From a virus: a stretch of DNA of 39,096 nucleotides. The stretch is taken from positions 1 to 39,096 of the IMG/VR virus record IMGVR_UViG_3300035556_000082; one strand, given 5' to 3'. The number at the start of each line of letters is the position of its first letter. The first letter of the stretch is position 1. The notes below the pieces were generated by a model. That model saw only the letters and a list, made by a program, of their open reading frames with translations. It ran no database searches and was not told the origin of the DNA. This document shows positions 1 to 39,096 of the stretch, piece by piece. A program made the position numbers and the translations under genes.

Positions 1-3000
1 CCCCCTCCGGATGACGAAGATCCGAAAAAGCCGCCCCCGCCGCCGCCACCCACTCCGGCGAGCGCATCCTCCAGCCGGGCCGCCGCCGCGTCTACTCGCG
101 AAAAGAAATTCGAGCCCGCCGAGTACACATCAGATCGGAATTTCGACGATACCGCAAACCCCTGCTCCCGGAACGCCGTCCCGGCGTCGGATATCTGGCC
201 TCTCAGGGTGGTCGAGGTCGTGACGAGATAGTCCCCGGCCTGGCGGCCCGACGCCACGAAGGCAGTTCCTGCGGCCCGGATAGCCTCGGCCGCCTCTCTT
301 CCTTTAAGGTTTACGGTAGCCTCTATTTCTGACTCGGCCCCGTCCCCTATGGTGGGAATGATCGGCATCTCGACCGCCGTCTCGAACGCGGAATCGCTCA
401 GGACGGGGACCACCGAAATTTCGAGAGGCTCATCAGCCGAGAACCCCGACTCCTCGATCAGTCGAGTTTTGGCGTCCTCGTCTATCTTCCATTGTGCATA
501 CAGTTCTACTGCATATTCGACCTGACCGGGCCGGTACTGATCAGGATTCGCCAGGATCTCCTCGAAATACTTTTTCGAGTTCATGATCCCGGAGGGCTGG
601 AACATCTGATTTTTGGGGTCCTCCTGCCACTTCGCGAAGTCTGACATGGCCCCGCAAGCGCACGCAAGAGACGCATCTACCTGCTCCCCCCAGTTCTTGA
701 TCTCCTTCTTAGATTTCCCTACTTCGTCCGTTATCGATTTGTAGTAGTCTGCTATCCCCCGAATGGAGCTCAGGGGAATATCGGTGTATAGGTGGAGAAG
801 GTTGATGGCCTCCTCCACCACCTGATTTTCATGTTTCCCGGCATTCGTCACGATATCGAAGGCCCGGGCCAGATCTCCCTGGTATTCGGTCGCAGTCTCG
901 ACCGCATAATGCAGATCTACCAGGTCATCCCGATACTTCCACAGCCCTATCTCAGCATCAGATCCTCCCCAGTCTTCCCAGAGGAGGGCCTCTCGGAAGG
1001 CCGAGACTTCGGGGGAGACCCCCACGTCCAGCTTCCCCCTCACATATACCGTATTCGCGGGGTCATTCAGATGCTGAGACAGATCCTCCAGAGCATCCTT
1101 ATACTCGATCGTCCCCAGCTGTCCGGCGGCTTCCAGAGCAGCCAACGTCTCCAGCTTCTCTTTCGCGCCCTCCCAGAACGCTACGGCCCCATCTCCCCCT
1201 AGCTCGGTGTATCTCTCTGGATCGAATACCTTGAGCCGCGAATATTCGGCCACCATCTCGGCGGCTTCGGTCCCGGATATCCAGCCGTCCGAGAAGGCTT
1301 TAGCGCCCGTCTTTCCCAGGTCCTCCATCGCCGTCTTCATGTCGCCGACGAATGCGCCCCCGCCCATCGCCTCCTGGAACGCTGATTCATAGGCGGCCTG
1401 GATCTCGGCTATCTGAGCCTGGGTCGGGGCGAGCTCCTCGGCGAACAGATCCCATGCAGACTTCCCGCCCGCTAGCTCCGCCTTGAGCTGGACGACGACG
1501 GCATCGTCGTCGAAGTATGTGGAGCTCCGGGCCGTCCTCATCGCCACGTCGAGCTGCCGAGGATCCATCGCAGCGTAGACCATCGGATACTCCGTCCGGA
1601 GCCACTCCTCGGCCGCTGCATACGATCCGAAGCCCTTCTGGACATTCCCCACCGATAGGAGGTACGGAGATCCCTTACTCTTGTTGTAGCCGAAGACGAT
1701 ATCCGATCCCCCGGCCGAGAACATTTCGCCGTATCTATAGCCCGATTGCTCTCTCCCCGAGTACTGGTTCCACATCTCCAGGGCTGCGAGGTCCCCCGAC
1801 GCCCCCAGGGCATACATCGACGCGATCTCCCTGGAGACTCCCGCTTTCGTCATCTCGGCGACGGCATCCCCAAAAGCTTTCCCGACCTTCTCCCCGGCGC
1901 CTTTCCCATCGACGGATTCTAGACCGGCCTGGACGCCTTCGGCGACCTCCGGGGCCGCCGCCTCGCCCATCTCCTCTCCTAGCTTGGCCCCGTACTCGAT
2001 GCCGAGCTTTTCGTCCAGCCAGCCAGTCAGCCGCCCGATAGCGCCTTTGGTTTCGGCTCCCTCGTCATCGACGCCACCGTAAAGCCACTTCCAGCCCTTC
2101 GCCCCCAGATCCATGAGTGCCTGAGTGATGCCGTTGATGTCCCCCATCATGTCGGTGAGAAACGGAAGAAGAACTGTCCCTATACTGGTAGCGGCAACAG
2201 ATATCTTCCCCTTAAAAATTTCTATCTGAGCATTTAGAGTTTCCTGCGATTTGGCGTAGGCTTCGTTAAGGCTGGAAGCGTTTTCCCACGCACCCGCGCC
2301 CGTTGCCAGGGCCGCATTGAGGCCCTCGATTTCCTTTGTGACCGGGTCGACCTTACCAACCAGCATCCCCATCATCTGGCCGCCAGTGGCTCCAAACTTC
2401 TGAAGAGCCTGCCCCTGTTCATCGATGGGCAATTCTGATATGGCAACGGCAAGCTCCTGGATGGTTCCGATGGCGTCCTCTCGGATGGCTTCCTGGAATT
2501 CGGTTGTGTCCATATCCAACATGGACGAGATGCCGCCCTTGTCATCCCTCATCATGTAATTGAGGGAATCACGTAAGGACTCGCCTGACGTCTCGGCGGT
2601 CATGCCGAACGCCTGAAGCTGGCCGACGAGAGCCGCCCACGCTGATAGCTGGCTTGGATCGGGCTTCAGCATCGCCATCTGAGCCGATACCTTTTTCATG
2701 CCGGTGACGATCGACTCTTCGGACGTAGCCATCGAGTCGGCGAGATCGTTGATGGTGGAGCCCATTCTGTTGCCGAACTCAGTCCATGACATCTCAGCGG
2801 GCTTGACGACCGACCCGATTTTCCCAATGGAATCACTTGCAGCATCCGCAGACATCCCCCACGCCGACGACATTTTCAAAACGACATTAGTATAATCGGC
2901 GATCTCGGACGCATCTATCCCCATCCGCCCGGCCCCGGCCGCTGCCCCGGTTATGTCGGCCATCGACGCGCCAGTTTCGCCTCGGATGGCGAGAAGTTCT

Positions 3001-3308
3001 TTGGATAGAGTCGCGAATTCGCTTGCGGTGGTGTCGGTCACCTTTTGGACATCTACCATCAATGTCTGCCACTGTGCTGCAGACCTGACCGACCCAACAA
3101 ACGCCGCCGATAACGCGACGACTCCAGCGGTGGCTCCGGCTATCGCTATTGTCACTGGATTGATCGACGATGCCAGACCAGCAAACGCCGACGAGGCGGA
3201 AGCTCCGAATCCAGTAACTTGCGCCTTCGCCCCGGCGAGGCCCGTCGTCAATCCGCCGGTGTCGACCCCTATCTCAATGAACGCCGCGCCGAGTTTTTCC
3301 GAGACCAT
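1..3308 (-). CDS. Tail tape measure protein, 5' part (continues across the origin; about 1201 aa in total)
   Basis: ATG at 3308 (MVSEKLGAAFIEIGVDT...), TP901-type core (DVQKVTDTTASEFATLSKELLAI), Ala/Gly-rich helical sequence. Frame was open in every segment I translated, and the ORF track lists no closed ORF from this start. Confidence 0.9.
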   Translation of the reverse strand, partial: MVSEKLGAAFIEIGVDTGGLTTGLAGAKAQVTGFGASASSAFAGLASSINPVTIAIAGATAGVVALSAAFVGSVRSAAQWQTLMVDVQKVTDTTASEFATLSKELLAIRGETGASMADITGAAAGAGRMGIDASEIADYTNVVLKMSSAWGMSADAASDSIGKIGSVVKPAEMSWTEFGNRMGSTINDLADSMATSEESIVTGMKKVSAQMAMLKPDPSQLSAWAALVGQLQAFGMTAETSGESLRDSLNYMMRDDKGGISSMLDMDTTEFQEAIREDAIGTIQELAVAISELPIDEQGQALQKFGATGGQMMGMLVGKVDPVTKEIEGLNAALATGAGAWENASSLNEAYAKSQETLNAQIEIFKGKISVAATSIGTVLLPFLTDMMGDINGITQALMDLGAKGWKWLYGGVDDEGAETKGAIGRLTGWLDEKLGIEYGAKLGEEMGEAAAPEVAEGVQAGLESVDGKGAGEKVGKAFGDAVAEMTKAGVSREIASMYALGASGDLAALEMWNQYSGREQSGYRYGEMFSAGGSDIVFGYNKSKGSPYLLSVGNVQKGFGSYAAAEEWLRTEYPMVYAAMDPRQLDVAMRTARSSTYFDDDAVVVQLKAELAGGKSAWDLFAEELAPTQAQIAEIQAAYESAFQEAMGGGAFVGDMKTAMEDLGKTGAKAFSDGWISGTEAAEMVAEYSRLKVFDPERYTELGGDGAVAFWEGAKEKLETLAALEAAGQLGTIEYKDALEDLSQHLNDPANTVYVRGKLDVGVSPEVSAFREALLWEDWGGSDAEIGLWKYRDDLVDLHYAVETATEYQGDLARAFDIVTNAGKHENQVVEEAINLLHLYTDIPLSSIRGIADYYKSITDEVGKSKKEIKNWGEQVDASLACACGAMSDFAKWQEDPKNQMFQPSGIMNSKKYFEEILANPDQYRPGQVEYAVELYAQWKIDEDAKTRLIEESGFSADEPLEISVVPVLSDSAFETAVEMPIIPTIGDGAESEIEATVNLKGREAAEAIRAAGTAFVASGRQAGDYLVTTSTTLRGQISDAGTAFREQGFAVSSKFRSDVYSAGSNFFSRVDAAAARLEDALAGVGGGGGGGFFGSSSSGG

Positions 3309-3332
3309 AGTTTAGGCTCCCATAACGATAAG

Positions 3333-3340
3333 CTTAAATA
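3333..3340. promoter_or_regulatory. Bidirectional archaeal TATA box (CTTAAATA / TATTTAAG)
   Basis: Centred between the ATG at 3308 (-) and the GTG at 3365 (+), about 25 nt from each. Confidence 0.55.
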
Positions 3341-3364
3341 GCAGTAGTGATATATGATATTGAT

Positions 3365-3526
3365 GTGATCCGGGGAAAGGCAAAGAATTACATGGGCCGA
3401 TATGAGGCGAGCCTGCGAAACTTCGCAAATCGCGTCAATGAAAAGCTCCCCGGCCGTTTCCACCTGGAATATGATAGTGTCGGTCCGAAGGGTGCATTGG
3501 GATACCGGCTCACTGATGAGGTGTAG
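3365..3526 (+). CDS. Small hypothetical protein (53 aa from GTG; alternative ATG at 3392)
   Basis: Manual translation MIRGKAKNYMGRYEASLRNFANRVNEKLPGRFHLEYDSVGPKGALGYRLTDEV; abuts the next gene. Confidence 0.45.
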   Translation: MIRGKAKNYMGRYEASLRNFANRVNEKLPGRFHLEYDSVGPKGALGYRLTDEV

Positions 3527-3528
3527 GG

Positions 3529-3834
3529 ATGGCGAAGTACACCGCCACCCTCACCGTAGCAATCTCTGCTGAGATTGCGGAGGAGATATACCAGGCCGCC
3601 CTCGAAGATGACGTCGGCCCGTCGGTGATGGGCCGAAAGCTCATCGAGGACGGGCTCGCCGTCCGGCATCTCCGAAGAGATCTCAGAGGAGTCGCCGAGA
3701 AGATATCACAGATGTACGTTATCAGCGCCCCCGAGGTCGCTGAAATGATCTGTGATCTAGCCAAAGACGGGTACTCTTCGGAGGAGATCGCCGAGCGGGT
3801 CAATGCAACGCTGAATGAGGAAAGGATGATATGA
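3529..3834 (+). CDS. Ribbon-helix-helix-like DNA-binding protein
   Basis: N-terminal beta strand (TLTVAI), then helix-turn-helix (AEIAEEIYQAAL..GPSVMGRKLIEDGL); GAGGTG RBS; ATGA coupling to the next ORF. Confidence 0.6.
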   Translation: MAKYTATLTVAISAEIAEEIYQAALEDDVGPSVMGRKLIEDGLAVRHLRRDLRGVAEKISQMYVISAPEVAEMICDLAKDGYSSEEIAERVNATLNEERMI

Positions 3835-4109
3835 CCTCCCCCTTCATCTTCGGCGTCCCGCCTAGAGCAATCGCCCGCGTCGTTCAATTCGAGAGTGACG
3901 TAATCCAGATATGTCATTACGTCGATCGGTCGGTTGATGACGTAATGGATCTGCTAATGGCTTTGCCCTATCCCAAGGATACCGTAGCCGGGTTTCTGCT
4001 CGAATCGCTCGCCGACGGCCTCGCCTTCGACGAGGCTCTATCGATTGTTAGAATCTCACCGCCGGAAGGATGGGATTATATGAGGCGGCTGGCGATGGAG
4101 CCGCGCTAA
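3831..4109 (+). CDS. Hypothetical protein (92 aa)
   Basis: Translationally coupled to the upstream ORF; protein-like composition. Confidence 0.6.
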   Translation: MTSPFIFGVPPRAIARVVQFESDVIQICHYVDRSVDDVMDLLMALPYPKDTVAGFLLESLADGLAFDEALSIVRISPPEGWDYMRRLAMEPR

Positions 4110-4420
4110 TCCGGCACCGGATGACCGAGGCGACGCGCCTTAGCGATCGCCTTTTCCCTCAAGCTTTTTTCAGCCTTCACCCCCTCTCCTCCAGGGAAGA
4201 GGTCAGCGAAGGACTTCGGGTTTTTGCCGAATAGGTTTCCGACGCACCGGCTTATGTCCCATGCCAGGATCTGCTGGTTCCGGGCGTCGGCCTCCTGCTG
4301 CCGCCTATGGCGATAGAGGAGAGGGAGCAGATCGTTTAGACAGTATCCGGCGGCTTCGTCGGGCCGGAGCCCGATCTCAAGGTAGGCGATCCGAGACCGC
4401 CAGAGAGGATTTTGGTTTTT
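4106..4420 (-). CDS. Tail assembly chaperone -1 frameshift extension (lambda gpT-like)
   Basis: -1 frame overlapping the chaperone 3' end; GLRPDEAAGYCLNDLLPLL resembles gpT-type segments; no credible independent start. Confidence 0.55.
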   Translation of the reverse strand, partial: KNQNPLWRSRIAYLEIGLRPDEAAGYCLNDLLPLLYRHRRQQEADARNQQILAWDISRCVGNLFGKNPKSFADLFPGGEGVKAEKSLREKAIAKARRLGHPVPD

Positions 4421-4854
4421 GCCTCCAGCCTCTTCATCAGATCCTCGATCTGATCCACCGTCTCGGCCTCCCTCTCCATCGCCCGGAGCTCGTCGGAGGT
4501 AGTCCAACTCTTCCTCATTGAGGCAGCATGAGAAGGGTCCTCCATCAGGGAATATGATTCGAGGATGTCCCTGGTGAGGTCGAGTCGTGATCCTTCATAT
4601 TTTGCCAGGGCCTCGTCCACCTCATCCCCCCGGAGCCCCGTTGCCGCCTCGATCGCCAGCCGAGATATCGGGGCAAGCGTGACGTACTGGGCCAAGATGA
4701 GTTGAGCTGGGAGGTATTTTTTTGAGATACCCGCCTCCGAAAGCCACTTGTTAGCCTCGGCCTCGAATCGTTCCACCCGCTGGAACGGCCAGGAAAGCTC
4801 GACCGGCTCGCCCATCTTTACGGTTATGCTTCTCAGTCCTTTTGCTTTACTCAT
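4336..4854 (-). CDS. Tail assembly chaperone (gpG-like)
   Basis: Position between the tail tube genes and TMP; helical 172-aa protein; AG-rich RBS. Confidence 0.65.
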   Translation of the reverse strand: MSKAKGLRSITVKMGEPVELSWPFQRVERFEAEANKWLSEAGISKKYLPAQLILAQYVTLAPISRLAIEAATGLRGDEVDEALAKYEGSRLDLTRDILESYSLMEDPSHAASMRKSWTTSDELRAMEREAETVDQIEDLMKRLEAKTKILSGGLGSPTLRSGSGPTKPPDTV

Positions 4855-5015
4855 ATTATTTTCTCCCTCGTTTCTGGGGGGTCTTAAGTATCGCCCCCCT
4901 ATCTGAAAGTCGCCCAGAACTTAAAATAACAATTCTGGATAATAATGTAATGCAAAGAGTTGAGGGAGCCCCTCATGCGAATTGCCTCATCAATTCGCCG
5001 TCATCGGGGATCTCC

Positions 5016-6023
5016 CTATGGCGTCTCTACCACGTGCCGGAGCGGGAAGTTATGGCCGCTCACCTTCAAGGTGGCTTTCGCCGGGTTGGATGGATCGCCC
5101 GCCCCGGTCACAGAATCGACGTAGCCGAATCCCAGGTACATCAGGCCATTATCATAATCCCGATAGAACGCGAAGACCTGCTTAACCCCTTTCATCCCGG
5201 CGAAGTCCAGCTCGGCAGCTCCACCGGCGAGAGTATAGGGTCCCGAATCGGCGACGACGCCCGCGCCCGTCTCCCCGGCAGCCCGCATCGCATAGACTCC
5301 CAGGGCCTGAACGTCGGCATTGGCGTTGATCGCGGCTATGACCTCGTCGGCGGTGGATATCGGAGATCCTAGATCGGTATCAAGATCGACGGTTATAGCG
5401 TTGGCGACGACGGTTACAGCAAGGGCCTCGGCGTCGTTATCCTGGAAGTCGATGGTGATGTTGTTCCCAGCCGTCCCGCCCGTTCGGTGGAGGACTCTGA
5501 TATGGCTGTTGGCCGCCCCCCCTGAAGTCGTGATCTCGGCGCATTTGGAGGCGACGAAAGCCTCGATGGTGGCGTTCCAATCATCCAGACCGGGGAACCG
5601 TTCGCGGGCCTCTTTCCCGAAGTCGGTTACTTCGTGCATCTCGGTCTTGTCTTCGAAGTCGGCATTGGTAGCCCCGAAGATCTCCGAGGCGACCATGTAC
5701 TTTCCGGTATGGCATCGGACGAGATCGCCTTCATCGAGACCCGAAGCTACGTAGATGTAGCCAGATGGATACCAGATGGCGTCAGGCGTCAGTGTCGCCC
5801 ACTCGCCCTCCCCCTCGTTCTGGAACTGGAATACTGGAACGGTGGAGTCGTTCATCATCCTCTTGGATGCGTCAGTGATTCTCCAGACGGTATACCGGGG
5901 ATAGCCCCCCCACTTTGAATCGGAGAAATCCACCTCCTCCATAGCCTCGTCGCTATAGTCCTGATCAGCGCCCGAGCCCCTGTAGACTCGGACATAAGAT
6001 CCCGGTGTCGGGCTCAGGGCCAT
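5016..6023 (-). CDS. Tail tube-like paralog with extra N-terminal and inserted domains
   Basis: EMHEVTDFGKEARERFPGLDDWNATIEAF aligns with EMQDITCDTNTARARYPGLDDGTVTASF of 6035..6418. Confidence 0.65.
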   Translation of the reverse strand: MALSPTPGSYVRVYRGSGADQDYSDEAMEEVDFSDSKWGGYPRYTVWRITDASKRMMNDSTVPVFQFQNEGEGEWATLTPDAIWYPSGYIYVASGLDEGDLVRCHTGKYMVASEIFGATNADFEDKTEMHEVTDFGKEARERFPGLDDWNATIEAFVASKCAEITTSGGAANSHIRVLHRTGGTAGNNITIDFQDNDAEALAVTVVANAITVDLDTDLGSPISTADEVIAAINANADVQALGVYAMRAAGETGAGVVADSGPYTLAGGAAELDFAGMKGVKQVFAFYRDYDNGLMYLGFGYVDSVTGAGDPSNPAKATLKVSGHNFPLRHVVETP

Positions 6024-6034
6024 ATCTCATCGCC

Positions 6035-6418
6035 TCACGTTTCGGTGATCCCGCCACTGACTGCGAATGTTACGTCCATCTTCTGCACGTCGCCGGGACC
6101 GCCGGGCCTCTTGATCGATTCGACGTAGGCGGAGAAGCTGAAGGTCCGAGTCCCCTTCACAACGCTATAAGCCAGAAGCGTATGCGCTGGTTTGGAAGCC
6201 CTGATCTTATCTTGCCCGGCGTCGTCGTCGTCCTCGATGAAGCTGGCGGTTACGGTCCCGTCATCCAGGCCCGGATACCTCGCCCTAGCGGTGTTCGTAT
6301 CGCAGGTGATATCCTGCATCTCTATCTTGTCGTCCACATCACAAGAGACGCATCCGAGCGCAACGGAGGAGTCTACCGTGAAGGTCAGAGTCGCCAATCC
6401 GTCTGGTGCTAATACCAT
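6035..6418 (-). CDS. Major tail tube protein
   Basis: 127 aa, beta-rich, follows the terminator-like gene; tube-type motifs (R.rypGL.DG.v, F.F.AYV.S). Confidence 0.7.
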   Translation of the reverse strand: MVLAPDGLATLTFTVDSSVALGCVSCDVDDKIEMQDITCDTNTARARYPGLDDGTVTASFIEDDDDAGQDKIRASKPAHTLLAYSVVKGTRTFSFSAYVESIKRPGGPGDVQKMDVTFAVSGGITET

Positions 6419-6434
6419 TTTTCAATCACCTCAT

Positions 6435-6800
6435 TTAATCCGCTATGCAGCGGATGACTCTAAAATCGATCATGAATACGTGCCGCCCGTTCTCGTCCAC
6501 ATAATGATCGGGGTGGCGGCCCTCCCAGATCATCGCCACTGAATGACCGAACGCCGTCATCTTGTGGAGCGCGTCCCGGATCGCCAGGGCGTCGGTTTGG
6601 GCCGTCTCCAGGGACGCCCGCCTCACCTGGATCTGGACGCGTGGCTTCTCGATATCGCCCCCGGAGACGATGTAGCCAGATCCCCCGGCCGGAAAGATGG
6701 CAATCTGTGAGGCGCTGGACTCGTCGAAGCCGTATGCCCGGATGTTGGTATATCCGGCGGCGGCGAGGGCGTCGGCTACGTCTTTGACGACCGGATTCAT
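6435..6800 (-). CDS. Tail terminator / tail completion protein
   Basis: 121 aa with PRVQIQVRRAS and a C-terminal VFMIDFRV strand, immediately upstream of the tube gene. Confidence 0.65.
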   Translation of the reverse strand: MNPVVKDVADALAAAGYTNIRAYGFDESSASQIAIFPAGGSGYIVSGGDIEKPRVQIQVRRASLETAQTDALAIRDALHKMTAFGHSVAMIWEGRHPDHYVDENGRHVFMIDFRVIRCIAD

Positions 6801-6801
6801 A

Positions 6802-6972
6802 CTACTTTTTCACCTCATCCATCAATTCCTCAATCGCTTCCAACCAGCGATGATGATATACATCCAGCCATAATTTCAACGTAATAAGCAACGTTGCCAT
6901 CAGCAAGCAAAAAATACCGGCACATGACCCGTAGAGAATCGCAATATCTCTCGCCGGATCATCGCCGATCAT
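6802..6972 (-). CDS. Small single-TM protein (56 aa)
   Basis: Manual translation MIGDDPARDIAILYGSCAGIFCLLMATLLITLKLWLDVYHHRWLEAIEELMDEVKK; fills the gap and supplies the GAGGTG RBS of the next gene. Confidence 0.55.
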   Translation of the reverse strand: MIGDDPARDIAILYGSCAGIFCLLMATLLITLKLWLDVYHHRWLEAIEELMDEVKK

Positions 6973-7270
6973 CTCGTATGCAAGGCCGCCGGTTGAGGGT
7001 TGTGTTCATCTCGGAAACGTCTTTGCCGATTCGTTCCGCCCGCTGGTCGTGATCGTCAAACTTCTTTTCGGTATCGCACTTGTAGTCTTTGAGGGCCTGG
7101 ACGATATCGTTCATTTTCGACAGTATGTTATCCTGAAACCTCTGGTTTTGGGCGATGATCATCTTCAAAGCCCAGATGAAGGCTCCGATCAGGGAGAAGA
7201 CGAGGACGGCGATCAGGACGAGATTGAAGTCTCCCCCCGTCGCTTCCAGGAGGGCGTCCTCCCCCACCAT
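6959..7270 (-). CDS. Single-TM plus coiled-coil protein, holin-like
   Basis: TM LVLIAVLVFSLIGAFIWAL followed by a charged coiled coil; architecture like BhlA-type holins. Confidence 0.55.
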   Translation of the reverse strand: MVGEDALLEATGGDFNLVLIAVLVFSLIGAFIWALKMIIAQNQRFQDNILSKMNDIVQALKDYKCDTEKKFDDHDQRAERIGKDVSEMNTTLNRRPCIRDDRR

Positions 7271-7456
7271 CTATCCCCCTCCTCGGATCTTCTCCGCCAG
7301 CGCCGGAGCATGACCGGCGAAGTAGAATCCGATGACCATCCCAAACATCTCGGGCGGGATGACTCCAGGGCGAAGGACATATCCGAGCGTGATCGCCGCA
7401 GCCAGGATGAACCGCTTCGATATCAGCTCCTTTTCTACATAGTCTCCGGCTGGCAC
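7271..7456 (-). CDS. Small two-TM protein, holin-like
   Basis: SKRFILAAAITLGYVL and MFGMVIGFYF hydrophobic segments. Confidence 0.55.
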   Translation of the reverse strand: MPAGDYVEKELISKRFILAAAITLGYVLRPGVIPPEMFGMVIGFYFAGHAPALAEKIRGGG

Positions 7457-7656
7457 TATTTCATCCCCATCAACTCGTCATATGCCGCCTTCACGTCGGG
7501 GCGGGCCATCTGATCCTGATAATCCGTACATAGGCATTCGAGGGCTACGTGAGCCTTCCAGCCATCGACCCTCGTCTTGCGGGTGGCCGGATCCTCGATC
7601 TGCTGCGCCATCTCGATATCGCGCCGATGCTGGCGGATTTCGGCGAGGAGATCCAT
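7456..7656 (-). CDS. Hypothetical protein (66 aa)
   Basis: Coupled within the minus-strand operon. Confidence 0.6.
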   Translation of the reverse strand: MDLLAEIRQHRRDIEMAQQIEDPATRKTRVDGWKAHVALECLCTDYQDQMARPDVKAAYDELMGMK

Positions 7657-7657
7657 C

Positions 7658-8035
7658 TCACTCCTCCCCTGTCGGCTCAGTCAGGGCATACTCGTATAGC
7701 CCCGCGGCCTTGAGCCGGTCGGCCATGGCATCCACCGGATCCACCCGGTGACCCATGCCCTTCGTCCAGCTGATCCACTCGGCCCGCCTCATACCCCGCG
7801 AGGTCCCCGGGACGGGCCCGCACTGGGGGGAGGCCATGTAGCGGAGGCCAGAGTGGCGGCCACCTGTGAATCCTGCGGGCGTGAAGATCGCGCCCTCGTC
7901 GTCGGTGCATCCCAACTTTTTCGTCGGGGCCATGGAGCAGCCTTCGAGCTCCTCCAGCATCCCGCCGCCGCAGCCCCCCTGATCGCAGGAAGTGAGGCCC
8001 GTCGTCGGACAACATCCTATCTTTTCTTTTGCCAT
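7658..8035 (-). CDS. Cys/Gly-rich hypothetical protein (125 aa)
   Basis: GCCPTTGLTSCDQGGCGGG...GCS...GCT...QCG (7 Cys); tightly packed in the operon. Confidence 0.6.
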   Translation of the reverse strand: MAKEKIGCCPTTGLTSCDQGGCGGGMLEELEGCSMAPTKKLGCTDDEGAIFTPAGFTGGRHSGLRYMASPQCGPVPGTSRGMRRAEWISWTKGMGHRVDPVDAMADRLKAAGLYEYALTEPTGEE

Positions 8036-8037
8036 TC

Positions 8038-8532
8038 TCAGACCTCCTCAATCAGCAGTTCGGGCGGGATCTTGTCCGAAGTCGCAGACGAGTTCACGTC
8101 GAAGCTGCCGACCATGTCCACCTCGGCGAGGTATGCTGGTTTTCCGCGGCAGCCTATCGTCTGGATGATCCTCTCCCGGTAGGTCCCGACTCCCTGGAGG
8201 GCATAGATCGAGACGTTCCCGGCCACCCGCGTCCTCGCGGCGATCGCCGATGCGCCGGATACCTGCGCTAGATGAGATAGCCCGAAATTCCCGATCATCC
8301 GGAACGATCCACTATCACCGTCCATATCCAGGCCCGCGAAAGCGCCGGATCCCGTCAAAATCTGGCCGTATGCCATCGAAGCGTTGCGGCCCCCGGCGGC
8401 CACCGTCTGGCCGCCGAGGCCGGACCGGATCTGGAAGTCCCCGTCCCCGGCGTAGTCGCCCCTGATCTCCACTCCGGCGGCCGGGGCGATCACGGCCGCC
8501 AGGATTGCCAGGATGATTATTTTAGGATTCAT
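8038..8532 (-). CDS. Predicted secreted protein with signal peptide
   Basis: MNPKIIILAILAAVIAPAAG|VE, Sec-type signal; beta-rich mature part. Confidence 0.65.
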   Translation of the reverse strand: MNPKIIILAILAAVIAPAAGVEIRGDYAGDGDFQIRSGLGGQTVAAGGRNASMAYGQILTGSGAFAGLDMDGDSGSFRMIGNFGLSHLAQVSGASAIAARTRVAGNVSIYALQGVGTYRERIIQTIGCRGKPAYLAEVDMVGSFDVNSSATSDKIPPELLIEEV

Positions 8533-8876
8533 GTCTGCCTCAGATGTTTTTCAACGTACTTCGCCGCGTTTCCCGCAAGTTGCTCCACAGGGTCCACGAT
8601 GAAATGACTTTTGCCTGTCGTGTGATTGAAATCGGCCCTCTGGTGCTGGATGTAGATATAATCCTTCGCTGGACCGCCGCCGCCGAGGATGATATTATCG
8701 TCTTCGCGCTCGCATCCGAGGTTATCTCTCATCGTTCCACCGCCTTTGAGAGCGACCGGGCATTGCCGCTTCATCTCCGAGAGGACCTCGCCCTTCGCCC
8801 ATTCTTCCAGGCCATCCATCGCCTTCTCCTTCGCTCTCTGAATTACAGATGCAGCGGCCCATTCTGTGATCTTCAC
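8529..8876 (-). CDS. HK97 gp10-like neck protein
   Basis: CPV...G.MRD, YIYIQHQ..DFNHTTGKSHFI motifs and position. Confidence 0.7.
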   Translation of the reverse strand: MKITEWAAASVIQRAKEKAMDGLEEWAKGEVLSEMKRQCPVALKGGGTMRDNLGCEREDDNIILGGGGPAKDYIYIQHQRADFNHTTGKSHFIVDPVEQLAGNAAKYVEKHLRQT

Positions 8877-9169
8877 AACCTCACCTCATACTCAATATTC
8901 TGACCTCCGACGCCCGTCGGCGAGAGGACCGCCAGGACGGGGCGAGGCGTTCCGCTATTGTAGATCACGAAGTCGCCCGGCTGGACGGCTGACATGGTGC
9001 GGAGGAGAGCGGTGGAGGTGATCTCCTGGCCGCCGGCGGTTCTGATGAGCTTAATCTCTTCGGTATAGCGGCATTTCTGATTTTCGTAATCGGTATACGT
9101 CGGCCCGTACAGGCCCGAGCCCGTCGCCTTTCGCCAGGTGAAGGTTTGCCGCATGGGGGTTATGCTCAT
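8873..9169 (-). CDS. Head closure (stopper) protein
   Basis: 98-aa beta-rich protein between the adaptor region and the gp10-like gene. Confidence 0.6.
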   Translation of the reverse strand: MSITPMRQTFTWRKATGSGLYGPTYTDYENQKCRYTEEIKLIRTAGGQEITSTALLRTMSAVQPGDFVIYNSGTPRPVLAVLSPTGVGGQNIEYEVRL

Positions 9170-9936
9170 TTCTTCGCCACCAGAATCTCAGTGCACCGGC
9201 ATCTCGGATGTAGAGTCGGTCCGTCGCCGCCGCCCTCAAATTGACCATCAGGGAGCTCCGCCCTTTTCCCGGACATGGGACGACAGAGGGAGCAAAGCCG
9301 CTCGTCAGGAGTTACGAGCCATTCGCGCTCCCAGTCGTCAGGGCTCAGGATGCCCCGCTTTACCGCCCCCCGGTTGGCTTCCCTATAACCCTCGTTAGCC
9401 GCCGTATGCCCTTCCGAAAGAGCGATCGTACTCGCCCTCCACCGGAGGAGCTTGTTGCGGTATCGGTCCACCGCCAGTTTACGGGCGGATTCGTCCATGT
9501 CCAGCTTCTCAAGACCGGCCTCGAAGTTTCGGACGGCCTGGACGTGCTGGGGGATAAGCCCGACGTTCTGCTTGATGATCTTGATTTGTTCATTCGGCGA
9601 AAGTCCCTCCTGGAACCCTCGGAGGATCGTTTCTCGGATCCCGGCCTTCGTCCCGGCGTCGATGTACTTGATCTCGTCGCCGCAGAACTTCTCCAACCAG
9701 GCGATCGCTTCGGGGCTCTTGAGGTCGAAAGAGACGCCCATCCCGACGAGCTTCCCGACCTCCTCAAGCTCTTTTTTCCCGCCTTCCAGGAACGCCTCCT
9801 CGATGAACGGCGACGGGTCGAAGGGGGTGACGGGAAAGTTCTTCCGGCCCTTCACCTCGACTTCGGCCTGCCATTTGAGGAATGCGGCGGCGATGTTCTT
9901 CGCCCATCGGTCACCGACGTCCTGAGTTGTGGTCAT
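9166..9936 (-). CDS. Head morphogenesis / minor capsid protein (SPP1 gp7 / Mu gpF family)
   Basis: C-terminal W....DERLCSLC...G....GPTLHPRCRC signature. Confidence 0.85.
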   Translation of the reverse strand: MTTTQDVGDRWAKNIAAAFLKWQAEVEVKGRKNFPVTPFDPSPFIEEAFLEGGKKELEEVGKLVGMGVSFDLKSPEAIAWLEKFCGDEIKYIDAGTKAGIRETILRGFQEGLSPNEQIKIIKQNVGLIPQHVQAVRNFEAGLEKLDMDESARKLAVDRYRNKLLRWRASTIALSEGHTAANEGYREANRGAVKRGILSPDDWEREWLVTPDERLCSLCRPMSGKRAELPDGQFEGGGDGPTLHPRCRCTEILVAKK

Positions 9937-10487
9937 ACTATCGGGGCGGATCGTAAAATGTATTTGGCGAGGAGATCATAAGCCCGCTTCGATTCGAGCC
10001 CCTTCATCCGGTCGGCGGTTCCGACGGCGTAGGTCTCGGAGGTCGCCGAATAGGTGACGTGAGTCACGCCCTGGCGGATCAAGTCGGATCGGGCTTTCCG
10101 GTCGGTCGAGGTCGTCTCCCTATCGTAGATCGCGATGGCCTCTTCACAACACGCATCTATGACAGCTTGCGGGACTTCGACCGATCCATCTGCCTCGTTC
10201 GTGTCAGGCCACCATCCGTCCGGCGTCTGGTATTCGCGGGGAAACTGGCGAGCTTGGGTCCCATCCCTCCGGTATTTTCGGCCCCGGAGAGGGAGGGCGT
10301 CGATGGTCCGGGTAGCTTCTTTGCAGTACCAGGCCTGAGCCGATGCCGAGGCCGCTTTCAGGGCGATGGCGGCCGCCCTGGGATCGTTTGTGAGGTATGT
10401 CTCCAGGACCGTCTCCGATAGGACATACGAATCATCGAAGTCATCGCCGGCAACCGTTTCTGATGCCGACCCTTCCCAATCGCTCAT
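9933..10487 (-). CDS. Head-tail adaptor (DnaT-like domain type)
   Basis: EATRTIDAL.LRGRK....QARQFPR and ACCEEAIA motifs. Confidence 0.7.
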   Translation of the reverse strand: MSDWEGSASETVAGDDFDDSYVLSETVLETYLTNDPRAAAIALKAASASAQAWYCKEATRTIDALPLRGRKYRRDGTQARQFPREYQTPDGWWPDTNEADGSVEVPQAVIDACCEEAIAIYDRETTSTDRKARSDLIRQGVTHVTYSATSETYAVGTADRMKGLESKRAYDLLAKYILRSAPIV

Positions 10488-11422
10488 TCCACCACCTCAA
10501 TATCAGGATTTACAAACACCCGATCGAATCGAGATCGCCACAAGTAATAAGTTCCAGGATCGAGCTTGAACGTCACGATCCCGAAAGCATCCGTCCACCC
10601 GGTCGTCACGTGGCCCGACCCGTCCTCGTTGGTCGTCACCTCCACTTTTACGCCCGATAAGGGCGTCGCGCCGTCGGTATCGTAGACGGTATAATTGCAC
10701 GTCTCGGCCCCCTGGGAGATATGCAGCGACCCGATCAGAACGGGAATGGTCGTCCCGGTATCCTCGATGATCGAATCGACTATCCCGTCCACCGTTGCCA
10801 GGGCCGCCGCCGTTGCCAGGAGGGCATGGGCGGCGTCCATCTCGGCTTTCGTCGGCGGGTCATAAGCATTCAGGGCAGCGGTGGCGGCTGCCTGGGCCTC
10901 GGCCGATGAGAGGTCATTCAGAGCGGCGACGGTCGCTTCTAGGGCGAGGTCCGAGATGTCGGGGATGTCGCCCGGAGTGGCGAGCCCGCTCTGGATGGCC
11001 GCCACGGCTGTCGAGTTCGGGGCGTCTACCAGATCCATCTCGTCCCCGGCTTCGGCGGGAGTCGGCACCGCGCCGCCGTCCCATGCCTGGACGTCTGCGG
11101 GGACCTCCCCGAGCCGGAACCGCAGGACGACCTCCCCGACGACCGAGGTGCCGTCTACCGTTCCAGCCGTGACGATCACAGAGAACTCGTGGCCGGTAGC
11201 GTAGAACGTACCGTTCTGGCTTGTGTCGATGGTGAGGGTGTGGAGGCCCGTCACAGAGCCGGAGTCTACCACCAGGGAAACGCCGTCGGTGGTGGTGGCC
11301 GTGGCCGCGTCCTTCCGGACGGCGACCGCTGGCGATCCAGCCCAAGTGATCGGAGCCCCGTCGCCGTCGCGGGTATTGAATTGGCTGTATACTGTTTCCC
11401 CTGCCTGGTAGACTTCCATCAT
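10484..11422 (-). CDS. Putative head fibre/appendage protein (beta domain, coiled coil, beta domain)
   Basis: Beta-rich N-terminus, Ala-rich helical middle, C-terminal TDAFGIVTFKLDPGTYYL prealbumin-like segment. Confidence 0.55.
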   Translation of the reverse strand: MMEVYQAGETVYSQFNTRDGDGAPITWAGSPAVAVRKDAATATTTDGVSLVVDSGSVTGLHTLTIDTSQNGTFYATGHEFSVIVTAGTVDGTSVVGEVVLRFRLGEVPADVQAWDGGAVPTPAEAGDEMDLVDAPNSTAVAAIQSGLATPGDIPDISDLALEATVAALNDLSSAEAQAAATAALNAYDPPTKAEMDAAHALLATAAALATVDGIVDSIIEDTGTTIPVLIGSLHISQGAETCNYTVYDTDGATPLSGVKVEVTTNEDGSGHVTTGWTDAFGIVTFKLDPGTYYLWRSRFDRVFVNPDIEVVE

Positions 11423-11423
11423 A

Positions 11424-11975
11424 TCACCCTATGAGCGGACTTGGACCGCCTATCAGCGGGCTCGGTCCTCCGATGAGTCGCGATTTTGAGCCGATCCGCC
11501 GCCCCGCGCCGCCGGAGGGGATAGTCCCCCATACAGCAACGGCATAGTTGCGCACATTTGAATTTAATGGGGCTGGATTATTAGGATATACAAACGAACT
11601 ATAATTCGGTGCGGATAAGAATTTCTCCACCCCTCCCAAAGAGTGCCGATGGACTACTTCACCCGATGTGCCAGTCCACGCCAACCAATACGTAGCTCCT
11701 TGGATTACACTGGGACCGTCGAAATCCAACGAGTTCCAGTCGTTCGGGATGGATGCGAATATGCTAGACGTCTGCGCTAGACACGTGCCCGGCACCCCAT
11801 CGATATCGGAATATATGGCTACCTTGAGATTCGTCGTGGCCTTGATTTTTAGGCGGAACTGCGTAACTTTTCCACTTGCCACCGCACCAAATCTCTGGAA
11901 GTACGCCCATGTATTCGTAGAGTAGCCCGTCAAGACTATACCGTCGTTCCCGGCCAGCTTCACCTCATCGGCCAT
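11424..11975 (-). CDS. Putative adhesin/carbohydrate-binding beta-sandwich protein with LIGGPSP tail repeat
   Basis: KVAIYSD..GVPG..LA and GATYWLA motifs seen in surface beta-sandwich domains; AT-richer than its neighbours. Confidence 0.55.
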   Translation of the reverse strand: MADEVKLAGNDGIVLTGYSTNTWAYFQRFGAVASGKVTQFRLKIKATTNLKVAIYSDIDGVPGTCLAQTSSIFASIPNDWNSLDFDGPSVIQGATYWLAWTGTSGEVVHRHSLGGVEKFLSAPNYSSFVYPNNPAPLNSNVRNYAVAVWGTIPSGGAGRRIGSKSRLIGGPSPLIGGPSPLIG

Positions 11976-12500
11976 CTACGGCACCGCCGCCGAGCCCAAC
12001 CACCCCACGACCGTCCCGCCGTCAACCTCCACCACCCGAGCCCACGAGACAACGTCGCCCGACACCGCGCCGATGGCCGTTTTGGTGGTCCCGGACGAGG
12101 CGGAGCTGTTGCCCTCGGGGATAACGTTGACGATCTTCCGGGTATTGTTCAGGAAGAACCAGACCTCGAAGGGCCGCTCGATCCCGGATATGGTGGCAAA
12201 GACGCTGTCGCCTGATATACCACCGGCGAGAGCGGCAGGCCTCGGCAATGCCAGAACATTGGACCCTCCCCGGATGGTGAGCCGGAGCTTCCCCGCGTCC
12301 TGGAGGTCGGAGATCATCTGCTGGATCTGGATATCGTCGAGCCCCGAGAAGCCGAGCCGCTTCTCGATCGAGAACTTGTCAAGCTCCCATCGGATGTCCT
12401 CGATGGTGGCGTTGTAGTTCTCCAGGCTGTTAAGCCGAGCAGCGACGCCCGCCAGCTCAAATTTTGGGATCATCGCCCTATCTTCTAGTATTATGGTCAT
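11976..12500 (-). CDS. Hypothetical virion-module protein (174 aa)
   Basis: Coupled within the operon; no motif recognised. Confidence 0.65.
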   Translation of the reverse strand: MTIILEDRAMIPKFELAGVAARLNSLENYNATIEDIRWELDKFSIEKRLGFSGLDDIQIQQMISDLQDAGKLRLTIRGGSNVLALPRPAALAGGISGDSVFATISGIERPFEVWFFLNNTRKIVNVIPEGNSSASSGTTKTAIGAVSGDVVSWARVVEVDGGTVVGWLGSAAVP

Positions 12501-12643
12501 CGTGCCAACTCCGCCTGCCTATTCTGAATGAGATCCCGCGCCGTCCCGTAGTCCATCCCGATCGCCACCGAATCTACGACCTCCCCGGCAGCATAGTCCT
12601 CGCCTAGATGAGAGACCGAAGTCAGAAGGATGAGGAGAGGCAC
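12497..12643 (-). CDS. Small hypothetical protein (48 aa, GTG start)
   Basis: Manual translation MPLLILLTSVSHLGEDYAAGEVVDSVAIGMDYGTARDLIQNRQAELAR; ATGA overlap with the next gene. Confidence 0.5.
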   Translation of the reverse strand: MPLLILLTSVSHLGEDYAAGEVVDSVAIGMDYGTARDLIQNRQAELAR

Positions 12644-12647
12644 AGGA

Positions 12648-12998
12648 TCACCGCCAGTAGACTTTCACCGAACACGCTTTCGACGCGGCGCACCCCGTCC
12701 CGGACACCGTGAGCGATCCATGGACCGGGAACGGCGTCCACTTGTTATCCCCCGCGCTCGCCCCGGTGATCGCCGCCCTCGGATACCGGACAGCCGATCC
12801 CGCGTTGATATCGTAGCTGTCGATCTGCTCCGAGGTGTCGGTCTCTTTGGTGGCGAGAGTAGAGGCCGCGTTTATCGTTCCCTTGTCGTAAACGAGCTTA
12901 AGGATCTCGCCATTGATCGCTTTCGAGACGCCAGAAGCCACGCCCCCGGCCGTCACGGTGACGGCGATCGTCTCGACCTTAATCAGTTCCGGCTTCAT
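12648..12998 (-). CDS. Putative capsid decoration protein (116 aa, all-beta)
   Basis: Start reassigned to the ATG at 12998 after a GAGGAA RBS; beta-strand-rich; downstream of MCP. Confidence 0.55.
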   Translation of the reverse strand: MKPELIKVETIAVTVTAGGVASGVSKAINGEILKLVYDKGTINAASTLATKETDTSEQIDSYDINAGSAVRYPRAAITGASAGDNKWTPFPVHGSLTVSGTGCAASKACSVKVYWR

Positions 12999-13179
12999 CT
13001 TTCCTCCTCGACCTCTTCGGCTTCTCCTCCGCCACCGGCTGAGGGGCCGGGACTTCGTCAAAGAAGCCCCGGCGCACCAGCTCGGCCGCCATCATGTCCG
13101 GCTCAAGCGTGATCTCGTCGCCTACCCGGAGGAAAATCCCAGGGTAGGGGCGATGAGCCCGCTTGACTCTCAGCTTCAT
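12979..13179 (-). CDS. Small protein typical of post-MCP genes (66 aa)
   Basis: GDEITL...AAELVRRGF pattern with a basic C-terminal tail. Confidence 0.6.
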   Translation of the reverse strand: MKLRVKRAHRPYPGIFLRVGDEITLEPDMMAAELVRRGFFDEVPAPQPVAEEKPKRSRRKDEAGTD

Positions 13180-13868
13180 GACCAGGTCCCCAGAGATGCA
13201 ACCTTTCGATAGGCTACCCCATCGCAGTAGAAATAATAGAAGCTCCCTACTGCATCGGTCGTGGTCAGAGTCGCCGCACCGCCGACCGTCTCCGCGCCCT
13301 CGCCGTCGATGATCACGTCGAAGTCACCTGGATCGGTCGTCACGGATATCATGAAGAACTTCCCAGCGTTAGCGGCGGCCGTCGGCATGGTGATAGTTTG
13401 GTTAGCGGTCGTGTTACCTACATGGAAGATCGTTCCGTCGGTGTCAAGCACCGTGTAGTCGGCGTCCTTTACGATCGGAGTCTGGACGATCGGTCCGGTG
13501 AACGTCGCGGTCTCAGCGACCGTCAAGCCATCGAGGGTCGTCGCGCCGTCCACATCTAGATCGCCGCCTACGGTCGTGTCGTTCACCGAAACGAGATCAT
13601 CAGCGGTGAGCGTATCGGCTATGGTGGCGTCGTCTGTGGAGGTGAGCTGCTCACCGGTTACGGTGGTCGTGGCGGTCACAGCACCATCCGAGGCGATGGT
13701 TCCGGCGGTGAGGTCTCCCACTACGTCGGCATCGTCGCCGACGGTGAGATCCCCGCCTAACGATATGTCGCCCCGGTTCGAGAAGCCCTGTGCTGGGCCG
13801 AAGTTAGGTAGGGCCGTCACCGCTCCGATCAGGGAGAGGATGGCGAGGATGGTTAGAATTCGCTTCAT
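13176..13868 (-). CDS. Fibre-like protein with N-terminal signal peptide
   Basis: MKRILTILAILSLIGAVTA signal; G/D/T-rich beta-repeat stalk (LGGDLTVG, VGGDLDVDG); knob-like C-terminus (QTITMPTAA..AGKFF). Start at 13868 after a GAGGTGA RBS. Confidence 0.7.
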   Translation of the reverse strand: MKRILTILAILSLIGAVTALPNFGPAQGFSNRGDISLGGDLTVGDDADVVGDLTAGTIASDGAVTATTTVTGEQLTSTDDATIADTLTADDLVSVNDTTVGGDLDVDGATTLDGLTVAETATFTGPIVQTPIVKDADYTVLDTDGTIFHVGNTTANQTITMPTAAANAGKFFMISVTTDPGDFDVIIDGEGAETVGGAATLTTTDAVGSFYYFYCDGVAYRKVASLGTWS

Positions 13869-13891
13869 TTTCTTAGTCACCTCGTCGTCCT

Positions 13892-14914
13892 TCAGAAGTT
13901 GTAGATCTTCCCGTGGTAGTGCTCGGTAGTGTAGTCGAGGGAGATCTGGCAGTAGAGCTGGCCTCTGTCGGCAGCCCCTACCTTAGAGATCGGCTCGAAG
14001 AACATGTAGCCACCGGGCCGCCCGTTCCGCTCAGGTACGGGGAGGAAGACAGGGCTCACGTAGGCGAGATCGATCAGGCCGAGGGTGTTTTCGGGACACT
14101 GAGGAACCTCCACCAGCGGGAACCGCCCGGCCTGAGTCACGATGGTATCGATCTGACCAGAGAGGGTCCCGATGGAGTTGGTAGGCCCGGCCATGATGGT
14201 AACTCCGTAGAGGTCGGCGAGCTCCTTGATGGCGCTGTACCGACCGATGAAGACGGGGTTGACCATCGGAGCGTAGCTCGTCTCTTTCATCAGGAGGAGG
14301 AGAGCGTCCACATCCGCCACCGTGAGGGCATCGCCGTCGGCGTCCACCTTGTTAGTGTTGAGGGTATGCGCGGCCCCACCGTCCTTGTTCTGGGTGGCGA
14401 AAAGACCGGCCATCCTGGAAGCTTCGGCGGAAGAGGCGGATTCGTTGGGCTGGCCGTTGAGCATGTGGTACTCAATATCTATCGCCATCTGCCTAATATT
14501 CATGTTCAGGTTGTCGGTCCAAGGGTCGTTCTCGTCCTGCACATCGCCAATGATAGGCAGACCAGACAGGACGCCCTTCGCGCTCAGGGAGAGGTAGCTC
14601 GCGCCGACGCCCCGATGGAATATCTGGATGTAGTTGTACTCGGTCTGCGCCCGGTCGTAGTTCCTGGGTGTGGGGGTGGTGGCAGTCTCGTCTTCAGTGA
14701 TGTCCTGCTGCGAGGCCGCGTCGAAGGCGTTCTCGGAGTTGAGCGGGAACTTCAAGACGGTCGTGGTCTTCGCTCCGCCGGCCCGGCCCATCGTTCCCAG
14801 GCCGCCAATCATGTTCAGAAACTTGCAATTCTTGTCGGTCAGTCCAAGCGTTAGGAGCTGGCCGTGATACTGGGGAGTGTTCCAGTACGTTGCGGAGGCA
14901 TCAGCGTTAGCCAT
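13892..14914 (-). CDS. Major capsid protein (HK97 fold, SU10-like family)
   Basis: 340 aa directly after the scaffold; NYIQIF...V..S and AIDIEYHML.G motifs. Confidence 0.85.
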   Translation of the reverse strand: MANADASATYWNTPQYHGQLLTLGLTDKNCKFLNMIGGLGTMGRAGGAKTTTVLKFPLNSENAFDAASQQDITEDETATTPTPRNYDRAQTEYNYIQIFHRGVGASYLSLSAKGVLSGLPIIGDVQDENDPWTDNLNMNIRQMAIDIEYHMLNGQPNESASSAEASRMAGLFATQNKDGGAAHTLNTNKVDADGDALTVADVDALLLLMKETSYAPMVNPVFIGRYSAIKELADLYGVTIMAGPTNSIGTLSGQIDTIVTQAGRFPLVEVPQCPENTLGLIDLAYVSPVFLPVPERNGRPGGYMFFEPISKVGAADRGQLYCQISLDYTTEHYHGKIYNF

Positions 14915-14924
14915 TTCGTTTCAC

Positions 14925-15560
14925 CTATAACCCTTGTTTCTTGATTTTCAAGGCGGTCACTCTCTTCCAGTCGTTCGGATCGCCCGAACGCATGGCTTTG
15001 AGTTCCGCCTCTTTGATCTGAGTGTCCAGGTCGGGGGGCTTCCCGGTCGGGTTGGCCGGATTCGTGCCCGCGCCGCCTACCTGCACGTTTGGCGGGAAGA
15101 GACGGGGGAGGAGGGACGCGCCCTCTTCAATCTCGTCTTCTGTCTCGCCTGGAACCGTCCGGAGGACGTCGGAGATTGAAACACCATCGGGGAGCCTGAT
15201 CTTCTTTTCGGCGATCAGCTTTTCGACCTTGGATCGCTTGAGATCCGAGATCTCCCTGGCTTTGAGTTTCGCCTCCAGTTCGGCGGCTTTGGCGGTCGCC
15301 TTCTGGAGTTCGGTCTTTTCGTCGTCTGCCTGCTTTCGCTTTGCAACGATGATTTCTTTCGCTTCCTTCAGAGAGACGCCAAGCTCTTCGGCGAGCTTTT
15401 CCTCTCTCGCCTTCCGATCTCTCTTGAGCCGATCTTGAACTATGGCGTCCACTTCGGCCTGAGTGAGCCGCTTCTCGCCCTCCCCCACAGGGGGAGTAGT
15501 TGGTTCCCCGCCTTCGTTGCCAGCGAGAGGCGTTCCCGCGTTATTTTCATTTTCTGTCAT
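14925..15560 (-). CDS. Capsid scaffolding protein (211 aa)
   Basis: LTQAEVDAIVQDRLKR motif, charged coiled coil, upstream of MCP; start reassigned to the ATG at 15560. Confidence 0.8.
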   Translation of the reverse strand: MTENENNAGTPLAGNEGGEPTTPPVGEGEKRLTQAEVDAIVQDRLKRDRKAREEKLAEELGVSLKEAKEIIVAKRKQADDEKTELQKATAKAAELEAKLKAREISDLKRSKVEKLIAEKKIRLPDGVSISDVLRTVPGETEDEIEEGASLLPRLFPPNVQVGGAGTNPANPTGKPPDLDTQIKEAELKAMRSGDPNDWKRVTALKIKKQGL

Positions 15561-15639
15561 GAATATTGCCTCAGTTTTAGGGCGCGAGTCGCCCGTGGTG
15601 TTCAAGCGTCGATCCACCAGTGATCAACAGGATCAATCA

Positions 15640-15822
15640 TCAGCTATCCTCGACCCGGCTCTGCATCGCTATGGTGCCCGCGGCCAACATCGCTCCTATC
15701 TGGCGGGTGAGCCCGGCCTCCAGCTCTTTGGCCGTCGGCGTTCCCGAATTCAGGGTATTCAGAGCATCGACCTCGCCATCGAGGGCGGTCTTGATTGCGG
15801 CTATCGTGGTTGTATTTGCCAT
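15640..15822 (-). CDS. Small hypothetical protein (60 aa)
   Basis: GAGGT RBS before the ATG at 15822; helical Ala-rich sequence. Confidence 0.5.
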   Translation of the reverse strand: MANTTTIAAIKTALDGEVDALNTLNSGTPTAKELEAGLTRQIGAMLAAGTIAMQSRVEDS

Positions 15823-15992
15823 CCTATCAACCTCTATTCTATCCCCCACCCCGGCTCCGGGGCAATCGACGACATGAAAATCTCTTGCCAGTTGTCATCC
15901 AGGTACATGGCGATGCACCACATGGTCTCATCGATCGGATCACCACCCGGCCCGGTATCGTTCCGCCGTCTTTAAGCGATGTGATCATGAAA

Positions 15993-17456
15993 TCAAATCC
16001 TGTTCATCATCTCGCCGAACTCTTCCGCGATCTGGTCCTCCGAGAAGCCCCGGTCCCTCATTAGACCCTGGGCCGACCGGACAGAGCCCGTCACCAGAAC
16101 TGCATCCCTCTGGGCGTCGGCCATCTCGTCGGCGGGGAGGCCGTCGTGCCATGTGATTTTTAGATCGGTAAGCTCCACCGCGCCCGCCATGCCCGCGTTG
16201 ACCTCCAGGGCCGAACATAGCCGGAGGAGCCTCTTGATCGTCGGCGTCGTCCTCGTCTGGAGCCTGTTGGCCTTTTTCAATGGAGCTGTGAGCATGATCC
16301 GGAGAGCCTGAGCCGAAAGCCCCTGGCCCCCAGCGGAGGCGTCGAAAGCTACCTTGCACGTCTCGGAGATCTCGAATAGCCTTTGCATCAGGCTCTCGAT
16401 CGTGACGAAGTTGGCCGGAAGCTCGCCGTTCCAGGTGATCATGCCCGGAGGCGACTGACCTTCGACGAGGTTGATATACTTCGACCCGCCGGTGATTTTG
16501 TACTCACCATCCCGGGGGTCTTGTTCCTCAATCGGGGGTCCGAACATCCAGGGGTCGGAGAACTTGTCCTCGATTCTGAGGATCTGAGCGTACCTCCATT
16601 CAAGCTCCCTGATGATATCGGCTATATCGAGGTAGTCGTCCATCCCATGATACCGTTTTGTGGAGGTGACGTTTTGGATGAGCTGAATCGTGAAATCGTC
16701 GATCCCCGTCTCTTCGATCGCCACCGTGCCCCGGAACTCTGGGAGCTGGTTTAGGTCGAGCTGAGCGTCGATCTTCTCGTCGGCGATCCGATATAGGCGA
16801 TGCTCTATTCGGCCGACCGTATGAATTTCGACCTTGAGATACTGGACGCGCCCGATGGAGATCGGCTTTTCCTTCTCCCAAGCCTTGATGGTGGCTTCGG
16901 GAAGGAAAGACTGATTTTCGGCGCTCACCATCGTTTCGACATCGATCAGGCCCGGCTCTTCGCGGGCGTCGATCGTGTAGGCGAGGACGTGAGCCTTAAC
17001 GCGCTTGACGTTCCCCGAATCGACGATCGGGAACCAGTACTCAGGCGGGACGTTCTCGACGATCCCGTACCCGTCATATCGGATCTTGAGGACGGCATCG
17101 CCGAACTTCGAGACGTCGATTATGGCATCGCTTAACACGGTCCAGAAGTCGGTATCCTCGATGATCCGGTCGATCGCGTCGGTCTCGGCGTCGGATTCGG
17201 CCGATACCTCCGGAGGCTCACCACAGACGAGATCGGACCAGAGGAGGGAGAGCCGTTTGAAGAAGTTCAAGACGAGCCGAAGATCGCCCGACTTGTCGGC
17301 CCTAAGCTTCCGGATCTCGTCTTTCCAGACCTCGCCATGCTCTCCGACGAAGAGGCTCTCATTGGTGGCGTATTTCTTGAGCCTGTTGGCCGTGTCGGTA
17401 TCTTTCGGCGGCCAGGGCGCACCCTTCGCGAATAGAGCCTCTATATCGGTGATCAT
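15993..17456 (-). CDS. Portal protein (SPP1 gp6-like, 487 aa)
   Basis: Position after terL; GQGLSAQALR and W.DGLP.DE motifs; ATG at 17456 overlaps the upstream stop (ATGA). Confidence 0.88.
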   Translation of the reverse strand: MITDIEALFAKGAPWPPKDTDTANRLKKYATNESLFVGEHGEVWKDEIRKLRADKSGDLRLVLNFFKRLSLLWSDLVCGEPPEVSAESDAETDAIDRIIEDTDFWTVLSDAIIDVSKFGDAVLKIRYDGYGIVENVPPEYWFPIVDSGNVKRVKAHVLAYTIDAREEPGLIDVETMVSAENQSFLPEATIKAWEKEKPISIGRVQYLKVEIHTVGRIEHRLYRIADEKIDAQLDLNQLPEFRGTVAIEETGIDDFTIQLIQNVTSTKRYHGMDDYLDIADIIRELEWRYAQILRIEDKFSDPWMFGPPIEEQDPRDGEYKITGGSKYINLVEGQSPPGMITWNGELPANFVTIESLMQRLFEISETCKVAFDASAGGQGLSAQALRIMLTAPLKKANRLQTRTTPTIKRLLRLCSALEVNAGMAGAVELTDLKITWHDGLPADEMADAQRDAVLVTGSVRSAQGLMRDRGFSEDQIAEEFGEMMNRI

Positions 17457-17695
17457 TCGTCCCTCTCTCTCTGGCGTCGCATGTAGGCGAGGTTGTCCTC
17501 GATGTTCCCGGCGATCTTTCCAAGATGTGAAACGCAAATCCGGAGCCCGTCCCATGTACACTTCTGGCCAGTAGCATGGACGGAACCGCGCGAATATTCG
17601 AAGATCTCGGCTGAAATGGCCACTTTCGCGTAGGCGTCTTGGTCTTTCAGCTTCGCACCGCATAAAGCGCATTTCAGCCCTTCGGATTCGGTCAT
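17453..17695 (-). CDS. Small putative zinc-binding protein (80 aa)
   Basis: CALC ... ICVSH; coupled between terL and portal. Confidence 0.55.
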   Translation of the reverse strand: MTESEGLKCALCGAKLKDQDAYAKVAISAEIFEYSRGSVHATGQKCTWDGLRICVSHLGKIAGNIEDNLAYMRRQRERDE

Positions 17696-17696
17696 T

Positions 17697-19001
17697 TCAC
17701 ATCCCCCTCGGCTTCGATCCTACCTTGGCGATTCCGTAGAATACCCTCATCGCCCAGTACCTCGTCTCATCGCAACTGTGATCAGATTTTTTTACCGGTT
17801 TGTCTTCGCCCCTTTCCTGTGCCTTCACGTCCCAGACGTAATTAAGAAGCTCCTCGATCGTCTTTCGGCATCCTGAATAGATCTTGAAGAGCCCCATCAC
17901 AAGAGCCTGGGATACCGTCTGGATGCCGTCCACCACGGCGTTTCGGGCTGGATAGATGACGATGCCGGGGAAGTCCTGGCGAAGTTGGCCGATGAAGTGT
18001 TTTGCCGAAGGATCAACGTCAATCGATTTGGGCCGGATTTCTTGGCCGTTCCAAGTGAGGAAGGCTTTCATCGTGGCCGAGTACTCGGCGTCGGTCTTCG
18101 ATCCGCCCCCGACCGTTGGGTCGTGATACATCTCTTTGACTTTGTACCAAACCCCCGAGGCCAAACCATATAGACCAAAAACGGTGGGGTTGCTCGCGCC
18201 ATAGTCCACCGCCACGCGCCATGCGGAGAAGCTCGGGGGTAGCTTATCCACCACAAAACCGTCTTTAGGGTCCGAGCTGAAGAAATCGTAGATCGCACCT
18301 TCCGCCAGGCACCAGAGGCCGAGGATGTACCGCTTGTAAAAGATCGACCCCGAAGCGTAAAGCTGCCGATATCGAGCTTTCGTGGCTTCGGTGAGGCTTG
18401 GGTTGTCATCCATCAGGAAGTGCATCACGTAGAGGCCGAGTTCTTTCGCCCGGTCGATCCACTTCGTCTTAAAGTAGTGATATGGGCTCTCGGGGTTACA
18501 GTTAAACCAGAGCTTCGCGCCATCCACCGAACATCGACCGACGGCCTGATTCACGAAGCTTTCTGGCTGGAGGGCGACCTCGTCGAAATATGCCCCCGCC
18601 GCCGTGATGCCCTGGACGAGATCCTGACTCCCCTCGTCTTTACCGCCGAATAGGTAAAAGTAATTCGTGATACCGCAATATGAGACTTCGACCATATTAT
18701 CGGCCCGGTGGTCGATATAGACCATGTCGCGGCCGAGTAGCATCCTCTTGAGCGGGGCGATCACGTTTCGCCGGAGAGATCCTATCGTCTTTCCAGCCAG
18801 GATGAAGTTCTGGTGGTTGAATCGGGACATCGCCCAACAGACAAACGAGAATGACATGGGGGCCGACTTGCCCGCCCTGATAGCGCCCTCCGCGACGATG
18901 CCGTTAAGGTTCTTGATCGGGCTCCCTTTCGTCCACCAGGTCATCAATTGCCATTGCTTCTGGCTTAATGGAACCCATCGGAAGGGTGTAATCACTTGCA
19001 T
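17697..19001 (-). CDS. terL: Terminase large subunit (PBSX-like)
   Basis: Walker A GAIRAGKS, Walker B YFDEV, CNPESPYH, nuclease VAVDYG and DHSCDETRY. Confidence 0.95.
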   Translation of the reverse strand: MQVITPFRWVPLSQKQWQLMTWWTKGSPIKNLNGIVAEGAIRAGKSAPMSFSFVCWAMSRFNHQNFILAGKTIGSLRRNVIAPLKRMLLGRDMVYIDHRADNMVEVSYCGITNYFYLFGGKDEGSQDLVQGITAAGAYFDEVALQPESFVNQAVGRCSVDGAKLWFNCNPESPYHYFKTKWIDRAKELGLYVMHFLMDDNPSLTEATKARYRQLYASGSIFYKRYILGLWCLAEGAIYDFFSSDPKDGFVVDKLPPSFSAWRVAVDYGASNPTVFGLYGLASGVWYKVKEMYHDPTVGGGSKTDAEYSATMKAFLTWNGQEIRPKSIDVDPSAKHFIGQLRQDFPGIVIYPARNAVVDGIQTVSQALVMGLFKIYSGCRKTIEELLNYVWDVKAQERGEDKPVKKSDHSCDETRYWAMRVFYGIAKVGSKPRGM

Positions 19002-19473
19002 CTATTCCCGCCCATATATCAGGTGATACGGCCTCCAGCGCCTCGAAGAAACCATCAGATTCGGTCTTGTCTCCTCCAGCCCCCGTCTCTTTCCGTCTCT
19101 GTTCCAGGAGCCGCTCGACCGCCGAGGTCCATTCCATCATGCCTTTAGGGTATCGGGATTTTGGCAAAATCGCTTTCAGCGTCGAGAGACCTTCATCTAG
19201 GAGCAAAAGGCGCTCTTCGGGGCCGAAGGTTGATAAATCAATCTCCGCGATGGATTCGGGTTTAGGAATTGTAACCTTAGGTTGATAACCTTTTTTCGGA
19301 GGGCGGCCTTTGCCTTTGCGAGAATACCCTTCCTTCTTCGCGATTCTTGAGACCGTCGGCTTCTTCCCGCCATCGCCTAATCGCTTTGCAGCGATCTCTT
19401 CAAACGAAAGCCGTCCCTCTCGGAGATCATCGATAATAGCGTTTCGGACTTCCGGAGGAAGAGGCGGCGGCAT
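18904..19473 (-). CDS. terS: Terminase small subunit
   Basis: N-terminal HTH, acidic C-terminal DGFFEAL segment, immediately upstream of terL (98-nt overlap). Confidence 0.7.
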   Translation of the reverse strand: MPPPLPPEVRNAIIDDLREGRLSFEEIAAKRLGDGGKKPTVSRIAKKEGYSRKGKGRPPKKGYQPKVTIPKPESIAEIDLSTFGPEERLLLLDEGLSTLKAILPKSRYPKGMMEWTSAVERLLEQRRKETGAGGDKTESDGFFEALEAVSPDIWAGIDASDYTLPMGSIKPEAMAIDDLVDEREPDQEP

Positions 19474-19482
19474 GTCATCAGT

Positions 19483-19791
19483 TCACCTTTCATGTCTGAA
19501 TTTGGATTTTCGACCCACAAATCGGCCCCATCGGGCAATGTCCCGCTCGGAAGGTTCCGAAGGCTGGTAGATCTCCCTCGGCCTCATCCCGCACGTAGGA
19601 CATCCTCCGTTCTGGAGGTCCCAGAAGATTATTTTACGGCAACGAGGACATATAAAATCAAGGATCTCCAGCCTCGCACCAAAAACGGGCTCCCAGTGGT
19701 GAGATGTCGGCGGCGAGGGCTGGACTACCAGCCCCCTGGAGTCTTGCTTACCGTCCGGTGGCCCGACGGGGTTCGGAATCACTGCCTGCAT
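19483..19791 (-). CDS. Zinc-ribbon protein at the head of the late operon
   Basis: CPRC...CPTC; consensus promoter about 20-25 nt upstream. Confidence 0.6.
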   Translation of the reverse strand: MQAVIPNPVGPPDGKQDSRGLVVQPSPPTSHHWEPVFGARLEILDFICPRCRKIIFWDLQNGGCPTCGMRPREIYQPSEPSERDIARWGRFVGRKSKFRHER

Positions 19792-19940
19792 ATAACATCG
19801 TTACGATATAAATACTTTTCGTCTAAATGCCTCTGTTGGAGGCGGATAGCGTGGCAGCGGCGGCACAAGAGCACGCCGCCACGTCGCCTCATCTCGGACT
19901 CGTCCACCGAGCGCATACACCCCCAGCAGTAGGCGATCAT
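19779..19940 (-). CDS. Small zinc-finger protein (53 aa)
   Basis: Manual translation MIAYCWGCMRSVDESEMRRRGGVLLCRRCHAI...; CxxC..CxxC; ATGA coupling. Confidence 0.55.
   Translation of the reverse strand: MIAYCWGCMRSVDESEMRRRGGVLLCRRCHAIRLQQRHLDEKYLYRNDVICRQ
19807..19822 (-). promoter_or_regulatory. Consensus archaeal promoter (BRE CGAAAAG + TATA TATTTATA) for the packaging/virion operon
   Basis: Minus strand reads GACGAAAAGTATTTATATCG, positioned for near-leaderless initiation at 19791. Confidence 0.7.
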
Positions 19941-20149
19941 TCATGCCCCGGCCAATAGGCCACCGGCCTCCGGCCGCCGCGCCCGGGCTTCTTGATCCCG
20001 TGATGCTTGCCCCGCCAGTATTGGACCATCGTGGCATAGCACCCGTTGCCGACGATGTCGGCTATCTCCCGGTCGGTGAGGCCCTCGTCGACACGGGCTT
20101 GGACCCAAGCCTTGTCGGCGAGCTGGGGATGGGAGACGGGCCGGGGCAT
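19937..20149 (-). CDS. HTH DNA-binding protein (70 aa)
   Basis: EGLTDREIADIVG..C.ATMVQYWR.KHHGI. Confidence 0.7.
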   Translation of the reverse strand: MPRPVSHPQLADKAWVQARVDEGLTDREIADIVGNGCYATMVQYWRGKHHGIKKPGRGGRRPVAYWPGHE

Positions 20150-20280
20150 TATATCGCCTCCCATGCCACCATCGCCACGATGGCGATCGCGAACATGATG
20201 GACCACCATAGGATTATCAGCAGCCCGCCCCGGCCGTCCAGAAGGTGAGCGAAGCCGAAAAACGCGTCGGCTTTCGGCAT
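20149..20280 (-). CDS. Small membrane protein (43 aa)
   Basis: LLIILWWSIMFAIAIVAMVAW TM helix; stop/start overlaps on both sides. Confidence 0.5.
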   Translation of the reverse strand: MPKADAFFGFAHLLDGRGGLLIILWWSIMFAIAIVAMVAWEAI

Positions 20281-20525
20281 CAGCTCCACCTCGCCAGCAT
20301 CGGGCCGATCAGGAGGAGGCCCGGCTCGACCCCCAGGCGTGCCGCTAGGGGCACCACACGAGCCCGCCAGAAGCTTTCGTCGCCTTGCTCCATCCCAGCC
20401 CGGCCCCGGAGCATCCAAGCCCTCTGAAGGGCTGTAATCTCGTCCTCTGTGACGGGGCGGTTGGAGAAGTCCACTCGGCAGGCGTTGCCCTCACAGACGA
20501 CAACCCCGAAGTCTGATAAGGTCAT
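20280..20525 (-). CDS. Hypothetical protein (81 aa)
   Basis: Coupled ORF chain. Confidence 0.55.
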   Translation of the reverse strand: MTLSDFGVVVCEGNACRVDFSNRPVTEDEITALQRAWMLRGRAGMEQGDESFWRARVVPLAARLGVEPGLLLIGPMLARWS

Positions 20526-20809
20526 AAGAACCCCTTCAATGTATCGATCTGGCTTTCGAGTTCCGCTATCTCCTCATATTTGAGATGCTTGATTCGCTTG
20601 AGTCGCTCGATCGCCTCCTGTGGGGTGGGGTAGCTTTCGACCAACGGGCGGACATCAGATCGCCTATATTTTATGAAGATCGCCCGCCGAACGACTGCGC
20701 CCCCGGCGGTATCCGTCGCGCTGGTGGTCATACCACAGTCAATGCACCGCACCCCAGCAGTAGAATCACCCAGATTCAAGTGAAGGCACGTCGAATCGTC
20801 GTCGGTCAT
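20522..20809 (-). CDS. Hypothetical protein with CxxC and coiled coil (95 aa)
   Basis: ATGA-coupled start at 20809; RCIDCG; C-terminal heptads. Confidence 0.55.
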   Translation of the reverse strand: MTDDDSTCLHLNLGDSTAGVRCIDCGMTTSATDTAGGAVVRRAIFIKYRRSDVRPLVESYPTPQEAIERLKRIKHLKYEEIAELESQIDTLKGFL

Positions 20810-20916
20810 TTCTTCCATCCCCACTGCGGTATCGTGTCGGGCCGCTTCAGCCGTTCGGCGATCTCTCGCAGCTCCTCGTCGATCGCATCCAGCGATCGAG
20901 AGCGGTGGCGGGTCAT
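20806..20916 (-). CDS. Small hypothetical protein (36 aa)
   Basis: ATGA overlaps at both ends. Confidence 0.4.
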   Translation of the reverse strand: MTRHRSRSLDAIDEELREIAERLKRPDTIPQWGWKK

Positions 20917-21167
20917 CTTCTCAGCACCGCCTCGACGTACCCGGCCTCGAATCGGTCGCCATGCCACAAGACGCCGGGGTCGTGGTAGGCGTCGCCCGCC
21001 CGGAGGATCGGGGCCGATAGGCTGAAGATGCCATCGCACCGGAGCTCTGCCAGGACTGCCGGTTGCGTCATGTCTCGTTCCTCGAAATCGATACCGAGCC
21101 GCTCCAGGTGGGCCGCCAGCACGCGGCACCTGGGGCAATCTGGGGTTTTGTATATGACTACTTGCAT
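20913..21167 (-). CDS. Glutaredoxin / NrdH-like redoxin
   Basis: VVIYKTPDCPRC active site and cis-Pro motif SAPIL. Confidence 0.85.
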   Translation of the reverse strand: MQVVIYKTPDCPRCRVLAAHLERLGIDFEERDMTQPAVLAELRCDGIFSLSAPILRAGDAYHDPGVLWHGDRFEAGYVEAVLRR

Positions 21168-21242
21168 ATTTTCACCTCACAAAATCCATCGCTTCTTCCA
21201 GGTTGATCGACTCCTTCTCCTCCAGTCGAAATATTACCATCT

Positions 21243-24200
21243 TCATCGCCTCGATGGTGGATAGTACATCTTTGGTGATCTCTCTTCCCATCCTCTCGCC
21301 GTCAGCTTCGGGGCTCCTTCTCCCTCTCTCAGATCAAACTCCATTTCGAAAACCTCCACGTGATAAGCTTCTCCTTTGCGCTCCATTTCAGAGAGAACTT
21401 GATCCATTTCGTCAAGTTTCTCAGGTAGATGTATGACAAAGGTATGTATTTCTCGGGTAGAATCAACTTCTTCAACGTCTCCCGTTAACGGTTTCTCAGG
21501 TACAACAGGTAAAAGGCCATTTTTTCCATATTCTCTCCTATAGGGAGATGGCCCGAATCTCTTAAGGACATAATCCCATGCTTTTACCTGAGATACCTGA
21601 GAAACCGTTATCTCCTGGCTACTGTCTATAGTATTATACCTACGGTCTACCTGAGAATAGATACTACTACCTGAGATCTCAGGTAGTAGAAGATCTATAG
21701 CTTCCTTAGCCTTATCATCATAGAACAACAGGCCCCTATAATACGTGCAATTTCTCCCATCAGAGTCTTTGGTCCTGGAACCGTCTCGCCCCCCACAAAA
21801 TCGCTTAACGCTTCGGCCGAAGTAGGCCTCGTCTACAACCTCGCCCACCATAGCCGAACACCACTTTTTATAATATTCGTATATTTTATAAGTCGGGTGG
21901 CGGCCTGCCCAGTTGATAAGCTTCTCCTGGTCGATTTCGGGGTCATATTCACAGAAGGCCTCCAGGAACGATAAGACGGAGGCGCTTTGCCTGGTGTACT
22001 CCGCAAACATGACGGCGGCGGGGCGCTTGTGGATCGTCATCGTTTTGGAGACCGCCGGGGCCCTCCACAGGATCAGGTTGAGGATTCCCGACAGCTCCTC
22101 GTCGGTAGTCAGTTTGCTTAATAGCAGGGGGTCCTTTTTCCGTTCAAGGGGATTTTCGGGGTTGGGTTCGGCGACATAGACGTAAGGCAGGTCTACCTTC
22201 ACGAACCGCTCCATCCAGCCTATCGAGGTGTCCTCGATCTTCGGCATGGCGTTGGTGTCGACGATGGTCTGGAAGTAAGGCCTGAATTGAATCCGGCTCT
22301 TGTTTTTCCTGTCTCCGTCGATCGTCCCGTCTCCTGAAGTCAGCTTCATGAAGTCGGTCCCGATGGTGCTCTTCCTCTTCCCCGATTGCTCCGACGCGAT
22401 CCACCCCCTCTTTTTGTAGAACGATGCCGCCGCGAAGTTGTTCCGGGTTATCTCGGCCAGGGCCATATCTCGAAACGCCCCCTCACCGAAAAACCTCTTG
22501 ATAACGTTCTCATAAAGCCCCTTCCCGTTCCGCCCCAGTCCGAGGAGGAAAAGGACGTAAGGCAGAGGGAGCTTGATCGCTGTTGCGACGAGCCAATCGA
22601 TGAGAGTGAAACGGTCGGAGATGTGAGGGGCGCTCGTCTCCAGGAACCCTAAGAATTGAGGGCACCGGGCCGTCGGGTCGAAATCGACTTCGATCATATC
22701 CGTTATCAGGTCGTCGGGCCTGTAAGCCCGGACTTCGCCGGTCCTCAGATCGGCGACCCCATTTCGCAGGCCTAAAAGGAACGGATCGGGATCAAATTCG
22801 ACCGGCGACTCTAAAAGCCGGTTCCTGATCCGCCTCGTCACCTCTTGCACGTCCCGCCCGTTGGCCCGATCCCCGACGACAGAGACGATCTTCAGGTCAA
22901 TCTTCCTCTCTCCATCAGGCCTGTAGATCTGTCCATCGTACCAATAGATCTCCGTCTCGGTCTTCGACGCCGCCAGCACGAAATACTTCCCGATTAAGGC
23001 ATCGGTCGCCTTCGTCGGCGAAAATTTGAAATACGTTCCCCCGTCCTTCTTCGACACTTCAACGCAAAAATCGCTTAGTTCGTCTTTCGGCTGCGTCCCG
23101 TACTGGCCCGGCCAGACCGCCCCCTCGCATTTCTCATTTGGATTGCACAAGTTCAACCCCCCGAATCCGAGAGACGGATACCCGGCGCTCGTCTTCTGGA
23201 TCGTCCTACATGACGGGCTGTTGATGACCCCATAGGAGGTATAGAAGATCCTCGTCTCCACATCGCACCGCGCCGCCACATTGTACCACAGATCGAAGGC
23301 CTCGCCCTCTTCCCATCCGGCCTGATAAAGCCAGGCAGCCAACGCGCCGCAAACCCTATGTCCTCCCTCACCGCCGGGGAACGTCACCAAGGCCTGATAG
23401 AAGGGACACCAGTCCAGTATCGGCACGGGCTCGGGGGATCGGCTGATCTCTGTTGAGGTATTCGCCTTCCTGGAGATGTCCCTTTCGGCTTTGGCCGCGT
23501 AAGGCTTCAGTAGGGATATCAGGGCCCTTCGCTCGCCCTCCCCCACTTTCCAGGCATCGAGCCATCTGGCCGCGTCGGAGACCACGTCTTCCCGCAGGCC
23601 TGCATCGAGAGTCAGCCGGGCCCGGTCCAGATCGATCCTAATATCGTCCTTATCGAGCGGGACGACCGCGAAAGGTAGCTTTTTGTGGATCGATAGTAGG
23701 CACTTGATTTTCCGCTTCTGGTTGTTCAATTTGTCGAATTTGACTTTACCGACGTGCTCCGGGCAGGCCTTGAAAAACTCCGACTCGATATCATATAGAA
23801 GGGCGTTGAAGGCCTCCATCCAGACCTTGAAGTCGTGGTCCTGCTTTTCCCGGTCAAAGTCGGGGAGGGCCCTATTTTCGGATACGTCCGATATCCCTGG
23901 ATGAAGCCAGATATAAATCCCCTGTCCTGAGAATAGGGCCCCCACCGCCTCCGAGATGCCCCGCTCTTTCAGGTATCGCACCACGAAGGACGCCGCCGCC
24001 TCCAAGGCCTCTATCCTCCCCGGATGGTAGAGCGGCGATCCCGTCTCGCCGGGCTCCGCTGTGGCGTCAATGTCGGCGAATAGGCTGTAAGATATGAGAT
24101 CTCCCCGCGTTCCCAGGGGAACCAGGGGCCTTCCCTCTCCTCCTCGCCCCTCAATCCATTGGGCGGACTGATCGAATACTGTGGGGGCGAATACGTCGGC

Positions 24201-24410
24201 GGTCATGTAGAGGCATCGAGCCCTCGCCGTGGTGTCGTCATAGTCGGCGGGCCCCCGGAGCCTGACTGATCCGCCCGGACCCTTCGAATACCAGCCCTCG
24301 TCGCCGTTGAGCCCCCGGAGGCCCCCGCCATAGCTGCATAGCTTGAGGATCACTTCCTTAACTTCTGGTCGTTGATAATGGCCCTCAGTGATCTCCGTTG
24401 CGGTGTCCAT
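21243..24410 (-). CDS. Multidomain primase-helicase: AEP primase, Cys-containing helical domain, D5/P4-type SF3 helicase
   Basis: AEP motifs FADID and FSGQGIY; Cys cluster (WCPF, RVCG, PSCR, LCNPNEKC); D5_N FDPDPFLLGLRNGVADL; Walker A GLGRNGKG; MKLTSGD. Confidence 0.92.
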   Translation of the reverse strand: MDTATEITEGHYQRPEVKEVILKLCSYGGGLRGLNGDEGWYSKGPGGSVRLRGPADYDDTTARARCLYMTADVFAPTVFDQSAQWIEGRGGEGRPLVPLGTRGDLISYSLFADIDATAEPGETGSPLYHPGRIEALEAAASFVVRYLKERGISEAVGALFSGQGIYIWLHPGISDVSENRALPDFDREKQDHDFKVWMEAFNALLYDIESEFFKACPEHVGKVKFDKLNNQKRKIKCLLSIHKKLPFAVVPLDKDDIRIDLDRARLTLDAGLREDVVSDAARWLDAWKVGEGERRALISLLKPYAAKAERDISRKANTSTEISRSPEPVPILDWCPFYQALVTFPGGEGGHRVCGALAAWLYQAGWEEGEAFDLWYNVAARCDVETRIFYTSYGVINSPSCRTIQKTSAGYPSLGFGGLNLCNPNEKCEGAVWPGQYGTQPKDELSDFCVEVSKKDGGTYFKFSPTKATDALIGKYFVLAASKTETEIYWYDGQIYRPDGERKIDLKIVSVVGDRANGRDVQEVTRRIRNRLLESPVEFDPDPFLLGLRNGVADLRTGEVRAYRPDDLITDMIEVDFDPTARCPQFLGFLETSAPHISDRFTLIDWLVATAIKLPLPYVLFLLGLGRNGKGLYENVIKRFFGEGAFRDMALAEITRNNFAAASFYKKRGWIASEQSGKRKSTIGTDFMKLTSGDGTIDGDRKNKSRIQFRPYFQTIVDTNAMPKIEDTSIGWMERFVKVDLPYVYVAEPNPENPLERKKDPLLLSKLTTDEELSGILNLILWRAPAVSKTMTIHKRPAAVMFAEYTRQSASVLSFLEAFCEYDPEIDQEKLINWAGRHPTYKIYEYYKKWCSAMVGEVVDEAYFGRSVKRFCGGRDGSRTKDSDGRNCTYYRGLLFYDDKAKEAIDLLLPEISGSSIYSQVDRRYNTIDSSQEITVSQVSQVKAWDYVLKRFGPSPYRREYGKNGLLPVVPEKPLTGDVEEVDSTREIHTFVIHLPEKLDEMDQVLSEMERKGEAYHVEVFEMEFDLREGEGAPKLTARGWEERSPKMYYPPSRR
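21417..21689. repeat. Iteron/palindrome array, probable replication origin within the primase-helicase 3' end
   Basis: Eight copies of TACCTGAGA or its complement (one with 1 mismatch), a 17-bp perfect inverted repeat (21486-21502 / 21594-21610), a 26-bp perfect palindrome (21664-21689), AT-rich context. Confidence 0.75.
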
Positions 24411-25003
24411 CAGATCACCTTAATAAACTGCTGCTTATCGATTTTGGCCTGAATCAACGGAGAAAAGACCGGTCCCTCGGGATTATTCAAAGCCGTAGAT
24501 AATAAGAACCCTACCCCGACGTTCCAGTTCCAGCCATGAACATCCCTTTCAAACTCGGCGAATCGCCAGAGGGAGCGGAGGGCCTGGAAGGTGTACCTGT
24601 ATTCGGTGTTTGGAATCTCGCCCATCCTGGCGGCATAGTCGCGCCCGTCCGATGGGGGGATCGTCTTCTTCTCGAAGTCGAATAAGCATCCCCGGATGCT
24701 GTCTTGAGTAGCCAGTACATAACAGGCGGGCTGGATTTCGCGGTGATCCACATAGAACTTGAGCCCGTCCCTCGCATATCGAAGGGTCTGGGCGACGCCA
24801 TCCAAGACGTTTCCGGTGCTTTTAGCATGTTTAACTTCAACCGCTATGGGATACCCGTTGTTTATGATCAGCATATCGGGCCTTTCCGCCGTATCACATT
24901 GAAAGACCGGATAGCCGAAGTTGTTCTTTTTCTCCCAAAATATCCTGCCTTGAATCCACTGCGAAAGGAAGGATTTCACCTTCTCCTCATCTACCTTTGC
25001 CAT
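24410..25003 (-). CDS. PD-(D/E)xK family nuclease
   Basis: RPDMLI...IAVEVK...GVAQTLRY catalytic pattern. Confidence 0.75.
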   Translation of the reverse strand: MAKVDEEKVKSFLSQWIQGRIFWEKKNNFGYPVFQCDTAERPDMLIINNGYPIAVEVKHAKSTGNVLDGVAQTLRYARDGLKFYVDHREIQPACYVLATQDSIRGCLFDFEKKTIPPSDGRDYAARMGEIPNTEYRYTFQALRSLWRFAEFERDVHGWNWNVGVGFLLSTALNNPEGPVFSPLIQAKIDKQQFIKVI

Positions 25004-25018
25004 ACGGCGTTGCCTCCC

Positions 25019-25156
25019 TCACGCGCCCCCGTCCCTCATCGCCTCGGCGAGATCCAGCACCCTTTCAAGACAGTCGCCGATGGTATCGCTTGCATCTCCG
25101 AACTTTACCAGCCGGTCCTTATCTTTAATCCGGACTCGGATCATAGTTGTCTCCAT
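25019..25156 (-). CDS. Small RHH/CopG-like regulator (45 aa)
   Basis: Manual translation METTMIRVRIKDKDRLVKFGDASDTIGDCLERVLDLAEAMRDGGA; TATA about 25 nt upstream. Confidence 0.65.
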   Translation of the reverse strand: METTMIRVRIKDKDRLVKFGDASDTIGDCLERVLDLAEAMRDGGA

Positions 25157-25179
25157 GCTAGATAGCAATGCGCGTATTG

Positions 25180-25195
25180 CTTATAAAGATAACGG
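25180..25195 (-). promoter_or_regulatory. Promoter of the replication operon (CCGTTATC-TTTATAAG)
   Basis: TATA box about 25 nt before the ATG at 25156; the CCGTTATCT motif also precedes the TATA at 27901-27915. Confidence 0.6.
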
Positions 25196-25214
25196 CACAA
25201 AAGCCGCTACTTAT

Positions 25215-26459
25215 AGGAATGGGGTGCGGAGAGGGGCGTAAAACCCCGGTCTTTAGGCCGGGGATGTAGAGCCCCTCCCTTGTTTATGCGAACCTTTAAA
25301 TAGCATTAAGCCGTATAAACTGATATGCGCAAGTCGTTCAAGTACCGGATCTATCCAACTAAATCCCAGAGATCAAGGATGGAGCGGACGCTCGACTTGT
25401 GCCGATGGGTCTACAACCAAACCCTAGCATACCGGAAAGACGCTTGGGAGATAGAAGGGCGATCAACCTCGAAATACGAGACCCATAACCTTCTCCCCGG
25501 ATGGAAGGTAGAGAAGCCCGAACTGATAGAAGTCCACTCCCAAGTTCTCCAAAACGTTCAAGAGCGGGTGGAGTTGGCTTTTAAAGCGTTCTTCAGACGG
25601 GTCAGATCTGGCGAGAAACCTGGATATCCGAGGTTCAAAGGGAAAGGATGGTATGATTCGTTCACCTTCCCTCAGTCGGGGTTCAAGTTGGTGTCTGGAA
25701 AGCTCCGTCTCTCCAAGATCGGCGATGTCAAGATCAAGCTCCACCGACCCATCGAAGGCAAGATCAAGAGGCTGACTATCCGCCGAACCTCGACCGGAAA
25801 ATGGTTTGCCTGCTTCTCAGTGGAGATCGACGATCCTCCAAAGCCTCCCTGGAAAGACGGGTCGATGGCGGGCATTGACGTGGGGCTGGAGAGTTTCGCC
25901 ACTCTGTCCAACGGTGAGAAGATCGATAACCCCCGGTTCTTCAGATCCGAGGAGAAGGCGTTGGCCAAAGCCCAAAAACGCCTATCCAAGTGCGAGAAGG
26001 GAACTCCTGAGAGGAGGAAAGCCCTTAAGGTCGTCCAACGGATTCATGAGCGGATAGCTAACAGGAGATACGATTTTGCTCATCAGATAAGCAATCAGTT
26101 AGTCTCGAAATATGGCCTGATTGCGTTTGAAGATCTGAGTATCGCGAACATGCTTAAGAACCACAACCTGGCTAAAAGCATATCAGACGCTGCCTGGAGG
26201 ATGCTAGTCACAATCACGTCGTACAAGGCTGAGAGTGCCGGTTCGATAGTGGTTCTAGTAGATCCCAGGAACACGAGTCAGCTATGTTCCAGGTGCGGTC
26301 TTAAAGTCACGAAGTCGCTATCGGATCGAGTCCATGAATGTCCTCAATGCGGGCTGGTCATGGACCGTGACGAGAATGCAGCAATAAACATTCTGAGACT
26401 GGGGCTACAGTCTCTGCCAAAAGCTAGAAGCCCCGCCCTTCAGGGCGAGGAGTAGTCAC
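25215..26459 (+). mobile_element. Non-autonomous IS200/IS605-family element (tnpB only, IS1341-type)
   Basis: Subterminal hairpins CCCCGGTC-TTTA-GGCCGGGG (25244-25263) and CCCGCCC-TTCA-GGGCG (about 26431-26446). Guide tetramers AAAA and GAAG at the hairpin feet predict cleavage sites TTAT (25211-25214) and TCAC (26456-26459), both present. Confidence 0.85.
25325..26455 (+). CDS. tnpB: RNA-guided endonuclease TnpB
   Basis: HTH_OrfB N-terminus (MRKSFKYRIYPT), RuvC I GIDVG, RuvC II FEDL, zinc ribbon CSRC/CPQC, RuvC III DRDENAA; TTTAAATA promoter at 25295-25302. Confidence 0.97.
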   Translation: MRKSFKYRIYPTKSQRSRMERTLDLCRWVYNQTLAYRKDAWEIEGRSTSKYETHNLLPGWKVEKPELIEVHSQVLQNVQERVELAFKAFFRRVRSGEKPGYPRFKGKGWYDSFTFPQSGFKLVSGKLRLSKIGDVKIKLHRPIEGKIKRLTIRRTSTGKWFACFSVEIDDPPKPPWKDGSMAGIDVGLESFATLSNGEKIDNPRFFRSEEKALAKAQKRLSKCEKGTPERRKALKVVQRIHERIANRRYDFAHQISNQLVSKYGLIAFEDLSIANMLKNHNLAKSISDAAWRMLVTITSYKAESAGSIVVLVDPRNTSQLCSRCGLKVTKSLSDRVHECPQCGLVMDRDENAAINILRLGLQSLPKARSPALQGEE

Positions 26460-26479
26460 CGCGCCATGACTCAAAAGAA
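26330..26479 (+). ncRNA. Predicted omega/reRNA of TnpB (scaffold from the element 3' end plus flanking guide)
   Basis: Inferred from established TnpB biology; the 5' boundary is approximate; guide starts at 26460. Confidence 0.5.
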
Positions 26480-26514
26480 TGAGTCACCGCGCATTCGGAA
26501 AAGCACGCGTGCAT

Positions 26515-26760
26515 TCATGATCCCAGCCGCTCCACCATCCGCCGGACCGATTCGTATTTCGGCCCCCTCGCCCAAACTATGAGACTCGCCTCCCTCCCGA
26601 CGGGCACGATAACGCCCTCGCGCCGGAGGGCCAGCATGTAGCGGTTCCCGGACTGGTTCGGCCCCGGAAGATCCCGCGCCATGAAGCTGCCTTCCGGCAT
26701 GGCGAGGATCGTTGGGCCGAGTCCGAGCGAGACGAGTTTCGCGATCCGATTCGCATTCAT
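26515..26760 (-). CDS. Putative winged-helix protein (81 aa)
   Basis: FMARDL...GNRYMLALRREGVIVPVGRE..IVWA pattern; ATGA coupling. Confidence 0.5.
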   Translation of the reverse strand: MNANRIAKLVSLGLGPTILAMPEGSFMARDLPGPNQSGNRYMLALRREGVIVPVGREASLIVWARGPKYESVRRMVERLGS

Positions 26761-27215
26761 CCCTGCTCCTCCAACCACTCGATCATCGCCCGCCGCGCCT
26801 CCCTTTCGGGATCGGCGGCCCCGGCGATCCGTATCTCCGGGATGCCTATGCTGACGGTGAACTGCATCCCCTTCTCGTGTGCGAAGAGCTCCGCCGCGCC
26901 GGTGATCTTCCCCTCGGCGGCGATCTTACCCTCCATCAGATCGAGGGCTTCTTTCAGCCCGGCGGCGTAATTCTGTTGGGCCACAAAATGATCGATAGGC
27001 ATCGCCCCGTCCAGGTCTTTCATGGCCGCGTGGTATCGGTGGCGGATATCTGCATAAGCCACCCTCGCCAGCCGTTCACGCTCGGCCGCGCCGATCAGCC
27101 GGGACACGATCTCGTCGTTGGTCACCTGCCGCCCCTCGGCAGCGGAGGCCCGGCGGCGGAGATCGGCGAGCCGTTCCAGCGTCTCGGGGGAGACATAGGG
27201 CCTCTTCGGTGCCAT
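26757..27215 (-). CDS. Hypothetical protein with RHH-like N-terminus (152 aa)
   Basis: [14 protein letters not shown]...[11 protein letters not shown]; start overlaps the upstream TGA. Confidence 0.55.
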
Positions 27216-27877
27216 CAGGGTGCCTCCCCGAACAGATATTGCCTGAGCCGTTCGGCCTGCCATTTTCGTTCAGCACCCCAGGCGGCATACCTGGCGGCAT
27301 AGGCGGCATCCCTGGCGGCATACCTGGCGGCATACCTGGCGGCATAGGCGGCATCCCTGGCGGCATCCCTGGCGGCATCCCAGGCGGCATACCTGGCGGC
27401 ATCGAGTTCGGCCTGGGATGCGTTACCTATCGCGAACCGGCGTGACACCTCGATCGCGGCGCGGGGCCGAGAATCTCCAGGATACTTGGACTCGAAAATC
27501 AAAAGAACCCGTTCCGCACAGTCGCAAGCGAACAACCGTGCAGTCCGATCGTTCCAGGTGGCCAGCTTCCGGACCAGCCGCGCCTCCGAAACCACTATCT
27601 TGTCGGGCGACTCCATCCGGTCGCCTCGCCACTCGGCTTCCCAGATCGATGGACCTAACCACGAAACCAACTGAGTCTCGCCTTCACAAAGATGGTAGCC
27701 TCGTTTACATGGCTCGATGTTCTCGATTTTCGGCATCCAGCCGCCTCTGAGGTCCCACGTACCTGACCCACCATGACATGGCGTACCGTCGTGGTTCAAA
27801 ACCTTGTATAATCTCGCCCTGGCGTCGTCGATACGCTTTTCGACGAGCCGAAGCCGCATTCCTGACTCTTTCGACAT
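27215..27877 (-). CDS. Imm5-like domain protein with AAxx repeat tail
   Basis: [28 protein letters not shown] motif; CKRGYHLC; start at 27877 fits the upstream TATA. Confidence 0.7.
27278..27402. repeat. 12/9-bp coding tandem repeat GCCGCC(A/T)GG(G/T)AT
   Basis: Encodes AAR(Y/D)/AAWD/AAY units. Confidence 0.9.
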
Positions 27878-27906
27878 AGTACTACATAGTACCATATAGT
27901 ACTTAT
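27874..27906. promoter_or_regulatory. Three 10-bp-phased A(C/T)ATAGTAC repeats overlapping the TATA and start of the leftward early operon
   Basis: ACATAGTACT-ACATAGTACC-ATATAGTACT at 27874-27903. Confidence 0.7.
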
Positions 27907-28176
27907 AGATAACGGTCCTGAAAAGAGAGAGGTGCTGGCGGCCCCGGGTAGCATCTCCGGGACCGCCTAAGGAGGGATCTCATGGCCCTACATCATTATG
28001 AATTCGGGCGGGGGCATGATCCCCCCGCCGCTGGATCGCGTCGCGGGCAAATCTCTACCAGAGCAATGGAAGGGGTGCAAGCCCACCGCCCGCGCCGCGA
28101 GGAGGAATCGGGGCGGGCTGACGCGCCCCGCTACCCTATATGGGGCTTCGATACCATAAGTACTTTTCGCTCGATG

Positions 28177-28189
28177 GAAAGGTATATAT
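28177..28189 (+). promoter_or_regulatory. Promoter of the rightward early operon (GAAAGGTATATAT)
   Basis: About 25 nt before the ATG at 28214; the same AAGGTATATAT occurs on the minus strand at about 30941-30951. Confidence 0.6.
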
Positions 28190-28213
28190 GCCATAGAAGC
28201 GTAAAAGCGTTCT

Positions 28214-28480
28214 ATGACAGGAAAAGGAACGACCTTTCGATTAAAGCATCTTCAGGGCAAACGGCTAACACCCGCTCAGGCGATCATGGCCAAATGCTCT
28301 GACTGCATGGCCGACTATGTAGATGGTCGGGAGGACTGCGCCATCCCAACGTGCCCTCTATATCCCTGGATGCCCTACTCAAGCGCTCCCAGGGAGAAAA
28401 TTCGCCGGAAGGGTATAGAAGATCAAGCCGAAAACGATGGCGCAAAAATCGCGTCCACAGAAGGTTTAGAGGAGGACTGA
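28214..28480 (+). CDS. Small Cys-rich phage protein (88 aa)
   Basis: AIMAKCSDCM...DCAIPTCPLYPW motif common in phage early proteins. Confidence 0.7.
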   Translation: MTGKGTTFRLKHLQGKRLTPAQAIMAKCSDCMADYVDGREDCAIPTCPLYPWMPYSSAPREKIRRKGIEDQAENDGAKIASTEGLEED

Positions 28481-28483
28481 AAG

Positions 28484-28636
28484 ATGCCTACAATGAAACT
28501 GAAGCTCCTCGAGGAGCGGATCGACGAAGCCGCGGCGAAATATAAGCGGACCGGCGAGCTGGCCGACCTCTCGGAGCTGAGAGAAGCGATCAAAGAACAT
28601 CGCGCCCTGCGGGGCATCCCCTACGAGGCCCCATAA
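28484..28636 (+). CDS. Small helical protein (50 aa)
   Basis: Manual translation MPTMKLKLLEERIDEAAAKYKRTGELADLSELREAIKEHRALRGIPYEAP; GGAGG RBS. Confidence 0.6.
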   Translation: MPTMKLKLLEERIDEAAAKYKRTGELADLSELREAIKEHRALRGIPYEAP

Positions 28637-28794
28637 TGCGATATAAGGTATCCCGGCTCGTCGCCCCCGATGGGACGCGAGCCGAGCGGATCGTGTCGGC
28701 TCCGACGCCAGAGGATGCGCTCGGAGAGGTCCGCTGGGATCTGATCCGAGAGGGAAAGTCCCGCCAGGAGATGCGGGTGGAGGTGGCGCGATGA
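28636..28794 (+). CDS. Small hypothetical protein (52 aa)
   Basis: TAATG coupling upstream, ATGA downstream. Confidence 0.55.
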   Translation: MRYKVSRLVAPDGTRAERIVSAPTPEDALGEVRWDLIREGKSRQEMRVEVAR

Positions 28795-28988
28795 TCCCCC
28801 GCTCCAGACTCGTCGCCGCATACGCTGCGGCGGCGCAGCATTACGCTTCCGCCGGGAACGTCGAGGCCACGATGGAGAACCTGGCGGCGATGATCCTGGT
28901 GGAGATCGCCGGGAGGGGCACAAGATTGGGAGACGCGCCGAAGTCGCCTGCGGCTGGATACTGCGGGGTCCATAGGAGGCGACCATGA
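28791..28988 (+). CDS. Hypothetical protein (65 aa)
   Basis: GGAGGTG RBS; coupled. Confidence 0.55.
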   Translation: MIPRSRLVAAYAAAAQHYASAGNVEATMENLAAMILVEIAGRGTRLGDAPKSPAAGYCGVHRRRP

Positions 28989-29347
28989 CATCCCTCGCCG
29001 AAGTCCTGGATGCGATCGCCGAGATCGAGAGACTGGACGGATACGAAGGGCCGAAGATAGCTCGTCGCCTTCACCTAATCAGAATATCATGCCTCCACGA
29101 TTATGGCCCTGACGGCGAAGAAGTCTTCGAGGATCGTGCCGTCGGCGCGATCTGGCGGGCGGTGAAGGCCCGCCGGAACCCAAAGAACCACCTCGACGAC
29201 TGGATGATTGATATCGAGGACGGCGGGGATTCTTTCGTCGTCTTCGTAAAAGATCGCCTGGGTCACAAAATCGGGGTAGGGCAGGGGGCGCTCGCCTTCG
29301 CCGCCGCCCTCGCGTGGCTGGCGGCTATAGGAGGCGATGATCGATGA
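28985..29347 (+). CDS. Hypothetical protein (120 aa)
   Basis: GGAGG RBS; C-terminal amphipathic ALAFAAALAWLAA helix. Confidence 0.6.
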   Translation: MTSLAEVLDAIAEIERLDGYEGPKIARRLHLIRISCLHDYGPDGEEVFEDRAVGAIWRAVKARRNPKNHLDDWMIDIEDGGDSFVVFVKDRLGHKIGVGQGALAFAAALAWLAAIGGDDR

Positions 29348-29460
29348 ACCGCCGCCACTGCTACGCTTTCGCCGTGATCCACTATGCCGCCGCCCATGAT
29401 CCGGATGGCGTCGCGTTCAATTTCTTGGGGCTCCTGGTGGAGTCGATACCGAAAAGATAG
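29344..29460 (+). CDS. Small hypothetical protein (38 aa)
   Basis: ATGA coupling; ends just before the hairpin. Confidence 0.35.
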   Translation: MNRRHCYAFAVIHYAAAHDPDGVAFNFLGLLVESIPKR

Positions 29461-29464
29461 GGGG

Positions 29465-29489
29465 AACTATCCGGGCTGACCGGATAGTT
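29465..29489. terminator. Perfect 10-bp hairpin between convergent operons
   Basis: AACTATCCGG-GCTGA-CCGGATAGTT. Confidence 0.6.
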
Positions 29490-29492
29490 GGA

Positions 29493-30320
29493 TTATTTTA
29501 GAGCGTTAAGGATCGCCGCCGCCTTCTTTTTCCCGATGCCGGGGACTTCTAGGAGTTGCTCGTAAGTCCATTCCAGTCTATCGTCTGGCGTTGATCTGCC
29601 GTTCGTGATGACTCCAGCTTCCAGCACGGGGAGGATATCGGCGTCGATCATCGCCTTTGCCTTTTCGGCCCCTATCCCCGGGAGGCATCGGAGCATCGCC
29701 TCCTGGACAGATTCACATTTCGGGAGCCGCAATGCCACGTCTCCGAGGAGGATGGCCCGGGCGTCATGGAGGATCTGGGAGACGTTGGCGGCGAGGGCGT
29801 CCCGTTCGACGTCTTCAGAATGATGATGCCAGGTTTTGTAATCCAGGGGCGACATCCCAAAATCCACCTCGACCCCGGACGCCCGGAGGCTGGAGATGTC
29901 CTGCCGTACCTGGGCATCGGCTTTCGCCCGCTCGCGGGGATTCTGCCAGCCGTTCGCCGTGACCTCCGGGAGAGCTCGCAGGACGTCCCCCAGAGACCCC
30001 AGGACGGCGATCCTCAGAGGATATGGACTATTACGTCTTTGCTCCGAGAGGTGGCCCTGAAGCGATCCTACGAAGTCCCGGGGGGTCTTCAGCTCGACAC
30101 CGAGACGGCGAACCGGGCAATCCCCGACGATCTGTTTTGTGTGATCGACTTCGTACTCAAAGACCAGATCCACCTCGGCCTCGCCGTCTACCGAGTAGTC
30201 CCATCTACCAGGATCACGCTTATTTTGGCCTTCCAGCTCGTTTATGATCGCGGCGAACCGCCCGGGGGCGGTGCCGCGCTCGTTGGCTGAGATTCGGAGG
30301 GAGACGGTGGGTTCGGTCAT
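29493..30320 (-). CDS. ERCC4/XPF-like nuclease with two helix-hairpin-helix motifs
   Basis: GVELKTPRDFVGSL.GHL.EQ; HhH motifs LPGIGAEKA and VPGIGKKKA; ATGA-coupled start at 30320. Confidence 0.75.
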   Translation of the reverse strand: MTEPTVSLRISANERGTAPGRFAAIINELEGQNKRDPGRWDYSVDGEAEVDLVFEYEVDHTKQIVGDCPVRRLGVELKTPRDFVGSLQGHLSEQRRNSPYPLRIAVLGSLGDVLRALPEVTANGWQNPRERAKADAQVRQDISSLRASGVEVDFGMSPLDYKTWHHHSEDVERDALAANVSQILHDARAILLGDVALRLPKCESVQEAMLRCLPGIGAEKAKAMIDADILPVLEAGVITNGRSTPDDRLEWTYEQLLEVPGIGKKKAAAILNALK

Positions 30321-30526
30321 CTTAGCCACCCCACCAGATCATACCGGATGGCTATAAAAATGATATATGTGAGCGATTCCGTCTCTCCTGCCGGTACTTG
30401 GTTGATCTTGCCGTATATCATGGTGGTGGCGTAAAACTGGCCGTCCGGCCCCCTGACCATCCGGCGATGCAGGGTCTGATGATCGAGACCGTCCTTCAGA
30501 TGCCTACCACTAGATTTCAGGGTCAT
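30317..30526 (-). CDS. Hypothetical protein (69 aa)
   Basis: GAGGAGG RBS before the ATG at 30526. Confidence 0.45.
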   Translation of the reverse strand: MTLKSSGRHLKDGLDHQTLHRRMVRGPDGQFYATTMIYGKINQVPAGETESLTYIIFIAIRYDLVGWLR

Positions 30527-30560
30527 CCCATCGCCTCCTCGTGTATCCAGCTCACGTCGA

Positions 30561-30914
30561 TCATCGCCCCGCCTCCAGCGCCGCGATGTATGCCGCCAGG
30601 ATCGCCTCGGCGGCGGTCTCGCCGTATCCATCTTGCGAAATCGAGCCGGCTCCATCCCAAAAAATGGTGGCCTCATATTTCACATCGAAATATGAGGTAA
30701 ATCTGACCTCAAAAAACAGAAATCGGTCGTCTGCCGCGATCGCGTCCTGGATGACGCCCTGGAGACTCCACCCAAAGACCGGAGTGTCGATATCCGGATC
30801 GTCCAAGGGGCTGTCATCGAATGCTGTCATATTGCATATCACCTTGAAGTCTCGCCACGTCTCCGGGTCCAGCTCTTTCAAGCGGCCCAGAAGCTCACTC
30901 ATCGATTCTGTCAT
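30561..30914 (-). CDS. Hypothetical protein (117 aa)
   Basis: First gene of the leftward unit; C-terminal GETAAEAILAAYIAAL helix seen in small phage proteins. Confidence 0.65.
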   Translation of the reverse strand: MTESMSELLGRLKELDPETWRDFKVICNMTAFDDSPLDDPDIDTPVFGWSLQGVIQDAIAADDRFLFFEVRFTSYFDVKYEATIFWDGAGSISQDGYGETAAEAILAAYIAALEAGR

Positions 30915-30919
30915 GATCT

Positions 30920-30964
30920 CCCTATTAGGGATCGATAGATATATATACCTTCCCCCTAATTAGG
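30920..30964. promoter_or_regulatory. Shared TATA (TATATATA, 30940-30947) flanked by two palindromic operators
   Basis: CCCTA-T-TAGGG at 30920-30930 and CCTAATTAGG at 30955-30964, between divergent ATGs at 30914 and 30969. Confidence 0.7.
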
Positions 30965-30968
30965 ATAT

Positions 30969-31103
30969 ATGAACCCTGAAGATACCTTCAGTGCGGAGGT
31001 CTACATGGGCCGGGTTACGATCCCCGCCAACATCCGCAAAAGGTTTGGGATAGAGAACGGGGACGAGGCAGTTCTAGTAGTCCTAAAGAAGGTGGAGAGA
31101 TGA
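30969..31103 (+). CDS. AbrB/MazE/SpoVT-family regulator (44 aa)
   Basis: GRVTIPANIRKRFGIENGD signature. Confidence 0.85.
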   Translation: MNPEDTFSAEVYMGRVTIPANIRKRFGIENGDEAVLVVLKKVER

Positions 31104-31954
31104 CCATAGAAGAGACAGTCAAAAGTTTCATCGAGGACGTAAACGCCGAGTTCGGCTCGGACCTCGCCATAGACAGCCAGGGCGGGGATGGGGAGATATC
31201 GATCAACTGGCCCGGACACGGCCACATCTACGTAGACGCCAAAACCGGCGAGATCCTGGGGAAGACGAAGCTCCAGGGGGGACTGGTAGACAAGCTCCGG
31301 GGCGCTCTGGGGGGCAACGTCCCCGCCGTTCCGGGGCGAGGCGGCCAGATCCGACCCGCCAGCAAAGCCGCTCAATCCCTCCGAGAAATCCAGGACGAGG
31401 AAGCCATCGCCTTCGTCGTTGATAGAAAATCAGGGAAGAAGGCCCCCACCGCCGCCCTCATCTCCAGAGCGGCCAACGCCGAGGGCCTGAGCTTCGAGGT
31501 CATAGACTACGTCCACCGACGGGACTTCGTGAAGGTCTCCATCCGGGCATCCTCGCCAGATGGCCGACGAAATGACGCCGTGGTGAGCGTGTACAAGGAC
31601 GAATACCTTGCCCCCTACGCCTGGGAGTTGGTGCAAAATAACTGCCAGTCGGCGGTGGAGGCGGTTGACCCGGAGACGGGGATGCCAGTCTTCCGAGAAG
31701 GGGCGACCATCCGAGTCCCGAAGAGCCGGGATGGTTCCAGGCTCTATGAGGAGGTTCCGGTCATCCTGTGGCTCGCCCAGAAGCTCGCCGCCCGGTGGCT
31801 ATTCGCGCCCCGGAGCTGCGAGACGAAAGCCAAGGCCAGGGCAGCGAAACAACTTCTAAACACCGACTCCGCCCCCGTGAGCTGGCAAGAGCCCGAAGAG
31901 ATCGCCGACGAGGAGATGGAGTCATCACTGGTAGAGGGCGAGGTGGTGAGCTGA
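31100..31954 (+). CDS. Putative recombination / single-strand annealing protein
   Basis: FAPRSCETKAKARA resembles phage SSAP motifs; acidic C-terminal tail; family assignment uncertain. Confidence 0.45.
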   Translation: MTIEETVKSFIEDVNAEFGSDLAIDSQGGDGEISINWPGHGHIYVDAKTGEILGKTKLQGGLVDKLRGALGGNVPAVPGRGGQIRPASKAAQSLREIQDEEAIAFVVDRKSGKKAPTAALISRAANAEGLSFEVIDYVHRRDFVKVSIRASSPDGRRNDAVVSVYKDEYLAPYAWELVQNNCQSAVEAVDPETGMPVFREGATIRVPKSRDGSRLYEEVPVILWLAQKLAARWLFAPRSCETKAKARAAKQLLNTDSAPVSWQEPEEIADEEMESSLVEGEVVS

Positions 31955-32409
31955 TGCCTACATGCCCCCATTGCGGAGAAAAGACGATCGGGAGGAAGCA
32001 TTTCTCCTGGTTCTGGATGATCGGCCTCTCGCTCTTCGGCCTCCTCCCAGGAGGGCTCTACGTGCTCCGATGGGCGACGAAGGCCCCGGACCGCTGCACA
32101 GAATGCGGAAAAGCGGCGAGGTGGTGGGCTGAGATGCTCCAGATTTTGGGGCTCCTCGCCGGGGTCGCAATTGAACTGCATTACGGCCTCCCGATGAGTA
32201 CGTACCTCTTGATGATGGCGATATCGGCGGTGTCGATCGGCGCGTGCCTGCTATCTGCTTTCGCGTGGTCGGAGACGTGGGAGGAGGGCGGTAGCCTAGT
32301 CGGCACCCTCATCATCGGTGTCGATCTTATCGGAGGATTCATTTTCGGGACGATCCTTCTGATAGCGATCGGAGGAGCAATCACGCAAGTTCTGATGGGG
32401 CTGATCTGA
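31954..32409 (+). CDS. LITAF-like membrane zinc-ribbon fused to a multi-TM segment (151 aa)
   Basis: CPHC, hydrophobic hairpin, CTEC, then about 3 TM helices; start at 31954 overlaps the upstream TGA. Confidence 0.6.
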   Translation: MPTCPHCGEKTIGRKHFSWFWMIGLSLFGLLPGGLYVLRWATKAPDRCTECGKAARWWAEMLQILGLLAGVAIELHYGLPMSTYLLMMAISAVSIGACLLSAFAWSETWEEGGSLVGTLIIGVDLIGGFIFGTILLIAIGGAITQVLMGLI

Positions 32410-32410
32410 G

Positions 32411-32665
32411 ATGATCCGCCTCTTCCTTTTGGCCGCCCTCGTTATCGTCGGGGGCGGTGCCGATATCCCCTGGGACCGGATCGAGGGGCTCACGCTGGAG
32501 GAGGCGGTCGTCGTCCTCGGCCCTGGTCACGGCTTCAATGTGACGAGGGACGGGATAGTGACGTTGGACGACGGGGAGCGGATCGATATCTCATCCCCGG
32601 CCCCGTTCGGTTTTGTGGGGCCGGTCACGGCCGGTATCGATCCCGCCACTCGGCGGAGATGGTAG
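32411..32665 (+). CDS. Small exported protein (84 aa)
   Basis: MIRLFLLAALVIVGGGA signal-like N-terminus; 41-nt tail-to-tail overlap with the next gene. Confidence 0.5.
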   Translation: MIRLFLLAALVIVGGGADIPWDRIEGLTLEEAVVVLGPGHGFNVTRDGIVTLDDGERIDISSPAPFGFVGPVTAGIDPATRRRW

Positions 32666-34466
32666 CCCGCCCGGTGCCGGACACCCGGAGGACTCTCTCC
32701 TCCCCGGCCGGGATCTTCGGCACATCGGCCCCGGAGACGGCCCGGAGCTGGACTATTTTGAGATCATCGATCGAGAGGGACGTGATCGCGTCGTCGCACC
32801 TCCACCGGATCCAGACCTCGACGTACCCCTCGGCCTGAGGGACGTAGATCTCATTCTCGGCGCCGTCGACCCATCGGGAATTATTCGAGACTTCGAGCCA
32901 CGAGCCGCCCCCGTCGACCGAGACCTCGAGGAGCGCCTCGCCCGTCCCGGCCTCGGTGGGAGTGAACGTCACCAGGAGGCCGCCCCTTTTGATCGGCCAC
33001 TGGCCGACGAGCGCGTACCCGGCATAGCTGGAGGTCTCGATCACCAGGGCCCCGTCGGCGACGGCCGCGGTGCCGTCCTCGAAGCCGTCATAGGCGAACC
33101 GGGCCCCGGAGCCGAAGTCGTCGGAGTAGGTCTGCCGGATCTGGCCGAACCGATCCACCTCCAGGACCTCGGCGGGGAAGAGGCCGGGAGAGAGGGCGAT
33201 GGAGGCGACCACCTCGGCCTCGTCATCGAGGAGCTCCAGGGCGATCGAGCCCTCCAGGCCCACCGACATCCAGCCGCTCTCACCCTCGGCGAAACCCATC
33301 AGCGTCCCGTCGTTCCCCTCACCGGAGAGGTCGGTGAGCGTCGCCCCCTCGCCCTCCGAGAAATCGTAGTGGAGGACGAGATCGGTATCGGAGACGGTAT
33401 CGCCGTTATAAGCGTCCTCGACCTCGGTGGCGGAAAGGATGCGAGTCCAGATACGGACCCGATTCATGGTGCATCCCAGCGGCCCATCTCCGGGCGGGGA
33501 GGTTCCCCGCCCGCCCGCTATCTCCAGATCGAACGACGACCCTATTGCCGGGGCTCCGGTAATGTCCAGGGTCGCCGCGAGGATGCCGTCAATGTAGACC
33601 TTCGCCTCCTCGTTTGTTACGTCGTGAGTGATCACGAGGTGCACCGGCACCCCGAACGCCACGTTGTCAACAAACGCAAAATTCGGGTCGAGATCGTCAC
33701 CGAACCCCCAATAAACCGAATTAGTCCCGGCGACTAATGGCGGGTTGATCGCCATCTGGAGCGACCCCGCATCCGCATGATCCCCCTCCGCCGGATGGTA
33801 CGCCACCAGACCGGGATAATAATCCGTCGGCACCTCATCCATCGTCAGGAGAAACTCGAATGAGACCGCGTTCCCCCCCAGATCCACAGCCCCGGCATCA
33901 ATGTAGTCGTCGTCCCCGTCCAGCTTGAGGGCCGTCTCCGCCCCAGCCTCGACCTCCAGGGAGTATAGGCCCGCGTCCAGGTTCCCGGCGTTCTCGATCG
34001 CCTCGGCCATCGTCAACGGCAGCTCGCCGTCGTCGTCCCAGGCCGTCGGGGTGGCGGCATAGAGCTCCGCCGCCTCAGCCCAGAACTCAGCAGTCTTCCG
34101 GACGATCCCCCCACCACCGGCCGAAGGCCCGATCTCAGAATCGCCCACCGACCCATAGACGACCGCAAACCGATCGGTCCGTCCGAAATAGAGCCGATCC
34201 GTCTCCTGGTTCCCGGAGAGATCGTCGATGAGGGCGGAGATCTCGTCATCATCGCCTATCTGATCGGCGAGGGTCGGCAGGAACTGAAGCTCCGCCTTCA
34301 GGGCGAGCGGCTCGCGGCCCTCCTCCCAGACGACGGCCCGACTGCTCCCGATGATCGCCGAAGTCTTCATTTTGCGGCCCGCTCCTTTGGCCCGGGCAGA
34401 CCCCCACCGGACGTAAGGGGAGATATCAGTATCCCCGACTTTCACGATTCGAGATATTGAGGTCAT
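32625..34466 (-). CDS. Distal-tail-like protein with inserted LamG/concanavalin-like domain
   Basis: ALKLDGDDDYID, HLVITHD....KVYIDG, RVRIWTRILSATEV, LVLHYDFSEG.G.T..D.SG.GNDG are LamG-like signatures. Confidence 0.75.
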   Translation of the reverse strand: MTSISRIVKVGDTDISPYVRWGSARAKGAGRKMKTSAIIGSSRAVVWEEGREPLALKAELQFLPTLADQIGDDDEISALIDDLSGNQETDRLYFGRTDRFAVVYGSVGDSEIGPSAGGGGIVRKTAEFWAEAAELYAATPTAWDDDGELPLTMAEAIENAGNLDAGLYSLEVEAGAETALKLDGDDDYIDAGAVDLGGNAVSFEFLLTMDEVPTDYYPGLVAYHPAEGDHADAGSLQMAINPPLVAGTNSVYWGFGDDLDPNFAFVDNVAFGVPVHLVITHDVTNEEAKVYIDGILAATLDITGAPAIGSSFDLEIAGGRGTSPPGDGPLGCTMNRVRIWTRILSATEVEDAYNGDTVSDTDLVLHYDFSEGEGATLTDLSGEGNDGTLMGFAEGESGWMSVGLEGSIALELLDDEAEVVASIALSPGLFPAEVLEVDRFGQIRQTYSDDFGSGARFAYDGFEDGTAAVADGALVIETSSYAGYALVGQWPIKRGGLLVTFTPTEAGTGEALLEVSVDGGGSWLEVSNNSRWVDGAENEIYVPQAEGYVEVWIRWRCDDAITSLSIDDLKIVQLRAVSGADVPKIPAGEERVLRVSGTGRATISAEWRDRYRP

Positions 34467-36622
34467 GTAGGGATCACTTCCACATACACATCATAAAGTC
34501 GAGACATTCCATGATTTTCCCAAAAGCGGCCAGGGGCATACGGGTTCATTTTGCAGGATCCTCCTGCACTGATGGCGTTGAGGTCGTCGATGGCCCAGGC
34601 CCCCCCGGTCTTGGGATTCGTAGCATACGACGTGGAAAGCCATGTAGCCGAATGTTTTGCAGTAATATACGACCCATAATATTTTGTTCCGCCTACTGAT
34701 ATAATCGATGCTACGTAACCCAACGTACCAACATTCCAATCCAGATCTATCTGGACGTATGCCATCATTCGATACCAGACCTTAACACTAAACGACTCAC
34801 TGATGGGCATTTCCATTGTATCCAACAGAGCATACACATAATCCGTGGTACCTTCAGTCGTCCGGCCGTAATATGTAGACGTGCTTTTGTCGTTCAGTGT
34901 CGCGTTATTTATTCGCAGTTCGACCGGATCGGCGGGATTATCCGCTCCTAGCCCCAGGATCCGAGCCGTAAACAGATAGTCGTCTGGGATCCATCCAGCC
35001 GGATCGATGACCGAGATCTCGAAATCGTTTTGGGTACCGTCGGTATTACACCACCGGCCGATATCGAAATCTGTTATGGGCGTCGGGCTCCAGGGAGCCC
35101 AGGGTATTCTAATAATATTCCCATTGAGATCAATCTCGAAATGAACTCCAGCCTGGAGGCCCTCGACCGTCGAATCGTCGACCGCCTCCACCGAGAGGAG
35201 GATGGGGACGTACCCCCCACCGTAATCGATGGTATCGAAATGATTTTCGAGAGATTCTGTGGCCCCCAGGTAGCCGTACCTGATGGCCTCGCCCGTCAGG
35301 GACTCATATATGAGCCTGTACCGCTCGATCGCCGAGGTCTCGGCCTTCTCCCAGAGGCTCGTCTGGAGGGAGAGGTCCGGGGCCCCAAACGAGATCTGAT
35401 CCGGCTTCCCCGTGATCGCATCGACGCGCCGGGCCTGAGCCGCGAAGGCGTCTCCCCGCCCCAGATCGATCGAGTACCAATCCCCCGGCCGGATAGATCG
35501 AGGCTTCACCAGCTCGACCTTCACCGGCGCATGGGCTCGGAGTATATCCCATAGATCAGATGCAGCGCCATCAAGGTTCCCGCCGGGCGACTTCCGGGCG
35601 TTCGTCATCGAGAGCGTCTCCTCGATCCAGGCCTGCCCCGGGTCTCCGGGGCTCCCCGCCCCGTACCTCTGGCCCCAGACTAGATCATAGTCGGCTCCGA
35701 GACCGAGGACGACCTGAGCGGGGAGCTTCTGGGGCCGATCCAGGGAGACGATATTGAAATCCTCTCCGGCCCGGAGGGTCGCCAGAGGCTCGGCTTCAGT
35801 CCCCCTCGACCGGGGGGATGCCGAGATATCCAGATATATATAGTCCTCCTCCGCCCGGAAAACCACATACTGGCCCGTCTCCTCGACCAAATCCCGGATC
35901 AGATCCCAAATCCGGAGCCACCCGACGACGTAGACGCGATCCAGGGACGAATCGGTATCTATCGATCCCAGCCGGATCCAGTTCTCGGCGAAGCCGTCGG
36001 CGCAGATGACGCCGTAAGAGTCCCCCGGGCCGAGCCCCCGGACGTATAGATCTCCCCCGTCCCGGGCGCATCGATAGTTTCCCCCGGCGATCGAGCCGAG
36101 GGCCACCTCCGAGCACAGATGGCCGTTATAGTAGATATCTCGCCCGGAGGTGGCCCCGTCCCATCCTTCCAGGGTGGCGATACCGTCGTCATCCCAGGAG
36201 GCGAGCCCGTCCGGGATCTTGGATATGGCCAGCCACAGGAGGGGCATGAGGTACTGACTCGCCCCGGCCCCCTGCGGCGGAGCATCCGAGGAGAAAATAT
36301 CGCTCAGGGTGAGGCCGATCCCGCCCGAGTAGGCTATCGGCGGAGCATACCGATGGTGGAGGAGGCCCTCGGCCGAAAGGCATTCGTAGTGAGTCGGCCC
36401 CCCGGCGGCCGAGTAGGTCGTCGAGATGACGGCCCCCAGGAACCTCACTGGCCCCTCGTCATCGGTGAGCCGGATCCGCGCCCACTGGCGGATGTGGCCG
36501 ATCGGAGCATCGAATGAGATCCCATCGATGGCCTCGTTTTCGAGCTGGTATCCCTCGTCGATGACCGCACCTTCGACGAGAAACTCGGTATCTGATCCCG
36601 GATTTCTGAAATATAGGGGCAT
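34463..36622 (-). CDS. Tail tip / baseplate hub-like protein, paralog 2
   Basis: 719 aa, collinear similarity to 36627..38798; AT-richer C-terminal domain. Confidence 0.65.
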   Translation of the reverse strand: MPLYFRNPGSDTEFLVEGAVIDEGYQLENEAIDGISFDAPIGHIRQWARIRLTDDEGPVRFLGAVISTTYSAAGGPTHYECLSAEGLLHHRYAPPIAYSGGIGLTLSDIFSSDAPPQGAGASQYLMPLLWLAISKIPDGLASWDDDGIATLEGWDGATSGRDIYYNGHLCSEVALGSIAGGNYRCARDGGDLYVRGLGPGDSYGVICADGFAENWIRLGSIDTDSSLDRVYVVGWLRIWDLIRDLVEETGQYVVFRAEEDYIYLDISASPRSRGTEAEPLATLRAGEDFNIVSLDRPQKLPAQVVLGLGADYDLVWGQRYGAGSPGDPGQAWIEETLSMTNARKSPGGNLDGAASDLWDILRAHAPVKVELVKPRSIRPGDWYSIDLGRGDAFAAQARRVDAITGKPDQISFGAPDLSLQTSLWEKAETSAIERYRLIYESLTGEAIRYGYLGATESLENHFDTIDYGGGYVPILLSVEAVDDSTVEGLQAGVHFEIDLNGNIIRIPWAPWSPTPITDFDIGRWCNTDGTQNDFEISVIDPAGWIPDDYLFTARILGLGADNPADPVELRINNATLNDKSTSTYYGRTTEGTTDYVYALLDTMEMPISESFSVKVWYRMMAYVQIDLDWNVGTLGYVASIISVGGTKYYGSYITAKHSATWLSTSYATNPKTGGAWAIDDLNAISAGGSCKMNPYAPGRFWENHGMSRLYDVYVEVIPT

Positions 36623-36626
36623 CGGA

Positions 36627-38798
36627 CTACCTCAGCTCTATTTTTTGGAGGGCGTATATCTCCCGGTAGCGCCCGGCGACGGGATCGCGAGTGTACGAAC
36701 AATATAAATATACTCCGGCCTGAATGTCGTTCACGTCGCTCTGAGTCCAGGGGGCGGACGTGGCCGGGTTGGTCTTCCATTCGTCGTCATAGAGGGTATA
36801 TGTGGTCGACGCTGTTCTCTGAGTCCCATAATATACAGTACCCCCTATTTTTATGAACGGTTTCATATATCCGCTGAGGCCATAACCGACCAGATCGACT
36901 CCAGACCGGAGCACGATCTTAAAAGGATAGTCGGGGGCGGCCGCATTCGTCATGGCGTAGAGGCCCGTCCCGCTCTTCGTCCCGCAGCCGTAGGGTATCG
37001 ATATATAGGATTTTGGGATGTCGCCGTCCAGGGTCGAGGATACTACTGATTCTTTCCAGAGGCTCGCGATGGGGGTCTGACCGTATCGGCCGATTCCAGT
37101 TATGCGCCCGGTGTAGCCGAGGCGGTCGGTGAGGTTCCCGGACGGATCGACCACATCCACCTCGACAGTTTCTTCGTTCCCGTCGAGGGCGCACCACTTC
37201 CCGATAGGCAGATCGAGGAACATGGGATCCGCCCCCCAGGGCATCCAGGGGAGGACCGCGATCACCCGGCCAGCCGGATAGAGGGTGTTCTTAACAGTGA
37301 CTGTGGCCGTGACGGCGAGCCCCTGCTCATCGCAGTCGGTCGGCTCGGTCGCCCATAGCGAAAATCGGATGTCGGCCGTATCTCGATCTGTCGAGGCTAC
37401 GGGCTCCCAGGAGATCGAATAGGTATCTGCCGGGCCGAGCCACGTCGACGCCTCCTGAGATCCGAACTGCTGGCCCCGAGTGAGATTGGCAACAGCTAGC
37501 GATTCTTGGGCCTCCAGGTAGGCATACTCCAGTCCCGCATACCGACCGCCGAGCCGGAGGAGGTAGGACCCCCCAGCCTTCTGCCGGATCTCAGATATCT
37601 GGGCTGTCGCCCGTTCGGCCTCAGATACCTCCAACTCCAGCCAATCTCCCGGCCGGAAGTAGTCGAGAGCCGTCTCGACCTGCCAGAAATCGGCCGAGGA
37701 AACGTCCAGCCACTCGACATCGATCATATCGTCCATCCGGCCCTTCGGGGCAATCTGGCCCTCGGAATGCTCGGATAGCTGCTCGATCCAGGGGCCGCGC
37801 CTCGTCGGATCGGCGAGGGCGTACCTGACCCTAGTTACGTTCTCTCCGGCCCCCAGGCCGATGAGGGTGGCCGGCGGAACGTCCCGGGGGGCGGACCTCG
37901 CAAGGCTCGTCCAGTCCCCGCGGCGGAGAGTGTAGGCGGCCCGCTCCGCCGATCCCCGGAAGGGAGGATTAATATCTCCGTCCAGATATGTCAGGTCACC
38001 GGTATGCCGAAGGGTTGCATAGATTCCATTGGAATATAGGAATTTCTCGATAAGTGTCCAGTAGGGTTCGATTCCTATATCCAGGGCATTCAGGAGGTAG
38101 TCGCCGTCATTTGTGACGTTCCCCCACCTGAGCCCGTAGTCGAAAACCCCATCAATGCAGACGGGGCCGTAAATGTCCCCCACCCCGACGCCGTACACGT
38201 AAAGGTCGTCCTCGTCCATGAAAAACTGATCGGGTTCGGAATCTACGTCGTCGGCGTCGTCAGCCGCGGCGCATAACCGCCCCCCAATGTAAACATCTCG
38301 CCCGGAGGCTCTCGATCGGAGCCCCCAACCGGGGAAGTACCATACCCCGCCGTCCTGAGATTCCGGCGATACCGAGAAGTAGCTATCCGCCATCCAGATC
38401 GCGCCAGGGACGTACTGATCTATCTCGGCGGCCTGGTTCGGTGGGCCGGAGGACATGATCTGAGCTATGGAGAGAGCTTCGTAGTCCTCGACGACGTTGG
38501 GAGCCCCGTACCTCATCGGCCAGGTATAGCGCATTTTCAAGATTTCTGGGATCGACAAGCAGGACCACTTGAGGGACTCCTCTGGAACGCCCCCGGTCGG
38601 GAACCCCGTGGCTCCCCGGAAGACGACCCCGCCGCCGTCCTCGGCCCGGACCCATGAGAGGGGACGGATAGGCGCATCATAGGGGGCGACGAACTCGAAT
38701 TTCTCGTTTTTGTCGAAGCCTCGGAACCGGGTATGACTGTAATCGAGGATATCTCGGCGGTGGTAGGTCCCGGCCGAATCAGCGACGTAGACCTCCAT
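36627..38798 (-). CDS. Tail tip / baseplate hub-like protein, paralog 1
   Basis: 723 aa immediately after the TMP stop; beta-rich. Confidence 0.65.
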   Translation of the reverse strand: MEVYVADSAGTYHRRDILDYSHTRFRGFDKNEKFEFVAPYDAPIRPLSWVRAEDGGGVVFRGATGFPTGGVPEESLKWSCLSIPEILKMRYTWPMRYGAPNVVEDYEALSIAQIMSSGPPNQAAEIDQYVPGAIWMADSYFSVSPESQDGGVWYFPGWGLRSRASGRDVYIGGRLCAAADDADDVDSEPDQFFMDEDDLYVYGVGVGDIYGPVCIDGVFDYGLRWGNVTNDGDYLLNALDIGIEPYWTLIEKFLYSNGIYATLRHTGDLTYLDGDINPPFRGSAERAAYTLRRGDWTSLARSAPRDVPPATLIGLGAGENVTRVRYALADPTRRGPWIEQLSEHSEGQIAPKGRMDDMIDVEWLDVSSADFWQVETALDYFRPGDWLELEVSEAERATAQISEIRQKAGGSYLLRLGGRYAGLEYAYLEAQESLAVANLTRGQQFGSQEASTWLGPADTYSISWEPVASTDRDTADIRFSLWATEPTDCDEQGLAVTATVTVKNTLYPAGRVIAVLPWMPWGADPMFLDLPIGKWCALDGNEETVEVDVVDPSGNLTDRLGYTGRITGIGRYGQTPIASLWKESVVSSTLDGDIPKSYISIPYGCGTKSGTGLYAMTNAAAPDYPFKIVLRSGVDLVGYGLSGYMKPFIKIGGTVYYGTQRTASTTYTLYDDEWKTNPATSAPWTQSDVNDIQAGVYLYCSYTRDPVAGRYREIYALQKIELR

Positions 38799-39096
38799 CT
38801 ATCCCCGCCTCCGATTCACGTAGGCGTTGGAGATCTCGACCCGAAGCTCCTCCACCACGGCCCGCGCTACCTCTTCGGCGTCCCCGGAGCTGTAGACGTT
38901 GATTTCGCCGATATGGATCGGTCCGGAGGACCCCCCGGCCGATGCAACGGCCTGCTGGATCATAGGCAGGAGATCGGCGAGCGGTGCGATGGCCTCGGGC
39001 CGCTTCTCCCCGACCCCTACGATGGTGGGGGAGTAAACTATCCCTCCTGCATCCATCCAGCCCGACCGGGGGGCGATCGTCCCCCCTGAGTAGCCC
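38799..39096 (-). CDS. Tail tape measure protein, 3' end
   Basis: Junction reads ...FFGSSSSGG|GGYSGGTIAPRSGWMDAGGIVYSPTIVGVGEKRPEAIAPL in frame; GGIV..PT....GE..PEAI.PL is a typical TMP C-terminal motif. Confidence 0.88.
   Translation of the reverse strand, partial: GYSGGTIAPRSGWMDAGGIVYSPTIVGVGEKRPEAIAPLADLLPMIQQAVASAGGSSGPIHIGEINVYSSGDAEEVARAVVEELRVEISNAYVNRRRG

Follow-up and report, generated by a model that had tools for sequence, protein, structure and literature searches.

The closest described counterparts of the locus reported here are IS200/IS605-family transposons and the TnpB nucleases that they encode. In IS608, the four bases 5' of the foot of each subterminal hairpin pair with the cleavage site (PMC3201880). 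TnpB, carrying a guide derived from the right end of its element, cuts the vacant site next to a TAM (PMC8612924), and this cutting restores the transposon after excision, a form of homing (bioRxiv 10.1101/2023.03.14.532601). A gene drive by the TnpB of IS605 has been demonstrated experimentally on multicopy plasmids, with IS-free copies being either removed or converted (PMC11870625; reviewed in PMC13565253). Intron endonucleases have also been cited for competition between co-infecting viruses (reviewed in PMC13565253). Here we describe a TnpB element carried by an archaeal virus, a natural case in which the insertion site, the target motif, the predicted guide and the probable donor host lineage can all be read from sequence. 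IS-free relatives of the virus have kept the target, which raises the question of whether the gene drive described for plasmid TnpB may also operate between viruses. No new mechanism is involved, as each component has its match in the published biology of IS200/IS605 and TnpB.

The window analysed is a complete 39,096-bp IMG/VR virus record (IMGVR_UViG_3300035556_000082). Its proteins include an SU10-type major capsid protein, an SPP1-type portal, a large terminase and a D5-type primase-helicase (all by Pfam), and its nearest named relative is Caudoviricetes sp. vir515 (BK063672), for which the annotated host is Methanosarcinales. The capsid, portal and terminase genes, together with the host annotation of vir515, indicate a tailed archaeal virus. 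The insertion sequence (IS) lies in an intergenic position between two leftward operons and breaks no gene, in line with what an earlier note on this DNA had stated. To its left is the replication operon, which consists of a small ORF, a gene for a 197-aa protein and the D5-type primase-helicase gene (D5_N match). A putative TATA box for this operon can be read on the minus strand at positions 25181-25188, 27 nt from the left end of the IS, and the replication-operon side, up to approximately position 25195, is conserved in three IS-free viral contigs (L059, L060, and L061). To the right of the IS is a viral intergenic block (26460-26519) that is identical at 60/60 positions in L060 and at 59/60 positions in a fourth IS-free contig, L058. 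This block contains a hairpin (26461-26492; the fold z-score for the block hairpin is -3.95) and is located just beyond the stop codon of a minus-strand ORF (26515-26778), for which the hairpin may serve as a terminator. The DNA flanking the block diverges on both sides in the relatives compared (L058 and L060), and the block thus appears to behave as a recombination boundary between gene modules that is common to these relatives. We considered vir515 (L002) as an empty-site control and rejected it, as the interval corresponding to window positions 25062-26806 is replaced there (L002 3999-6220) by a DNA methyltransferase gene and other small genes. The stretch that separates the two leftward operons is a hypervariable cargo site.

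The insertion is a non-autonomous, tnpB-only (IS1341-like) element of the IS200/IS605 family, which spans positions 25215-26459 on the plus strand. Its ends were placed using the breakpoints of similarity against other copies of the element and against IS-free relatives. On the right, most of the closer copies lose blastn similarity to the window at 26459 (±1), and the last 60 nt of about 40 independent copies can be aligned up to ...AG(T/C/A)(A/G)(G/T)TCAC, beyond which the sequences are unrelated in every case. On the left, approximately 20 host copies share a TTAT at the end of their otherwise unrelated flanks, immediately before the A with which the IS begins. Elements with the same ends occur at unrelated sites, with dozens of them in Methanotrichaceae genomes, all with different flanks. 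The IS-free relatives resume similarity to the window exactly at 26460, with TTAT preceding, and L061 matches window positions 25017-25214 at 97.5% identity, stopping exactly at TTAT. The right side of the IS-free relatives and the left side of L061 therefore fix both junctions to the base, and the ends of the IS coincide exactly with the breaks in similarity to these relatives. No target-site duplication is found in the flanks. The copy boundaries, together with the pairing of guides and flanks described below, define an element of 1245 bp inserted without duplication. A five-nucleotide motif, TTATA, was rejected even though all close copies read TTATA, because the IS-free relatives read TTAT followed directly by CGCGCC; the motif is thus TTAT, and the A is the first base of the IS. 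We also rejected a second TCAC (26486-26489) as the true right end, as positions 26460-26519 are viral and are present in IS-free relatives.

Both subterminal hairpins are on the same strand, and terminal inverted repeats are absent. The left hairpin (CCCCGGTC-TTTA-GGCCGGGG; 25244-25263, plus strand), which was identified by folding of single-stranded DNA, is conserved across copies and is directly preceded by the tetramer AAAA (25240-25243). The right-end hairpin (26431-26450, plus strand) is directly preceded by GAAG (26427-26430), and the last bases of the element are TCAC (26456-26459). The earlier note had applied the IS608 rule to these tetramers, matching AAAA to the TTAT at 25211-25214 and GAAG to the terminal TCAC. 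Our comparison bears this out, as the tetramers are in place and in variant copies the left tetramer changes together with the flank: L076 has the guide AACG with the flank TTAC, and both L009 and L080 have AGAG with CTAC, in each case as the IS608 rule predicts. An autonomous host element, L154, pairs CAAA with TGAT. The element thus resembles IS608 of Helicobacter pylori, the model for single-strand 'peel and paste' transposition, in having top-strand subterminal hairpins with tetramers that pair with the cleavage sites, and in being inserted 3' of a tetranucleotide with no duplication left behind. It differs in its cleavage sites (TTAT and TCAC, compared to TTAC and TCAA in IS608) and in the spacing of its hairpin feet from the cleavage sites (29 nt on the left and 5 nt on the right, compared to 19 nt and 10 nt in IS608). 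It also differs in that the viral element does not encode a transposase. No ORF for a Y1 (HuH) transposase, TnpA, was found inside 25215-26459 in the ORF list or by Pfam search. The element is therefore classed as non-autonomous, a point that the earlier note did not stress, and it relies on the host for both excision and re-insertion.

The tnpB gene (25325-26455, plus strand) encodes a protein of 376 aa which is predicted, from its Pfam and PDB matches, to be an RNA-guided RuvC nuclease. The protein matches the Pfam families OrfB_IS605 (2.7e-27), Cas12f1-like TNB zinc ribbon (3.4e-24) and HTH_OrfB_IS605 (8e-17), and residues 2-361 align to the TnpB of ISDra2 from Deinococcus radiodurans (PDB 8BF8, 8EXA, and 8H1J; E 7e-69). 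Counted along this alignment, the RuvC residues D185, E269, and D349 fall on D191, E278, and D361 of ISDra2 TnpB, and C321, C324, C339, and C342 fall on its zinc-finger cysteines. The three RuvC residues are therefore intact, as had been claimed from the sequence of this element by itself. The same is true of the claimed TATA promoter: the box TTTAAATA (25295-25302, plus strand) is part of a conserved block in the alignment of left ends, and probably functions as the promoter of tnpB. It is approximately 26 nt before the ATG, which suggests that the tnpB mRNA is probably leaderless. Comparison of the viral tnpB with intact host copies gave dN/dS values of 0.08 to 0.12, which points to purifying selection on this tnpB lineage. 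ISDra2 is similar to the viral element in several respects. TnpB aligns over its full length, with the RuvC D-E-D triad and the zinc finger. In both elements the right end encodes the guide RNA (a prediction for the viral element) and closes with a short conserved motif immediately ahead of the guide, and the target motif is the left cleavage site of the transposase. Unlike ISDra2, the viral element has the motif TTAT rather than TTGAT, has no tnpA, belongs to an archaeal host and a viral carrier, and has an archaeal TATA promoter in front of tnpB.

The right end of the element (26395-26459, plus strand) is predicted to form the 3' part of an omega-RNA scaffold, and is made up of a stem, the GAAG tetramer, the right-end hairpin and the terminal TCAC. 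The 7-bp stem (26395-26401/26408-26414) has compensatory changes in six of its seven pairs, although it is within coding sequence. The right-end hairpin is kept in 42/42 copies, which represent 33 different sequences. These covarying stems within the last 65 nt fit an omega-RNA scaffold; the right-end hairpin also serves TnpA on single-stranded DNA. A search of the right end against Rfam returned no matching family. A further pairing proposed by RNAalifold (alignment columns 17-22 with 195-200) was not relied on, as it showed one-sided changes only and involves conserved codons. The hairpin in the window has one C-A mismatch that is absent from the consensus, and owing to the same base change, the C-terminus of TnpB reads GEE where the consensus has GGE. 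Downstream of this scaffold, the predicted guide is CGCGCCATGACTCAAAAGAA, taken from the right flank (26460-26479, plus strand); it equals the target in IS-free relatives. The guide would thus read CGCGCCAUGACUCAAAAG..., and the predicted TAM would be TTAT (25211-25214), the tetranucleotide that also flanks the approximately 20 host copies aligned at their left ends. The only copy of the target in the virus itself is preceded by TCAC rather than TTAT, and the occupied site is therefore self-protected.

We searched viral contigs for exact matches to TTAT joined to the initial 18 nt of the right flank. Four IS-free viral contigs hold TTAT and the guide-matching sequence: L058, L059 (= L004), L060, and L061. 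L060 reads ...CACATTTAT|CGCGCCATGACTCAAAAGAATG..., with all of the 60 bases that correspond to window positions 26460-26519 identical. The other three (L058, L059/L004, and L061) have one mismatch, a G instead of a T at guide position 12, and in each of them TTAT precedes the target. None of the four encodes TnpB (0/4). The earlier note had proposed that the guide should target IS-free copies of this virus, just upstream of the promoter of the replication operon. The first part of this proposal finds support in the TTAT and guide match of the four related contigs, but the location does not, as three of the four targets are not beside the replication promoter. The targets in L060 and L061 are 2.1-2.3 kb from this promoter, behind another gene module. 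A 2.3-kb module of rightward genes separates the left TTAT of L061 from its TTAT|CGCGCC site, and relative to this contig the IS stands in place of that module. L060 has approximately 2.1 kb of other DNA on the left of its target, while the differing stretch in L059 is just 32 nt long. L061 (13109-13170) contains tandem repeats of the target motif, as CGCGCCATGACGCAAAAGAT, CGCGTCATGACGCAAAAGAT and then shorter CGCG(C/T)CA units, with TTAT preceding the first copy only. These repeats look like iterons or protein-binding repeats at a module boundary.

The empty site that had been predicted by joining the two flanks of the IS (GCTACTTAT|CGCGCC...) was not found as such in the viral or metagenome collections. 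In viral contigs, TTAT plus the right flank was found in the four relatives above, in each case next to a left flank unlike that of the window. Among viral contigs other than the window, the left flank GCTACTTAT was found in L061 only, where there is no IS; its nine matches in metagenome contigs lie in unrelated DNA and are due to chance. An unsampled relative with a short spacer, a deletion between two TTAT sites, or recombination could account for the left side. A search of viral contigs, which are thinly sampled and from which close neighbours of the window may be missing, for the right-end junction did not identify a second virus with the same insertion, and there is thus no sign of spread of the element among the relatives in this set.

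Traces of the same IS family are present in two further places in related contigs. L060 has a solo 21-nt right-end scar (L060:7286-7306; TTCAGGGCGGGGAGTAGTCAC) that is identical to the right end of the element in the window at 20 of 21 positions and equals the family consensus. It is beside the promoter of the replication operon, 2.1 kb from the intact TTAT and target. In L161, the right-end hairpin and the terminus are complete and inverted (approximately 1862-1890, minus strand), 19 nt from the conserved viral block. In this contig the arm that matches the guide of the window has been replaced, and L161 is therefore without a target. The scars suggest that the region has been visited repeatedly by this IS family. 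They also show that elements decay here, and the copy in the window could likewise be a relic which is no longer mobile or usable and which will erode to a scar as in the relatives. The lack of tnpA and the C-A mismatch, which weakens the right-end hairpin, agree with such decay. However, the ORF is complete with all catalytic residues, both ends of the element are complete, and single stem mismatches are likewise found in several intact host copies. We regard such a relic as very unlikely.

To place the viral element among its relatives, TnpB loci were scanned in one genome per prokaryote species, which returned more than 500 related loci. The best 80 of these are mostly from Methanotrichaceae. 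The closest TnpBs, with 83-90% protein identity, are from Methanocrinis and Methanothrix harundinacea, with several copies per genome. In a midpoint-rooted maximum-likelihood tree, from which eight loci with internal stops were left out, the viral TnpB falls within a clade of eight rows that otherwise comprises Methanocrinis and M. harundinacea genomes only (support 100/99). Its sister is a Methanocrinis copy (99/96), and the best identity is 90%. The element is thus probably of host origin. The nesting of the viral TnpB within a host clade suggests transfer from host to virus, with Methanocrinis as the likely host, and the element probably moved into the virus from a host of the Methanocrinis lineage. 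Through this TnpB-only element, an uncultured virus can be tied to hosts of the genus Methanocrinis. DNA identity to the nearest host copy is no more than 86-87%, which indicates either that the donor genome is unsampled or that the insertion is old.

Two observations concern the wider distribution of the family. L076, on a contig binned as Desulfomonile, is nearly identical to Methanothrix copies, which suggests mis-binning of the contig. Three loci from Chloroflexota bins (L117, L119, and L127) are close relatives of the archaeal TnpB family and form their own clade, which suggests transfer between domains.

Although the viral element has no transposase of its own, a source in trans may be available in the hosts. 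Three of the four host genomes searched encode a Y1 TnpA, in some cases beside TnpBs that are 43-64% identical, and two host elements (L152 and L154) have a left-end hairpin that is identical to that of the window at 20 of 21 positions. Mobilisation in trans by a host TnpA is therefore plausible. We consider it likely that a non-autonomous IS of a host family was placed in the virus by host TnpA acting in trans, and that its TnpB would cut the unoccupied allele made up of TTAT and the target. Under this model, a host Y1 TnpA most likely inserted the element by single-strand 'peel and paste' transposition, 3' of TTAT at an intergenic module boundary. The tnpB gene would then be transcribed from its own TATA box, and the 3' end of the transcript, with approximately 16-20 nt of the right flank, would yield the omega-RNA. 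The complex of TnpB and this RNA would cut the unoccupied allele, in which CGCGCCATGACTCAAAAG comes after TTAT. With TCAC standing where TTAT was, the occupied allele would be immune, and cutting after excision by TnpA would restore the element. In mixed infections, IS-free relatives would be cut, and either the element would be copied into them by recombination or they would be removed from the pool.

The same element could also be a passive passenger that landed by chance via host TnpA in a harmless intergenic spot, with a TnpB that serves only its own retention and has no effect of one virus on another. Such insertions are evidently common, as the IS is multicopy in hosts and related TnpBs are found on 49 other viral contigs. 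The intergenic position of the insertion and the single virus in which it was found also agree with this explanation. On the other hand, tnpB is intact and its lineage appears to be under purifying selection. Relatives with cleavable targets also exist, so that an effect on them would follow if TnpB were expressed during co-infection. We therefore view a purely passive role as possible but rather unlikely, and favour the model in which TnpB would cut the unoccupied allele.

That the element might home, or act as a gene drive, between relatives in the same infection is a reasonable extension of this model, being the standard expectation for TnpB carried over to a virus, and the same applies to competition. 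Such behaviour would parallel the homing described for TnpB (Meers et al. 2023) and the drive of IS605 on multicopy plasmids (Mears et al. 2025, PMC11870625), in that the guide matches the IS-free sister allele and the occupied allele is protected. It differs from those cases in that the replicon is viral, the sister alleles belong to diverged natural relatives rather than to identical copies, and the system is known here from sequence. There is also a likeness to the free-standing and intron homing endonucleases of phages, which are selfish nucleases at exchange boundaries that are able to cut the allele without them. Recognition here would be RNA-guided and rewritten at each insertion, in contrast to the protein-encoded recognition of those enzymes.

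The outcome of cutting would depend on the DNA that surrounds the target. This DNA differs strongly between the relatives, with similarity restricted to the 60-nt block on the right, and with left sides that are different or are interrupted by 2.1-2.3 kb. Such flanks would be poor templates for repair by recombination, and for most of the sampled relatives the short similarity would favour killing over conversion. It could be argued from this that the virus retains TnpB as a means of destroying IS-free competitors, with little or no copying of the element, for which the use of intron endonucleases in competition between co-infecting viruses provides a precedent (PMC13565253). However, the element resembles any host copy and has no virus-specific change, and a single IS-bearing genome is known. 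Retention for this purpose seems to us improbable, and cutting of the unoccupied allele by an element placed through host TnpA is the model that we retain.

A broader form of this model, in which the element acts between co-infecting archaeal viruses as a natural RNA-guided gene drive, with the breaks made by TnpB aiding the shuffling of modules at this site, is tentative and on present evidence unlikely. In its favour are the exact coincidence of both IS ends with the breaks in similarity, the position of the IS where L061 has its 2.3-kb module, the scars in two relatives and the cleavable targets in four. The insertion is at a boundary where gene modules differ between relatives, and any contribution of breaks made by TnpB to module exchange is speculation.

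Beyond the module boundary to the right of the IS, the virus encodes a 226-aa protein (27215-27895, minus strand) that matches an Imm5-like immunity protein (3e-11) and DUF7666. An immunity-protein-like domain is thus present in an archaeal virus.
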